DNA of 64,000 nt, taken from contig JACAFF010000003.1 of NCBI GenBank assembly GCA_013388455.1, positions 13,675 to 77,674 of the forward strand, written 5' to 3'. The translations under genes and the position numbers were made by a program. The DNA comes from Nitrospirota bacterium. Lineage in GTDB: Bacteria; Nitrospirota; Thermodesulfovibrionia; Thermodesulfovibrionales; SM23-35. Shown piece after piece: positions 1 through 64,000 of this stretch (positions are counted from its first letter, which is position 1; each line of letters starts with the position of its first letter). Under the pieces are notes generated by a model, which saw only the letters and a list, made by a program, of their open reading frames with translations, was not told where the DNA came from and ran no database searches.

Positions 1-453
1 GTCAGGCTTCATGAGATAAATGCCCTCAATGGAGTGTTCAAAGATGGAACGATACATATCCTTTTCTTTCTTTATTTTTTGCACTTTTATTGCATTAGAA
101 AGAGTCTTAAACAGCACTTCAAGGTTGAATGGTTTTAATATATAATCAAAAGCCCCTGCTTTCATAGTCTCAATAGCATTATGAATTCTTTCCTGTTTTG
201 TAATTATAATGCAGCTAATATAAGGGTCTATGGCCATAACCTGATTTATGAAGGTCATATAATCAAATTCTGGGGTATCAATATCAATTAAAAGAATATT
301 AAAAGATTTATTCTCTAATATATTCAGTATCTCCATACTTGATGTGAAACCTACGTTAAAATATCCTGATTCCGTTAAAATTCCACTTAAGGATGACATA
401 TAATTAAGATTATCACTTAAAATAATAATTTCACCTCTTTGTGTTTTTACCAT
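1..453 (-). CDS. Receiver (REC) domain plus beginning of a PAS domain; partial, 3' end outside window
   Basis: Own minus-strand translation from ATG 453..451: MVKTQRGEIIILSDNLNYMSS...NILLIDIDTPEFDYMTF...MKAGAFDYILKPF...YRSIFEHSIEGIYLMKPD. Layout and motifs parallel the N-terminus of the 1200..2627 product. Absent from the ORF track because it is open at position 1. Confidence 0.7.
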   Translation of the reverse strand, partial: MVKTQRGEIIILSDNLNYMSSLSGILTESGYFNVGFTSSMEILNILENKSFNILLIDIDTPEFDYMTFINQVMAIDPYISCIIITKQERIHNAIETMKAGAFDYILKPFNLEVLFKTLSNAIKVQKIKKEKDMYRSIFEHSIEGIYLMKPD

Positions 454-565
454 AGAATAACTCCTGATATTTTTAGAAATCTTATACATTTAATTAAAAG
501 TAACAATTTCAGGAAGGAAAAACTATCGTTAAACTTTGATTTGTTTTTGTAGTATTTTTACTACA

Positions 566-1198
566 TTATTCTACTAATCCTAATTTAACTGCATATCGGA
601 TAACATCTGCAATAGTATTCATTTTCATCTTATAAAGTATTCGAGACTTATAAGTACTAACGGTTTGTATACTCAATGATAATTCCTCTGCTATCTCTTT
701 AGTTGTTTTTCCTGAAGCAAACATACACATGACCTGAAATTCCCTGTCGGATAGTAACTTATGGCATGGCTTTTGTTCATTCTCTTCCAATTCTATAACT
801 AATTTCTCAGCAAGTGAGGCACTGAGGTATTTACCTCCCATTGAAATTCTTCTGATAGCACGAACCAATTCTTCAGGGGCACTTTCTTTTGTAAGATAAC
901 CGGAAGCACCTGCTCGAAGCGCCCTAATAGCATATTGCTCTTCAGGATGAACGCTTAACATTAATACAGGTAGTTTTGGATTTTTACTCTTCAATTTTTT
1001 CAATACATCAAGTCCATTTTTACCAGGCATTGCAATGTCGAGAAGAACAACATCATAAACATTTTCTGAAGCTTTCTTAATCGCTTCAAGACCATCTTTT
1101 GCTTCACCGGCAACAACCATATCAGAAACTTCGGAGATAATTTGTTTCAATCCTTCACGAACTACTGCATGATCATCGGCAATAAGTATTTTAATCAT
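566..1198 (-). CDS. NarL/FixJ-family response regulator (REC + LuxR-type HTH)
   Basis: MIKILIADDH...VVLLDIAMPGKNGL receiver motifs. C-terminal LSDREFQVMCMFASGKTTKEIAEELSLSIQTVSTYKSRILYKM is a LuxR/GerE HTH. Start lies 1 nt after the upstream kinase stop. Confidence 0.9.
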   Translation of the reverse strand: MIKILIADDHAVVREGLKQIISEVSDMVVAGEAKDGLEAIKKASENVYDVVLLDIAMPGKNGLDVLKKLKSKNPKLPVLMLSVHPEEQYAIRALRAGASGYLTKESAPEELVRAIRRISMGGKYLSASLAEKLVIELEENEQKPCHKLLSDREFQVMCMFASGKTTKEIAEELSLSIQTVSTYKSRILYKMKMNTIADVIRYAVKLGLVE

Positions 1199-1199
1199 T

Positions 1200-2627
1200 T
1201 TATATCTCTGTTAATGGAATATTAATATAAATGGTTGTCCCTAAATTTGGGATACCCTTGATTTTTACTTCTCCCCTAAGAAGATGAACACGCTCCCTTA
1301 TTCCTGTAAGTCCAAAAGATTTTGGATTAGAAATCTGTTCCTCGGTTATACCGATACCATTATCCGTGATTTTTATAATGATTTTATTTTCCACCTCTGT
1401 CATATTTATACTTAATTTCGTAGCACGTGCATGACGTGCTACATTTGTTAATGCTTCCTGAACAATCCGATAGATAGCTATTGAAATATCATGGTCTAAT
1501 GTTGAATCGTTCGTATCCAAAAAAAGCTCGCATTTTATTCCCGTCCTATTTTGAAAGTCAGCAGAATACCATTCAATTGCTGATGAAAGGCCAAGATCAT
1601 CAAGAATTCCAGGCCTTATCTCCGATGAAATTTTTTGTATTGTTTTTATAGCAGTATCAATCAATTCACACATAAATCTCGTTTTTGAAACGAGATTCTT
1701 ATTGTCTTTTGGCATCTTGCAGTTTAACCAGAATAAATCTATCTTAAGTGCGGTCAAAATCTGACCCAATTCATCATGAATCTCTCGAGCAATATACTTT
1801 CGTTCCTCTTCAATAGCAGTCTGTAAATGTATAGAAAGATTTCTTAATTGTTCACGTGAGCATTTTAATTCCTCTTCTACTTCTCGGCGTTTAGTAATAT
1901 CCTCAACAATACCTTCATAATAAAGAAGGTTTCCATTTTTACTATATACTGCATGAGCATTTTCAGAGACCCATATTTTGCTACCATCTTTACGATATAC
2001 TTGTGATTCAAATCCTGTTACAACAGAATTTTTTTCTATTAGTTCTACGAATTCAGAACGACGGTTATGTTCAACATATAATTGTCCTATATCTTTGACA
2101 TTCTCAATCAATTCATCAGGAGAATCATAACCAAGAATAGAAGCTAAGGCAGCATTAGCAGTTATACAACTTCCTTCTGGAGTAGTCTGATAAATTCCAC
2201 CTATTGCATTTTCAAATATAGAACGATATTTACTCTCTGCTACTCTAAGCCTTCTGACCTCAAGTGCACGTGTTAGAATCTGCTTAAGCATCAACATATC
2301 TAATGGTTTCAATACATAATCAAAAGCTCCAGCCTTCATAGCTTTTACAGCGGTTTGAATTGTGCCCTTACCTGTAATAATAATTCCAACAATATATGGG
2401 TCTATCTCAATCGCTGCTTTAAGAAGTTCAATTCCATCCATCTCAGGCATTACAAGGTCTATAAGAAGCAGATCAAAAGTATAATCTTTTAGTAATTCAA
2501 TTGCATCTTTCCCAGATGTAAAGCCTGTCACAACATAACCCCATTTTGAAATAATTTCACATAGTGGTTTTAAAGATTCATTTTCATCATCAACAATCAT
2601 TAAGTTTGCCGGGTTTTTCTTTTCCAT
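1200..2627 (-). CDS. Hybrid REC-PAS-histidine kinase (HisKA_3/NarX-type dimerisation domain + HATPase)
   Basis: N-terminal receiver (LMIVDDE...LLLIDLVMPEMDG...KAGAFDYVLKP). PAS region (YRSIFENAIGGIY). H-box REIHDELGQILTALK typical of HisKA_3. ATPase motifs (EALTNVARHA, DNGIGI, GLTGIRERV). Confidence 0.9.
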   Translation of the reverse strand: MEKKNPANLMIVDDENESLKPLCEIISKWGYVVTGFTSGKDAIELLKDYTFDLLLIDLVMPEMDGIELLKAAIEIDPYIVGIIITGKGTIQTAVKAMKAGAFDYVLKPLDMLMLKQILTRALEVRRLRVAESKYRSIFENAIGGIYQTTPEGSCITANAALASILGYDSPDELIENVKDIGQLYVEHNRRSEFVELIEKNSVVTGFESQVYRKDGSKIWVSENAHAVYSKNGNLLYYEGIVEDITKRREVEEELKCSREQLRNLSIHLQTAIEEERKYIAREIHDELGQILTALKIDLFWLNCKMPKDNKNLVSKTRFMCELIDTAIKTIQKISSEIRPGILDDLGLSSAIEWYSADFQNRTGIKCELFLDTNDSTLDHDISIAIYRIVQEALTNVARHARATKLSINMTEVENKIIIKITDNGIGITEEQISNPKSFGLTGIRERVHLLRGEVKIKGIPNLGTTIYINIPLTEI

Positions 2628-2805
2628 TTATAAATTTATAAATCCTTTCATAGTAAGTAAGAATTCAATGTAACAGAATCATAAAGAATCATGTTTTAAT
2701 CACATATAATTTTTTAACAATAATTATAGCAAATGATTAATTAAATTTAAACATAACTATAAATTATTGCAATTTAGATACCATTTAGATATAAATTTAT
2801 GAAAT

Positions 2806-2997
2806 ATGGTTAAACGACAAATATCAAAAAAAGTTTCAAAGAAAAAACTGAAAGCCCGCCTACCTCTTGAAGCAGCCTTGAAACTTAGAAACCATCCTGT
2901 AGCATCAAAGAAAGGAAAGAAAGGTTATGATAGAACTCGATTGAAAAAACAAAATCGAAAAATATTGCAAGATTGGTGGAAATATGACATTGAATAA
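2806..2997 (+). CDS. Small very basic hypothetical protein (63 aa)
   Basis: ORF only; Lys/Arg-rich with no recognisable motif. Overlaps the longest scpB ORF. Could be non-coding. Confidence 0.3.
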   Translation: MVKRQISKKVSKKKLKARLPLEAALKLRNHPVASKKGKKGYDRTRLKKQNRKILQDWWKYDIE

Positions 2998-3049
2998 GAA
3001 AATAATTGCAAATTTAACTATTTTCTGGTATATTTTAATTGTTTTGATT

Positions 3050-3580
3050 ATGGAAGACAGAGAAGGAAAAGCAGTCATTGAGGCGCTTTTGTTTCTTTCG
3101 GGAGAACCACTTACGCTCTCATCTATTAATGAAGTTATTGAATTGCCACATGCTGAAATAAAGAGGCTACTTGAAGAACTTATTATGGACTATAGAGAGA
3201 AAAGAGGAGGTTTACAGATAGTCGAGATTGCTCAGGGATATCAGATGGTTACCAGTCAGGAATGTTCAGAATGGATTAAAAAGTTTAAGAATATTAATAT
3301 TTCTACCAGATTGTCACTACCTGCTCTTGAAACACTCGCTATTATTGCTTACAAACAGCCTATCATAAGGGCAGAAATTGAACAGATAAGGGGTGTTAAT
3401 TCTGATAGCGCTATACGAACTCTCCATGAGAAAAGGCTAATTAAGATTATGGGGCGCAAAGAAGCACCAGGAAGGCCATTTTTATATGGAACCACAAGAG
3501 AATTTTTACAATACTTCGGACTAAAGGATTTAACAGAATTACCAACGTTGAAAGAAGTAGTCCGAGAAGAAGCAGCTTAA
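3050..3580 (+). CDS. scpB: Segregation and condensation protein B (ScpB)
   Basis: MEDREGKAVIEALLFLSGEPLTL... and LSLPALETLAIIAYKQPIIRAEIEQIRGVNSD...GRPFLYGTT are ScpB winged-helix signatures. I prefer ATG 3050 over ATG 2984 because the extra 22 aa are hydrophobic and non-homologous in appearance. Start is uncertain. Confidence 0.8.
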   Translation: MEDREGKAVIEALLFLSGEPLTLSSINEVIELPHAEIKRLLEELIMDYREKRGGLQIVEIAQGYQMVTSQECSEWIKKFKNINISTRLSLPALETLAIIAYKQPIIRAEIEQIRGVNSDSAIRTLHEKRLIKIMGRKEAPGRPFLYGTTREFLQYFGLKDLTELPTLKEVVREEAA

Positions 3581-3597
3581 TACAAGGAGGTTATAGC

Positions 3598-4692
3598 ATG
3601 AAATGGTTTTTTATTTTATTGACCACTTTTTTGCTATCACTTTTCATTACAGAATATAGCTATGCTGATAAGACTTATGTTATTAAAAAAGGAGATAATC
3701 CTGCAAGAATTGCAAAAAAATTCAATGTTAAAACAGAAGACATTCTAAGAATAAATAACATCGAACCACGGAAACTTAAACCTGGTGTAAAAATAATCAT
3801 ACCTACTAATAGTATCAAAACTGCAAAAAAAATCAGTTTATCCAGTAAACATAAGGAAGAAGATATTCAGAATAAAACTCAAGTTACTAATTATATTGAA
3901 GACGCTCTGTTCCACGTAGTGATAAAAGGTGATACACTTACTTCAATATCAAAAAGATATGGTGTTTCTGTAAATGAATTAAAAAAACTCAATCACTTAA
4001 GTTCTGCGAGATTAAAAATTGGCAAAAAACTTGTTGTAAAAGAAACAAAAACAAAAGTATATACAGTCAGAAAAGGTGATACTATTTATAAGATTGCAAA
4101 AAGATTTAAGGTTAATATCGATGAATTAAAGGATATAAACAATTTTGAAACAGATTTGCTGAAACCAGGGCAGAAAATATTGCTCGAGCAGGAAAAAGCA
4201 ACTGATTTACCCAAAAAGTATGATACAATCATTTCTCAAGCAGAAACAGATGATGAAATACATTTATCAGAAATATCTGAAGATATTGGCATAAAAGAAC
4301 GTCTTATGCTTTTTGCAAAAAAAATGCTGGATATACCATACAGGTTTGGCGGTAATAGTATCCTTGGTATCGATTGCTCAGCTTATGTTAAGAAGGTATA
4401 TAGTCTGATTGGCATAGATCTTCCACGTTCTGCAAGAGAACAGTTTACAAAAGGAGAGCCTGTTGATAAAGAAGACCTTTCTATTGGCGATCTTGTTTTC
4501 TTCAGAACATATGCTTCATTCCCTTCACATGTAGGAATTTATCTTGGAAACAATTTATTTATTCATGCTTCCTCAAAAAAGAAGAAGGTAACAATAGATA
4601 GTATTGATGCACCCTATTATTTAAAGAGATTCATTGGGGCAAAAAGAGTTATTGATAAAGTTGATGATGAAAAACCAAATAATGATGGATAA
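3598..4692 (+). CDS. Secreted peptidoglycan hydrolase: 3x LysM + C-terminal NlpC/P60 endopeptidase
   Basis: Signal peptide. Three repeats of the Y.V.KGDT...IAK.F.V....L...N type (LysM). C-terminal YRFGGNSILGIDCSAYV...GDLVFF......HVGIYLG gives the NlpC/P60 Cys-His core. SD AAGGAGG lies upstream. Confidence 0.9.
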   Translation: MKWFFILLTTFLLSLFITEYSYADKTYVIKKGDNPARIAKKFNVKTEDILRINNIEPRKLKPGVKIIIPTNSIKTAKKISLSSKHKEEDIQNKTQVTNYIEDALFHVVIKGDTLTSISKRYGVSVNELKKLNHLSSARLKIGKKLVVKETKTKVYTVRKGDTIYKIAKRFKVNIDELKDINNFETDLLKPGQKILLEQEKATDLPKKYDTIISQAETDDEIHLSEISEDIGIKERLMLFAKKMLDIPYRFGGNSILGIDCSAYVKKVYSLIGIDLPRSAREQFTKGEPVDKEDLSIGDLVFFRTYASFPSHVGIYLGNNLFIHASSKKKKVTIDSIDAPYYLKRFIGAKRVIDKVDDEKPNNDG

Positions 4693-4699
4693 TTAATAT

Positions 4700-6673
4700 T
4701 CAAGACTCAAAGATAATTTTACCCATGTCCGAAATATCATATCCTCCAAGACTGAGCACCATATTTCTGAATTCAGCGTCTTCTTGTATAATTTTTATTA
4801 GACGCTGAAGCATTTCTGTCTCATAAAATTCTGCAGGAATTACAATATCATATCGCTCTTTTGCAACAGGTATGAATTCAAGATTGAGTGCCCTTGCAGA
4901 AGCAAGAATTGCCAGCCCTGTATCTGCAACCCCTGTTAATACTGCTGAAGCAACACCCATATGTGTATACTCTTCATGTTCATAACCATTAACATCTCTG
5001 GGGTTAATAGATAGCTCTTTAAGACATTTGTCTGTTAGTAGTCTTGTCCCTGAACCAGCCTGTCTATTAATGAAAACAACATCATTTCTTATAAGATCAT
5101 GAAAACCTTTTATATTCTTAGGATTTCCTTTTAGAACAAGAAGGCCTTGCTCTCTGTAAACAAGATTTACAAGAACAATTTTCATATCTTTTAAAAGTTT
5201 TTTGATAAAAGGAACATTATACTCTCCAGTTTCTTCGTCAAGCAAATGTGTTCCTGCAATATGTGCCTCCTTTCTCTTCAATGCAATTAATCCGCCCATT
5301 GAACCGACATGAGCTGATGATAGTGAAAATCTTGGATACCTTTTCTTGAGTGTATTTGCAAGAATATCAAGTGTATTGTCATGACTTCCTATACAAACAA
5401 TTGTATTTTCGATATCTTCTCTTGATCTCATCAGTTCAACTCTAATTTCTGTCCCTGCCCCTATACCCTCTGACATTGCAGGTATTTGAACAAAACCATC
5501 AGCACGAACGAGTGACATCAGGACTCCAGCCCCACGACTTATAGGAGTTGCAATAAATTGATTACCAACCTTTCCAACTTTTACCCTGACAAATTCCTCA
5601 TTCCCAAGAGTTGATGCAATCTGACGTGATAATTTTGCATTAAGGATTTCAGGCTTTTGCATTTCAAGTCCCTGCAGTTTATATATAAGTGGTTTAGCAA
5701 ATAGATTAAAAGTTATGTATGTAGATACAGGATATCCAGGAATACCGAGAACAGGCTTTCCTTTTATTAATCCTAAAATAACTGGCTTTCCAGGTTTTAT
5801 GCTTACACCATGCAAAATTATCTCTCCGAGTTCTTTTATAGCTTGCGCAGTAAAATCTTCTGATCCTGATGATGAACCTGCATTCACAACAACAAAATCG
5901 CATATATCGATCGAATTAACAAGAGCTTCTTTTAGTTCTTCGAGCCTGTCAGGAACAATTTGATGTCTAATTGGTTCACCTCCCCATTCAGAAACAAGGC
6001 CACTGAGTATTCTTGAATTGAATTCAATTATATCGCCCTTTTTCAAATCTTTTCCTGTCTCAACAAGTTCTGTCCCAGTCGGAATAATAACAACCTTTGG
6101 TTTTGTTCTTACCTTTATTTCTACATGCCCGCCGGCAAGCATTGCACCTATATCAATAGGTCTTATCTTTTGATTCTCAGGAAGTATCAATTCTGTCTCT
6201 ATTATATCTTCACCGATAACCCTTATATGCTGCCATGGAGTTGCTGGTGAAATTATCTCTATGAATTCAGGCGGATTTTTTTCATTTAACTTTTGATTGT
6301 TGTATCCTGAATCCTGATTTCTGATAATATTTACATCTTCAATCATGATAACTGCATTAAAACCATCAGGAAGCGGGTCACCTGTATCAACATAAACAGC
6401 TTCTTCGCCAATCTTAAGACGTTTTGGTTTACGCTCAGTAGCACCAAAGGTATCAGTAAATCGAACAGCATAGCCGTCCATTGCAGAAGAATGGTAGAAA
6501 GGTGCAGATATTTTTGCATTTATGGCTTCAGATGTAACTCTTCCGAGTGATTCAATAACCTTTATAACTTCTTCTTTACGAGTCTTTAAAATACTTGCTT
6601 CTTCAATTTTCGAAAGCCATAATGAAAGTGCTTCATGTAAAGGTGTGCTTTCAAGATATATCTTTTTTGACAT
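4700..6673 (-). CDS. moeA: Molybdopterin molybdotransferase MoeA fused to a C-terminal periplasmic-binding-protein-like domain
   Basis: SAMDGYAV, VDTGDPLP and GIPGYPVSTYITF are MoeA motifs. About 230 extra C-terminal residues (IGSHDNTLDILA...NRQAGSGTRLL) look like a PBP-like oxyanion-binding domain. Confidence 0.85.
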   Translation of the reverse strand: MSKKIYLESTPLHEALSLWLSKIEEASILKTRKEEVIKVIESLGRVTSEAINAKISAPFYHSSAMDGYAVRFTDTFGATERKPKRLKIGEEAVYVDTGDPLPDGFNAVIMIEDVNIIRNQDSGYNNQKLNEKNPPEFIEIISPATPWQHIRVIGEDIIETELILPENQKIRPIDIGAMLAGGHVEIKVRTKPKVVIIPTGTELVETGKDLKKGDIIEFNSRILSGLVSEWGGEPIRHQIVPDRLEELKEALVNSIDICDFVVVNAGSSSGSEDFTAQAIKELGEIILHGVSIKPGKPVILGLIKGKPVLGIPGYPVSTYITFNLFAKPLIYKLQGLEMQKPEILNAKLSRQIASTLGNEEFVRVKVGKVGNQFIATPISRGAGVLMSLVRADGFVQIPAMSEGIGAGTEIRVELMRSREDIENTIVCIGSHDNTLDILANTLKKRYPRFSLSSAHVGSMGGLIALKRKEAHIAGTHLLDEETGEYNVPFIKKLLKDMKIVLVNLVYREQGLLVLKGNPKNIKGFHDLIRNDVVFINRQAGSGTRLLTDKCLKELSINPRDVNGYEHEEYTHMGVASAVLTGVADTGLAILASARALNLEFIPVAKERYDIVIPAEFYETEMLQRLIKIIQEDAEFRNMVLSLGGYDISDMGKIIFES

Positions 6674-7023
6674 TATTGTTTCTCAAGTAATTTTTTAATC
6701 ATTGACTTTAATTCATTCAAATCCGATGATTTTACTATATATGCTTCAGAAGCCCATACAGCAAAATCGTCTCTGTAATCATATGCGGTTGACATTATAA
6801 TAGGGACTTTAGGTTTCTTTTCTTTCATCTGCCGCAAAAGACGTATACCGTCTATATCTGGCAACAAGATATCGAGTGTAACAATATCGGGGGACTCTGT
6901 ATCAAACTTTTCCAGAGCCTCCTGTCCATTTGATGCAACAACAACATCATAGCCCTCGTCCTCAAATTCCTCTTTATAAAGTCTCTGGATATGCAGGTCG
7001 TCGTCAACTACAAGTATTTTCAT
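6673..7023 (-). CDS. Single-domain CheY-like response regulator
   Basis: MKILVVDDD...IVTLDILLPDIDG...PIIMSTA...YIVKS receiver motifs. 116 aa with no output domain. Confidence 0.9.
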   Translation of the reverse strand: MKILVVDDDLHIQRLYKEEFEDEGYDVVVASNGQEALEKFDTESPDIVTLDILLPDIDGIRLLRQMKEKKPKVPIIMSTAYDYRDDFAVWASEAYIVKSSDLNELKSMIKKLLEKQ

Positions 7024-7038
7024 CTTTTCCTCCTTTTT

Positions 7039-9489
7039 CTAAAACTTTTTTTCGCAATATTCAGCTAAAGGGATGAAAACTCTGAAGGTGCTGCCTTTTC
7101 CAAGGTTACTTTCTACATTTATAGTGCCACCATGCTCTTCGACTATTCTGTTTGTAATCGCAAGACCAAGTCCTGTACCGCTCTCTTTTGTTGTAAAAAA
7201 TGGATCAAAAATGAAAGGCATATTTTCTTCGCTTATTCCTGTGCCAGTATCGTTTATTTCGAAAACACATAATCCATTTTTTGTATATGTCTTTACAAAA
7301 ATTGAGCTATCTGCACTTACAGCTTGAACTGCATTCTTTAAAATATTCAGCAACGCTTCCTTAAACCTGTTTGGATCAACAAAAACTTCAGCCGACTGTT
7401 CATAATTACGCACAATGTTAATATGCTTTTCATCTATCTCAGACTGTATAACAGACAGAGCATCATCCATAAGTTTCTGTGAATTGATTGTTTCCTTTGA
7501 AATTCTTACCTCTTTTACAAAACTGAGAATCTCGTTAAGTATGCCCTCAAGTCGTAAAACTTCTTTTGCTATAATGTCAGCATAATCCTTTAGATTTCCA
7601 TCAAGATTTTTTGTAAGTCTTCGTGCGAAACCACCTAATGAGATTAGAGGATTTCTGATTTCATGGGCTACCCTTGCTGCTACTTCTCCGAGGGCAGCCA
7701 TCCTCTGAGTTTTAACAAGCTTTTCTCGTAGAATTTTCATTTCTGTTACATCTCTAACAACATTTACCGTCCCTATAAATTGCCCTGACATATCAAATAT
7801 AGGTGAACTTGATGTAATAAATGTTCCTCCAAGATATTCATCTTCAATTTCGTTTACCGAAGCCTTTCCTGTTTCAACTGTCTTTTGATGTGGACAATTT
7901 ATCCAGGGCTCATTCGAACCATGAAATATCTCATAACATTTCCTACCGATTATTTCCTCTGATGATTTTCCTAATTTCTTGCTCACTGCTTTATTTATAC
8001 TCTTTATTACATAATCAGAATTTACGAAATAGACCATATCTGAAATGGATTCAAAAATATTCTCAAGCTCCTGTTCTGTTAACCGCACCTGTTCAAAAAG
8101 CCGTGCGTTCTCAATAGCTGCTGCAACGTGGTTCGAAAAAGCATTTAAAAATCTCATGTCTTCTTCAAGAATAGGCTTATTATTGAAATAATTATCTACC
8201 CATAGCACTCCGATTACTTTATCTCGTGATATAAGAGGAACAGTAGCGTATGCCTGTGTTCCTAACTTCTGAATAAGGACAGCATCGGATAAAGGTTCCT
8301 CATTAACATTTTTAACATTAAAACTGCTCTTTTCTTTTACTGCCATGGTTAAAATTGTTTGTTCTGATAATGGTATTTCTATACTGCTGCTGAGTTTGTC
8401 AAAGTTAGAATCTTTTCTTGAAGGTCCAACTTCAATCTCATGCATGATATCAGATAAAGTCTTCTTTTCTATAGAAAGACTTTCCCATATCTGTCCTGCT
8501 TCGGCAGGATTTGTAGGTCCTACACCCATTGCTCCTTTCAGCAAATTCCTTTTATCATCAACAAGAAAGAGTATTGCACGATTAAAGCCGAGTCCGTCTC
8601 CCATTGTCACGGCAGTAAGAACCATCCTGAGCAATTTTTCCAGTTCAAGCGTTCCTCTCATTGCAGAACTGATAAAGAAGAGCCTTGATAGCTCCTGATT
8701 TCTACGTATTAATTCATTTTCAACTTCTTTCAGTTCTGATATATCTCTGGAAATTCCACTGATACCAATAACTTCTCCTGCTGCATTTTTAATGGGAGAA
8801 AGAGTCAAACTTACGGTTATAATCGTTCCGTCTTTACGCTTTCTGAATGTCTCAATTCTCTTGATTACTTCACCATTCCTAATCCTTTTGTTGTTCTCCC
8901 ATTCAGGATCAATAAGGAAATCAGGAACAAAAGGTAAAAATTTACCCACCGCTTCTTCTTTTGTAAAACCATAAATCTTATCCGCACCCTTATTCCACGA
9001 AGTTATAATTCCATTCAAATCGGAAGTTACAATCGCATCTGCTGAATTTTCGATAATGCCCTCTATGTATTCTTTTGTTTGTGTGACTTCATTGTAAAGT
9101 CTAAGAATTTCGTCATGACAGAGCATTTTATCAGTAATATCCTGAATAAAAACAACACTCTCAAAAACTTTGCCATTTTCATCTGTTATTGGATATGCTG
9201 AAAGCTCGGCATAATAAGTATTTTCTCCTCGGTTGAGCTTCTGAGTAACAATATTAACTCTTTCTGTTTCGAATGTTACTGTAGCAACACAATGCGGGCA
9301 TAGGCAGCAATTCTCATGAAATACATCAATACAGCTTTTCCCAATGATTTCAGAAGAAGGTTTTCCTATCCACTTCTCAACAGATTTATTCGCTGCAATG
9401 ATTAAGTAATTTCTATCAAGAATCACAATCCCGTCACGGATGTGTTCAAAAATGACTTCTGCCAATTTCTGCCTATATGTAATATCCAT
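7039..9489 (-). CDS. Sensor histidine kinase, PAS-PAS-GAF-PAS-HisKA-HATPase, cytoplasmic
   Basis: H-box VAHEIRNPL. ATPase motifs NILKNAVQA, DTGTGI, GTGLGLAI. Central GAF-like region. Three PAS-like segments, two of them with Cys-rich motifs. No TM helix is evident. Confidence 0.9.
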   Translation of the reverse strand: MDITYRQKLAEVIFEHIRDGIVILDRNYLIIAANKSVEKWIGKPSSEIIGKSCIDVFHENCCLCPHCVATVTFETERVNIVTQKLNRGENTYYAELSAYPITDENGKVFESVVFIQDITDKMLCHDEILRLYNEVTQTKEYIEGIIENSADAIVTSDLNGIITSWNKGADKIYGFTKEEAVGKFLPFVPDFLIDPEWENNKRIRNGEVIKRIETFRKRKDGTIITVSLTLSPIKNAAGEVIGISGISRDISELKEVENELIRRNQELSRLFFISSAMRGTLELEKLLRMVLTAVTMGDGLGFNRAILFLVDDKRNLLKGAMGVGPTNPAEAGQIWESLSIEKKTLSDIMHEIEVGPSRKDSNFDKLSSSIEIPLSEQTILTMAVKEKSSFNVKNVNEEPLSDAVLIQKLGTQAYATVPLISRDKVIGVLWVDNYFNNKPILEEDMRFLNAFSNHVAAAIENARLFEQVRLTEQELENIFESISDMVYFVNSDYVIKSINKAVSKKLGKSSEEIIGRKCYEIFHGSNEPWINCPHQKTVETGKASVNEIEDEYLGGTFITSSSPIFDMSGQFIGTVNVVRDVTEMKILREKLVKTQRMAALGEVAARVAHEIRNPLISLGGFARRLTKNLDGNLKDYADIIAKEVLRLEGILNEILSFVKEVRISKETINSQKLMDDALSVIQSEIDEKHINIVRNYEQSAEVFVDPNRFKEALLNILKNAVQAVSADSSIFVKTYTKNGLCVFEINDTGTGISEENMPFIFDPFFTTKESGTGLGLAITNRIVEEHGGTINVESNLGKGSTFRVFIPLAEYCEKKF

Positions 9490-10955
9490 CAGTTATATAA
9501 ACTTCTATCACCTCTTTTTTTTAAGGCATTTTTATATATTGTAAGATACTCTTCTGCTGATTTTCTCCATGAAAAATCCATCTTCATCCCTTCTCTGATT
9601 ATCCTGTTCATTTTATCCTTATCAGTGTAAATACAGAAAGCCCTTTTCAGTGAATCAAGAAACGCAGAAGATGTATAATCAGTAAAGAGGAAACCAGTGC
9701 CTGTTACATTCAAGGGATCATAATCTTTTATTGTATCAGCAAGTCCACCAGTCTTGCGTGCAACTGGTATGCTACCGTAACGAAATGCAATTAACTGACC
9801 GAGTCCACATGGTTCATATTTTGATGGCATTAGGAAGAAATCTGCACCTGCGTATATCATATGTGCGAGTGATTCTTCAAATCCTATCGTAATAGAAACC
9901 TTTTCTTTATATCGGTTTGCCATTTCGAGTAATTTACTATGAAAACGCTCATCACCTTTACCGAGAATAACAAGCTTTATAGGAAAAGACAAGAGTTCAT
10001 CAGCAGAATCGAGGATAATATCCAGCCCTTTTTGTTCTGACAGCCTGCCAACCATCCCTAAGAGTGGTGCTTGAATATCTTTTTGTTCTGAAGATTTAAA
10101 AAGCAACTTAATAAGTTCTTTTTTACAGATTGCCTTGCCAGAAAAATCATTGTAATTGTAATTTACAGGTATAAATTTATCGTTTGACGGATTCCACTCA
10201 TCATAATCTATACCATTAATTATACCGAAAAGATCATCTGTCCTGGTCCTCAACACACCTTCTAATCTGAAGCCGTGTTCTTTTGTAAGTATTTCCCTCG
10301 AATATGTTTTACTTACAGTATTTAAAATATCTGCAGAGATTATACCTGCTTTTAGAAAGTTTACATTCCCATAGAATTCAATGCCGTCTGGTGTAAATAA
10401 ATTCCATCCAAGGCTTATAAGAGGCATCTCTGATGCAGGGAAATTTCCCTGATATCCCATATTATGAATTGTCAGCAGGGTAGCAGTATTTTTAAAAAAT
10501 TTATCGTCTTTATAGAGTTGTTTTAGATAAAGCGGCACAAGTGCAGTCTGCCAGTCATTACAGTGAATAATGTCAGGCTTTAATTGAAGAGCTTTGCATG
10601 CCTCTATGATCCCCTTTGAAAAAAAAATAAATCTTCGTGCATTATCAGCATAATCTCCATCTGGCGTTCCATACAATTCATCTCTGTCAAAAAATTCATC
10701 ACAACTTATAAAATATGTTTTTGCATCATTAAATATTGTCGCATTAATTGTCCTTTCTCCCAGAGGAACCCGTATATTTATTCCTTTATTATTTATTTGA
10801 GGATTTGCATTCTTTATCTTTTTGTATAGAGGCAGGATAAGATATGCCTCATGCCCCATTTTATTGAATTCCTTACACAATGTGCCAGTAACATCAGCAA
10901 GACCTCCTGTTTTAGCATAAGGGATTGCTTCTGGTGTTGCTATAAGTATCCTCAT
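9489..10955 (-). CDS. glgA: Glycogen synthase (ADP-glucose type)
   Basis: MRILIATPEAIPYAKTGGLADVTG... N-terminal KTGGL motif and C-terminal PS.YEPCGL.QL...YG..P..R.TGGL.DT motif. Confidence 0.92.
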   Translation of the reverse strand: MRILIATPEAIPYAKTGGLADVTGTLCKEFNKMGHEAYLILPLYKKIKNANPQINNKGINIRVPLGERTINATIFNDAKTYFISCDEFFDRDELYGTPDGDYADNARRFIFFSKGIIEACKALQLKPDIIHCNDWQTALVPLYLKQLYKDDKFFKNTATLLTIHNMGYQGNFPASEMPLISLGWNLFTPDGIEFYGNVNFLKAGIISADILNTVSKTYSREILTKEHGFRLEGVLRTRTDDLFGIINGIDYDEWNPSNDKFIPVNYNYNDFSGKAICKKELIKLLFKSSEQKDIQAPLLGMVGRLSEQKGLDIILDSADELLSFPIKLVILGKGDERFHSKLLEMANRYKEKVSITIGFEESLAHMIYAGADFFLMPSKYEPCGLGQLIAFRYGSIPVARKTGGLADTIKDYDPLNVTGTGFLFTDYTSSAFLDSLKRAFCIYTDKDKMNRIIREGMKMDFSWRKSAEEYLTIYKNALKKRGDRSLYN

Positions 10956-11947
10956 ATCTTTGCATCCCTCATGAATTTTGCTGACTCTTCAGGAGGAGTT
11001 GGATTAATGTAAAATCCTGAACCCCACTCAAAACCTGCAATCTTTGTCAGTTTTGGCACGATTTCTATATGCCAGTGGTAATATTCGTTGTTCTCATCAT
11101 AAAAAGGTGAGGTGTGCAATATAAAATTATAAGGTGGGATATCGAGTATCTTATCAATTTGTTTTAATACCATCTGAAGCATTTCAGCAAGTTGTGAAAA
11201 GCTATTCTCATGAGGACAGAAAAATGACTCATGTTTCTTTGGCAATATCCAGGTCTCAAAAGGTGCCCTTGGAGCAAAAGGAGCAATAGCTACATAACGT
11301 GAATTTTCATAAACAACTCTCTTCTTAGACTCGAGTTCCTGATTAATAACATCGCAAAAAATACATCTCTCCTTAAGGTCATAATAGCGCTTAGATGCAT
11401 CAGTTTCTTCCTTAACAAGTTTTGGAATAATCGGTAAAGCAATTAACTGGGTATGTGAATGCTCAAGAGAAGCACCTGCTGCATCCCCTTCATTTTTAAA
11501 AATCAACACATATTTAAAGCGACGGTCTTTCCTCAAATCTGTTAACCTGAGGTAATAGGCCCAGAGCACATCTTCCACCCTCTTCAGCGTCATCGTTGAA
11601 AGGGTTTCCATGTGATCAGGGGTTTCTATAATAACTTCATGGGCACCTATTCCATTCATCTTATCAAACATTCCCTCTCCTGTTTTATTCAAGTCTCCGG
11701 ATATGTGAAGAGCAGGGAATTTATTAGGCATTACCCGTAATGTCCATCCTGGTTCATTAGGTTTTGTATTGGGTGGTCTGAATGCTATAATTTCAGTTGG
11801 TGTTGTATATTCGTTTCCTGGACAGAAAGGGCAGAATCCACCCCTTTTCTTTTGAGAAGGAGATACAAAATCAGTTGGTCTCTTACCCCTTTCTATCGAA
11901 ATTATTACCCACCGGCCTGATATCGGATCTTTTCGAAGCTCGGACAT
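10952..11947 (-). CDS. galT: Galactose-1-phosphate uridylyltransferase-family (HIT superfamily) nucleotidyl transferase
   Basis: DPISGRWVIIS..R..RP, CPFCPGNE zinc motif and active-site HSHTQLIALP (H-x-H-x-Q). Overlaps the glgA start by 4 nt, so it may act as a sugar-nucleotide/ADP-glucose enzyme in a glycogen context. Confidence 0.8.
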   Translation of the reverse strand: MSELRKDPISGRWVIISIERGKRPTDFVSPSQKKRGGFCPFCPGNEYTTPTEIIAFRPPNTKPNEPGWTLRVMPNKFPALHISGDLNKTGEGMFDKMNGIGAHEVIIETPDHMETLSTMTLKRVEDVLWAYYLRLTDLRKDRRFKYVLIFKNEGDAAGASLEHSHTQLIALPIIPKLVKEETDASKRYYDLKERCIFCDVINQELESKKRVVYENSRYVAIAPFAPRAPFETWILPKKHESFFCPHENSFSQLAEMLQMVLKQIDKILDIPPYNFILHTSPFYDENNEYYHWHIEIVPKLTKIAGFEWGSGFYINPTPPEESAKFMRDAKI

Positions 11948-12051
11948 GTTTCCTCCATATAAAGAAAAAGCTTAGATTTAATCAAAAAGTCTCTAAGCTC
12001 TCTATCTTCATGTATTTGGTAATATTATATCACAATGAGATATAATCACTC

Positions 12052-13047
12052 ATGAAACCTACGTTTGTTCATAAACTTGTTAATAACCCTTTTGAAGATC
12101 CTGTGCTTTTCCTAAGGATTATAAGAGAAAACCGTGCTTTACTATTTGATATAGGAGATATCAGTAAACTGAAACCGCGTGATCTTCAAAAGATAACGGA
12201 TGTCTTCGTGACACATACCCACATTGACCATTTTATCGGTTTTGACTTGCTTCTCAGGGCACTTTTGAGAAGAGAACAACCTTTGAGAATCTATGGCCCA
12301 TCAAACATCGTTGAGTGCGTAGAAGGCAAACTCAGGGGTTATACATGGAATCTTATAAAAGAATACCCGCTTAAAATTGAGGTCTTCTGCATAGATAGAG
12401 ATAGAATAATTTCTTTAAGTTTTCATGCTGAAAATTGTTTCGAGAAAGTTGAAAACGGTATTGAACCATTCAGAGGTATTCTATTAAAAGAATCGCTCTT
12501 TACGGTAAAAGCAGTCCAGTTAAATCATCAGATTCCATGTCTTGCCTTCTCTATAGAAGAAGATTTCCATATTAATATTAATAAGGTTTCCTTGAAAGAG
12601 AGGGGTCTATCAGTTGGCCCGTGGCTCTCTGAATTAAAAAAGGCAATTAGAGAAAATCTCAGTTCTGATACAGAATTCAAATTATCTGACAGGACATACA
12701 TGCTCGATGAGCTAAGGGATATAACCATAATAACAAAAGGTCAGAAGATATCGTATGTTACTGATGTATCAACAGATAATGCGAATATCAGAAAAATTAT
12801 AGAATTTGTAAGGGATTCAGATACATTATACTGTGAGGCATATTTTATGGATAAAGATATTGAAAGGGCTTTAAAAAGATCCCATCTTACAGCCAGAATA
12901 ACAGGGAAAATAGCACGAGAGGCAAATGTGCGAAACCTTGTTGTTATGCATTTTTCACCTAAATACAGAGATAAAAAGGAAAATCCCGAACAAGAAGCAT
13001 TGATAGAATTCAAACATCCAGACGCTTTAAAACCAGAACTGCATTAA
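12052..13047 (+). CDS. MBL-fold metallo-hydrolase (RNase Z-like)
   Basis: VTHTHIDHFIGF (HxHxDH) metallo-beta-lactamase motif and C-terminal ...VVMHFSPKY. Confidence 0.75.
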   Translation: MKPTFVHKLVNNPFEDPVLFLRIIRENRALLFDIGDISKLKPRDLQKITDVFVTHTHIDHFIGFDLLLRALLRREQPLRIYGPSNIVECVEGKLRGYTWNLIKEYPLKIEVFCIDRDRIISLSFHAENCFEKVENGIEPFRGILLKESLFTVKAVQLNHQIPCLAFSIEEDFHININKVSLKERGLSVGPWLSELKKAIRENLSSDTEFKLSDRTYMLDELRDITIITKGQKISYVTDVSTDNANIRKIIEFVRDSDTLYCEAYFMDKDIERALKRSHLTARITGKIAREANVRNLVVMHFSPKYRDKKENPEQEALIEFKHPDALKPELH

Positions 13048-14281
13048 CTCCACCAAAACCAAATGACTGTGAGATGGAAATTTTAATATCTGCAATTCTT
13101 AACTCAGTCACATAATCAAGATCACAAACATCGTCTCTCTCTCGCAGATTAATCGTGGGAGGAATAATATTTTCTTTCATACTCATAAGAGTAAAAGCTG
13201 CCTCAATAGCACCTGATCCAGCAAGCATGTGGCCTGTCATTGATTTAACAGAAGTTATTGGTATGCGATAGGCTTTTTCCCCAAAAACTATCTTTATAGC
13301 CTCTGTCTCTATTCTGTCGCCCAGAGATGTTGATGTGCCATGTGAATTTATAAAGTCAATATTTTCAGGATGCAATCCAGCACTGTCAATTGCCATTTTT
13401 ATTGCACGTGCTTCTCCTTCAACTAAAGGTATAGTTTGATGATGTGCGTCCGTTACATTGGAATAGCCAATAATCTCACCATAAATTTTTGCAGCTCTAT
13501 TTACTGCATGTTCATATTCCTCAAGTATCAGAATACAAGCGCCTTCAGAAATAACAAATCCGTCCCTTGTTCTATCAAAAGGTCTGCTTGCTGTCTTATC
13601 ATTTATACTTGATAATGCACCTGCTTTACCATATCCTTCAATGCATATTCTGCATATTGGTGCTTCAGTTCCTCCACACAAAACAATATTGCAATAGCCC
13701 TCCCTGATTAATCTATACGCTTCCCCTATTGCATTTGTGCCAGATGAACATGCGTTTGATATACCGAGACAGTAACCTGTTATACCAAGTTTTTGTGCAA
13801 CAAATGAAGAAGCCATGCTGATTGTTGTTGAAGGCATAAGATAAGCTGATATTCGCGAAGTTTTTTGTATTTCTCTTTCTAAGGTAGATATTCCGCCCCT
13901 GCTTGAACCAATAATAACTCCAGCTCCTCTTAAAAGTTCCGAGCTTTCATTCTCTATCGTACCTTCTTCATTTGTGGAAAAAGGACTGATGGGGAGCAAG
14001 AGTCCTGCATCTTCTGATGCCATTATAGCAGAGGCTACTGCATAGTGAACAAAAGGATCGAGTCGGTGTATCTCTTTGTTTGAAAGATATCTTAGTGCAT
14101 TAAACCCTTTTAATTCTCCAGCAATCTTCCATTTCATGCCCGAGGTATCAAACCTTACTATTTGTGATATGCCAGATATACCATGCTTCAAGGCATGCCA
14201 GGATTCATGAAATGAATTTCCCAGTGGACTTACACTGCCAATTCCTGTAACAACAACTCTTTTCATATTTAATAATAACAT
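13010..14281 (-). CDS. fabF: 3-oxoacyl-ACP synthase II-like (KAS II)
   Basis: KRVVVTGIGSVSPLGN, active-site NACSSG, HGTSTSLGD and GHMLAGSGAIEA motifs. Alternative start ATG 14266 (MKRVVVTG). Confidence 0.88.
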   Translation of the reverse strand: MLLLNMKRVVVTGIGSVSPLGNSFHESWHALKHGISGISQIVRFDTSGMKWKIAGELKGFNALRYLSNKEIHRLDPFVHYAVASAIMASEDAGLLLPISPFSTNEEGTIENESSELLRGAGVIIGSSRGGISTLEREIQKTSRISAYLMPSTTISMASSFVAQKLGITGYCLGISNACSSGTNAIGEAYRLIREGYCNIVLCGGTEAPICRICIEGYGKAGALSSINDKTASRPFDRTRDGFVISEGACILILEEYEHAVNRAAKIYGEIIGYSNVTDAHHQTIPLVEGEARAIKMAIDSAGLHPENIDFINSHGTSTSLGDRIETEAIKIVFGEKAYRIPITSVKSMTGHMLAGSGAIEAAFTLMSMKENIIPPTINLRERDDVCDLDYVTELRIADIKISISQSFGFGGVNAVLVLKRLDV

Positions 14282-14316
14282 GCTCCTGCTACATTTATTG
14301 CTCTAATGTTAGTCAT

Positions 14317-16011
14317 ATGCTATTATTATCAAAAAAATATCAATGGTTAGAAATGTCTTCAGAGATAGATAGAGATAACAGACGTTTTAAGAGATACGAC
14401 TGTTATAAAGAAACTCAGGTATTGTTTGAGGGCAAAAAATATAATTTACAGGCAATTAATTATTCACTGAGAGGTATTGGTTTTTATTTTGACGAATCAT
14501 TAACTATTCCTGTGGGATCTCCGGGACATTTCAAAATTGAGGATCTCGGTATTGATGATGACGGTAAAATTATCTGGTGTAAAAAAATTGACTCAAAACT
14601 TCGAATAGGCATAGAAAGAAAAACTATTTCCGGCCTTCTAAGTGTTTACCCTCTTGATGATATACTATTTGATTTAAAACAGAATGAAATGAATGGAGTA
14701 CTCGAGCTAAGAAAAGAAGCAATCACAAAAAAAATATTCTTTAAAAAGGGTGACATCATTTTTGCTACTTCCAATAAAACAGAGGATCGCTTAATAGAGA
14801 TTATGCTGAAAACTGGAAGGATAACAAATGACCAGTATTATCAATTGATAAACTTTTCTAAAAGAACCGGGAAAAGTCAAGGAGCAGCTATTGTCGCTCT
14901 TGGATATTTGAAGCCTGATGAACTCACTTCTGCTATTAGAAATCAAATTGAGGAGATCATTTTAAGCCTATTTCAATGGGAAAATGCCAAATTTATATTT
15001 TTTGATGGGCATGTACTTCCTGACAAAATCATAAAAATCAGACTCGATATAACTAATATTGTCTACAATGGCTACAAAAGAATTAGCAATATTGTATATA
15101 TTAAAAATTCTTTGCCGCCTGTGGATACTGTCCTTCTTCCAGTTCACAACTTAAGTAATTTTTTAAATAATATAAAATTAGATAAGATGGATAAGGACAT
15201 TATAGAACTGATTAATGGGAATCGAAGTATACAGGAAATAATTAACATTTCTCCTTATGAAACTCGGAATACTATGAAAACGCTTTTTTCATTGATAAAA
15301 GCAAGGATTATTAATATTAAAAAATCGGATTTACAGGAAGATAAGTATGATCAAGAATTTATAGATAAAATTGAAGACCTTTATCAGAGATTAGATTCAT
15401 CAGATTATTACAGTATTCTCGGAGTAGAGAAATGGGCTACTCTTGATAAGATAAAGAAAGCATATTATGCTGCTGCAAAGGAATTTCATCCAGACAAACA
15501 TAAAGAGTTGCCAACTGAAATCGTGAAGAACAAATTGAATGCTATCTTTACCCATTTAACCGAAGCATATAAAGTATTATCTCAATCTGATGAACGGATT
15601 AAGTATGATCAAAGTTTATCAACCTCACATACAATTAAGAAAAAAAGCAATAAGGAAATAGCAAGAGAAAAATATGAAGAGGGGACCATTGCGATAAATA
15701 GAGGAAAGTATGATGAAGCTATAAAATTATTTGAACAGGCGCTTTATCTTGACAGTACTGTGCCTGACTATCATTTTTATCTCGGGATGGCTCTGAAAGG
15801 TAACAAAAAATATAACGAAGCTGCAAGGATTATTAATAATGCCCTGAAACTTGCTCCATTCAATAGTGAGTATTTAACAGAACTCGGTTACATATTCTTG
15901 CAACTTGGATTCGTGTTAAGAGCTAAAGGAACTTTTGAAAAAGCTATCAAGATAGATTCTAACAATGAACATGCAATCGCCGGACTTCGAAAAATTAAGG
16001 AATTACAATAA
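14317..16011 (+). CDS. Multidomain protein: PilZ-like N-terminus, DUF4388, DnaJ J-domain, TPR repeats
   Basis: RRFKR (RxxxR) followed about 25 aa later by NYSLRG (D/NxSxxG), which is the PilZ pattern. ISGLLSVYPLDDILFDLKQNEMNGVLEL is DUF4388-like. DYYSILGVEKWATLDKIKKAYYAAAKEFHPDKH is a J-domain with HPD. C-terminal TPR-like repeats. A likelier start is ATG 14353. Confidence 0.75.
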   Translation: MLLLSKKYQWLEMSSEIDRDNRRFKRYDCYKETQVLFEGKKYNLQAINYSLRGIGFYFDESLTIPVGSPGHFKIEDLGIDDDGKIIWCKKIDSKLRIGIERKTISGLLSVYPLDDILFDLKQNEMNGVLELRKEAITKKIFFKKGDIIFATSNKTEDRLIEIMLKTGRITNDQYYQLINFSKRTGKSQGAAIVALGYLKPDELTSAIRNQIEEIILSLFQWENAKFIFFDGHVLPDKIIKIRLDITNIVYNGYKRISNIVYIKNSLPPVDTVLLPVHNLSNFLNNIKLDKMDKDIIELINGNRSIQEIINISPYETRNTMKTLFSLIKARIINIKKSDLQEDKYDQEFIDKIEDLYQRLDSSDYYSILGVEKWATLDKIKKAYYAAAKEFHPDKHKELPTEIVKNKLNAIFTHLTEAYKVLSQSDERIKYDQSLSTSHTIKKKSNKEIAREKYEEGTIAINRGKYDEAIKLFEQALYLDSTVPDYHFYLGMALKGNKKYNEAARIINNALKLAPFNSEYLTELGYIFLQLGFVLRAKGTFEKAIKIDSNNEHAIAGLRKIKELQ

Positions 16012-16013
16012 AA

Positions 16014-16781
16014 ATGATAAGAAACACATTCAGTATAGTAAATGGAATCGGTGAAAAAATAGAGAAGAGATTGTGGGAAAAAGGCATACTCACATGGTCA
16101 GATTTCATTAATGCCAGTAATCTTACTTTCTTCAGTCCACAGAAAAAAATTCTTTATGATAAATTTCTGATATCTGCATCTAATGAACTCGAGAATAATA
16201 ATGCAAATTATTTTGCTAATTTTATAAAAAGAAGAGAGCACTGGAGACTTTTTGATATTTTTAAAAAAAATGCGATATGTCTTGATATCGAAACAAATGG
16301 ATTAATGCCAGAAAATGGAGGTTATATAACTCTCATCGGAATTTATGATGGATTTGATTACAGGTGTCTTATACGAGATATTGATTTAACTGATGAGAAT
16401 TTAATCAATGCGATTTCTGGATATAAATATCTTATCACTTTTTATGGCTCTGCCTTTGATATACCTTTTATCTTAAGGTCAATGAAAGAAATCAAGTTCA
16501 ATATACCTCACTTCGATGTTTGTCTTGGTGCAAGAAGAATCGGGTGTAAAGGAGGGTTGAAGAAGCTCGAGATAGAAACAGGAATTGAAAGGGATGAAAA
16601 TGTAAAGGGGATGGATGGCTATGATGCTGTTAAACTCTGGGGATATGCAAAACAGGGAAGCAGCGAAGCATTGGAACTTCTCAGAATATATAATAAAGAA
16701 GATACTGTCAATTTATTTAAGATCGCAGAAATTATTTATCAAAAGTTAAGGAGTAAAACTGGTATAGATGAATATCTCTGA
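16014..16781 (+). CDS. RNase H-like (YprB/DEDD-type) exonuclease domain protein
   Basis: CLDIETNGL...YNKEDT acidic motifs typical of the RNase H-like/DnaQ-like fold. Confidence 0.6.
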   Translation: MIRNTFSIVNGIGEKIEKRLWEKGILTWSDFINASNLTFFSPQKKILYDKFLISASNELENNNANYFANFIKRREHWRLFDIFKKNAICLDIETNGLMPENGGYITLIGIYDGFDYRCLIRDIDLTDENLINAISGYKYLITFYGSAFDIPFILRSMKEIKFNIPHFDVCLGARRIGCKGGLKKLEIETGIERDENVKGMDGYDAVKLWGYAKQGSSEALELLRIYNKEDTVNLFKIAEIIYQKLRSKTGIDEYL

Positions 16782-17310
16782 GTCAGGGCTACCATATCAA
16801 ACAGATCTTTATAAAAATATAGTTATCCAAACCATTGCTAAAGCTAAACATCTTCACAGAACTCTCGGCAACGATTTACTAAAGGACAAAACTTTTTTAA
16901 ACCTTATTAACAAGCTCGATCAGAGCATAGAAGCCACCCAGAAAGAGATGCAATCCATAGGTGTCATAAGTGTATGTTCTGAGTGTTCTATACACGGGGA
17001 AGGAACATGCTGTGGTTATCGAACTGGTTATAAATGTGACAGCATACTTTTATTCATAAATCTTCTTCTTGGAAGGTCGATATCTCTCCAATCAAAAAAC
17101 CCCCATAGGTGTTTTTTTCTTACAGATAAGGGATGCTCGCTAAGAGCTCGACCTGTAATATGTGTGAACTTTATCTGTAGTCGCCTGCGAAATAATTTAT
17201 CTCATAAACAGCTTGTTCACCTACAGGAGATTGCAGGAGTAGAAATTGAGATGCTTTTTGCTTTAGAGGAATATATCAAAAAATATTCGTCTTCATCCGC
17301 CAATCTTTGA
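16768..17310 (+). CDS. YkgJ/UPF0153-like cysteine-cluster protein
   Basis: CSECSIHGEGTCCG and CFFLTDKGCSLRARPVICVNFIC resemble the CxxCxxCC ... C.FL..(G)C.I...RP..C..F pattern. Confidence 0.55.
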   Translation: MNISESGLPYQTDLYKNIVIQTIAKAKHLHRTLGNDLLKDKTFLNLINKLDQSIEATQKEMQSIGVISVCSECSIHGEGTCCGYRTGYKCDSILLFINLLLGRSISLQSKNPHRCFFLTDKGCSLRARPVICVNFICSRLRNNLSHKQLVHLQEIAGVEIEMLFALEEYIKKYSSSSANL

Positions 17311-18306
17311 CATTGGCCTCATAGAGTTTTGTTTTGAACTTATCAATGTTCTTAATTCAGCATTCTGTATTGTTATATTGTGGCCTTTTGGTTTAACATC
17401 AATGGAGAGCTTAATAAGCCGATCTATTTCTTCATCAGAAGCATTGCTACGAAGTGCAGGTTTTAAATCAATCTCTGTTTCCGAAAAAAGACATGGTCTT
17501 AACTTTCCGTCAGCAGTCAGTCGAAGACGATTACACTCTGAACAGAAGTGATTGCTAATCGGACTAATAAAGCCAATCACTCCATCAGCACCATCAAATT
17601 TAAAATACCTGGCAGGACCAGATTTTTTCTGGACCACCGGAGTAAGTTTTCCAAATTTCTCAACAATATATCTTATCCCTTCTGAAGAAATAAATTTTTC
17701 AGGTTTCCACATTCCCTGTGTTCCAAATGGCATAAACTCTATAAATCTAATCTGGTACGGATGCTTTATGGTCATTCTTGCAAAATCCTCTATTTCATCA
17801 TCATTTATCCCTCGAATTGGAACCATATTAATTTTTATCGGTGTCAATCCTGCCTTTTCCGCAGATTTTATTCCATTTAAAACACGATTAATATCTCCGC
17901 CTCTTGTAATTTCTCTGAATCTTTCTGGTCGCAAAGAATCAAGACTTATATTTACCCGTTTCAACCCTGCATCTACTAAATCATCTGCATAACGTTCAAG
18001 TAATATTCCATTTGTTGTTAAGCTAAGGTCTTTAATGCCTTCAATGCTATTTAATAACCTGATAAGATAAATAACATTTCTTCTAACAAGAGGCTCACCA
18101 CCTGTAATTCGAATTTTTGTAACACCATGATTAACTGATATTTTTACAATCCTTACAATCTCTTCAAAACTAAGGATTTCTTTATGTTCTATTGGAATAA
18201 GGCCATCTGCTGGCATACAATAAATACATCGCAGATTGCATCTGTCTGTTACTGATATTCGCAGGTAATCAATTGTGCGTCTGAAGTGGTCTTTCAAAGG
18301 AACCAT
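17293..18306 (-). CDS. moaA: GTP 3',8-cyclase MoaA (radical SAM, Moco biosynthesis)
   Basis: YLRISVTDRCNLRCIYCMP (CxxxCxxC), ITGGEPL, and C-terminal CSECNRLRLTADGKLRPCLF second-cluster motif. Confidence 0.93.
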   Translation of the reverse strand: MVPLKDHFRRTIDYLRISVTDRCNLRCIYCMPADGLIPIEHKEILSFEEIVRIVKISVNHGVTKIRITGGEPLVRRNVIYLIRLLNSIEGIKDLSLTTNGILLERYADDLVDAGLKRVNISLDSLRPERFREITRGGDINRVLNGIKSAEKAGLTPIKINMVPIRGINDDEIEDFARMTIKHPYQIRFIEFMPFGTQGMWKPEKFISSEGIRYIVEKFGKLTPVVQKKSGPARYFKFDGADGVIGFISPISNHFCSECNRLRLTADGKLRPCLFSETEIDLKPALRSNASDEEIDRLIKLSIDVKPKGHNITIQNAELRTLISSKQNSMRPMSKIGG

Positions 18307-18932
18307 ATATTAAATCATATCTTAATTTTCATTTCTCTTCAAGAGGAAGTTTTTTATCAAGTAAATAAATTACAACTTTAGTATTAATAATATAAAACTT
18401 AAGTTTTAATATTTTTTTAATACTTTTTTTTTTAAATCTAATACTTTTATGGGATTGAAAATATTTTATAAATATGTTTTCTTATTATTGAGATTAATCT
18501 TTTCAAGTAATTTAATTTATTTTATCTTAGAGAGATTATTTCATCATTTTATTTAAGAAATAATTCTTGAAAAGTTAATCAATCCATAAAAGTTTAGATA
18601 GAGGTCTGAACGAAGAGGGAGCGAGGGGTGATTGTTTTTAAATCCAAAGTTGTTACTCACCCTTATATCGTAAATCTAACAAATTTACCTTATATTAATA
18701 TAACTTTATTCATTTTCTTATCAAATTTTTTTCAGACTTTCTTCACGTTCCGTGATTTTCACAGTTCCAAAAAATCTCTTGTAAGGGGGGGGAGGTGAAA
18801 AAAACTAACAATATAAAAGCTCCTTTAAGGGGTAAAAAAAGGGGGGTGAGGGAAAAAATAAAATATTTTAGAAGAGGATCTCTGAATAACTTAAGGGAAT
18901 TAATTATGTAATCAAGAAACGGAGGTGAAAAA

Positions 18933-19625
18933 ATGAAGAAGTATTTATTGCTTATTCTTATCGTAGTTTTTGCGATAGGTATGTCTACTTTTGTAAGTGC
19001 GACGGTCTTTAATACACCGCACGAACTTGCACCTGAGCCATGTGCTATGTGTCATACACCTCATAGTGGAACAGGCCAATATCCATTATGGAATAGATTA
19101 CAAGTAGCACCTACTTATGAAACTTATGATTCGGTCTCATTCGACATGGGTCCTACTTTTCAACCAAGACCACCTTCTTCACTTTGTCTGGTATGCCACA
19201 ATGGGCTTGCAAGCTCACTTGTTAATTATCCAGGTCCTTGTTCTGTAACTGATGGAGCATATGATCTACAGATATCAGGATGTGCTGATTTAGATACGTG
19301 GCTTATGGATGACCATCCCATTAGTTTCAATTATGATGATACTTTAGATACTGCCACTGATGGAAATGGATTTCCACCTGCTACTGATGTGTCGGTTGGC
19401 ACTCGTGTCAGATATGCAATAGTCGGAGGATTAAGCGGAACTAATTATTTCCTGTATGCAGCTTCTGGCGCATCTGCTCCAACTGATAGATGGTTTGAAT
19501 GCGCAACGTGTCACTCAGTCCATGACCTTGCAACATATGATGGTAAAGGTGATTATCAGGTCTATTTCTTAAGGAACGACAATACACGTTCAACAATGTG
19601 CAAAGATTGTCATACATTAAGATAA
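18933..19625 (+). CDS. Secreted tetrahaem cytochrome c (doubled-CXXCH type), first gene of FDH operon
   Basis: Signal peptide MKKYLLLILIVVFAIGMSTFVSA. Four CXXCH motifs: CAMCHTPH, CLVCH, CATCHSVH, CKDCH. SD GGAGGTG 7 nt upstream. Paralogous to the 30210..30947 product. Confidence 0.85.
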   Translation: MKKYLLLILIVVFAIGMSTFVSATVFNTPHELAPEPCAMCHTPHSGTGQYPLWNRLQVAPTYETYDSVSFDMGPTFQPRPPSSLCLVCHNGLASSLVNYPGPCSVTDGAYDLQISGCADLDTWLMDDHPISFNYDDTLDTATDGNGFPPATDVSVGTRVRYAIVGGLSGTNYFLYAASGASAPTDRWFECATCHSVHDLATYDGKGDYQVYFLRNDNTRSTMCKDCHTLR

Positions 19626-19662
19626 TGTTTAGGATAAAGATCTATTATGAAAGGAGGGAGTA

Positions 19663-20367
19663 ATGGCTTATAAAAGAAAATGGATGATGTTTATAGATAC
19701 ATCCAAGTGCATAGGCTGTAAAGCCTGTCAGGTTGCATGCAAGCAATGGCACCAGCTGCCACCAGAGACTACTACTTTTATTGGTTCCTACACGAATCCC
19801 CCTGACGTATCAGGGACTACTTTTACACGTGTTGAATACACTGAATATGAAGACATAAGGAATACACTGTTTTTCTTGTTCTTTAAGAAACAGTGCATGC
19901 ATTGTAACCAGGCTGAATGCCAGATATTGTGCCCTAAAGGTGTAGAAAAAACCAAAGAGGGTTTTGTTATTTTCAATGATAAGTGTATACCTGCGAATGT
20001 AAAAGTAAGTGGTGATGAAGCTGCAAAAATAGCAGCATTTCTTGCATGTTGTCCATACGAAATCCCGAAATATAACTCAACACTTGGTAGGTTTGTAAAG
20101 TGTGACTTTTGCTTTGACAGGTTTGGTGGAGGATATGGAGTATATACAACTTACAGAGATGGTCAACCTACCACTGCATGTGAGTTGGCCTGCCCACCAG
20201 GTGCAATAAAAACTGGTGCTGCTAAAGATATCATGAACATGGCAAAGCAGAGACTCGCTGTAGTTAAAGACACATATGACAAAGCAACCCTTTGGGGGGG
20301 CAGAGGCCGCGTAATATTTCTTTTAACTCAACCTCGTGAAGCATATAATCTGCCACCTGCTGATTAA
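19663..20367 (+). CDS. fdhB: Formate dehydrogenase iron-sulfur subunit (FdhB/HybA-like, 4x[4Fe-4S]), no TM anchor
   Basis: CIGCKACQVACKQWH, CMHCNQAECQILCP, CDFC and CELACPPGA ferredoxin-type cluster motifs. No hydrophobic C-terminal helix. Strong SD GAAAGGAGGG. Confidence 0.85.
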   Translation: MAYKRKWMMFIDTSKCIGCKACQVACKQWHQLPPETTTFIGSYTNPPDVSGTTFTRVEYTEYEDIRNTLFFLFFKKQCMHCNQAECQILCPKGVEKTKEGFVIFNDKCIPANVKVSGDEAAKIAAFLACCPYEIPKYNSTLGRFVKCDFCFDRFGGGYGVYTTYRDGQPTTACELACPPGAIKTGAAKDIMNMAKQRLAVVKDTYDKATLWGGRGRVIFLLTQPREAYNLPPAD

Positions 20368-20378
20368 AAGGGAGGAAA

Positions 20379-20471
20379 ATGGACTTTAAAGCTTACTTTA
20401 AAAAAATTATGAACAAAAGAGCTTGTAACAAAAATTTGTTGAAAAGCTTAAAAATGAAAGGAGGGAATTAA
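20379..20471 (+). CDS. Candidate 30-codon small ORF between fdhB and fdhA (MDFKAYFKKIMNKRACNKNLLKSLKMKGGN)
   Basis: ATG 20379 preceded by AAGGGAGGAAA. Its stop TAA 20469-20471 overlaps the fdhA ATG (TAATG). No homology could be assessed. Confidence 0.25.
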   Translation: MDFKAYFKKIMNKRACNKNLLKSLKMKGGN

Positions 20472-23400
20472 TGGCTATTACCCGAAGAGATTTTTTGAAG
20501 TACACTGCTGTCACTGGCGCTGCCCTTTATCTTGGAATATTCGACCTCAAGCCTATTAAAGCTTATGCCCAAGCCAATCCGCCTGTATGGTTGTATGAAA
20601 ATTACAGCATATGTCCATATTGCGGCATGGGATGCGGAATGATTATTGGAAGCAATGAAGATGGCCAGATTACTTACGTCCAGGGTGACCCTGATAATCC
20701 AAATAACCACGGGTCTTTATGTTCCAAAGGTTCAAGTGCAGCTAACCTGAATCATATCGAAGGGTATGTCAGGCCTGGAGGGGTTCCATATCTGGATAAA
20801 TACGGAGTTCCTTACAAGGCTGATGACTCCGAGAGGATTATAACGCCGTTGAGGCGTTCTCCTGGAGAAAACAATTGGGAAGTGATAGACTGGGATACAG
20901 CTCTCACCGAGATAGTTAATAAGATAGTAACTACTCGTGGCACCATTTCTCCCGGAGGCATATGCACAAATATTGCCGTCCTGGGCACTGCCAAGGACAC
21001 TAATGAAGATTGCTATTTGTTGACTAAACTGATGAGGGCTCTCGGCATTGTTTATTTCGAGCACTGCGCCCGTCTCTGACACTCTCCAACCGTAGCGGCT
21101 CTGGGAGAGTCGTTTGGCAGAGGGTGTATGACAAATAGCTGGACAGATATTGAGAATGCAGACGTCGTATTGATTATGGGCTGCAATCCAGCAGAGAACC
21201 ACCCATTAGCGATGAAACATGTCTTAAAGGCAAAAGAAAAGGGTGCAACTATTATAAATGTTGACCCGAGATTTTGTAGAAGTTCTTCACAGGCAGATAT
21301 ATATGCACCAATGCGTTCTGGAACTGATATTGCCTTTATTGGTGGGATGATTAAATATGCTATAGACCATGGTCTTTACAATACGAAATATGTAAGAGAA
21401 TGCACGAATGCCCTACTTATGGTAAACAGTGGCTTTGAGACATGCGAAGAGGGTACCAAAGGTGTATTTTCCGGATTAACAACACCGGGTACTTATTATC
21501 CACATCTTGATGCTACTTTGGATGCTGCATATACCAAGACAACTTGGGACTATGATGCACCGTTAACTCCCACTGTGGCGGCAAATCTCACTGATTCTGG
21601 TACTGTTTTTGATAAACTCAAAAAACAGTTTGCCAACTACACAATCGAAAATGTATGTGCTATTACAGGCACACCAGAGGCACTGTATCAGGAGATTTGC
21701 GAGACATTTTGCTCAACATATCCTGACAACAAATCGGCAACCATTCTGTATGCTATGGGAACAACACAACATACTATTGGCTCACAGAACATCAGGGCAT
21801 ATTCAATATTACAGCTCCTCCTGGGAAACATGGGGGTTGCTGGTGGCGGTATTAACGCATTAAGAGGTCAGGTTAATGTTCAGGGTGCAACAGACCAGGC
21901 AGTGCTTCACCACATACTGCCCGGATATCTGAAAGTCCCTACACCTTCTCAGACTACATTGACTGATTATATGAATGCTAATTACAATTCAGCACATGCG
22001 GTTAATCCCGTTCACAATTATACTGTGAGGGGGACGTCAGGTGTAGACCCGATAAGTGTGCACTGGTGGAAGAACGGGAGAAAGTATATTGCTGCTCTGC
22101 TCAAGGCGTGGTGGCCGGGTGTAGACTGCGACACAGGATATTCTTATCTGCTCAAGAAGACGGGGGACCACAGCATCCTTACGATGTTCGATGAAATGTC
22201 TCAGGGACATATCGATGGCGCTATCTTCGTCGGAGAAAATCCTGCTGTGAGCGACCCTGACAGCGATCATGTGAGAGCGGCATTGGCAAATCTCGAATGG
22301 CTCGTCTGCGTAGACCCATTTGAAACAGAGACAGCGGCATTCTGGAGGTTGAATACTTTAGCAAATACAACCGTCTACCTTTTGCCTTGCGCAGTCGGCA
22401 TCGAAAAGTATGGCTCTTTCACCAATAGCAGCAGGTGGCTTCAGTGGTCATGGAGTGGAGGAAATCCACCGGGAGAAGCAAGAACAGACCTCGATATCCT
22501 TGTGGACTTAGGCACGAGGCTTAAAACTGCCTTTAGTGCAGAACCCCAGATGTCGAATCTCAACTGGCCGTGCTTTGGCTACACTGGACAAACAGGCGAT
22601 GCCCTGGCAGAACTCGTAGCAAAGGAGATGCATGGATATTTTTGGAATGGTTCGAGCTGGGTGTTACATAATGGAACCTTTTTGAATTTCCCGGATTACA
22701 CGGGGCCTGACTATCTTTATGCTTGCGGCAACTGGCTCCATTGCGGTTCTTTTGCTGTATCACTGGATGCGTTTGAAAGCCCAAATCAGGGCGCTATATG
22801 GCCAGCTGGTGGAGTCGGAAACAGGGCAAAGAGGAGATACCCAATTGATGTTGGTAATGCTGGTTGGACAGACCCCGGCAAGTTGTGCTCCAGCCTATAT
22901 TCCTATTGGTCGTGGTGCTGGCCTGTCAACAGGAGAATCGTTTATAACCGTGCGTCAATGTATCTTAGTGATAAAGATTTGACTACACTTGCAGGCGACC
23001 CGCTTGCTCCGCAAAAATATGTAGTCAAGTGGGACCCCGCTGCATCTACATTTAGAGGCGATGTAATAGACGGCGGCGGGAATCCGGGACCGGGAACATG
23101 GCCTTATCCTTTTATTATGCTAAAGGATGGTCACGGACACCTCTTTGGTGGATGGACTCTGTCAGATGGCCCATTCCCATGGCATTATGAGCCTGCTGAA
23201 AGCCCGATAGCTTATCCATCATGGCTTGGCACTTACAGGATGAACCCGACTGTTCATTTGTATGACCCTGGAAATGTTGCTACAAACTTCGCAGAGCATG
23301 GAGACGATGAATATAACATCTTTGCGACATCTTACAGAATAACCGAGCACTATCATACGGGGACTATGACGAGAAATATACCCATTCTGATTGAACTTCA

Positions 23401-23737
23401 ACCTGAGCCTTTTGTTGAGATAAGCGAAGAGCTTGCGGCTGATACCACCGGAACCCTCGTTAAAAATAGTGATACAAATGGACCCATCAGCAATGGAGAT
23501 GATGTGATAGTAACCTCAGCCAGAGGAAGTATTACAGTCAAAGCATGCGTCACTAAACGCTTCAAACCATTCAGGGTGAATGGCACAATAGTTCATCAGG
23601 TAGGTATCATCTGGCATTGGGGATTTATGGGTCTTAGTACTGGTGACAGCGGAAACATTCTGACACCTTATATCGGAGACGCCAATACGAGAATTCCGGA
23701 ATCTAAGTGCTTCAGGGTAAACATCGAGAAGGTATAA
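20471..23737 (+). CDS. fdhA: Periplasmic formate dehydrogenase catalytic subunit (Mo/W-bis-PGD), selenocysteine-containing, Tat-exported
   Basis: Track ORFs 20471..21079 and 21128..23737 are in the same frame (offset 657 nt). They are joined through TGA 21077-21079 in the context [27 protein letters not shown], the canonical FDH Sec/His active-site block. Twin-arginine signal MAITRRDFLKYTAV. N-terminal CPYCGMGCG FeS motif. Confidence 0.9.
21077..21110 (+). promoter_or_regulatory. UGA(Sec) codon plus SECIS-like hairpin
   Basis: TGA at 21077-21079. Stem ACTCTCC (21081-21087) pairs with GGAGAGT (21104-21110). The 16-nt apical region contains an inner CCG/CGG pair, at the position expected for a bacterial SECIS immediately 3' of the UGA. 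Confidence 0.7.
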
Positions 23738-23781
23738 TACATAGTGCATAGCGGATGAGATTATATCTACTCTAATTTTCA

Positions 23782-23811
23782 AGATTGCCCCGGCACAAAC
23801 CGGGGCAATCT
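23782..23811 (+). terminator. Perfect 12-bp GC-rich hairpin after fdhA (possible terminator or repeat-family member)
   Basis: AGATTGCCCCGG-cacaaa-CCGGGGCAATCT, 45 nt after the fdhA stop. No U-tract follows, and the arms contain the GATTGCC/GGCAATC repeat-family core. Confidence 0.4.
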
Positions 23812-23830
23812 ATTGATAGTTACCTTGTTT

Positions 23831-23914
23831 GTCATTGTAAGAAGTCCCGAAAGCTTTCAGGACGGCGAAGCAATCCTAAAAGGGGAGATTGCCATGCCTT
23901 CGGCTCGCAATGAC
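23831..23914. repeat. REP/MITE-like palindromic element with GTCATTG termini
   Basis: GTCATTGTAAGAAGTCCCGAAAGCTTTCAGGACGGCGAAGCAATCC ... GGAGATTGCCATGCCTTCGGCTCGCAATGAC. The 3' half is the reverse complement of the family consensus GTCATTGCGAGC...GGCAATCTCC. Confidence 0.75.
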
Positions 23915-23948
23915 GGAAAGAAGTAATTTTTTTAAAAAGGAATACATA

Positions 23949-24878
23949 ATGAAAAGAAAAAAACCTAATGAATTGGACAGGATCATCCATAGAATAGATG
24001 TCATTGAGAAAAATAGACCCAGTTATAAAGAAATACTCGAATTTTTTAAAGACATTGTAAAACAGCAGTATAAGATAAAATCACTTATTAATGTAGAAGC
24101 TGTTGACATAAATAGGGAAACAGTAAAAAAGCAGATGATGGAAGGATTTCCTTTGATAGATAAGAATGAGATAAAGCTGGATATGGACTCAGCTACAACC
24201 CTATTTAAGAAAATATGCAGGACTATCCAGAGAAAGAATAAAAAGATCGCTCCTGAAATAAAAAAGATAAATCAAGCCTTACGTCATAACAAAATAGAAG
24301 TGCAGGAGCTATTCAAAAAATTGCTTTCAGGCGATAAAGAATACTTTGATTCAATAGGCAAAAATAATGGTTCTTATTTTAATAAATGGCTGTTAATTTT
24401 TTTAGCACAAAACAGCATTAATCCTGTGCTTGAGGCATATGCTGATAGAATAAAAGGGTATGTGGAACAGGATTCATGGCGGAAAGGCTATTGTCCAGTA
24501 TGCGGTTCTGAGCCACTAATGGGAAAGATAAAAAATGTCGAGGGTGTTGAAGGAGCAAAGTTTCTTATCTGTTCTTCCTGTGGCTTTGAGTGGCGATTTG
24601 ATAGGATATTATGTCCATTCTGCGGCAACGGAGACCATAAAAAACTGAGGCATTTTTATATTGAGAAAGAAGGTAAGGGTTACAGGGTGGATGTCTGCGA
24701 TATATGTAAAAAATACATCAAAACTATAGATTTAAGAGAACTAAAAATAGATGTTATCCCCCATGTTGAAGATATCGGAACTATTCATCTTGATATCATT
24801 GCTCAGAACGAAGGGTATAAAAGGGATATTCTAAATATTTTAGATATGGAAAAAATGGGGTCGGATGCCGAGGTATAG
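23949..24878 (+). CDS. fdhE: Formate dehydrogenase accessory protein FdhE
   Basis: Four Cys pairs CPVCGS...CSSCGFEW...CPFCGN...CDICKKYIKTID in FdhE rubredoxin-like spacing. I place the start at ATG 23949 (MKRKKPNEL). The track's TTG 23889 extension (MPCLRLAMTE) is translation of the repeat element. Confidence 0.85.
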   Translation: MKRKKPNELDRIIHRIDVIEKNRPSYKEILEFFKDIVKQQYKIKSLINVEAVDINRETVKKQMMEGFPLIDKNEIKLDMDSATTLFKKICRTIQRKNKKIAPEIKKINQALRHNKIEVQELFKKLLSGDKEYFDSIGKNNGSYFNKWLLIFLAQNSINPVLEAYADRIKGYVEQDSWRKGYCPVCGSEPLMGKIKNVEGVEGAKFLICSSCGFEWRFDRILCPFCGNGDHKKLRHFYIEKEGKGYRVDVCDICKKYIKTIDLRELKIDVIPHVEDIGTIHLDIIAQNEGYKRDILNILDMEKMGSDAEV

Positions 24879-24919
24879 CATATAGCATAGTAGATTTTAT
24901 ACATAGAGGCCGACAAATT

Positions 24920-25138
24920 ATGACACTTAGAGAACTGAAGCTGTATGCAAAAACAAAGGGATTAAAGATTCTTAATATGAAAAGGGAGAACATCATTCGA
25001 GCAATCCAGAGCCTTGAAGGAAATACTCCTTGTTTTGGAACATCTAAAGTAAAAAATTGTGACCAGAAAAACTGCTTATGGCTTCAGGAATGTTTGTATT
25101 ACTACAATAGGCTTAACCTTGCAGATAATGAACAATAA
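24920..25138 (+). CDS. Small Rho_N/SAP-like protein with C-terminal 4-Cys motif
   Basis: MTLRELKLYAKTKGLKILNMKRENIIRAIQ resembles the Rho N-terminal/SAP helix-extended-helix. It is followed by CFGTSKVKNCDQKNCLWLQEC. Confidence 0.55.
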   Translation: MTLRELKLYAKTKGLKILNMKRENIIRAIQSLEGNTPCFGTSKVKNCDQKNCLWLQECLYYYNRLNLADNEQ

Positions 25139-25295
25139 TTATTTAAGATTTTTATTAATAAAACTGTTATAAATAGTATCTGCCCATAAAATTAAGTTGA
25201 TATTATGGCTGTTTGTCTATAATGCCCAATTACAAAATGTGGGAATGATGTCAAGATAAATGTCAATTCTATTTTAAGAACCTTAAAAATATTAA

Positions 25296-25324
25296 TTGAC
25301 AAGTTGAAGAAATAGAGTTAAATT
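25296..25324 (+). promoter_or_regulatory. Candidate sigma70-type promoter of the cytochrome/NHL operon
   Basis: TTGACA (25296-25301), 17-nt spacer, TAAATT (25319-25324), about 47 nt upstream of the TTG start at 25371. Pattern match only, in AT-rich DNA. Confidence 0.3.
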
Positions 25325-25370
25325 ATTGTTATAAAAGAATAAAATCTATCGTAATAAGGCTATTAAGCGA

Positions 25371-26252
25371 TTGAATTTTATAAAAATAAAATACTCGCTT
25401 CCCCGATTAAGTCGAGGAATAACAAAAAAGAGTATATTTTTTTTCTCTAACAGCTTTACCAGAGATTTTACATTATTCCTATGTTTAATTGTTTGCTTTT
25501 TAATCCTCACCTTAAGCTTATTAACTTTTGACTCTTACTCTGCTGAAGAAAACACCTGTTTAGCATGTCATATAGATCTGAAAAAGCCTAAAAAAAGTAT
25601 TCATGTAGTATTAGATAAGGGCTGCTCAACATGTCATAAGACTGTTGAAGGAAAAACTCATCCTGACCAGAAAGGCAGTATTATACTCACACAGAAAGTA
25701 CCTGCTCTTTGTTATATTTGCCATGATATATCGAAATTCAAAGGCACATCAGGCCATGCCCTATTAGGTATGTGCACAGGCTGTCATAATCCACACAGCT
25801 CTGATTCAGATAAACTTTTAAAAAACGACCAGCCCAATCTTTGCTATGAATGCCATGAAAAAACAAAATTTACAAAAAAATATGTTCACGCAATAATAAA
25901 TCTTGGAGGATGCACATCTTGCCATGCAGCACATACTTCTGAATATCCATCCCTTCTACTAAATTCGACACATAAATTGTGTATAAGCTGCCATGCTAAT
26001 AAACTGAAATTACCACATGTTGTTTCCCTGCCCGGTAAAAAACGTCATCCGATTGATGGAGTAATAGATCCAAGTACCATCAAGTTGATAAAAGTTGAAG
26101 ACCCAAAAAATCCAAAAAGACAGATAGAGATTCCAGACCCTAATGTTCCAGGAAAAGAGATGACCTGTGCAAGTTGCCATGAACCACATAGTTCTGATTT
26201 CAGGTCACTTCTAACCCAAGAAAGGATATGTATTAAATGCCACAAACTTTAA
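25371..26252 (+). CDS. Secreted nonahaem cytochrome c
   Basis: Nine CXXCH motifs: CLACH, CSTCH, CYICH, CTGCH, CYECH, CTSCH, CISCH, CASCH, CIKCH. N-terminal hydrophobic segment FTLFLCLIVCFLILTLSLLTF. TTG start, exact start uncertain. Confidence 0.85.
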   Translation: MNFIKIKYSLPRLSRGITKKSIFFFSNSFTRDFTLFLCLIVCFLILTLSLLTFDSYSAEENTCLACHIDLKKPKKSIHVVLDKGCSTCHKTVEGKTHPDQKGSIILTQKVPALCYICHDISKFKGTSGHALLGMCTGCHNPHSSDSDKLLKNDQPNLCYECHEKTKFTKKYVHAIINLGGCTSCHAAHTSEYPSLLLNSTHKLCISCHANKLKLPHVVSLPGKKRHPIDGVIDPSTIKLIKVEDPKNPKRQIEIPDPNVPGKEMTCASCHEPHSSDFRSLLTQERICIKCHKL

Positions 26253-27271
26253 TGCGAATACCTTACTTTACTCACTATTTACTATCCACTATTTTGCTAT
26301 TACTTTTTGCATGTACCCCAAAAACACCCTTACTCGAAAAACCTAAAGGTGAATACATCTGGCCTCCACCTCCACAAACTCCGCGCATTCAATGGGTGAC
26401 ACAATGGTCAAATTCACAGGACTTTAAAATGATAAACCCTCTTGATGTACTTATAAGAGAAGCTGTGCTTCATGTTTTATTCAGGCCAAATGGGGTCGTA
26501 GTTGATAACGCAGGTAATATTTATGTTGCTGATTCACAGCTTCATAAAATTTTTGTCTTTGACATGGAAAAATTTACTTTGCGTTTTCTCGGCGAAGGTA
26601 TACTTGATGCCCCAATATGTCTTGCTATAGACAATAAAAGAGGAATTTTGTTTGTTTCAGATTCAAAACTTAACAGTGTATTTGGACTGAATAAAAATAC
26701 AGGACAGGTAGTTATGTCACCTGTTCCAACAGGAGAATTTAAAAATCCATCTGGATTGGTTTATGACGAAGAAAGAGAGAGACTATATGTTTCAGACAGT
26801 AAAAATCATATTATAAGGGTCTTTGATAAAGATGGGTTGCCTCTGTTTACATTTGGTAAAAAAGGAACTGAAGATGGTGAATTTCATACTCCAAGCTATC
26901 TGGCTCTTGATAAAAATGGCCGAATTTATGTTGTTGACTTATTTAATTTCAGGATACAGATATTCACTCCTGATGGAAAGTTCATTAGAAAATTCGGGAG
27001 ACTTGGTGATTGTCGTGGCTGCTTCACAAGGCCAGCAGGTATTGGCCTGGATTCAGAAGGACACATATATGTGGTTGATACTGCATTCAACAATTTCCAG
27101 ATTTTTACTGACGAAGGAAAGCTTTTACTCGATATTGGCAAGGCTGGAATAGGAGCAGGTCAATTTTCACTTCCAACAGGATTATATATTGATAAAAAAG
27201 ACAGAATTTATGTAACTGATACTTTTAACAGAAGGATACAGGTTTTTCAATATTTGAAAGAAAAAAAATGA
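26252..27271 (+). CDS. NHL-repeat six-bladed beta-propeller lipoprotein (paralogue 1)
   Basis: Lipobox LLLFAC. Repeated NHL-like blades (P.G...D..G.IYV.D..N..I..F). ATG 26252 shares one nt with the upstream stop (TAATG); the track's alternative start is 26237. Motif WPPPPQTPRIQW is shared with paralogue 2. Confidence 0.85.
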   Translation: MRIPYFTHYLLSTILLLLFACTPKTPLLEKPKGEYIWPPPPQTPRIQWVTQWSNSQDFKMINPLDVLIREAVLHVLFRPNGVVVDNAGNIYVADSQLHKIFVFDMEKFTLRFLGEGILDAPICLAIDNKRGILFVSDSKLNSVFGLNKNTGQVVMSPVPTGEFKNPSGLVYDEERERLYVSDSKNHIIRVFDKDGLPLFTFGKKGTEDGEFHTPSYLALDKNGRIYVVDLFNFRIQIFTPDGKFIRKFGRLGDCRGCFTRPAGIGLDSEGHIYVVDTAFNNFQIFTDEGKLLLDIGKAGIGAGQFSLPTGLYIDKKDRIYVTDTFNRRIQVFQYLKEKK

Positions 27272-27344
27272 GGATGTCTAAGCCTTGAAGGAAAAAATTC
27301 ATTGAGTCAGAAAAAAAGAATTATCTTTTTTTTAACTATATTTC

Positions 27345-27354
27345 TTTTTTTTTT
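27345..27354 (+). repeat. T10 homopolymer separating the signal-peptide reading frame from the body of the barrel gene
   Basis: Counted directly: c27344, then T x10 (27345-27354), then a27355. See the finding on the frameshift. Confidence 0.9.
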
Positions 27355-27387
27355 ATAGCTCTCTTATTTGAAAAATCTGAAGCACAG

Positions 27388-29169
27388 ATGTCAAATGCTG
27401 CGTATGCATACCCCAAAAGGTTCCGTTTTACGGGTCTTATAGAACTTACATACCGCGATTATAGCTTTGCATCAAGTTATTATGGACATGGTACAGACAC
27501 CAGCTATACGAGCTTCGAGCAACGCTATATGTTAGGGCTAAGGGGGTATATATATCATCCCAAACTTGTATCTTTTTACGCAAGCTTAACTTACAGAAAA
27601 GAAATAGCAGATGATGGTTCAGATAACAACCGTGATTTAGATACTATAAATTATAATTTTTCAGCCAATATTCTACGAACTAATCCTATATCTTTAGATT
27701 TATACGCCCTAAAAACTGACTCTACTATAGAAGGATGGGGCACATCTCCTTACAATATCACCACAAGTTTTTTTGGGGCGAGACTACGTTTTACAAGAAG
27801 AAATTTTCCTTCTATAGTAATTGGATATGATCACTGGGAATATACTATTGAGAGAGAACATGGCTTTTTAATCAATAAATATGGATTTGGGGAGCTTATT
27901 ATCGAAAAAAAGATTAAGGAAGAAAATACCGAGAATACCAGATTTAATATAAATATAAATGGTTTTTTAAAGACTATAAATACAAGATATAATATTATTG
28001 GAGATTTATCAGAGTATTCAAGTCCTTTTAGAGAATATGATGGAAAAAATATAATAGCCAATACATATACTAATATAAAAAACCAAAATTCACTGTCTAC
28101 TTCTTTTCAACACTCTGACATAGATATAAAAAAACTGACAATGTTTACAGCAGATTTAAGATTATCCCCTATCGGCAAGTTAAATCATAACTATGGATAT
28201 GAATACCTTACTTTCGAAACCGAAGATGAGAAAGCAGATTTACAAACGGTCAGTAGTTATTTACTCTACAGACTATCTAAAATGATATTCGGAACAGCGA
28301 ACTTACGTTACAGTTTCGGGAATCGTAACGAAAGAAACGAAGAATCATATGGGGTTAACATTGGACTAAATTATGGCAAGCTTATTAAAAATTTTGATTT
28401 TACGTCATATTATAAGTTCTCTATTAAAACAGATGAAAGCCGTGGAGAATATAAATTTGTTGGGAATTCTCTGGGCATTGGTCTCTCTACAAGAAAATTC
28501 AAGCTTGGGAAAATTTATGCAAATTATGATATCTCAACAAGCAAATATGATTATAATTATACATTAAAGGAAAGTGAATATTACTATTCGGAATTTGAAG
28601 AATTTGGCAAATTATCAGCCGAAGGTGATTACATAGAGCATAGAGTCAGAACAGGAATAAATGGCAAAGGACCAAGGAGGGCATACTGGAATATTGAGGC
28701 TGAAGCGAGAATTTTCGACGCTAATACAAAAAATCACGGAACTACATTCTGGATTGGAGAAGAACAATGGGCTGAGAAAATAAGGCATTATACTTTAACA
28801 GGAGATATAGGCTATCCTATCGGACAAAAAGGATTGGCCACATTGAAGGGAAGTTATACTACAGGAGAAACTAACTCTGAAAATATCGAAAGTTATTATT
28901 ATGAAGTCCGTCTTAATTATCGTATACTCAGGAACCTCAATTTTTTAGGATGGTGGAGAGAAGATTGGCGAAATCAAGGATGGTGGGCAGGATCAACTGT
29001 TGATTTCCAGAGAAAATATGGATGGAAGAACAGGGAATATCAACTTGAACTACGTTATTTAATAAGAAGTATAACTCTCTCTCTTGAGTATAATGTATAC
29101 AGGTTAGAGGAAGGTCCATTAGTTTCAGAATATAAAAGGTTTTATGTAAAACTGAGCAAACCATTTTAA
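27388..29169 (+). CDS. Putative outer-membrane beta-barrel protein (~600 aa); 5' end probably at TTG 27302 via +1 T in the T10 tract
   Basis: Rich in Tyr/Asn/Gly/Trp. Many alternating-hydrophobic stretches (e.g. YQLELRYLIRSITLSLEYNVYRL). C-terminal RFYVKLSKPF ends in Phe, as in the OMP beta-signal. The ATG 27388 ORF lacks a signal peptide, which is encoded upstream in another frame. Confidence 0.7.
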   Translation: MSNAAYAYPKRFRFTGLIELTYRDYSFASSYYGHGTDTSYTSFEQRYMLGLRGYIYHPKLVSFYASLTYRKEIADDGSDNNRDLDTINYNFSANILRTNPISLDLYALKTDSTIEGWGTSPYNITTSFFGARLRFTRRNFPSIVIGYDHWEYTIEREHGFLINKYGFGELIIEKKIKEENTENTRFNININGFLKTINTRYNIIGDLSEYSSPFREYDGKNIIANTYTNIKNQNSLSTSFQHSDIDIKKLTMFTADLRLSPIGKLNHNYGYEYLTFETEDEKADLQTVSSYLLYRLSKMIFGTANLRYSFGNRNERNEESYGVNIGLNYGKLIKNFDFTSYYKFSIKTDESRGEYKFVGNSLGIGLSTRKFKLGKIYANYDISTSKYDYNYTLKESEYYYSEFEEFGKLSAEGDYIEHRVRTGINGKGPRRAYWNIEAEARIFDANTKNHGTTFWIGEEQWAEKIRHYTLTGDIGYPIGQKGLATLKGSYTTGETNSENIESYYYEVRLNYRILRNLNFLGWWREDWRNQGWWAGSTVDFQRKYGWKNREYQLELRYLIRSITLSLEYNVYRLEEGPLVSEYKRFYVKLSKPF

Positions 29170-29171
29170 AA

Positions 29172-30206
29172 ATGAATAAGAAATACCTCATATTTTTTAT
29201 TATTCTATTTCTTTTTGCCGGATGTGCTACATCGGAAGTTGCAATTCAAGATTCTGAATTAGATATACGAGGACCGAATCCTGTCTGGCCTCCGCCTCCC
29301 CAGACAGCGAGGGTTCAATATATAAGAAGCATTTCCGGACAATCTGATATAAAAAAAAAGAAGTCTTGGTTTATTAAAACAATGGATAGTATTCTCGGGA
29401 AAGGTCAAACATCAGGAAATTTACTCAGACCATATGGAGTATTCGCAGATGCTGATAAAATTTATGTAACAGATCCTGGAACTCATTTTCTTCATATCTT
29501 TGACATAAAAGAAAAAAGATATCTTGAAATTAGAAACGCTGACAGAAAGGATTTAATATCGCCTATCGGTGTAGCAGTTGACAAAAATGGAGAAATATAT
29601 CTCTCTGATTCCATATTAAAGAGAGTTTTCCACTTCGATAAGGATGGTAAATATATCAGGGAAATCGGATCAGATGATTTATTTATCAGGCCTGCAGGTA
29701 TTGCAATTGATGAAGAAAGACTTTATGTTATAGATACACACAAGCATAATGTTTTAGTTTTTTCAAAAAAAGATGGATCATTACTTTTTAACTTTGGTAA
29801 AAAAGGTAACGGAAAAGGAGAATTCAATTATCCTACTAATATATTTATTGCAAAAGATAACTTGCTTTATATATCTGATTCAATGAATTTCAGGGTTCAA
29901 ATCTTTGATAAGAACGGCAAATTTATCTCAACTTTTGGTAAACATGGTGATGGTTCAGGTGATTTCTCTAAATCCAAAGGCATAGCTGTTGATTCAGATG
30001 GACATATTTATGTTGCTGACGCACATTTTGATACTGTCCAGATATTCGATAAGGATGGCAGGCTACTTCTTGCCTTTGGTAACACAGGCCGTAAAAAAGG
30101 ACAAATGATCCTTCCGGCAGGTTTATTTATTGATGAACAGGACAGAATTTATGTTGCAGATTCAAATAATAACAGGATACAGATATTTCAGTATCTGAAA
30201 AAGTAA
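29172..30206 (+). CDS. NHL-repeat six-bladed beta-propeller lipoprotein (paralogue 2)
   Basis: Lipobox LFAGC. WPPPPQTARVQY motif. NHL blades (GEFNYPTNIFI..DNLLYISDSMNFRVQIFD etc.). Exactly 344 aa in the track, the same as paralogue 1. Confidence 0.85.
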   Translation: MNKKYLIFFIILFLFAGCATSEVAIQDSELDIRGPNPVWPPPPQTARVQYIRSISGQSDIKKKKSWFIKTMDSILGKGQTSGNLLRPYGVFADADKIYVTDPGTHFLHIFDIKEKRYLEIRNADRKDLISPIGVAVDKNGEIYLSDSILKRVFHFDKDGKYIREIGSDDLFIRPAGIAIDEERLYVIDTHKHNVLVFSKKDGSLLFNFGKKGNGKGEFNYPTNIFIAKDNLLYISDSMNFRVQIFDKNGKFISTFGKHGDGSGDFSKSKGIAVDSDGHIYVADAHFDTVQIFDKDGRLLLAFGNTGRKKGQMILPAGLFIDEQDRIYVADSNNNRIQIFQYLKK

Positions 30207-30209
30207 ACA

Positions 30210-30947
30210 ATGAGAAGTAAAATAAAATTAATATCTTGCGTTCTATATTTCACATTTTGTATTTTATTTTTAAATCCCTTTTTAGTTTTAGCACGTGTTG
30301 AAGATACTAAACATAATTTGTCTGTTTCAGGTACAGGGGATGTGAAAGCAGTTAGTGAAACCCAAATTTGTATATTCTGCCATACCCCTCATAATGCCTC
30401 ACCTGCAAAACCTCTCTGGAATCATGAGATAACGGCGGTTGTAAATTATATAAATTACTGGAGTCCCACTTTGCAATCTTACTCTTCTGAGGCAGAAGCA
30501 CCACCTATTGATGGATTCTCAAAACTCTGCTTAAGTTGCCATGATGGAACTGTAGCAATAGGTTCAATTATAAGCAGATGGGATGAGATTCAGATGATAA
30601 GCATTACAGATGTTCTTGATGCTTCAGGAAGACTCATTAGAGGGCCTGGGTACCTCGGGACAGATCTTTCAGGAGGGCATCCTATATCCATTATATTTGA
30701 CGAAATACTGGCTAATAAAAGAAATACCTCAGACCCTCCTTTAAGCCGTCTTAAATGGCCTATAAACGATCCTTATGTAAAACTTCATCCTACTCAGAAT
30801 GGATACGGAGTGCAGTGCACATCATGCCATGATCCACATACAAACAGAGCAGCAGGTGGTTGGCCCCCATTCTGGAATAAAACAACGCATGATGAAGTAT
30901 GCATTGTATGTCACGAAGAGATACCACCAGGGGATATAGAATGGTAA
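30210..30947 (+). CDS. Secreted tetrahaem cytochrome c (doubled-CXXCH type), paralogue of the FDH-linked cytochrome
   Basis: Signal peptide. Four CXXCH motifs: CIFCHTPH, CLSCH, CTSCHDPH, CIVCH. Shares TKHNL...C..CHTPH....PLWN, LCL.CH.G and GHPIS blocks with the 18933..19625 product. Confidence 0.85.
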   Translation: MRSKIKLISCVLYFTFCILFLNPFLVLARVEDTKHNLSVSGTGDVKAVSETQICIFCHTPHNASPAKPLWNHEITAVVNYINYWSPTLQSYSSEAEAPPIDGFSKLCLSCHDGTVAIGSIISRWDEIQMISITDVLDASGRLIRGPGYLGTDLSGGHPISIIFDEILANKRNTSDPPLSRLKWPINDPYVKLHPTQNGYGVQCTSCHDPHTNRAAGGWPPFWNKTTHDEVCIVCHEEIPPGDIEW

Positions 30948-32062
30948 AGAAAAAAGTTTTTATTATGAATATCGTTATCCTTTTTCTTATCTCCTCTTCT
31001 CTTAATGCTAACTCCGGGATTAAAAGGCCGCATGGTGATGAGAGTAAACTTCTCAAGGGGTGTGCAAGTTGTCATAAAGGTCATGGAATATATAATACAC
31101 CCATGCTTTCGGTTAGAAAAGAATTATTTTGCTTTAAATGCCATGGACATAGTATTTATGTAGAAAATGCTAAAAGATCTGGAGACATTGCTAATGACGT
31201 CAAAACAGAGGATATACAGAAAGAATTTGAAAAACCTTACCATCACCCTATTGAAAAAACAGGTATTCATAGATATGATGAAATAATTCCAGAAGTAGAT
31301 GGAGCTATGCCGAGACATTCAGACTGTGTTGATTGCCACCATCATCACTATGTAAAAAAGGAAAACAAGATGTCAGGTATCAGGGGTATAAATAAAGATG
31401 GAGTTAAGGTGAGGATAACTTCTGAGTATGAACTCTGCTTTAAGTGTCATTCTTATAGCGCTAATCTCCCTTCAAACCAAACCAATAAAGCAGAAATCCT
31501 TAATCCATCAAATCCTTCTTTTCATCCGATTATAGCGCCTGGAACTAACACTGATGTGCCAAGTCTTATCCCTCCTCTATCTACATCGAGCCTTATTAAA
31601 TGCACTGACTGTCATAACAATGATGAACCTTCAGGTCCAAAAGGGCCTCATGGTTCTATTTATAAATATATTTTATCCAAGAATTATACGACTATTGATA
31701 GTTCAGAAGGTCCATTTCAATATGAACTCTGTTACAGTTGTCACAGAAGGAGTAGTATTTTAAGTAATGAAAGTTTTCAGTTACATAATCTTCATATATC
31801 GAATGTGGGCACTTCCTGCAGGACGTGTCATAACCCTCATGGGAGTATACAATATACACATCTGATAGATTTTAATAGGGCAACTGTTATGCCATCAAAA
31901 AGTATGCAACTTGAATACAGAGATTTAGGTATTAGAGCCGGCCAATGTTTTCTAAACTGTCACGGACATGAACATGACCCGGCTGTCTATCCCTCAGCAA
32001 TATCAGGGACCATTTTACACAAACCTTCTTTTCAACCTAAACGATTTCCTTCACGTCGTTAA
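30941..32062 (+). CDS. Secreted octahaem cytochrome c (7 CXXCH + 1 CXXXCH)
   Basis: From ATG 30941 (MVKKKVFIMNIVILFLISSSLNA signal peptide; ATGGTAA overlap with the upstream stop). Motifs CASCH, CFKCH, CVDCH, CFKCH, CTDCH, CYSCH, CRTCH, plus CFLNCH. Confidence 0.85.
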   Translation: MVKKKVFIMNIVILFLISSSLNANSGIKRPHGDESKLLKGCASCHKGHGIYNTPMLSVRKELFCFKCHGHSIYVENAKRSGDIANDVKTEDIQKEFEKPYHHPIEKTGIHRYDEIIPEVDGAMPRHSDCVDCHHHHYVKKENKMSGIRGINKDGVKVRITSEYELCFKCHSYSANLPSNQTNKAEILNPSNPSFHPIIAPGTNTDVPSLIPPLSTSSLIKCTDCHNNDEPSGPKGPHGSIYKYILSKNYTTIDSSEGPFQYELCYSCHRRSSILSNESFQLHNLHISNVGTSCRTCHNPHGSIQYTHLIDFNRATVMPSKSMQLEYRDLGIRAGQCFLNCHGHEHDPAVYPSAISGTILHKPSFQPKRFPSRR

Positions 32063-32077
32063 ACCAAAATTGCAATG

Positions 32078-32736
32078 TTATTTTAGCACTGCCTTTTTAA
32101 ATTCCTCTACTCCAATTCGTTCAATAAATCTTGGCATCCTTTCTCTTGTTTTCGCATTCTTCGAATAGTAATCAAGACATCTCTCTATTAACTTAAATGC
32201 CTCTTCATCATTTAGTTTTTCTGCTATTATATTACCAATTCGTGGTCTCCCGCCTGAATTCCCTCCAACTACTACTGTCCAGCCATCAGGTGCTGCAAAG
32301 GCACCAAAATCTCTCAGAAAACTCTCTGCACAATTAAGCCTGCATCCTGAAATGCCGAATTTTGTTTTTGCAGGAACGGTCTGTTCCTTTCCAACATACA
32401 TTTTTTCTATTTTTGCAGCAAGTCCAAGTGAATTACCCTGCCCGAATTTACATGTTTCTGTTCCTGGACATGCCTGAACATAATGGACACATAATCCCTC
32501 AGCAGGTCCTATTGCCATATCCAGATCATTCCATACCTGTTCAACCTCTTCTGGTTTCATACCGACCAGTGCAATACGCTGACCGGATGTTATTTTAATT
32601 ATTTTAATTTTATATTTGCGTGCAACCATCGCAAGCTTTTCAAGAATTTCAGGTGTCAATACACCCATCGGTATTCTGGGAACAATGGCATATGTCTGTT
32701 TATCCCTCTGAAGAATGGCCCCTCTTGGTTCCTTGC

Positions 32737-32740
<4 letters not shown>
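32078..32740 (-). CDS. Small (220 aa) siroheme/[4Fe-4S] nitrite-sulfite reductase-family protein (low-molecular-weight assimilatory-type sulfite reductase-like)
   Basis: CPGTETCKFG ... GCRLNCAES gives the CX5C...CX3C siroheme-FeS ligand pattern. The size and N-terminus (GAILQRDKQTYAIVPRIPMG) resemble the ~23 kDa Desulfovibrio alSiR class, from memory. Confidence 0.7.
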
Positions 32741-34472
<1,732 letters not shown>

Positions 34473-34569
34473 TTAATAAAAATATATTATACACCACTCA
34501 ACTGTCTTCCTGATATTTGTTTCGGCAACTATTTCAGGAAGATCAGAATTATTCAAAAGATGTTTTTTA

Positions 34570-36684
34570 TTATTTGGCTGATTTCAGGGCATTCTGATAA
34601 AACTTCTGCACATACTCCTTTACCATTCTTCTTGCACTAAACTGCGAGCCAATACTTTTTATTGCCTCTTTCATGACCTTAACCCATTCTACAGGAATTC
34701 CAAACTCGTCAACACGATAATACAAGGGTATAATCTTTTTCTCAATGAGATCATAAATTGCTTCGGCATCACTATTATCACCAACCCCTTTAAAAGCCCA
34801 TCCATTGTTGCCATTATAACCCTCTATCCACCATCCATCAAGGATACTCAAGTGCGGGACCCCATTCAGTGAAGCCTTCATTCCACTTGTGCCACATGCC
34901 TCTAAAGGTGGTATAGGATTATTCAGCCAAACATCAACTCCATGAACCATATATTGAGCGAGTTGTTCATTATAATTTTCTACAAATGCAATTCTACCTC
35001 CTAATGAAGGATCGTGTGCATAATTAAATATACGCTGAATCATTCTTTTACCTTCATCATCTACAGGATGAGCCTTACCAGCAAAAATTATCTGGACAGG
35101 GCGCCATCGATTATTAAGAATCTTTTTCAGTCTATCACTGTCATAAAATATAAGATCTGCTCTTTTGTAATTAGTAAATCTGCGCGCAAAACCTATAGTA
35201 AGTGTGAGGGGATCAAGCAACGTTCCTCCTGCGATAATATTGATTGGATTTGCGTGATTCTCTATCCAGCGCCTCCTTGTTTGCTCTCTAATAAAATTGA
35301 TAAGCTTTATTTTCAACCAGTAATGAACCTGCCACAATTCCTTGTCAGGTATTTTATCAACCAAATGATAAATCATGGGATCATCATGTTTTTCAAGCCA
35401 ATCAGTGCCAAGATACTTGTTAAACAAAAGCTGCACTTTTGGTTCAATCCACGTTGGTATATGAATGCCATTGGTAATATAATCAATAGGCATTTCTTCT
35501 TTACTACTTTTATCTGGCCAGAGTATTGACCACATTGCCCGGGTAACCTCATTATGTTTTTTGCTTACACTATTATGAAATTTAGACATTTTAAGTGAAA
35601 ATGTGGTCATATTGAATCCTGCAGACGGTTCTTTAGGATTTACACCAAGTTGGATAAATTCTTCACGGTCAATACCAATAAGCTTACAATAACTACCAAA
35701 ATATTTATTAATAAGATGGAAAGGAAAAACATCATGTCCAGCAGGCACAGGAGTGTGAGTAGTAAAAATTGATGTACTACGCACATATTCTGCTGCCTCT
35801 TCAAAACTCATTCCTCCTTCTACTCTTTCTCTTATTCTTTCAAAAAGTGCAAATGCTGAATGTCCTTCATTGAGATGAAGGATTGAATGATGGATACCAA
35901 GGGTGTTTAAGACTGCAATACCTCCTATACCAAGAACCATCTCTTGTCGTAAACGCTGTTCAATATCTCCTGTGTAAAGATGATAGGCGATTGACCTATT
36001 CCATGGATCATTTTCCTTTATGTCAGTATCCATTAAGTAAAAGGGTACACGCCCTATCGTCACCTTCCATATAGTTATGTAAATAGGTGGTTCAATAAAA
36101 GGCACCTTTATTATCAACTGCTCTTCTTTTTTATTAAAAACCCTTTCGATGGGTGCTGCATCTCTATCAAGAAATTCGGGGATATCTTCCTGCCATCCAT
36201 CAACCCTGATCTTCTGTCTTAGGTATCCTCCTGGATACATAAATCCGATTCCTACTACAGGAACTCCAAGGTCACTACATTCTTTCAAATAATCCCCTGC
36301 AAGAAATCCCAATCCGCCTGCATAGAAAGGCAATGAATGATGCAGACCATATTCTGCAGAAAAATATGCTATTGGCAGACATTTTGGAAAGGGCATATTT
36401 TCAGAAAACCAGCACTTACCGGATTTCAGATATTCATAAAATTGTCCGATTACCAAATCATAATGCCGGAGATATTCCCTGTCTTTTGCAGCAGTTTCTA
36501 TTATTTCAGCGGGTAATTCTTTAAGCATTTTTACTGGATTATGTCCACTGTCTTTCCATGCTATCCTGTCCAGCATTTTAAAAAGCATCCTTGCCTCAGG
36601 ATGCCAACTCCACCACAGGTTATAAGCAAGATCTGCAAGACCTTCTAAACGTTCTGGTAAATTTGAAAATCTAATTTTCGTCAT
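34570..36684 (-). CDS. glgP: Alpha-glucan (glycogen/maltodextrin) phosphorylase, GlgP-type
   Basis: LAYNLWWSW, FSAEYG, LNEGHSAF and PLP-lysine block CGTSGMKASLNG. ATG 36684 overlaps the upstream stop (ATGA), so the track's 36771 start is probably too long. Confidence 0.9.
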   Translation of the reverse strand: MTKIRFSNLPERLEGLADLAYNLWWSWHPEARMLFKMLDRIAWKDSGHNPVKMLKELPAEIIETAAKDREYLRHYDLVIGQFYEYLKSGKCWFSENMPFPKCLPIAYFSAEYGLHHSLPFYAGGLGFLAGDYLKECSDLGVPVVGIGFMYPGGYLRQKIRVDGWQEDIPEFLDRDAAPIERVFNKKEEQLIIKVPFIEPPIYITIWKVTIGRVPFYLMDTDIKENDPWNRSIAYHLYTGDIEQRLRQEMVLGIGGIAVLNTLGIHHSILHLNEGHSAFALFERIRERVEGGMSFEEAAEYVRSTSIFTTHTPVPAGHDVFPFHLINKYFGSYCKLIGIDREEFIQLGVNPKEPSAGFNMTTFSLKMSKFHNSVSKKHNEVTRAMWSILWPDKSSKEEMPIDYITNGIHIPTWIEPKVQLLFNKYLGTDWLEKHDDPMIYHLVDKIPDKELWQVHYWLKIKLINFIREQTRRRWIENHANPINIIAGGTLLDPLTLTIGFARRFTNYKRADLIFYDSDRLKKILNNRWRPVQIIFAGKAHPVDDEGKRMIQRIFNYAHDPSLGGRIAFVENYNEQLAQYMVHGVDVWLNNPIPPLEACGTSGMKASLNGVPHLSILDGWWIEGYNGNNGWAFKGVGDNSDAEAIYDLIEKKIIPLYYRVDEFGIPVEWVKVMKEAIKSIGSQFSARRMVKEYVQKFYQNALKSAK

Positions 36685-37139
36685 GTAAATATTATCTTTA
36701 TACCTATAAATATCTGGATAACATAAAGACATATTATCAAAATACCAGATGCTAAATGTAGAGTTCTCCATTTTGATTCACGGCTTTTAATTTTTTTGGA
36801 GAGGATTAATGTAATTATAATTGAAAGAGTAATCAAAAGTCCGATAAAGAAATGTAATGGATATACCATGATATGTCCTTCCGCTATATAAACGATTGTC
36901 ATACCAGCAAGAAAGCCTATAACGCCTTCCACTGCAAAAATTGGCCCTGATTTTCTGTGCTTTCTAATTGTGTGTATATTAGGAGGATTTCCTTGTAGTC
37001 TTTCTTTTCTGATTCTTAAACCTATAATTGACTGATAGATAAAGGCAATAAAAACAAAAAAATTATAAGTACCATGAATATATCCTAAAAGATTTATTAT
37101 AGGGCTGTATGAATGTATATCTGACATTTCCTTAGTCAA
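36681..37139 (-). CDS. Integral membrane protein, ~4 TM helices, unknown function
   Basis: Hydrophobic segments in the translation. Coupled to glgP by an ATGA overlap. Confidence 0.55.
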   Translation of the reverse strand: MTKEMSDIHSYSPIINLLGYIHGTYNFFVFIAFIYQSIIGLRIRKERLQGNPPNIHTIRKHRKSGPIFAVEGVIGFLAGMTIVYIAEGHIMVYPLHFFIGLLITLSIIITLILSKKIKSRESKWRTLHLASGILIICLYVIQIFIGIKIIFT

Positions 37140-38003
37140 TTATTGAATCAATGAAATCCAGTCATCAACAAAGCGTTTTAGTCCAATATCTGTTAATTCA
37201 TGCCTTATTTCATAATGCTGCCATTTTTTCCCAAGATCAATTTTTTTATAATCTATTTTCTTCAGGTTTTCAACCTTATAGATATATTCATTATCAGGCA
37301 CTTGAAGTCCCTTCCCATTCCATTCTATCAATACTTTGAAAGGAACAGTGACAATATCTGATGCAAGTTTTAGAGAGCATAATAAATGTTCATAATTCCT
37401 TACACTTGCGGTCAATACTTCAACATGTCCATCACCATTTTCATACATTTTTATTATGTTGGATATTAAATCCATTCCATTTTCACCCCTGTCATCGAGT
37501 CGTCCAACAAAAGGAGAAACAAAAACGTCGCCTTTTCTTGCACCTAAAGTAGCTACATATACAGCAGCAGCCTGTTCTTGTGTAAAACATAAAGTCATGT
37601 TTATACGTATCCCTTTTTTTACTGCAATTTCTGCTGCTTTGAGACCTTCAGGAATTATTGGGAGTTTGATATGAGCATTAGGAATCCAGGAAAACATCTC
37701 TTCTGCTTGTCCTATCATTTCTTCTGCTGTTGTTGTGTGATCAGCATAGACTTCAACTGAAATTGAACCATGTGGAATAAGATTTGACAGTTCTTTTACA
37801 ACACTACGATAGAATTCCAGTATTTCAACTTTTTTAAATTTCTCACCTTTTTCCATACGTTGTCTGGCTATCGGATTTTTTGCAATCAGGGTAGGATTTG
37901 TCGTCTGTCCGTCGATAAAGCCCATATTTTGTAATATCTGCCTTGTTTCATCAGGGTCTCCTCCATCCAAAAATATCCTTGTCCTGAGGTTTTTTGGTTT
38001 CAT
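37140..38003 (-). CDS. tal: Transaldolase-family protein
   Basis: IFLDGGDPDETRQI...GQTTNPTLIAK...; 4-nt overlap with tkt. Confidence 0.8.
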   Translation of the reverse strand: MKPKNLRTRIFLDGGDPDETRQILQNMGFIDGQTTNPTLIAKNPIARQRMEKGEKFKKVEILEFYRSVVKELSNLIPHGSISVEVYADHTTTAEEMIGQAEEMFSWIPNAHIKLPIIPEGLKAAEIAVKKGIRINMTLCFTQEQAAAVYVATLGARKGDVFVSPFVGRLDDRGENGMDLISNIIKMYENGDGHVEVLTASVRNYEHLLCSLKLASDIVTVPFKVLIEWNGKGLQVPDNEYIYKVENLKKIDYKKIDLGKKWQHYEIRHELTDIGLKRFVDDWISLIQ

Positions 38004-39832
38004 ATAATCTCCTTTATTTTTGCAATAATAGCACTCTTTGATATCTCTTCATAATCAAGAAGTTCAGCTGGTTTACCGCTTTTGGGCATCTTCTTTACAG
38101 ATAGTGAATAAATAGGGACTGCAATATTACTTAGGGCAGATTGGACAGCTTCTCCAATACCTCCCTCAGCAAAATGGTCTTCAACAGTAATAATGGCCTT
38201 TGTTTTATTTGCGGCTTCTTTCAATGTTTTATTATCAATAGGCTTAATACTGTAAAGATCAATAATGCGAATATTAATTCCTTTCCGCTGAAGTTCATCA
38301 TAGGCTTGCAATGCTTCAAAAATGGTTATCCCGGCAGCAACAACAGTAACAACGTCTTTATCACTAATCTTTAATATTTTACTTCCACCTATTGAGAATT
38401 CTTCGTCAAAACTATAAAGAATTGGAGTCTCTTTTCTCGTGGTTCTTATATAAACGATACCTTTATGTTTTGCTGCTTCTTCCACTAATTTTTCAGTAGA
38501 AATCGCATCTGACGGATAGACAACAGTACTGTTCAATATTGCCCTGAACATAGCAATATCCTCAAGCCCCATCTGTGAAGGGCCGTCTTCTCCAATGGAA
38601 ACACCTGCATGGGAACCGCAAAATTTAATGTTTGCATTTGAATATTGACTCATCCTGATCTGGTCGAATGTTCTTGTAAAAAAAGCACCGAAGGTTGAGA
38701 TAAAAGGTATCTTTCCCCTTCGTGAAAGACCAAGAGCTGTCCCTACCATATTTTGTTCTGCTATATACATTTCAAAAAAACGTTCCGGGTATGTATCTCT
38801 GAATATCTCTGTATATGTAGAATTGCTTACCTCTGCGTCTAAGACCACCATCTCCGGAAAAGAAGGGAAGATTCTTACAAGAGCGTTTCCATAAGCCTTA
38901 CGTGTAGCAACAGGTTTAGTGGTATCGTATTGTATTTTTTTTACTGGAACTGGATATTTTTTCTCTGGTTTCTGGTCTTCAGGTTTTGGTAAATCAACCC
39001 TTATTGACCTGTCTACTTTTCCCACCTCTTTTAAAGCCTGTAAAAGTTCTTCTTTTCTTGGTGCCCTACCATGCCATCCATGCTTGTCTTCAAGAAAATA
39101 AACGCCCTTCCCTTTTATGGTCTTCGCTATAATCATCACCGGCATACCATTTCTTCTGACAGCCTTCTCATATGCACGGATAATCTGAGAGAACGAATGA
39201 CCATTAATCGTTATTGTTCTCCAACCAAATGAAGAAATCCTTTTTTTATAAGCATTGAGGTTATGTCCATACATTGTCTCTCCCCGCTGACCAAGACGAT
39301 TAACATCAATTATTCCGATAAGATTATCAAGTTTATAATGTGCTGCTATCTGTATTGCTTCCCATTGTGAACCCTCAGACATTTCGCTATCACCGAGTAA
39401 AACGTATGTCATATAAGGAAGTTTATCAATATATTTAGCATTCAAAGCCATACCTACACCAATTGAAAGCCCCTGACCAAGAGAGCCTGTAGCAGCTTCT
39501 GTATATTTGAAAGTAACTGTTGGATGTCCTTCAAGGTTACTATTGAACTTTCTCATAGTCATTAGATCTTGTTCTGACACTGCTCCAGCGACAGTCCAGA
39601 TTGAATAAAATAGTGGGGAAGCATGTCCCTTCGAAAATATTATCCTGTCATTATTTGGATGTTCAGGGTGAGTTATATCAAACTTAAAAAAACCTCCAAA
39701 AAATAGCGCTGTCATGAGCTCAGTTGCTGAAAGAGATGATGTCGGATGCCCCGAGCCTGCTTCAGCAGTAGAAGTAAGTATGTAATAACGGATGAGTTTT
39801 GCTATCTTTCTTAAATTATATATATATGTCAT
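38000..39832 (-). CDS. tkt: Transketolase (single-polypeptide form)
   Basis: GSGHPTSSLSATE, LGDSEMSEGSQWEA (ThDP motif), and pyrimidine-binding and C-terminal domains (IAEQNMVG). Confidence 0.9.
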   Translation of the reverse strand: MTYIYNLRKIAKLIRYYILTSTAEAGSGHPTSSLSATELMTALFFGGFFKFDITHPEHPNNDRIIFSKGHASPLFYSIWTVAGAVSEQDLMTMRKFNSNLEGHPTVTFKYTEAATGSLGQGLSIGVGMALNAKYIDKLPYMTYVLLGDSEMSEGSQWEAIQIAAHYKLDNLIGIIDVNRLGQRGETMYGHNLNAYKKRISSFGWRTITINGHSFSQIIRAYEKAVRRNGMPVMIIAKTIKGKGVYFLEDKHGWHGRAPRKEELLQALKEVGKVDRSIRVDLPKPEDQKPEKKYPVPVKKIQYDTTKPVATRKAYGNALVRIFPSFPEMVVLDAEVSNSTYTEIFRDTYPERFFEMYIAEQNMVGTALGLSRRGKIPFISTFGAFFTRTFDQIRMSQYSNANIKFCGSHAGVSIGEDGPSQMGLEDIAMFRAILNSTVVYPSDAISTEKLVEEAAKHKGIVYIRTTRKETPILYSFDEEFSIGGSKILKISDKDVVTVVAAGITIFEALQAYDELQRKGINIRIIDLYSIKPIDNKTLKEAANKTKAIITVEDHFAEGGIGEAVQSALSNIAVPIYSLSVKKMPKSGKPAELLDYEEISKSAIIAKIKEII

Positions 39833-39856
39833 ATAATCATCTCAATTCAATCAAAA

Positions 39857-40309
39857 TCACCAATATTCAGGAAATCCTTGTGTCTTTATTATGAGCCACT
39901 TTGTTCTCTCTTTTTCAAGTGAAAAAACAAGATGAGCAGGGTTCGGTAAATCACCCAGAACATATCCTGTCTCGGTTCCAATAGTCGCTATTATTCTTAC
40001 GTCCATTTCGGCTGTGGCTTTTCCATCATTAACTTCTATAGTAGTATTTTCATATTCTATCTTTATATCTTTCATCCTTTGAAATGATGACCTGATATTT
40101 TCTTTTATTAATAAATATGTTAAACCATATTCATCAAGATAATTGTAAGAAATTTTTGACATAACATCGTCGATGTGCTCTTTTTCTATTGCTTCAGATC
40201 CTTCTTTAAAAAGTTTCTTTATTCTTTTCTCATCAGAGGGCCAGAGTAAATAAAGAATTAGCGGAATGATGATTATAAAAAATAATAGTGCTATGTTTTT
40301 TTTACTCAA
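39857..40309 (-). CDS. Membrane-anchored hypothetical protein (NTF2-like fold suspected)
   Basis: N-terminal TM/signal anchor IALLFFIIIIPLILYLLW. No catalytic motif recognised. Confidence 0.5.
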   Translation of the reverse strand: MSKKNIALLFFIIIIPLILYLLWPSDEKRIKKLFKEGSEAIEKEHIDDVMSKISYNYLDEYGLTYLLIKENIRSSFQRMKDIKIEYENTTIEVNDGKATAEMDVRIIATIGTETGYVLGDLPNPAHLVFSLEKERTKWLIIKTQGFPEYW

Positions 40310-40324
40310 GATTTGATCCTTGTA

Positions 40325-41707
40325 TTATCCTTCTGTAACATTGATTATAGCTTCATGTATAACTTTCAGCAATTGGTTTAGATTCTCTTTACTTATACTC
40401 AATGGCGGCATGATTACAACAACATTCCCAAGAGGTCGGATGAAAACTCCTTTTTCTCTTGCAAAGTATGCTACACGCCAACCCATCTTTTCTTTCCAAT
40501 CATATGGCTCTTTTGTCTTTTTATTCCTTACTAATTCAATTCCTGCCATCATACCAATATTACGGACATCTCCGACATGTTTCAGATTTAATATATTTTT
40601 GAGCCATGACTTAAGAATCTTAATTTTACCCTTAAGATTTTCCATTACTTTTTCTTTTTCAAATATATTCAGACATGCAAGTGCTGCAAAGCATGCAAGA
40701 GGATTCCCTGTGTATGAATGACCATGAAAAAATGTTTTCAGGTCTTTAAAATCACCCAAAAATGCATTATAGATTTCATCCGAACAAATTGTTACAGCAA
40801 GAGGCATGTAGCCACCTGTTATCCCTTTAGAAAGACACATAATATCAGGCACTACGCCTTCATGTTCACAAGCAAACATCCTTCCTGTGCGTCCGAATCC
40901 TGTAGCAACTTCATCAGCAATCATAAGTATTTTGTATTCATTGCATAATTCTCTAACACCTTTAAGATAACCAGGCGGAGACGTTATCATTCCACCTGCT
41001 GCCTGAATCAAAGGCTCGATAATTATTGCAGCTATCTTTTTTGAATTAGATTTTAATATATCTTTCATATTATTAAGACATTCATACTTACATCTTGGAT
41101 ATTTTTTACCGAACTCACATCTATAGCAATAAGGAGAAGAAGCTTTATATGTTTTGTAAAGAAGAGGTTTGAATGTTTTATGAAATATATCAATTCCGCC
41201 AACACTCACAGCACCAATTGTATCTCCATGATATGCATTTTTGAGAGAAACAAACGTATTTTTTCCTCTAACACCTTTATGCTTCCAATACTGAAATGCC
41301 ATTTTGATTGCAACTTCGACTGCTGTCGAGCCATTATCAGAATAAAAAACTTTTGATAGGGATGATTTATTATGGATAAACGATGCCTTTACAATGCGAA
41401 TCAATTTTTCAGCAAGTTTTATTGCAGGGACATTACTCAATCCAAGTAAAGTGCTGTGTGATATCTTATCAACCTGCGCTTTTATCGCTTCGTCTAATTC
41501 TTTTTTACGATGTCCGTGAACATTCACCCACAATGAAGAGACGCCATCAATATACCATTTACCGTAAATATCTTTTATAAAACAATCTTTTCCTTCAGAG
41601 ATAATTATAATATCTTCCTTAAGCCAATCTTTCATTTGAGTGAAAGGATGCCATATGTATTTTTTATCAGCATCCACGAGTTTTTTATTTTCTTCAATAA
41701 TGCTCAT
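40325..41707 (-). CDS. bioA: Adenosylmethionine-8-amino-7-oxononanoate aminotransferase
   Basis: IWHPFTQMK, class-III aminotransferase motifs [11 protein letters not shown] and PLP-lysine LSKGITGGY. Confidence 0.88.
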
Positions 41708-41759
41708 ATTTATTCTTGAAACCTCTGTTAAAATTTATATTATATTAATCAGAAAATTA

Positions 41760-42617
41760 TCATTTATTTAATTTTAGCGTAAATATCCTTTCAATTCCCA
41801 AATAATCCTTAATTAAAGTGATATTTGTAAAACCTGCAATTTCTGCTATTTTCCTTATTGATTCTGCCTGACTCATGCCTATCTCCAATATAATATATCC
41901 GTTTTTTTTCAGATAATCCTTTGCATCGGGTATTATGATCCTATAATAATCAAGACCGTTATTACCTCCATCTAATGCATTTAAAGGTTCCCAGTCTTTA
42001 ATATCTGGCTGTAAATTGCTCAAGTCACTTTTTTTGATATAAGGAGGGTTTGATACGATTAAATCAAATTTAAAATCTTTTCCAATAGACTCATATAAAT
42101 TGCTTTCGAAGAACGTTACATTCTGAATATTGTTTATTTTTGCGTTTTTTAATGCATATTTAATAGACTCTGAAGAATTATCTATACCATAAACTTTTAT
42201 CTCAGGTATTACACTCGCAATTGCAAGAGCAATACATCCGCTTCCAGTGCATAGGTCAAGAACCTTGATATTTGAATTTTGAGATCTGAAATCTAAAATC
42301 CTTTTTACTGCTTCCTCTACTAATAATTCTGTCTCAGGTCTTGGAATAAGAACTCCTGGTCCTACTTCTATCTTCAAACCGTAAAATTCAGTATAACCGA
42401 GTATATATTGCAAAGGTTCTCTCTTAGACCTTCTCTTCAATATAGCTTCAATTTCATTATCAATGCTCTCTGGAATATCTGGATTGTCTTTATACAAAAC
42501 TATCCTGTTTATATTAAGGCAGTGTGTTACTATTAATTCTGCCTCCCTGTAAGCATCTTTAATATCAAATTCTGCAAGATAATCTGATGCTCTTTTTATT
42601 TTGTCAAGGGCATACAT
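41760..42617 (-). CDS. prmC: Release-factor glutamine N5-methyltransferase PrmC/HemK
   Basis: REPLQYILG, DLCTGSGCIA (SAM motif), SNPPY. Confidence 0.9.
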   Translation of the reverse strand: MYALDKIKRASDYLAEFDIKDAYREAELIVTHCLNINRIVLYKDNPDIPESIDNEIEAILKRRSKREPLQYILGYTEFYGLKIEVGPGVLIPRPETELLVEEAVKRILDFRSQNSNIKVLDLCTGSGCIALAIASVIPEIKVYGIDNSSESIKYALKNAKINNIQNVTFFESNLYESIGKDFKFDLIVSNPPYIKKSDLSNLQPDIKDWEPLNALDGGNNGLDYYRIIIPDAKDYLKKNGYIILEIGMSQAESIRKIAEIAGFTNITLIKDYLGIERIFTLKLNK

Positions 42618-42637
42618 AAAAATATTTAAACAAATTA

Positions 42638-43516
42638 TTACGAAGCTGTTACAATCATTATGAATCCTATAAACATAAGCAACGCTCCTGTAATCCTTTC
42701 CTTTAGATTTCTTTCTCGGAACAAAAAATAACCGTAGAGGACACCCATCAATAGACTCGTCCGTTTAACCGATATCATATAAGCCACATTTGTAAGGCTC
42801 ATGGCAATCATATGTGATACTATCATTACTGAATAAAAAATACCTGGAAACAGAAGTTTTTTATATTTTTTCTCTGACATAAATATTTTCAGCTCATGCC
42901 TTCCACAGAATAATGATATTGGTGTAAAAAAAATAGTCAATACCAGAAAATATGTTATACCAAAAAACAATGGTGATGAATGTTCTATCGCCATCTTACC
43001 AAGAGATGATGTTATGCTATAAATAAAGGCAACAAATATCATTAGAACTGATCCCTTCTCTTTTTTTATAGCAAAAAATGGTTCCAATATACCTTTTCGC
43101 ATTAAATTTAGGTTCAATGTATAGCTTCCTGCAGCAAGCAAAAAAATACCAAAACCACCTTGAATAGATACTTTTTCACCAAGTATTACATAAGAGATAA
43201 TTATCAAAAACATAGGTGTGAGAGAAAGAAAAGGAAGCGTCATACCCAACGGAGAGAGACGAAGAGCTTTGATATAAAAAATAATAGCTATTATTTCGAG
43301 AGGCAATGAAAAACAAAATGCCTGATAAAATTCTGTATCAAGTTCCGGTTTTGGTATAAATAGCCATAATAGTAGAAGTATGGGTATCGAAAAAACAAGT
43401 CTGAACCATGCAACAAGATATTCGTTATGTTCATGAAGAGCTTTCTTTGTAAGTGCATCACTTGTCGCGAGCGATAATGCTGAAATCAGTGATAAAATAA
43501 CCCAATTGTATAGCAT
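42638..43516 (-). CDS. EamA/DMT-family transporter (10 TM)
   Basis: Two-fold repeated hydrophobic EamA-like halves. Confidence 0.75.
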   Translation of the reverse strand: MLYNWVILSLISALSLATSDALTKKALHEHNEYLVAWFRLVFSIPILLLLWLFIPKPELDTEFYQAFCFSLPLEIIAIIFYIKALRLSPLGMTLPFLSLTPMFLIIISYVILGEKVSIQGGFGIFLLAAGSYTLNLNLMRKGILEPFFAIKKEKGSVLMIFVAFIYSITSSLGKMAIEHSSPLFFGITYFLVLTIFFTPISLFCGRHELKIFMSEKKYKKLLFPGIFYSVMIVSHMIAMSLTNVAYMISVKRTSLLMGVLYGYFLFRERNLKERITGALLMFIGFIMIVTAS

Positions 43517-43555
43517 TTATAATAATACTATAAAAAATCACCAACGATAAAAATC

Positions 43556-43640
43556 GTCATCTCGAGTTTAAACAATGCAATCTCATCTCTTAATTCCCCC
43601 TTCGCTAAGGGGGGACTAAGGGGGGTGTATTCGAATATCG
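43556..43640. repeat. Degenerate GTCAT...GCAATCTC repeat unit followed by a C5/G6 hairpin and tandem CTAAGGGGGG motifs
   Basis: GTCATCTCGAGTTTAAACAATGCAATCTC (43556-43584). Then TCCCCCTTCGCTAAGGGGGGACTAAGGGGGGTG, where CCCCC pairs with GGGGG and CTAAGGGGGG occurs twice. Confidence 0.6.
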
Positions 43641-43742
43641 GTGAAATAAATCCGCTAAAATTTATGAATTAAGTGGGTTAGTATTTAAATAACTTTTTGC
43701 AACAATGTGATAGAATAAATTCAATAAAAGAAAGGCTCTGTT

Positions 43743-44051
43743 ATGAAATACTTATTGATTATAAGTTTAATAATTGTAATCCTTTTTTCTATTACTGCAT
43801 GCAAAGAAAAACCAAGAACACCTCTGGATGATTATGGTGATGCTTTATTAGATTCTTACAAAAGAGGACAGGATACAGAGGAAATAGCAAATCTGGATGC
43901 AGTGAAAAAGGCGGTAATGGTATATTATGCATCAAACGGTAAATATCCCCAGAGCTTAGAGGAAATAAAAGACCTTTTAAGCTCAGATATTGACCTTTCC
44001 CGTTATTCTTATAATTCTGAAAATGGTAAGGTTACTCTAAAAAATAGATAA
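43743..44051 (+). CDS. Small lipoprotein, unknown function
   Basis: Lipobox SITAC. YYASNGKYPQSLEEI resembles the GspG/pseudopilin-like Y..G.YP motif. Confidence 0.55.
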   Translation: MKYLLIISLIIVILFSITACKEKPRTPLDDYGDALLDSYKRGQDTEEIANLDAVKKAVMVYYASNGKYPQSLEEIKDLLSSDIDLSRYSYNSENGKVTLKNR

Positions 44052-44161
44052 ACTTTACTTTGCAACTAAGTTTCAAGACCGGAATCATATTAGAAATATC
44101 AAATCCTTTACTTTCTTTTAAAAATATATTAAAATGATTAACTTCATAAGGAGGTGATGTT

Positions 44162-44398
44162 TTGGTTAAAATCAGACTTACACGATTAGGTGCTCATAAA
44201 AGACCTTTCTACAGAATAGTAGTAGCTGATTCACGCACAAGAAGAGATGGACCTTTTATTGAAATTCTCGGCACCTATGATCCATTAAAAGAACCGTCTG
44301 AGGTAAAACTTAATTTTGAAAAAACAAAGCTATGGTTACAGAAAGGAGCACAACCTACTGTTATCGTTAAAAAGCTTATGCAAAGGGCTGGCTTGTAA
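44162..44398 (+). CDS. rpsP: 30S ribosomal protein S16
   Basis: (TTG)[29 protein letters not shown]; SD AAGGAGGTG. Confidence 0.95.
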
Positions 44399-44427
44399 AC
44401 AGTCCAAAACTCGCATGGAGGTGGAAT

Positions 44428-44661
44428 ATGATGAAAGAATTAGTAGAAAAGATGGCGAAGGCTCTGGTAGACAGACCAGAAGAAGTAAATGTAACAGAAG
44501 TTGATGGAGAAAAAACCACCGTATTTGAGTTAAGGGTGGCTCCGAGTGATCTGGGCAAGGTTATAGGCAAACAAGGAAAAACCGCTCGCGCTATGAGGAC
44601 GATATTGAGTGCATCAGGTACAAAAATTGGTAAGCGCTGCGTACTTGAAATACTCGAATAA
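44428..44661 (+). CDS. KH-domain RNA-binding protein (YlqC/UPF0109)
   Basis: [20 protein letters not shown] is a KH GxxG-type motif. Canonical position after rpsP. Confidence 0.9.
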
Positions 44662-44684
44662 TTAATATTAAGAATGTGCTCCTT

Positions 44685-44718
44685 CAGGGATAAATAATTT
44701 TTCTGATTTTTATCCCTG
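44685..44718 (+). other. 10-bp perfect hairpin in the KH-trmD spacer
   Basis: CAGGGATAAA (44685-44694), 14-nt loop, TTTATCCCTG (44709-44718). Confidence 0.6.
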
Positions 44719-44739
44719 TATAGAATCTTACAGGATGAA

Positions 44740-44786
44740 AAGGGGTAGAAGGAAAATAACAGAGCCTTTTACCCCTTAATTTTTTT
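44740..44786 (+). terminator. Terminator-like hairpin with T-tract between the KH-protein gene and trmD
   Basis: AAGGGGTA (44740-44747), 22-nt loop, TACCCCTT (44770-44777), followed by AATTTTTTT. The long loop weakens the call. Confidence 0.4.
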
Positions 44787-44834
44787 AAAATAATTATTAA
44801 ATTTCGAATCCTAAAGTTTTCGTGAATCGTATAA

Positions 44835-45572
44835 ATGAAATGCGATATAATTACAATATTCCCTGAAATATTCAATGCATATTTCAATGAGGGAATTATC
44901 AAAAGGGCTTTACAGAGAAAAATTATAGAAATCAATGTGCATAATCTTAGAGACTTTGCAACAGATAAACACAAGACTGTTGACGATTATCCATACGGTG
45001 GTGGGTCAGGAATGGTTATGAAACCAGAACCTTTCTTTGCTGCTGTTGAAGCTATATGTCCGGAACAGAGTGAACGTAGGGTCATAATGCTCAATCCTGC
45101 AGGAGATAAGTTCAGTCAGGATATGGCTTCTGCATTATCCCAAGAAAGTAAAAGACTTATATTTCTCTGCGGAAGATATGAGGCTATTGACGAAAGGGTA
45201 AAAATATCTCTTGCAGATTATGAAATCTCCATAGGAGATTATATACTGACTGGAGGAGAATTACCTGCTTTGGTTATAATAGATGCTATTACAAGATTGA
45301 TTCCCAATGTCCTTGGGGATGAACATTCTGCTGAGGAAGAATCTTTTTCATGGGGGATACTCGATTATCCTCATTATACAAGACCGCAGATGTTCAGAAA
45401 TATGGCTGTACCGGACGTCCTCTTGTCAGGCAATCATAAAGATATTAAGAGATGGAGGCGTAAGGAGGCTCTACGCAGGACAATAGAAAGAAGACCTGAT
45501 CTTCTAAAAAAAATAAGACTTAATAAAGAAGACCAAGAATTATTAAGGGAAATAAAGGAGGAATTACTATGA
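44835..45572 (+). CDS. trmD: tRNA (guanine37-N1)-methyltransferase
   Basis: [13 protein letters not shown]...[15 protein letters not shown]...[10 protein letters not shown]...[14 protein letters not shown]. Confidence 0.95.
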
Positions 45573-45952
45573 ACCTGCTAAACGCTGTTGAAGAAGGATT
45601 CAAAAAAGATATTCCAAAATTTAATGTGGGAGATACTGTCAGGATTTATGTGAAAGTTATTGAAGGTGATAAAGAAAGAATACAGCCTTTTGATGGCGTT
45701 GTTATTGCCAGACGAGGAAGCAATACACGCGAAACATTCACTGTTCGAAAGATATCTTTTGGTATTGGCATCGAACGAATCTTTCCTCTATTTTCTCCAT
45801 CTATAGATAAGATCGAAGTTTTGAAAAAAGGTGATGTAAGAAGAGCAAAACTTTATTATCTAAGAGAAAAGAAAGGAAAATCTGCAAAGATAAAGGAAAA
45901 AGATAGGGTTTTTGAAGCAACCACTACCGAAAGTCAAACATTAGAAAGTTAA
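45569..45952 (+). CDS. rplS: 50S ribosomal protein L19
   Basis: [33 protein letters not shown]...[21 protein letters not shown]. Confidence 0.95.
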
Positions 45953-45996
45953 ACTAATTTAATCACAAAAAACTGGCTCAAATGGATTAAGCTTTA

Positions 45997-46608
45997 ATGG
46001 ACTTTTACCAGTATGATGAAACCCTTAGAAAAAAGGGATTTAAGATAATCGCAGGCATTGATGAAGCTGGTAGAGGTCCACTTGCAGGTCCTGTAGTTGC
46101 TGCATCAGTTATTCTTAAAGAAGGCATAAAAATAGATGGATTGAGAGATTCAAAAAAAGTCTCTCCTAAAGATAGAGAAATTCTTTACAGTAAAATTAAG
46201 AAGACTTCTTTAGATATTGGAATAGGAATCGTTGATAATGAAGACATAGATAGGCTGAATATTTTAAAAGCTACAAGGTTAGCAATGCAACTTGCTGTTA
46301 ATAATCTCTCAATACTACCCGACCTGCTTATAATCGATGCCCTTTCTTTACCACTAATCAAAATAAAACAGATTTCACCTATAAAAGGAGAGTCTGTTAG
46401 CGCTTCTGTTGCTGCTGCTTCAATTTTAGCAAAGGTTGTTAGAGACAGGATTATGCTTGATTATCATAAACAATATCCATGCTATAATTTTGAAAAACAT
46501 AAAGGTTATTCTACAAAAGAACACCTTGAAATGATCCGACTCTATGGCCCCTGCCCTATCCATAGAAAAAGCTTTTGCAGGGTGATGACTCTCGATCTGC
46601 CGTTTTAA
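45997..46608 (+). CDS. rnhB: Ribonuclease HII
   Basis: IAGIDEAGRGPLAGPVVAA...DSKK...ASILAKV.RD...GYS motifs. Confidence 0.93.
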   Translation: MDFYQYDETLRKKGFKIIAGIDEAGRGPLAGPVVAASVILKEGIKIDGLRDSKKVSPKDREILYSKIKKTSLDIGIGIVDNEDIDRLNILKATRLAMQLAVNNLSILPDLLIIDALSLPLIKIKQISPIKGESVSASVAAASILAKVVRDRIMLDYHKQYPCYNFEKHKGYSTKEHLEMIRLYGPCPIHRKSFCRVMTLDLPF

Positions 46609-46697
46609 GTCATCTTATCAAATAAGTCTTTACAGTTTAGAAAACCAATAAATAACAATGTATCCAGCGATAAGCATTTTACTACCTTGCTATATTT

Positions 46698-46803
46698 GTC
46701 ATTGCAAGCCCCGAAAGCATTCGGGGCATGGCAATCTTTTCTCGAACGACAAGATTCCTCTCACGAATCCCAAACGTTTTCGGAACTGTGCGTGGCAATC
46801 TGA
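46698..46803. repeat. REP/MITE-like repeat units (best-preserved family member)
   Basis: GTCATTGCAAGCCCCGAAAGCATTCGGGGCATGGCAATCT (46698-46737), then ...CTCGAACGAC, and a second partial unit AGATTCC...CGTGGCAATCTGAC (46751-46803). Internal hairpin GCCCCGAAAGCATTCGGGGC. Confidence 0.8.
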
Positions 46804-46851
46804 CTCCAGAACATGTATAATAATCAAGCCTGACCCCCGCTGTCTTTGACG

Positions 46852-47238
46852 TTATTGCATACCAGTATGTCTTCTGAGAAAATATTTCCAGTCATGATAT
46901 TTTGATAAAACTTTCGATTCAAATAGAATTCTTTTTTCAGTATTTTTATCAACAAGAAGCAATCCGTTTTTTATTATCTGAAATAGAAAAACAGGTGAAT
47001 CAAGATTGTTCAAAGATATAATTTGGACCTCTTTGCCTATCTCTCCTGATATTTCAGATTCAAGATAAAAGATAGTCCATTGAGGAAGTTTTTGCGGATA
47101 TTTTTTAAAATAAATTGCAATATCCCAATCGCTTTTTTCATCTGCGGTACTTTTTGCCTGTGACCCAAATAAGTAGGCAAATTCAATGAACTTATTTCCT
47201 TTTAGTATCCTTTTTACGCTTTTTATTTTACCAATCAT
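46852..47238 (-). CDS. Nucleotidyltransferase-domain protein (MNT-type antitoxin candidate)
   Basis: LFGSQAKSTADEKSDWDIAIY matches the GS-x(n)-D-x-D minimal nucleotidyltransferase motif. 4-nt ATGA overlap with the HEPN gene. Confidence 0.8.
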   Translation of the reverse strand: MIGKIKSVKRILKGNKFIEFAYLFGSQAKSTADEKSDWDIAIYFKKYPQKLPQWTIFYLESEISGEIGKEVQIISLNNLDSPVFLFQIIKNGLLLVDKNTEKRILFESKVLSKYHDWKYFLRRHTGMQ

Positions 47239-47639
47239 AGTTTATCAATAAAACTAATAAATCTTTTAGTATCATTTAATCCTGATTTTAAAAATCTTAT
47301 CAATTCATTACTTGTATCTATCTGGTAATCGTGAGCAAGAAAATTTCTTAATCCAGCAATATAAACGAATTTTCTCGCAAAGCTTTTTGGAATAATTTTA
47401 TAATCACCAAGTTTATATATGGAATCGCTATAGGTAGATGGTTTTGGAAGTCCTCTCATTGAAATAACAAGATCTGCAATATCAAGGGTTATCTCTGTGC
47501 AAAGATAAACTGAACGTTCTGTTATCTTTTTTGTCTCAACAGATATTTTAAGATTTTTTAGAAATTTTGTTCTGTTTGTCTCTAAATATAATACTTCCTC
47601 TTTAAGTCTTTCAAGTTTCCTGAAAAGAACCTCATTCAT
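47235..47639 (-). CDS. HEPN/DUF86-domain protein (HepT-type toxin candidate)
   Basis: GLRNFLAHDY contains the R-x4-H HEPN RNase motif at the usual C-proximal position. Confidence 0.8.
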   Translation of the reverse strand: MNEVLFRKLERLKEEVLYLETNRTKFLKNLKISVETKKITERSVYLCTEITLDIADLVISMRGLPKPSTYSDSIYKLGDYKIIPKSFARKFVYIAGLRNFLAHDYQIDTSNELIRFLKSGLNDTKRFISFIDKL

Positions 47640-47981
47640 GGGCTATTATAGCATATGCAGTCTTCGTGGTTCTGGTTCCCCGGTTTTCATATTGCAAACA
47701 AGTTTTCTTATGAACGCTCAGAGCCGTTAGGTAAGACATTCGGGATTCCACGGTTTATACAATATGTGGCGGTATATCAAACCTGACAAGCTTCAGAGTT
47801 TCGTAAATCTGCCCTCGCCAAAAACGCTGAATTCTATTGAAGCTCGTGAATTTGGAATAAATTATCAGAGAAGAGGCTATTTCATTGAAGCAGAAATCGT
47901 TTATCGAAAGATACTGGAATCATATGAAGAAATAAAAATTTGAATGCCTTATCAAAAATAGTGGAATAGGAAATCATCTAT

Positions 47982-48626
47982 TTAAAGCAATTTTAAATTT
48001 CCGTCTTTAAGTTCGTAAACTTTTTCTACAGCCTGATTTAAAAAATCATGATTATGTGTAATTATTATATATGTTTCAGCATAAGTTTTTAGGTAATCTA
48101 AAAAACGCCTTGTAGTAGTTTCATCAAGTCCTGTAGTAGGTTCATCAAGTAAGTAACATTCGGGCTGCATTGCTACAATAGTTGCCAATGCTACAAGTCT
48201 TTTCTCACCACCTGAGAGTCTATGAGTTATTTTTTTTTCATATCCATTAAGTCCCATTTTTTCACATGTTTCATGAACAATTCTATGAGCCTCTTCATGT
48301 GTTTTACCAAGGTTCAGTGGACCAAATGCTATATCTTCCTCTACAGTAGGGCAAAAGAGTTGGTCTTCCGAATCCTGAAAAAGTAGTCCTATCCGCTCCC
48401 TCACCTCTCTGAAATCTTTTTCCTCTTTTCTAATTCTTTTAAAGATCTCTATAGTCCCTGACTCAGGTTTCAAAAGACCCATGATTAAATGAAAAAGGGT
48501 TGTCTTTCCAGCACCATTAGGGCCAATCAATCCTATTTTATCGTGTTTCTGAACAGAGAATTCCAAGCCATTAAAAATTTTATTTCCGTTTGAATATCCA
48601 AAATGCAAATCTTTAATATGTAACAT
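47982..48626 (-). CDS. cbiO: ECF-type Ni/Co transporter ATPase (CbiO/NikO)
   Basis: Walker A GPNGAGKTT, signature LSGGEKRLVA, Walker B YLLDEPT. Confidence 0.88.
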   Translation of the reverse strand: MLHIKDLHFGYSNGNKIFNGLEFSVQKHDKIGLIGPNGAGKTTLFHLIMGLLKPESGTIEIFKRIRKEEKDFREVRERIGLLFQDSEDQLFCPTVEEDIAFGPLNLGKTHEEAHRIVHETCEKMGLNGYEKKITHRLSGGEKRLVALATIVAMQPECYLLDEPTTGLDETTTRRFLDYLKTYAETYIIITHNHDFLNQAVEKVYELKDGNLKLL

Positions 48627-48632
48627 TATTTA

Positions 48633-49385
48633 TCAGTTTGATACTGAAATTAATATTATTAAAATTGTAATAATAAACATCAGTAAACCGAAAAACACAT
48701 CCTTATCGCTTAGACTAAAATGACTTACTATTGGGAATTTTCCCTTGAAACCCCTACATAGCATAGCATTGTAAATTCTTTGGGATCTATCAAAACTTTT
48801 AACAATAAGCATTCCGACAAGATATGCATAAGTCTTATATGTATGAATATTAGTTTTAGGTTTAAATGCCCTTACAGCTATTGCCTTTTTCAAACGTGAA
48901 TACTCTTCATGCATAACACTTATGTATCGGTAAAAGAAAAAAAACAGGTATATAAGTTTCAGTGGAACTTTAAGGTGCACAAGGGCATGAGCAAGTGTAA
49001 AAACTTCTGATGTCCCAAGTATCGCAATCGTTGCTAAAACAATCGCATTGGCTTTAAGTGTCATTGAAAGGACAAAAAGCAAACCTTCACGGGTTGCATC
49101 TAATGGCCCTAAACTAAAAATAACTGCTCCGGGATAACTGAATGGAATAAACACCCACAAAAGAACAATGAATATGTTGACTACAAATAACCTTGATATT
49201 ATCTTCTTTAAATCGATACGTGTAATAAAGATCATTATAATGGATATGAACAATGCAACTATCGGGCCATTTAAACCCTTCATTACAGCAATAATGAAAA
49301 TATAAGGCATGAGGGAGATAAACTTAACCCTTGGGTCAAGTTTATGAAAAATAGAATTGCCCTCTGCAAACTCCTCAAGATGCAT
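48633..49385 (-). CDS. cbiQ: ECF transporter transmembrane T component (CbiQ/NikQ)
   Basis: Polytopic membrane protein with the ...AVRAF...R...S CbiQ-like region. Position between the M/N and O genes. Confidence 0.8.
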   Translation of the reverse strand: MHLEEFAEGNSIFHKLDPRVKFISLMPYIFIIAVMKGLNGPIVALFISIIMIFITRIDLKKIISRLFVVNIFIVLLWVFIPFSYPGAVIFSLGPLDATREGLLFVLSMTLKANAIVLATIAILGTSEVFTLAHALVHLKVPLKLIYLFFFFYRYISVMHEEYSRLKKAIAVRAFKPKTNIHTYKTYAYLVGMLIVKSFDRSQRIYNAMLCRGFKGKFPIVSHFSLSDKDVFFGLLMFIITILIILISVSN

Positions 49386-49400
49386 TATTAACGATTTACT

Positions 49401-50192
49401 TTACTTCTCTAATTTATTTTTTGATTGTATACTTCGTATAATATTTTTACTTTTGAAATAGAGAATTACTCCTAAAATACCAAAAATATAACCTATACCC
49501 CCAACTATCTCTGTTATTCCAGGTCTTTCCATCTTTTCAGCAATTGATGTTAGCATTTTTAAAACAGGCTGTAGTTTTTTATCTATAACTCTTTCAATAA
49601 GTGCTTCTAATTCTTCAATATCATATGCATTATACTCTTTTGATGAAGATATTTGCTCCTTTGTCTTAGTTTTTTCTTCCGATTCTTTCTCTTGTACAAT
49701 TTTATCTTTTATGGCTTTTTGTTTTGATGATCTTTCATTTAGATTAGCTTCTGCTTTTCCTTTTTTTAAATCAGTGCCACCCATTGCTTCCTTTATCTCA
49801 TCTTCTGTTACTGTAAATTCACTTTTATGTCCCATGCTGGCATTTAGCACGATTTTGATAGAAGTTATGCTTGGAATTTTAAATGAGAACTGTCCATTTT
49901 CATTAGTATATCCTTCCAGAAGTTTTTTCCCGCTTTTTTCATCAAAAACTTCTATAAGTGAATTCTTGCATTTTGAGCCATCAACAAAATATCCTTCAGC
50001 ATGTATCTTGCCATTTTCAGCATAAGCAAAAATGTTGACTTTATGTGCATAAGCATTACTCACAGAAAAGAATATCAGAGACACGATAACGAATATGATA
50101 ACTGAAGAAAATATTGCCACATACCCCGAAAGCGTTCGGGGTGCTCGCAACGAAATTTTATATAAGATTTCTCTTATCTTAGAGCCATTCAT
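49401..50192 (-). CDS. Auxiliary bitopic component of the Ni/Co transporter (CbiN/NikL-like topology) with a periplasmic transthyretin-like domain and charged linker
   Basis: N-terminal TM (VAIFSSVIIFVIVSLIFF) and C-terminal TM (IVGGIGYIFGILGVILYF). HKVNIFAYAENGKIHAEGYF...NENGQFSFKIP is a beta-sandwich-like domain. ATGA overlap with cbiM. N-terminal codons 13-26 are a repeat-element copy. Confidence 0.6.
   Translation of the reverse strand: MNGSKIREILYKISLRAPRTLSGYVAIFSSVIIFVIVSLIFFSVSNAYAHKVNIFAYAENGKIHAEGYFVDGSKCKNSLIEVFDEKSGKKLLEGYTNENGQFSFKIPSITSIKIVLNASMGHKSEFTVTEDEIKEAMGGTDLKKGKAEANLNERSSKQKAIKDKIVQEKESEEKTKTKEQISSSKEYNAYDIEELEALIERVIDKKLQPVLKMLTSIAEKMERPGITEIVGGIGYIFGILGVILYFKSKNIIRSIQSKNKLEK
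50113..50153 (-). repeat. Copy of the GTCATTGCRAG...GGCAAT repeat family embedded in a coding region
   Basis: Minus strand reads TTCGTTGCGAGCACCCCGAACGCTTTCGGGGTATGTGGCAAT. It is translated in frame as SLRAPRTLSGYVAI. Confidence 0.7.
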
Positions 50193-50794
50193 CTTATAAC
50201 CTCCAGAATTTCAGGTTTCACCTTCTTTAAAAAAATAACACAAAAAGCTGTAATAATTCCCTCTATAAACATTACTGGCAGATGTGTAATGAGAATGAGT
50301 TTGGCAACATTTGTAAAACTTTCTCCAGTTGTAATTAATGCGAATGCAATCAAGATTCCACCAATGGCTATACCTGTCATTCCAGCCAAGAATGCTGCTG
50401 ATGCTGTTAAAAATAAATTCTTTCTTTTCACCAGAGGATAAAAAATAACATATGCAATTAGAGCAGGTAATGCCATATTAAATGTATTTACACCGAGTAC
50501 GGTGAAACCTCCAAATTGAAAAAGCAGTGCTTGCAATGAGAGGGCAACAAAGATAGAAGGAAATGCCATCCACCCAAGAAGAATACCAAGTAATCCATTC
50601 AGCACAAGATGTATACTGGAAGGCCCTACTGGCACATGAATAAGTGATGCAACAAAAAATGCTGATGAGAGCACAGCAACTTCTGGAATCTTATCATATC
50701 GCATTTTTTTGAGTCCAATACCAATTCCAGCTGCAGATAGTATGGCACCTGTAATTAGAACAGGTGCCGATAAAACTCCTTCAGAGATGTGCAT
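50189..50794 (-). CDS. cbiM: Ni/Co ECF substrate-capture component CbiM/NikM
   Basis: N-terminal MHISEGVLS (the conserved Met-His-x-x-Glu-Gly metal-binding N-terminus), polytopic membrane protein. Confidence 0.9.
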   Translation of the reverse strand: MHISEGVLSAPVLITGAILSAAGIGIGLKKMRYDKIPEVAVLSSAFFVASLIHVPVGPSSIHLVLNGLLGILLGWMAFPSIFVALSLQALLFQFGGFTVLGVNTFNMALPALIAYVIFYPLVKRKNLFLTASAAFLAGMTGIAIGGILIAFALITTGESFTNVAKLILITHLPVMFIEGIITAFCVIFLKKVKPEILEVIR

Positions 50795-50796
50795 GT

Positions 50797-51600
50797 TTAC
50801 TTCATCTCCATTGTTTTAATCCATATAACAGCTCCAATCTCAACGGGATATTCTTTCCCGTCATGTTTAATTTTATAATCAGCGGTATTCAATGCTGCAA
50901 AACCCCACCATCCAGCTTTAGGTATTGCATAAGTAAATACACCGTCTCCGTCCGCTTTTATTACTTGAGTTATATAGGGATCTGCCGGAGATTTAATCTT
51001 TCCGTCCTCGTTATAATATTCTACTTCAACCTCTGCATAAGGAACAGGTTTGCCATCAACTTTAACAATTCCTTGAAAAACATTACCTGACCATAGTCCA
51101 TAAGGCCTTGTAAGAGGAACTATCTCTGTCTTAAGCCCTATTTCTGTATCCCAGCCTTCTTCAAGTCCAAGGGCATTAACAACTACTTTGGTATAGTGAA
51201 TAATAAAAGTCTCTTCTGCTGGTTCCCAATAAGGTGATGGTTCAACAAAAAATATGTAATCTCCGGGCTGTCTGATTTTATATGAAGCTTCCCAAGTAGT
51301 ATGTCCTTTTACAGCCTTCTTTTTCAAAGAGTTAAGAAGGTCTTCCTTTCTTTCACCAGATAATACTCCAAACGTCTTCGGCTTCTCCATATCCATATAA
51401 TGTCCTTCAAATGGATGTATAAACTGAACCTTTAACGTTAGTTCTTTTTTATCCTGCTTTGATATTATGTCGTCAGATGGGATGACCATTCCAAAATGCG
51501 CCCATGCAGTTCCAAATGAAAAAGTAAAAAGAACAACAGTTAACAGCATATTAATAAATCTTTTTTTCACAGTTAAAACCTCCTTTATCCATACTTTCAA
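50797..51600 (-). CDS. DUF4198-type periplasmic protein (NikK-like metal-binding component)
   Basis: Signal peptide then [10 protein letters not shown], the DUF4198 N-terminal His motif. Adjacent to cbiM. Confidence 0.7.
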
Positions 51601-51628
51601 TTAATTTCTTTATAGGTTGAATCAACGT

Positions 51629-52738
51629 TTAAAAATAGGCGTTGACTCTCATCCCGTAAATCAATCCATCCTGGTCTCGGCCTTGTTTCATGTTGTCGCT
51701 GATATACTGAAAATCAACTGTTACATCACTGAAATCAGATATTTTAAATTTGGCGTAAGCCTCGAAAGCATCGGTATTGTCTATTTCTCCATCATCCGCA
51801 CCATTCAAGTATGAGTAACCAGCACCGAATACATCATCCTTGCGGCCCCACAGGTCTCCATTTAAATTTACTCCTCCTGAATAAATCTGATCGTGACCAA
51901 TAATAGCACTATCGTCCTGCCAACCCAATCTTGCAAATATACCAATAATTTTACTCAGTTGCTGATCAATTGATATACCTACACCCGTCAAGTTTTCTTC
52001 GTCAGCACCATTCCATGCTGTAAATTTATCGTTAGTTATAAATCCGTATATTCTGTAATTGCCTTCACCAATGCCTGTATTTAATTTGTAAGCAAGTTGT
52101 AATGAATAATAGTTATATTCACTATTTTCCTCATTTTTCGAACTCATAAATAGGGCCTTTAGAGAAAGATTTGATATGTTCAAATCAGCAACACCTCCTA
52201 TATCATATGAAGGCAGATTTGCGAGTGGATTATTAACAAAACTATCATTCATAAATTGTGCTACTTCATCATTTGCAAAATTATTATCATCAATATACGC
52301 TGTTGCATCTATAATCCCTCCTGTTAATCCAAGGGACATATTTTCAGAAAATTTAAATGTATGTTTATACCAGGCTTCAAGGAGATAGTCCCTGTTCCGT
52401 CCGTTAATATCCTTCAGGTCATCCTCAAGGTCATCTGCATAAGGTGCCAGAGAAAATAGCTCCATGTAGTTAAGTCCATTGCCGGCAGCAAAACTTAGTG
52501 TTATCTGAAATTCGTCTTTTTCTGTTGGATGAAAGTTAGTCCCGAGATCAAATACTACCGCTCCTCTGTCAGCTTCATCAACATTATCTATATCCAGATC
52601 ACCATATTGATATACTCCTGTCAATGTTCCTTCAACAGTAAATTTCTCACTTATATCATAGGCAAATGCATTTACGGATAAAAAAAGAAAAATAACGCTA
52701 ATGTCCAGAACAAAATATTTTCGAATTTTCGAAAACAT
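51629..52738 (-). CDS. Outer-membrane porin-like beta-barrel, first gene of the Ni/Co uptake operon
   Basis: Signal peptide ...SVNAFA. Asp/Asn/Gly/Tyr-rich alternating strands. C-terminal LIYGMRVNAYF ends in Phe. Confidence 0.7.
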   Translation of the reverse strand: MFSKIRKYFVLDISVIFLFLSVNAFAYDISEKFTVEGTLTGVYQYGDLDIDNVDEADRGAVVFDLGTNFHPTEKDEFQITLSFAAGNGLNYMELFSLAPYADDLEDDLKDINGRNRDYLLEAWYKHTFKFSENMSLGLTGGIIDATAYIDDNNFANDEVAQFMNDSFVNNPLANLPSYDIGGVADLNISNLSLKALFMSSKNEENSEYNYYSLQLAYKLNTGIGEGNYRIYGFITNDKFTAWNGADEENLTGVGISIDQQLSKIIGIFARLGWQDDSAIIGHDQIYSGGVNLNGDLWGRKDDVFGAGYSYLNGADDGEIDNTDAFEAYAKFKISDFSDVTVDFQYISDNMKQGRDQDGLIYGMRVNAYF

Positions 52739-52896
52739 GTTTAAACCTCCTTATCCAAATATTAAATGAAAAATCTTTCATAAATAAAACAAGTTTTTAT
52801 ATCTCACCCTCCTTCCTCGGGCAATAAAAAAGCCCCGAAAGCTTTTTAACCTGCTGGTTATTATTTAAGCCTTCGTGGCCTATATTCTATTCAAAC

Positions 52897-52924
52897 AGTA
52901 TCACACTGCTAAAAAAGAAGTCAA
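52897..52924 (-). promoter_or_regulatory. Candidate sigma70 promoter of the porin-nik operon
   Basis: Minus strand reads TTGACT-N16-GATACT, with TGT immediately 5' of the -10 hexamer (extended -10). Confidence 0.35.
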
Positions 52925-52956
52925 GCTTTTATTATCGATTACATGATTCTATACAA

Positions 52957-55011
52957 CTATTTTCTCAATTCCCCACCTGTTTTGTTAATAATATATTTTA
53001 TAAGTGCAGTATGGATTTTCTCTACCTCTTCATCTGTCAGGGTTTTTTCCTGAGATCTATATATTATATTGAATGCAAGACTTTTCTTATCCAAGGGGAT
53101 ATTAGCCCCTTTATAATAGTCAAACAGAGAAACTTCTTCAATAAGATCAGAAGGAAAAGACTCTATTATCTCCATAATATTAGAAGAAGGGATGGTATCA
53201 TTAACAACAATTGATATATCACGTTCAACTGGTGGGTATTTGGGTATCGGATTAAATTTTAAACCTTTGGGTATGAAGTGCATAAGATTATCAATGTTAA
53301 TCTCAAAGACCACAATTTCAGGCTTTTGCTTTTTTAAGTCAAGTTCTTCAATGATTTCAGGACGCAGAATCCCAAGATAGCCTATCTGCATATCAGATAT
53401 AAATATATCAGCTGATTTGCCGTGATGTAAAAATGCTTGAGAACAAGAAATAAATTTATATCCGGATATTTTCAATTCTAAAAACAGAGATTCAATCGCA
53501 CCTTTTACAATAAAATAATTGTGTGTATCGTCTTTCCAGAGAATAGGTACTTTTTCTCTATAGAAAATTCCTCCAAGCATTAACTCTTCAGAAGGAAGCA
53601 TATTCCCCTTATTTATAAAAACATTTGCTATCTCAAAAATCTTTAAGTCCTTAATCCCTCTGTCAAGATTAAATTTCAAATTATCAATAAGGGCAGGGAT
53701 AAGGGTAGTCCTTAAAAGACAATCTTCTTGATTTAGAGGATTGCTTAAAGTAATTACCTGTCTACGTATATCTGATTCAGGAATAAATAACATATTAAGT
53801 TTGTTCATATTAGCAAAACTGTAATTAATAACTTCTGTGAAACCTGCTCTTCTTATAGAATCGCGTATTTTATTAATATGTACCCTCTTATTATCTAACT
53901 TGGCAGTGGATAAAGTAGTTTTTGGTAGAGTTGTTGGAATTCTATTATAACCATAAATCCTTGCTATCTCTTCTGATACATCACTTTCTCTCTGAATATC
54001 ACGCCTGTACGAAGCTGGATATACAAGGAACACATCGCCCCTTTCCTCTATTTTCATACCAAGCCTCTTTAAAATCTCAAGCATTTCAGCTTTTTGAATT
54101 TCAGTACCCAGAAGTCTATTTACTTTTTTATAATCCACTAAAACAGGTTCAGATAAATATTTAACAGGATATTCGTCTATAATTCTGTATACTGTTCCTC
54201 CAGCAATTTCTTGAATTAAAAATGCTGCTCTGTTCAGGGCATTTTCAAGGAATAAAATATCAGTGCCTCTTTCAAACCGATAAGATGATTCACTTTTCAA
54301 ATTTAGAAGCCTTGAAGTCTTCCTGATTGACAATGGTTCAAAATAAGCACTTTCAAGAAAAATATTTTTCGTCTTTTCCGTAACCTCTGTATCACGACCA
54401 CCCATTACTCCAGCTATAGCTATGGGTTTTACATTATCAAATATTAGCAGTACGCCTTCAGGTAAAATTCTTTCAATGCCATCAAGTGTTACAATCTTAT
54501 CACCAACTTTAGCTGTACCAATGATTATCTTCTTATCAATTATCTTATCAGCATCAAAGGCATGTAAAGGATGTCCAAACTCCAGAAGAACATAGTTTGT
54601 AATATCAACAATATTATTAATTGTTCTTATACCACCTTTTTCAAGCCTTTTCTTTATCCAATCAGGTGACTCAGAAATGGTAATATTTTTAATAAGTCTT
54701 CCTGTATAACGATTGCAAAGCTCTGGATTTAGAATCTCAATAGAATAATCGGAAATGGCCTGATGTCTTGCAATTTCATGTTTTGGAATTTTTATGGGGA
54801 TATTGAATGCAGCAGAAAGCTCTCTTGAAATACCCAGTATACTTAGACAGTCTGGCCTGTTTGGTGTAATGTTTATTTCAAAGACTGTATCTCCGTGAAC
54901 ATATTCGGTACCTTCAACCTCAAGTCCTATCATTGTCAATGTATCAGCTACTTCTTCAGTTGTTGCTGATATATCTATAAAATCTTTTATCCATTCAAAT
55001 GAAACACGCAT
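52957..55011 (-). CDS. pheT: Phenylalanyl-tRNA synthetase beta subunit (short form, no OB-fold tRNA-binding domain)
   Basis: MRVSFEWIKDFIDI...MIGLEVEG then directly FEINITPNRPDCLSILGISRE. B3/4, B5 and FDX-ACB regions are recognisable. 684 aa. Confidence 0.92.
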   Translation of the reverse strand: MRVSFEWIKDFIDISATTEEVADTLTMIGLEVEGTEYVHGDTVFEINITPNRPDCLSILGISRELSAAFNIPIKIPKHEIARHQAISDYSIEILNPELCNRYTGRLIKNITISESPDWIKKRLEKGGIRTINNIVDITNYVLLEFGHPLHAFDADKIIDKKIIIGTAKVGDKIVTLDGIERILPEGVLLIFDNVKPIAIAGVMGGRDTEVTEKTKNIFLESAYFEPLSIRKTSRLLNLKSESSYRFERGTDILFLENALNRAAFLIQEIAGGTVYRIIDEYPVKYLSEPVLVDYKKVNRLLGTEIQKAEMLEILKRLGMKIEERGDVFLVYPASYRRDIQRESDVSEEIARIYGYNRIPTTLPKTTLSTAKLDNKRVHINKIRDSIRRAGFTEVINYSFANMNKLNMLFIPESDIRRQVITLSNPLNQEDCLLRTTLIPALIDNLKFNLDRGIKDLKIFEIANVFINKGNMLPSEELMLGGIFYREKVPILWKDDTHNYFIVKGAIESLFLELKISGYKFISCSQAFLHHGKSADIFISDMQIGYLGILRPEIIEELDLKKQKPEIVVFEINIDNLMHFIPKGLKFNPIPKYPPVERDISIVVNDTIPSSNIMEIIESFPSDLIEEVSLFDYYKGANIPLDKKSLAFNIIYRSQEKTLTDEEVEKIHTALIKYIINKTGGELRK

Positions 55012-55061
55012 GGTGATTACTATATTTTTGCTTTATCAGTAATGACAATTAAACAGTTCAC

Positions 55062-56075
55062 TCAAAACTGCCTTAGAAAGCGCAGATCGTTTTCAAAGAA
55101 AATCCTTATATCATCGATTGAATATTTGAGCATAGCTATTCGTTCAACACCCATTCCGAAAGCAAACCCGGAGTACTTATCAATATCATAACCAACCATC
55201 TCAAAAACTCTTGGATTAATCATTCCTGCACCAAGTATCTCAAGCCATCCTGTATTTTTACATATTCTACAACCATCTCCAGAACAGAATATACATTCCA
55301 TATCAACCTCTGCGCTTGGCTCTGTAAAAGGGAAAAAACTCGGCCTGAATCTCAAAGAAATTTCTGCACCAAACATTGTGTTGATAAATTCCTTAAGCAC
55401 GCCTTTGAGATCGCTAAAAGCGATTTCTTTATCAACCATAAATCCTTCAACCTGATGAAACATAGGTGTATGACTTATATCAGCATCACAACGATATACT
55501 TTTCCAAAAGCGATGATTTTCAAAGGGGGTTTTCTTTTCTCCATAACGCGGATCTGTACGGGTGAAGTATGAGTTCTGAGCACAACTTCATCAGAAATAT
55601 AAAAAGTATCCTGCATATCGCGTGCAGGATGATTTTTGGGTATATTTAATGCTTCAAAATTATAATAGTCAAGCTCGACTTCAGGTCCTTCCTCAATCTC
55701 AAAACCCATTGATATGAAAATTTGAGATATCTCAGCGAGTATTTTGTTGATAGGATGCTCTCTTCCAAATTGACTAAATCTTCCAGGAAGAGTTATATCA
55801 ATAGTTTCAGAAAGAATCCTTTTTTTATGATCTTCATCTTTGAGGGTAGATTCGATATTCTTTATTTCACGCTCTATATAGGTTTTAACCTCATTGACTG
55901 CTCTGCCGTAAGCTGGTTTCAGTTCAGGAGAAATTGTAGGAAGAGCCTTAAGTCTTTCAGTAATAAGACCTCTCTTCCCAAGATATTTCACCCTTAGCTG
56001 TTGAAGTTCCGAGAGAGTTTTAACAGCCTTTGATTCACTAAGGAATGAATTTTTGAGCGACAGGATTTCTTCCAC
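55062..56075 (-). CDS. pheS: Phenylalanyl-tRNA synthetase alpha subunit
   Basis: HPARDMQDTFY, FRPSFFPFTEPSAEVD, GFAFGMGVERIAML. Confidence 0.95.
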   Translation of the reverse strand: MEEILSLKNSFLSESKAVKTLSELQQLRVKYLGKRGLITERLKALPTISPELKPAYGRAVNEVKTYIEREIKNIESTLKDEDHKKRILSETIDITLPGRFSQFGREHPINKILAEISQIFISMGFEIEEGPEVELDYYNFEALNIPKNHPARDMQDTFYISDEVVLRTHTSPVQIRVMEKRKPPLKIIAFGKVYRCDADISHTPMFHQVEGFMVDKEIAFSDLKGVLKEFINTMFGAEISLRFRPSFFPFTEPSAEVDMECIFCSGDGCRICKNTGWLEILGAGMINPRVFEMVGYDIDKYSGFAFGMGVERIAMLKYSIDDIRIFFENDLRFLRQF

Positions 56076-56082
56076 GACTTGA

Positions 56083-56430
56083 TTAGCTTTTTACTTTTTC
56101 AACAAGTTCTGAAAATGCAGCAGGATCATTATATGCCATGTCAGCAAGTAGCTTTCTGTTTAAAGATATATTAGCTTTTTTAAGTCGTGCCATGAATTGA
56201 CTGTATGTCAATCCGAAGGTCTTCACTGCTGCATTAATACGTATAATCCATAGAGCCCGAAAATCACGTTTTTTCGCTTTACGGTCTCTATAAGCATATT
56301 GCAGTGCTTTATCTACAGCTTCTGTAGCTATTCTGTAAAGATGGCTTTTTGATCCGTAATAACCTTTCGCTCTTTCTAAAATCACCTTTCTTCTTCTACG
56401 TGTCTTGAATCCGCCTTTTGCCCTTGGCAT
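56083..56430 (-). CDS. rplT: 50S ribosomal protein L20
   Basis: [26 protein letters not shown]...[21 protein letters not shown]. Confidence 0.95.
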
Positions 56431-56464
56431 CTATACCTCCTTTGCTTGGATTACATATTATAAA

Positions 56465-56662
56465 TTATAAATATGGAATAAGTTTCTTAATTTTATTCTT
56501 TTCTCTTTCGGAAACCAAACTGCCTGTTCTGAGCCTTCTTGTTCTCTTTGCTGACTTTCCTGTAAGAAGATGACTCTTATATCCGCTCCTTTTTTTTATC
56601 TTTCCTTTGCCGGTTACTTTAAATCTTTTCGCAGCTCCTCTATGTGTTCTAAGTTTTGGCAT
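56465..56662 (-). CDS. rpmI: 50S ribosomal protein L35
   Basis: [33 protein letters not shown]. Confidence 0.95.
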
Positions 56663-56887
56663 CTTTTCCTCCTGTAATTATCTCTCTCATGTTGTATCAG
56701 CAATTTCAATACTCAGATTTATTCATCATTTACTTAAAAATAGAATAGTTATTATAACAAATTATAAAAAATAATTTTATTTTTAATTTCTTTTCACCGA
56801 TTAAATCGGATGATAAAAAATGGTCAAGGAATGACATACAACTTTAATCTAATTTATGGACATATACTATTTAATAAGGTTATGCAT

Positions 56888-57382
56888 TTATTTTGGCGCG
56901 ATGACCATAGTTATATGATTGGCTTCTAATTTTGGTGATTGCTCTATGTTAAATTTTCCTGTCAGCATTTCAGTCAGCTTTGCAAAGACCTTCATCCCGA
57001 GTTCAGGTCTAATAATCTCCCTCCCTCTAAAATACATGGTTATCTTTGCCTTATTACCTTCATCAAGGAAACGTCTGATACTTTTTACTTTTAGCCCGAG
57101 GTCGTATTCTGTTATCTGAGGTCTAATTTTAATCTCCTTTATACTCATCGGTTTTTTCTGTGTCTGCCGTTTGCTCAATTGATACCTGTATTTCCCGAAA
57201 TCCAGTATCTTGCATACAGGGGGAACAACACCTGGTGCAACTTCTACAAGATCAAGCCCTCTGTTTTCTGCTACCTTTAAAGCTTCACTCACTGACATTA
57301 TCCCAAGCTGCTCACCATTTGCGTCAATTAACCTGACCTCTCTTGCTCTTATTTGTTCATTAACCCTTATATCTTTTGTTAT
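56888..57382 (-). CDS. infC: Translation initiation factor IF-3, non-canonical ATA start
   Basis: The reading frame continues 28 codons upstream of the track's ATG (ITKDIRVNEQIRAREVRLIDANGEQLGI-MSVSEAL...), which is the conserved IF3 N-terminus. AGGAGG (57395..57390) + 7 nt + ATA (57382..57380). No ATG/GTG/TTG is in frame there. Confidence 0.85.
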   Translation of the reverse strand: MTKDIRVNEQIRAREVRLIDANGEQLGIMSVSEALKVAENRGLDLVEVAPGVVPPVCKILDFGKYRYQLSKRQTQKKPMSIKEIKIRPQITEYDLGLKVKSIRRFLDEGNKAKITMYFRGREIIRPELGMKVFAKLTEMLTGKFNIEQSPKLEANHITMVIAPK

Positions 57383-57399
57383 GCTCTCACCTCCTGTTT

Positions 57400-59214
57400 T
57401 TAAATTTCCAGACTTTTTTCCTTTATTCTTGTTTTTAACATTCTGATAAAATCCTCTGTAGTGAGAGGACCAACATTATCACCATTGAGTTTTCTCACTG
57501 TTACTGTATTTTCTGACATCTCCTTATCACCTATTATAACCAAATAAGGCACCTTCTTAATAGTAGCGTTTCTGACCTTATATCCAATTTTTTCATTTTC
57601 AGTATTCAACTCTGTTCTGATATTTTCTGAAGTGAGGATATCTGATATCCGCTTTGCAAAATCAGTATGCCGATCAGCTATTGTTAGAATAGCAACTTGA
57701 ACAGGAGCAAGCCAAACAGGAAATGCTCCTGCATAATGCTCAATCAATATCCCAAAAAATCTTTCCAAAGAACCCATTAATGCCCTATGTATCATGATTG
57801 GCTTATGTTCTTTTCCATCACTACCTCTATATGTCATCTCAAATCTGTCCGGATTATTAAAATCTACCTGTATTGTGCTACACTGCCATGGTCTGTTTAG
57901 TGAATCTTTTACTTTAATATCTATTTTTGGACCATAAAAAACACCTTCGCCAGGGTCAATATTATAAGAAAGTTTTTTAATATCAAGTGCTCTCTTAAGA
58001 GCATTTGTTGCTCTTTCCCAGTTCTCAGATGTCCCAACATATTTCTCCGGTCTTGTTGACAAATATATATCATAATTTTCGAAACCAAATGTTTTAAGAA
58101 TTAAAATAGTAAAATCAAGAACATTGAGAATCTCTTCTTCAATTTGATCTTCCCTGCAAAAGATATGTGCATCGTCCTGCGTAAAACCTCGAACCCTGAG
58201 AAGTCCGTGTAAGACGCCAGACCTTTCATATCTGTAGACAGTCCCCAACTCAGCATAACGTAACGGAAGTTCTTTATAACTCCTCAATGTATTCTTATAT
58301 ACGTGAATATGGAATGGACAATTCATGGGTTTAATCTCATAATCGACACCTTCAATCTCCATAGGAGAATACATATTTTCCCTGTAGAAATCTATATGTC
58401 CACTCTTTCTCCATAAATCAAGTTTTGCTATATGAGGCGTATATAAAATTTTATAACCTGCTCTGTAGTGTTCATTCAGCCAGAAATCTTCTATAATTCT
58501 TCTGACCATTGCACCATTAGGATGCCAGATAATAAGGCCAGCTCCGATTTCATCTCCTGTGCTATAAAGATCAAGTTCTTTGCCGAGCTTTCTGTGATCT
58601 CTTTTTTTAACTTCTTCCAGAAAATCCAGATATTTCTTTAATTCTTTTTCATCTTTAAAGCAAGTCCCATAAATACGCTGAAGCATTTTATTATTCTCAT
58701 CACCACGCCAATAAGCACCTGCAATATTAAGAAGTTTAAATGCAGATATCTGTCCTGTTGAATCAAGGTGCGGTCCTTTGCAAAGATCGATAAAACTACC
58801 TTCTTCATATAATGAAACCTCTTCATCTGGTATTTCATTGAGTAGTTCGACCTTATAGTCTTCACCTAATTTTTTGAATATCTCTATGGCTTCGCTCTTT
58901 CGCACAATCTTGCGTATAAATGGATTATTTTTCCTGATTATTTCTGCCATCTTGTTCTCTATCAAAGAAAGGTCTTCTGGCGTAAATGGTCGATCGATAT
59001 CAAAGTCATAATAGAAACCATCTTCTATTGCAGGACCGATTCCGAGTTTTGCTTCAGGGAAGATTTCCTTCACAGCATGAGCCATAATATGAGAGGTACT
59101 ATGCCTGTAAATTTTCCTGTCTTCAGGAGAATCAAAATCAATACTGCTAATCCGAATCCCTCCTTTATAAAATAAGATCAGTTGACAACTTAAAACAGCA
59201 TTTATAATACACAA
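57400..59214 (-). CDS. thrS: Threonyl-tRNA synthetase lacking the N-terminal TGS domain; start codon uncertain
   Basis: YRHSTSHIMAHAV (editing-domain HxxxH) occurs about 37 aa from the ORF start. Class II motifs and anticodon-binding domain are present. The track start is TTG 59214; see the finding for an alternative ATT 59151. Confidence 0.9.
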   Translation of the reverse strand: MCIINAVLSCQLILFYKGGIRISSIDFDSPEDRKIYRHSTSHIMAHAVKEIFPEAKLGIGPAIEDGFYYDFDIDRPFTPEDLSLIENKMAEIIRKNNPFIRKIVRKSEAIEIFKKLGEDYKVELLNEIPDEEVSLYEEGSFIDLCKGPHLDSTGQISAFKLLNIAGAYWRGDENNKMLQRIYGTCFKDEKELKKYLDFLEEVKKRDHRKLGKELDLYSTGDEIGAGLIIWHPNGAMVRRIIEDFWLNEHYRAGYKILYTPHIAKLDLWRKSGHIDFYRENMYSPMEIEGVDYEIKPMNCPFHIHVYKNTLRSYKELPLRYAELGTVYRYERSGVLHGLLRVRGFTQDDAHIFCREDQIEEEILNVLDFTILILKTFGFENYDIYLSTRPEKYVGTSENWERATNALKRALDIKKLSYNIDPGEGVFYGPKIDIKVKDSLNRPWQCSTIQVDFNNPDRFEMTYRGSDGKEHKPIMIHRALMGSLERFFGILIEHYAGAFPVWLAPVQVAILTIADRHTDFAKRISDILTSENIRTELNTENEKIGYKVRNATIKKVPYLVIIGDKEMSENTVTVRKLNGDNVGPLTTEDFIRMLKTRIKEKSLEI

Positions 59215-59307
59215 TAATTTCGATTAATTTCAAAAAAATTAGAAAACTTAATTAAGAATATATATAATATCACAAGAAATATCTTAAATGATTTATACTA
59301 TTTTTAT

Positions 59308-59823
59308 ATGGCGATAATCGAGATAAAAAAATATCCTGATAAGATACTTAAACAAAAAACCGTAGATGTAACGGATCTGAATTCGGATACACAATATCTT
59401 ATTGATAATATGATTGAAACAATGTATTCTGTCAGAGGTTTAGGACTGGCTGCAAATCAAGTTGGGGTCTCTCGTCGGTTATGTGTTATTGATTGTTCAT
59501 CAAAAGAAGACAAAGGCCAGATAATTGTTCTTGCAAATCCCTTGATCATAGAGAGAGAGGGCACGATTGAATCTGAAGAGGGTTGTCTGAGTATTCCTGG
59601 ATATATATCATCAATCAAACGTTCCGAAAAAGTGTTTGTTAAGGGTCTCGACAGAGAAGGTAAACAAATAGAACTGGAAGCAACAGGCCTTCTCGCAAGA
59701 GTTCTTCAACATGAAATTGATCACCTTGACGGACTTCTATTTATTGACAGAATGAGTCCTATAAAAAGAGAATTTTTTAAAAGGCGTTATAAAAAGTACT
59801 TACAGGAAATAAAAAACAAATAA
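59308..59823 (+). CDS. def: Peptide deformylase
   Basis: GLAANQVG, EGCLSIPG, HEIDHLDG metal-binding motifs. Confidence 0.95.
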   Translation: MAIIEIKKYPDKILKQKTVDVTDLNSDTQYLIDNMIETMYSVRGLGLAANQVGVSRRLCVIDCSSKEDKGQIIVLANPLIIEREGTIESEEGCLSIPGYISSIKRSEKVFVKGLDREGKQIELEATGLLARVLQHEIDHLDGLLFIDRMSPIKREFFKRRYKKYLQEIKNK

Positions 59824-59837
59824 GATTCTTCTGCTAA

Positions 59838-60761
59838 ATGCGTATAATATTTTTTGGCACTCCTGAGTTTGCTCTTCCATCACTGGATATACTTATAAGT
59901 TCAGAAGAAGAAATAATCGCTGTTGTTTCACAGCCTGACAAAAGAAGAGGGAGGATAAGTATCTCTTCCCCTACCCCTGTAAAAGAACTTGCTCTCAGAA
60001 ATGGATTAAATGTTTTACAACCTACGAATATTAAAAGCCAGATATTTATTGATGAACTGAGGAACATGAATCCCGAACTAATTATTGTTGTTGCATACGG
60101 AAAAATTCTTCCTCTTGAAATACTTCAGATTCCAAAGTTTGGATGTATCAATTTACATGCTTCACTGCTTCCTAAATACAGAGGGGCTGCTCCAGTACAG
60201 TGGGCTATAATCAATGGTGAAAAGATAACCGGGATTACCACTATGTTCATGGACGAAGGGCTTGATACTGGTGATATATTGCTTCAGGAAGAGATAGAAA
60301 TCTCATTTGATGATACTGCTGAGACCTTAAGTAAAAAACTTGCTAAATCAGGTGCATCATTGTTAATGAAAACTATAATAAAAATAAAAGACCGTTCAAT
60401 CACGCCAATCGCTCAAACAGGAATACCGAGTTATGCACCACCTCTAAAAAAAGAAGACGGGAAGATTATATGGTCAAAGACTTCACAAGAGATATTTAAT
60501 TTTGTACGCGGCATGTATCCATGGCCTGGCGCTTATTGTTATTTAGACGAAAAAAGAATTAAAATTCTGCGGGTTAGTGTTCTTGAAGGAAACGGAAAAC
60601 CTGGCAGGATTGAAAAAGCAGAAAAGGAACTCATAGTAGGAACAGGAAAAGGTCTTATATCGATTTTAGAACTCCAACCTGAAGGTAAAAAACCTATGAC
60701 CGCTAATGCATTCATTCAGGGAAGAAAGGTAAAAGAGGGTTCTTTCTTTGATAAGCCGTAA
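59838..60761 (+). CDS. fmt: Methionyl-tRNA formyltransferase
   Basis: MRIIFFGTPEFA...PDKRRGR...NLHASLLPKYRGAAP.QWAII.G. Confidence 0.95.
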   Translation: MRIIFFGTPEFALPSLDILISSEEEIIAVVSQPDKRRGRISISSPTPVKELALRNGLNVLQPTNIKSQIFIDELRNMNPELIIVVAYGKILPLEILQIPKFGCINLHASLLPKYRGAAPVQWAIINGEKITGITTMFMDEGLDTGDILLQEEIEISFDDTAETLSKKLAKSGASLLMKTIIKIKDRSITPIAQTGIPSYAPPLKKEDGKIIWSKTSQEIFNFVRGMYPWPGAYCYLDEKRIKILRVSVLEGNGKPGRIEKAEKELIVGTGKGLISILELQPEGKKPMTANAFIQGRKVKEGSFFDKP

Positions 60762-61284
60762 ATGGATGAGAGGATTTATATTAAAAATTTTATACCCTAT
60801 ACTTATGATTATTGGTTCCTTTTTTAAACATAAGAAAGAGGGTTTTCAAAGTTTTATTATCAATTTTAATAATTCGCTTGTGAAAAAAGAAAAATTCAAT
60901 CCTAAAAAAATACTTCTCCTTCTACCACATTGTCTCCAGATGGATGAATGTGACATCAGGCTTACATACAATATTTATAACTGTAAAAGATGTGGGAGAT
61001 GTGAAATTAAAGACCTCATTCAGATAGCTGAAGAAAATAATCTGACACTTTCTGTTGCAACAGGAGGTTCACTCGCAAGAAGAATAGTAAACAATACAAA
61101 ACCGGATGCCATAGTTGCAGTTGCATGTGAAAATGATCTAAGCAGCGGGATTGCTGACATTTATCCATTGCCGGTTTTGGGTATACCAAATATTCGGCCG
61201 TTTGGACCATGTATTAATACAATGGTTGATCTGTCAAAAGTCAGGGAATATATTGAATTTTTCGCCAAAAAAAGTGAAAATTAA
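60748..61284 (+). CDS. DUF116-family protein (Cys-rich, membrane-associated)
   Basis: LLLPHCLQ...CKRCGRCEIKDL...ATGGSLARR...VAVACENDL pattern as I recall for DUF116. Follows def-fmt. Confidence 0.65.
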   Translation: MISRKWMRGFILKILYPILMIIGSFFKHKKEGFQSFIINFNNSLVKKEKFNPKKILLLLPHCLQMDECDIRLTYNIYNCKRCGRCEIKDLIQIAEENNLTLSVATGGSLARRIVNNTKPDAIVAVACENDLSSGIADIYPLPVLGIPNIRPFGPCINTMVDLSKVREYIEFFAKKSEN

Positions 61285-61314
61285 TCTGCAAAAATATATC
61301 TAAAGGAGTAAAGA

Positions 61315-62007
61315 TTGCAAAAGGGATTCAGCAGTTTATTAAAATTTACAATTTTTGCAATAGCTTTTATATTCCTTGGACTTTTCTTTGGATACATTAC
61401 ATTCAGAATACTCAGTTTTAGCAGAACAGTAGAGGTCCCCGACCTTCGTGGTAGAAATCTTTTAGAATCAAACAGGCTTCTGACTGATAAAAATCTTTAT
61501 CTCAAGATTGAAGGTGAAGATTATGATTCTACTATCCCCGTAGGTTATGTATTAAAACAGGATATACCAGCAGGCAAAAAAGTAAAGGAAAAAAGGGCAA
61601 TTAAGGTGGTTATTAGTAAGGGGCCCAGGGTCAAATCAATCCCATTGCTCGTAAATGAAACTCTCTTTAATGCAGAGTCAATTCTGATTCAGAAAGGACT
61701 GAGAGTTACAAGAGTTTTTATGGTTCATTCAGATATTATCGAAAAGGATAAAATTATTGCTCAAAAACCTGGAATTGATGAACCGCTAACCGATACTATT
61801 ACATTACTCGTAAGTTTAGGTCCACATCAGAAAACTTACTTCTGCCCGGATTTCAGGGCTATGCCGCTTGAACAGTCTCTCGAAATTATAAAAAAATTGA
61901 ATCTCAAAGTTAATATTGAAGGAACAGGTGAAATTGTTGAGTCTCAAAAACCTGAGCCGGGTAAACAGATAAAGACTGGTGAATTAGTTAAATTGATACT
62001 CTACTGA
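61315..62007 (+). CDS. Membrane-anchored PASTA-repeat protein (3 PASTA domains, no kinase/PBP domain)
   Basis: TTG start, N-terminal TM, then three units of about 65 aa of the VEVPDLRG....A...L....L type. Confidence 0.75.
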   Translation: MQKGFSSLLKFTIFAIAFIFLGLFFGYITFRILSFSRTVEVPDLRGRNLLESNRLLTDKNLYLKIEGEDYDSTIPVGYVLKQDIPAGKKVKEKRAIKVVISKGPRVKSIPLLVNETLFNAESILIQKGLRVTRVFMVHSDIIEKDKIIAQKPGIDEPLTDTITLLVSLGPHQKTYFCPDFRAMPLEQSLEIIKKLNLKVNIEGTGEIVESQKPEPGKQIKTGELVKLILY

Positions 62008-62118
62008 TTTTTTTTATTTCAAAAAACCAGCGATTTCTTGTATTATTGCTATATTTTAGTTATGAAGATTACAATAACTCATATCCAACGATAATATGAC
62101 AGAAACCTTTGATAGTAT

Positions 62119-62196
62119 GTCATTGCAAGCCCGGAGGTTTTGGCAATCTCACTACGAGAAACGAAATGCTTTCCTCCTTTTGTGGATCACAATGAC
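62119..62196. repeat. REP/MITE-like element with inverted GTCATTG termini
   Basis: GTCATTGCAAGCCCGGAGGTTTTGGCAATCTC ... GGATCACAATGAC. The termini are reverse complements (GTCATTGCAAGCC vs GTCATTGTGATCC). Confidence 0.75.
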
Positions 62197-62234
62197 AATC
62201 CGAATTGCTGTATTACTGTATAAAGCGAATAAAT

Positions 62235-62894
62235 ATGACTAAAATTGCACCTTCTATTTTATCAGCAAATTTCTTAAAACTGGGAGAAGAGATAAAAGCA
62301 GCAGAATCTGCTGGTGCTGATATGCTCCACATCGATATCATGGACGGTCATTTTGTCCCAAATATTACAATCGGACCTTCAATTGTTTCGTCAATCCGAA
62401 AAATTACATCTTTACCGCTCGATGTACACTTAATGATCGAACAGCCTGAAAGATATCTGCAGGATTTTATCAAAGCAGGGGCTGATTACCTAACAGTTCA
62501 CTTTGAAGCATCCATACATCTACACAGAACTGTTCAGAGTATTAAGGAAAGCGGTGTAAAGTCCGGTGTATCAATCAATCCCGCAACTCCTGTATGGAAT
62601 CTTGAAAATATTTTGTCTGATGTTGAAATAATACTCGTTATGTCTGTTAATCCTGGTTTTGGAGGACAGGAATTTATAGTAAATTCAATTGATAAGATTA
62701 AAACACTCAAAAAGCTTATCAGAGATAAAGGTCTTTCTGTTCAAATAGAAGTGGATGGTGGATTGAAACTCGACAATGTTTCGATGGTCATATCTGCAGG
62801 AGCAGATATCATTGTGATGGGATCAGCATTTTTTAATTCTCAGGATTATGTTACAACTATCAAAAAATTCAGAGAAATCTCAGGAAATAAATAG
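62235..62894 (+). CDS. rpe: Ribulose-phosphate 3-epimerase
   Basis: MTKIAPSILSANF...HIDIMDGHFVPN...DVHLM...VNPGFGGQ.F; start at ATG 62235. The track's upstream extension begins next to the repeat element. Confidence 0.93.
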   Translation: MTKIAPSILSANFLKLGEEIKAAESAGADMLHIDIMDGHFVPNITIGPSIVSSIRKITSLPLDVHLMIEQPERYLQDFIKAGADYLTVHFEASIHLHRTVQSIKESGVKSGVSINPATPVWNLENILSDVEIILVMSVNPGFGGQEFIVNSIDKIKTLKKLIRDKGLSVQIEVDGGLKLDNVSMVISAGADIIVMGSAFFNSQDYVTTIKKFREISGNK

Positions 62895-63990
62895 CATAAT
62901 CTTTCTTGCCGAGAAGCTTAGAGAAAAATTTTTATATTCTGAATCTCTCAAATTATTCGAAAAGGCACTAAAAGCATGCAAGATGATGAATGACCATCAA
63001 ACATATTTTAAATGTGCAATTTCCTCAGGTGATATACTTAGAATGTTAGGAAAATTCAATCGTGCTGCTGAACGTTATAACGAAGCATTAACAATAGCTA
63101 AAAAACTAAGAGATCTAACAAAAGTTGCAGATGCAAAAATCGGTCTTGGCCTTTCATTCAGAGCACAGGGCAAATGGAAAGATACATTAAAACTATTGAA
63201 AGAATCCGAAATAATTTACAGAAGAAAAAACGACATCGAGGGTATTGCATTCTTAAAATGGGCAGAGGGAGGCACTTTACGTATTAAAGGGGATATAACA
63301 AATTCAATCAGGTCCTATAAAAAATCATTGAAGATGTTTAAAGCCATAGGAGATAGAGCAGGTTCAGGTTATTGCCTATGCGGTCTTGGTGGAGCCTCGA
63401 GAGTTTCAGGAAAATATATTAATTCGCTGAGATTTTACACTGAAGCAAATAAACTGTTTCTAACTCTTAAAGATACGTTCGGGAAAGCTTATTCTTATTG
63501 CGGTATCGGAAATGCTTACAGGTTAATGAATGATTTCAAAAATTCTTCTAAATATTTTAAAAAAGCAATGCGTTTATATAAAAAAATAGGTGATAAAGTA
63601 AGTTATGCATATACCTTATGGGGTTTTGGTATTTTGTACCTAATGATTGGACAATATTTAAAGGCCAGTGAATATCTTAAAATGGCTCTATCTTTTTTTA
63701 AACTTACAAACGACCCAAGAGGAATAATCTATTGCGAATTAGGGTTCGGACAGATTGCATTGCTTAAATGCAAAAACAATTCAGCAAAAAATCTATTTTT
63801 AGCCGCTGAAAGAAAATCAAAAAGATATAATTTTGCACTTGAAAAGTGCCATGTAAGGCTATTATTAAACTATTTGAACAGTATATATTTTAGAAAAGAT
63901 CAAAAATTAATTTTTAAGACAAATAAAAAATGTTATAATGTTCTCGGTGTAAAAATTGAGTTTCAAGGATTACCTTTTAATATTCCATAA
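62848..63990 (+). CDS. TPR-repeat protein
   Basis: About 8 consecutive 40-aa units of the A...Y..AL.I......GIG.... type (e.g. GKAYSYCGIGNAYRLMNDFKNSSKYFKKAMRLYKKIGD). The start is uncertain because the ORF overlaps the rpe 3' end by 47 nt. Confidence 0.75.
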   Translation: MLQLSKNSEKSQEINSIIFLAEKLREKFLYSESLKLFEKALKACKMMNDHQTYFKCAISSGDILRMLGKFNRAAERYNEALTIAKKLRDLTKVADAKIGLGLSFRAQGKWKDTLKLLKESEIIYRRKNDIEGIAFLKWAEGGTLRIKGDITNSIRSYKKSLKMFKAIGDRAGSGYCLCGLGGASRVSGKYINSLRFYTEANKLFLTLKDTFGKAYSYCGIGNAYRLMNDFKNSSKYFKKAMRLYKKIGDKVSYAYTLWGFGILYLMIGQYLKASEYLKMALSFFKLTNDPRGIIYCELGFGQIALLKCKNNSAKNLFLAAERKSKRYNFALEKCHVRLLLNYLNSIYFRKDQKLIFKTNKKCYNVLGVKIEFQGLPFNIP

Positions 63991-64000
63991 CAAAATTTAA

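Follow-up and report, generated by a model that had tools for sequence, protein, structure and literature searches.

The question raised by this locus is whether six adjacent genes in the 64,000-nucleotide stretch of DNA analysed here (the window) encode a new electron-transfer machine or a copy of a described one. The original prediction favored an uncharacterised architecture. Direct reading of the sequence confirmed all six co-directional ORFs on the + strand at the coordinates first assigned to them, together with their junctions and haem sites. The first two genes meet at a TAATG (TAA 26250-26252 overlapping ATG 26252-26254, with an alternative in-frame ATG for the second gene at 26237), the barrel gene and second NHL gene are separated by 2 nt (TAA 29167-29169, ATG 29172), the second NHL gene and the tetrahaem gene by 3 nt (TAA 30204-30206, ATG 30210), and the tetrahaem and 8-haem genes overlap in ATGGTAA (30941-30947). 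Motif counts gave 21 haem sites for the whole cluster (9 + 4 + 8). The six genes are a Nitrospirota copy of the described OmcE gene cluster and no new electron-transfer machine, and together they probably make up a compact cytochrome-nanowire module of the OmcE type, encoded by a Thermodesulfovibrionia-like Nitrospirota MAG.

The decisive protein is the product of 30210..30947 (+), an OmcE-family tetrahaem cytochrome of 245 aa with four CXXCH motifs and a putative nanowire subunit. A phmmer search of PDB sequences matched its residues 26-236 to the OmcE filament of Geobacter sulfurreducens (7tfs_A, E 3.5e-24) and also returned 9yuq_N (E 1.3e-15). Identity to Geobacter OmcE was ~31%, and the four CXXCH motifs along with four further axial His (H35, H61, H157 and H210) were invariant in alignments of 19 and 80 sequences, both of which take in Geobacter OmcE. 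An AlphaFold2 model of the protein had 7TFS as its sole PDB fold match (E 2.7e-9, TM 0.50/0.59). Because of the sequence match, the invariant haem ligands and the fold, the 245-aa protein is homologous over its full length to Geobacter OmcE, the subunit of a solved extracellular filament; the original prediction gave the 245-aa protein no special place among the cytochromes. Alignment with its OmcE relatives showed that the window protein has a lineage-specific insert, NRAAGGWPPFW, and extends at its C-terminus by EEIPPGDIEW. With at least 5218 proteins and at least 596 genomic loci, the OmcE family is very large, and polymerisation has been shown for two Desulfuromonadia OmcE proteins only. 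By analogy with OmcE of Geobacter and Desulfuromonas, the window protein would polymerise head to tail, with one His of each subunit completing haem coordination in its neighbor, which would produce a continuous extracellular haem chain.

A second tetrahaem cytochrome was found outside the conserved module (18933..19625, +), at the head of an operon (18933-24878) for a periplasmic, selenocysteine-containing formate dehydrogenase (FDH). It matched 7tfs_A (E 1.3e-14), retained all eight axial His in the alignment and was 27% identical to the cluster tetrahaem (E 1e-10), consistent with the predicted paralogy; judged by its sequence, it also belongs to the OmcE family. Its relatives are encoded 5' of FdhB (L084, L085) or of NiFe hydrogenase subunits (L086, L088). 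The OmcE family includes an FDH- or hydrogenase-attached paralogue, which may well be monomeric. The route from formate into the cluster that had been suggested on the basis of this neighborhood held up in part. The position of an FDH next to the cluster was not conserved among the relatives' loci, but a link to periplasmic H2/formate oxidation is plausible because a NiFe(Se) hydrogenase lies immediately upstream of the cluster in two relatives (L001, L005). In the window, the cluster may be coupled to the neighboring FDH.

The first gene (25371..26252, +) encodes a secreted, MtrA/DmsE-like multihaem cytochrome of 293 aa with nine CXXCH motifs and a Pfam Paired_CXXCH_1 match (E 2e-37). Its score against TIGR03508 (DmsE family) was 87 bits, under the 192-bit cut-off; its best PDB sequence match was 6r2q_A (E 5.9e-11), and within the Geobacter omcE locus it matched the 330-aa cytochrome at 27% identity (E 3e-25). 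The 9-haem protein is probably the periplasmic feeder, either touching the barrel or inserted into it. The last gene (30941..32062, +; longest ORF from 30899) encodes a secreted 8-haem cytochrome of 373/387 aa with seven CXXCH motifs and one C-terminal CXXXCH. Its counterpart at the Geobacter omcE locus is a 370-aa cytochrome, matched (E 6e-11) in an alignment that spans the C-terminal CXXXCH (CFLNCH vs. CVVGCH). A 7-haem gene of ~360-390 aa was also present 3' of the OmcE-like gene in eight Nitrospirota and Brocadiia loci (L001, L002, L004, L005, L006, L027, L042, L049). As predicted, every cytochrome of the cluster lacked a convincing lipobox. The sequence LISC at residues 7-10 of the 245-aa tetrahaem was considered as a lipobox and rejected, since the h-region preceding it is too short.

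The two genes flanking the barrel gene (26252..27271 and 29172..30206, both +) encode six-bladed NHL beta-propellers (Pfam PF01436, E 7e-35 and 1e-31, respectively), and their translations contain the lipobox-like sequences LLFAC and LFAGC, in line with the lipid anchoring proposed originally. The propellers are 42% identical to each other and align over their full length with the Geobacter omcE-locus NHL protein at 36% (E 6e-61) and 37% identity (E 5e-65), respectively; the first also shares with it the motif WPPxPxxPRIxW. In nearly all of the 84 loci examined, an NHL gene lies immediately 5' of the OmcE-like gene.

The barrel gene (27302..29169, +; ORF as assembled 27388-29169) is confidently modelled as a 28-strand outer-membrane beta-barrel, which agrees with the ~600-aa barrel originally predicted. 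The AlphaFold2 model, built from a 28-sequence alignment, had a mean pLDDT of 85.5, and the C-terminus (...KLSKPF) is kept as a terminal ...RPF/KPF in homologues. The protein had no match in Pfam or NCBIfam and no relative among PDB sequences, and Foldseek searches with the model returned generic large barrels only (TM < 0.37). The family comprises 770 cluster representatives at E <= 1e-3. Such a barrel is roomy enough to hold a cytochrome, as UetC has been modelled, and this speaks for a rival reading, a filament-free porin-cytochrome conduit like Mtr or Pcc, essentially the model of the original prediction. There, the 9-haem MtrA-like protein would sit inside the barrel, the tetrahaem and/or 8-haem proteins would be monomeric surface cytochromes, and the propellers would merely stabilise the complex, a role Deng et al. 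proposed for NHL propellers in an outer-membrane cytochrome complex. The 6r2q_A match and the partial DmsE-family match suit such a conduit. However, the Pfam scan identified neither an MtrB/PioB match nor a lipoprotein MtrC/OmcA-type cytochrome in the cluster, the tetrahaem retains all eight OmcE His, one of which ligates the haem of the neighboring subunit in the filament, and in Geobacter and Desulfuromonas the same accessory set goes with a subunit whose filament has been proven structurally. We consider the conduit unlikely.

As assembled, the barrel signal peptide is cut off by the T10 frameshift that had been noted originally. The TTG at 27302 starts a signal-peptide frame (27302-27355) that ends at a TAG (27356-27358) after a T10 run (27345-27354), which puts the signal peptide out of frame with the barrel; the first start codon in the barrel frame is at 27388, and the ORF from there lacks a signal peptide. 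Adding one T to the run rejoins the frame and gives MSQKKRIIFFLTIFLFFFIALLFEKSEA followed by QMSNAAYAY, in agreement with the ...PEKPEAQM... signal peptides of homologues, which are intact. Without its signal peptide the barrel would be unable to reach the outer membrane, and the module could be inactive in this genome or population, either as a pseudogene or in a phase-variable OFF state. Nevertheless, the remaining barrel ORF and all five neighbors are intact, and a single homopolymer-length error in the MAG assembly explains the frameshift equally well, so we regard inactivity as quite improbable.

The co-occurrence of these families supported a nanowire module. The six-gene order persisted in Nitrospirota genomes despite barrel identities of only 36-41%, and the arrangement is therefore not due to chance. 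Genes of the barrel family, NHL genes and OmcE-like genes occurred together in 57 of the 84 loci, and a genome scan recovered the order NHL / barrel / NHL / OmcE-like in Nitrospirota and also in Planctomycetota, Verrucomicrobiota, Acidobacteriota, Bacteroidota/Ignavibacteria, Myxococcota and Gammaproteobacteria. Synteny is thus conserved across phyla, and, at the level of sequence, five of the six components are homologous to the Geobacter omcE locus, while the sixth has its modelled barrel fold. The other function originally suggested, a metal(loid) or sulfur-compound oxidoreductase complex of the periplasm, is favored only by the many haems and propellers of the cluster; NHL/SGL-type propellers can be enzymes. 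It is unsupported because Pfam and NCBIfam identified no molybdopterin, Fe-S, copper or other catalytic subunit in the cluster; with propellers orthologous to those of omcE clusters and an outer-membrane barrel conserved across the module's loci, we judge it highly improbable.

The module most likely serves to export a tetrahaem wire and to fix it at the outer membrane, with MtrA-like periplasmic cytochromes feeding the wire. Sec would export all six products, and haems would be attached to the cytochromes in the periplasm. The 28-strand barrel and the two lipid-anchored propellers may form an outer-membrane platform that serves as a route for subunit export and/or a mount for the filament, and the 9-haem and 8-haem cytochromes would connect the wire, at its base, with donors in the periplasm. 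We infer the polymerisation of the tetrahaem, the export-anchor role of barrel and propellers, which is still termed speculative in the literature, and the direction of electron flow.

The same architecture could run inward, as an uptake wire that supplies the periplasm of a sulfate or sulfur reducer with electrons from minerals, Fe(0), cathodes or a syntrophic partner. Electron uptake is the proposed role of the uet (undecahaem electron transfer) cluster of Ca. Tenderia electrophaga and Gallionella (bioRxiv 10.1101/2022.05.06.490989; PMC10734462), which likewise combines a tetrahaem (UetA), a predicted 28-strand barrel (UetC) and two NHL proteins (UetH/I). In a Uet-like gammaproteobacterial locus (L072) with homologous NHL components, the tetrahaem matched the OmcE profile and the barrel matched the window-barrel profile (3e-10), and the NHL-linked cytochromes of Desulfovibrio ferrophilus are induced during electron uptake. 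Direction is not readable from sequence, but export fits better because the neighbors are periplasmic electron-donating enzymes (FDH here, hydrogenase in L001/L005). The window also lacks the PPIase (UetB), trihaem c7 (UetD/E/G), cupredoxin (UetF) and undecahaem (UetJ) of uet. An inward-running wire is possible but doubtful, if somewhat less so than a conduit without a filament.

Compared with MtrCAB of Shewanella and Pcc/Ext of Geobacter, the cluster shares a co-encoded MtrA-like periplasmic multihaem cytochrome and large outer-membrane barrel, and the expected task of electron transfer across the outer membrane. Its barrel differs in family from MtrB/PioB and in strand number (28 vs. 26), and propeller lipoproteins and an OmcE-type subunit take the place of an external lipoprotein decahaem. 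Similar by description are the cytochrome and NHL clusters of the sulfate reducer D. ferrophilus (DFE_0448-0451 / DFE_0461-0465; PMC5815863, PMC9769857), in which genes for multihaem cytochromes and NHL beta-propeller proteins lie together and are co-expressed; the products are proposed to form an outer-membrane cytochrome complex, and no porin gene is reported there. The osc (OmcS companion) cluster of G. sulfurreducens (Shen et al. 2025, as cited in PMC13194489 and bioRxiv 10.1101/2025.10.22.684050) is similar in concept. It pairs a filament cytochrome with accessory proteins of its own, which are proposed to act in folding, in secretion and in mounting on a porin-like outer-membrane protein; OscE/F/G are reported, according to PMC13194489, as necessary for OmcS secretion, but its wire subunit is the hexahaem OmcS, unrelated in sequence to OmcE. 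The closest system is the omcE cluster itself, with the OmcE filament solved as PDB 7TFS. The smallest omcE clusters always contain two multihaem cytochromes, two beta-propeller lipoproteins, OmcE and a large beta-barrel; such minimal clusters occur in Desulfuromonas, Geoalkalibacter and Geothermobacter, and Nitrospirota homologues with a porin gene nearby have been described (bioRxiv 10.1101/2025.10.22.684050). The cluster in the window has the six-gene composition of the minimal clusters. Its common features with the omcE systems are a tetrahaem OmcE homologue with all eight axial His, two multihaem cytochromes homologous to those of the Geobacter locus, NHL beta-propeller lipoprotein(s) at 36-37% identity and a large barrel without a Pfam family. 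It differs in gene order (MHC-NHL-barrel-NHL-OmcE-MHC vs. MHC-MHC-NHL-OmcE-(NHL)-barrel in Desulfuromonadia), in the insertion and C-terminal tail of the tetrahaem, and in lacking adjacent resB/ccsB or glycosylation genes. The barrels (~600 vs. ~750 aa) are separate sequence families whose detectable homology is confined to an N-terminal hairpin motif. The original observation was thus confirmed and its interpretation partly supported: an electron-transfer module at the outer membrane remains the right general idea, whereas the claim of novelty gives way to a match with the minimal omcE cluster (bioRxiv 10.1101/2025.10.22.684050) and to related NHL, barrel and tetrahaem clusters already named uet and osc.

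The six-gene cluster on the forward strand of the window is a further member of the OmcE-type nanowire clusters and no new kind of system. The tetraheme protein (245 aa; 30210–30947) was compared with all PDB sequences using phmmer and matched two entries: 7tfs_A, the OmcE filament of G. sulfurreducens (E = 3.5e-24, residues 26–236 against 22–231 of 232), and 9yuq_N, annotated as a "putative multiheme cytochrome c" (E = 1.3e-15). Its four CXXCH motifs (C54/C57/H58, C107/C110/H111, C203/C206/H207, and C231/C234/H235) were invariant in alignments of 19 and 80 sequences, which combined Nitrospirota homologs with OmcE proteins of the Geobacter type, among them that of G. sulfurreducens. Four further histidines were invariant in the same alignments, namely H35 (TKHNLS), H61 (CHTPHN), H157 (GGHP), and H210 (CHDPH). 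OmcE homologs described in the literature have four CXXCH motifs and four further histidines that complete bis-His ligation, and in the OmcE filament one heme is completed by a histidine of the next subunit. An AF2 model of the tetraheme protein (pLDDT 74.8) had 7TFS as its sole PDB match (E = 2.7e-9, TM 0.50/0.59), a fit of only moderate quality because the model was built without hemes. Sec cleavage probably occurs at VLA|RVEDTKHNLS, parallel to the Geobacter N-terminus. The sequence LISC near the N-terminus was considered as a lipobox and rejected, as the Cys is residue 10 and the preceding h-region is too short.

The remaining components were compared with the Geobacter omcE locus, which was retrieved via the OmcE cluster representative. 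This locus encodes purHDE, a small c7 cytochrome, resB, ccsB, a 370-aa cytochrome, a 330-aa cytochrome, a 361-aa NHL protein, OmcE, a 752-aa protein without a Pfam match, and glycosyltransferases. Both NHL proteins of the window (26252–27271 and 29172–30206) were 344 aa long and matched Pfam NHL (E = 7e-35 and 1e-31), and Cys-bearing signal peptides (LLFAC and LFAGC) could be read in their translations, in agreement with the two propeller lipoproteins of the original prediction. Over the full length, the first shared 36% (E = 6e-61) and the second 37% (E = 5e-65) identity with the Geobacter NHL protein, and all three had an N-terminal WPPxPxxPRIxW motif. A crude pattern search found a lipobox in 92 of 133 relatives. 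The nine-heme protein (25371–26252) matched the 330-aa Geobacter cytochrome (E = 3e-25), and the eight-heme protein (30941–32062) matched the 370-aa one (E = 6e-11), with which it has in common an unusual C-terminal CXXXCH (CFLNCH against CVVGCH). Together with the OmcE homology, these matches make five of the six components homologous to the Geobacter omcE locus. The nine-heme protein scored 87 bits against TIGR03508, under the 192-bit cut-off, and its best solved relative was 6r2q_A, which covered part of the protein (E = 5.9e-11). We take this chain to be MtrA of the MtrCAB complex. The molecule name that the PDB gives for it seems to be in error, and chain C of that entry bears the label OmcA/MtrC family.

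The sixth component is the barrel (27302–29169; 593 aa in the ORF as assembled, 27388–29169). Its AF2 model, based on a 28-sequence alignment, was all-beta with 28 strands and confident (pLDDT 85.5, pTM 0.68), which upholds the earlier barrel call. The protein had no Pfam or NCBIfam match and no PDB sequence match at E ≤ 10, even with the family profile. In a Foldseek search of the PDB, all matches were to large outer-membrane barrels of a generic kind, namely TonB-dependent receptors, LptD, and ushers, at TM <0.37, and MtrB was absent from the top 50 matches. The barrel was 100% identical to a protein from a "Nitrospirae bacterium" MAG (locus tag HXY53_01045), and its close homologs all came from Nitrospirae or Thermodesulfovibrionales MAGs or metagenomes. 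The ORF as assembled lacked a signal peptide, and the frame of the TTG at 27302 stops at a TAG (27356–27358) after a run of ten T (27345–27354). Adding one T restored a signal peptide, ...FLFFFIALLFEKSEA|QMSNAAYAY, co-linear with the ...LLLPEKPEAQM... of homologs. Many database homologs are annotated from a Met directly after the cleavage site. The frameshift may reflect an error in the homopolymer, phase variation, or a pseudogene, and the module must not be assumed to function in this MAG before the frameshift is resolved at the level of reads.

The window barrel family was also compared with the ~750-aa barrels of three Desulfuromonadia omcE loci, L003 (10863–13121), L089 (11017–13266), and L090 (13765–15987). 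Alignment with hhalign was not significant (probabilities of 2–10%), and a phmmer search with the Geobacter barrel against all fetched proteins gave no match. The one match of a locally iterated profile of the window barrel was a hairpin motif at the N-terminus, sGxxELxYxxY...SFxQRYxL, with E of about 3e-6 in each of the three. Judged by sequence, the ~750-aa barrels appear to form a family apart from the ~600-aa window barrel, the hairpin motif excepted. The constituents of the minimal omcE cluster, i.e., the subunit, propeller lipoproteins, two multiheme cytochromes, and a large barrel, are all present in the window. The original prediction had proposed an uncharacterized architecture; this arrangement has already been described as the minimal omcE cluster (bioRxiv 10.1101/2025.10.22.684050), and the literature on omcE, osc, uet, and NHL-cytochrome clusters removes the claim to novelty. 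The same preprint names five phyla, Nitrospirota among them, in which OmcE homologs have a porin gene close by, and it regards the barrel as putatively serving as a pore for secretion or as an anchor (bioRxiv 10.1101/2025.10.22.684050). In literature searches that paired OmcE with Nitrospirota or Thermodesulfovibrio, this 2025 preprint was the only specific result, and the mechanism of the omcE-type architecture is still termed speculative in the literature.

All six predicted forward-strand ORFs were found in place. Base-by-base reading also recovered the predicted junctions (TAATG at 26250–26254, a 2-nt gap at 29170–29171, a 3-nt gap at 30207–30209, and ATGGTAA at 30941–30947), as well as the heme motif counts of nine, four, and seven plus one. 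With the barrel frame repaired, all junctions were ≤30 nt. A promoter and terminator scan found sites no more numerous than in shuffles and was uninformative on co-transcription. The order cytochrome, NHL, barrel, NHL, tetraheme, and 7–8-heme cytochrome was kept in two genomes with barrels 41% and 36% identical to that of the window. Both had two additional 12-heme cytochromes upstream and lacked the formate dehydrogenase (FDH). Because distant genomes without FDH have the same order, the six genes represent a conserved unit, with the FDH neighborhood outside it. One or two 12-CXXCH cytochromes (~280–305 aa) were seen upstream in the related Nitrospirota loci L001 (5813–7566), L002 (5876–7635), L005 (2690–4600), and L004 (about 12130); no such heme-dense cytochrome was found anywhere in the 64-kb window. 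A Cys-rich 72-aa ORF (MTLRELKLYAKTKGLKILNMKRENIIRAIQSLEGNTPCFG...; 24920–25138), without a Pfam match, lies between fdhE and the nine-heme gene. On the reverse strand, a small nitrite/sulfite-reductase-like 4Fe-4S protein (32078–32740; Pfam NIR_SIR, E = 9e-25) is encoded convergently 15 nt 3' of the cluster and marks the 3' end of the operon.

The distribution of the module was investigated from the tetraheme family, which comprised at least 5218 proteins at E ≤ 1e-5 in a word-indexed search. An alignment scan with one genome per species gave at least 596 loci. ORFs were called on the best 80 of these, together with L001–L003 and the window (84 sources), and were searched with profiles built from the window barrel family (iterated on 770 representatives), the NHL proteins, and the OmcE alignment. 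A barrel-family ORF was present in 57 of these 84 sources, and 49 of the 57 had at least two NHL genes; the sources without one were mostly short or truncated contigs. In nearly all 84 loci, the OmcE-like gene was immediately preceded by an NHL gene. The order NHL, (small cytochrome), barrel, NHL, and OmcE-like was found in Planctomycetota (including Brocadiia and Phycisphaerae), Verrucomicrobiota, Acidobacteriota, Bacteroidota, Ignavibacteria, Chlorobiota, Myxococcota, Ca. Binatia, Gammaproteobacteria, and Nitrospirota. The core of NHL, barrel, NHL, and OmcE therefore recurs across phyla, the co-occurrence of families for which the original prediction had suggested a check, and the combination of NHL, barrel, and NHL with an OmcE-like tetraheme spans many more phyla than the five of the preprint.

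A second tetraheme gene (18933–19625, forward strand) heads the periplasmic FDH operon (18933–24878), which encodes this cytochrome, an Fe-S subunit, a molybdopterin subunit exported by Tat, and FdhE. The gene for the molybdopterin subunit contains an in-frame TGA (21077–21079; …EHCARL*HSPTV…), which divides this catalytic subunit into two ORFs (20471–21079 and 21128–23737) and is a probable selenocysteine codon. The FDH-linked tetraheme was 27% identical to the cluster copy, which bears out the proposed paralogy, and it matched 7tfs_A (E = 1.3e-14) with all eight axial histidines kept. Among the relatives examined (L084–L088), metagenomic ones at 75% identity lay upstream of FdhB, and those at 62–65% identity lay directly upstream of the NiFe hydrogenase small and large subunits. 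In this lineage, periplasmic FDH and hydrogenase thus appear to have a protein of the OmcE fold as their dedicated partner. In L001 (1–238) and L005 (459–1943), the gene that immediately precedes the OmcE cluster encodes the large subunit of a NiFe(Se) hydrogenase, a position that parallels that of the FDH in the window. The possibility that the module conserves FDH as a neighbor was rejected, since L001, L002, L004, and L005 lack FDH. Counting the FDH of the window and the hydrogenases of L001 and L005, three of the five closest loci have a periplasmic enzyme that oxidizes H2 or formate ahead of the wire module. This is suggestive, circumstantial evidence of a donor-to-wire route from periplasmic H2 or formate oxidation. 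A bolder reading, which we hold only tentatively and consider rather unlikely, is that Thermodesulfovibrionia recruited the OmcE fold twice, once as a dedicated acceptor in the periplasm for FDH and NiFe(Se) hydrogenases and once as extracellular wire, giving a hard-wired route from H2 or formate to an external acceptor or partner cell. If true, this double recruitment would mean that H2 or formate fuels extracellular electron transfer in organisms of a lineage considered to reduce sulfate.

The mechanism proposed for the cluster is based on five components with homologs in a locus that has a solved extracellular filament, namely the subunit, the two propellers, and the two feeder cytochromes. 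It is further based on the 28-strand barrel, the tight, operon-like spacing, and the deeply conserved NHL-barrel-NHL-OmcE core. The tetraheme protein would be exported by Sec, matured in the periplasm, and handed over to a platform of barrel and propellers; by analogy with OmcE, it may then polymerize outside the cell. The MtrA-like nine-heme protein, together with the eight-heme protein, would link the periplasm to the barrel. The cluster represents a complete and compact predicted cytochrome-nanowire module in a low-GC, Thermodesulfovibrionia-like Nitrospirota MAG and extends the evidence for a wide occurrence of OmcE-type wires far outside Geobacter. This six-gene version has no glycosylation or cytochrome-maturation genes, which makes it well suited, as a minimal set, to reconstitution in a heterologous host and to tests of the roles of barrel and propellers. 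The adjacency to FDH or hydrogenase, with an OmcE-family cytochrome as the enzyme's own partner, suggests a testable electron route. The useful points are the compactness, the wide phyletic spread, the FDH/hydrogenase-linked OmcE paralog, and the frameshifted signal peptide of the barrel.

The cluster was also compared with other known systems for extracellular electron transfer. In contrast to MtrCAB and Pcc, no MtrB/PioB-family barrel was found in the cluster by Pfam, NCBIfam, PDB sequence, or the top 50 Foldseek matches. Compared with the periplasmic decahemes of the MtrA/DmsE family, the nine-heme protein has one heme fewer and is related to that family, though not a member. The extracellular lipoprotein cytochromes MtrC/OmcA or OmcB/ExtC have no counterpart in the cluster, where no cytochrome has a usable lipobox and Pfam matches to MtrC domains were sub-threshold only. 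No hexaheme ORF was found in the window. In the related osc cluster, an OmcS-like hexaheme subunit is accompanied by the accessory genes OscB-K, which, according to PMC13194489, are reported to include factors for folding (OscH), for secretion (OscE/F/G), and for morphology (OscD). NHL propellers also adjoin multiheme cytochromes in Desulfovibrio ferrophilus. The uet cluster of Ca. Tenderia and Gallionella contains a tetraheme cytochrome, a predicted 28-strand barrel, two NHL proteins, and further cytochromes. The Uet components UetB (PPIase), UetD/E/G (triheme c7), UetF (cupredoxin), and UetJ (undecaheme) are absent from the six genes and from the whole window and are present in the gammaproteobacterial comparison locus L072. 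The Uet layout of L072 (933–12337) consists of an OmcE-like tetraheme, a SurA-like PPIase, a barrel, c7-type cytochromes, an NHL protein, and an 838-aa multiheme cytochrome, and its barrel matched the window-barrel profile at 3e-10. As the tetraheme, barrel, and NHL protein of L072 are homologous to those of the window, Uet-type and OmcE-type clusters have three homologous parts, and on this sequence evidence L072 links the uet and omcE clusters as apparent variants of one module.
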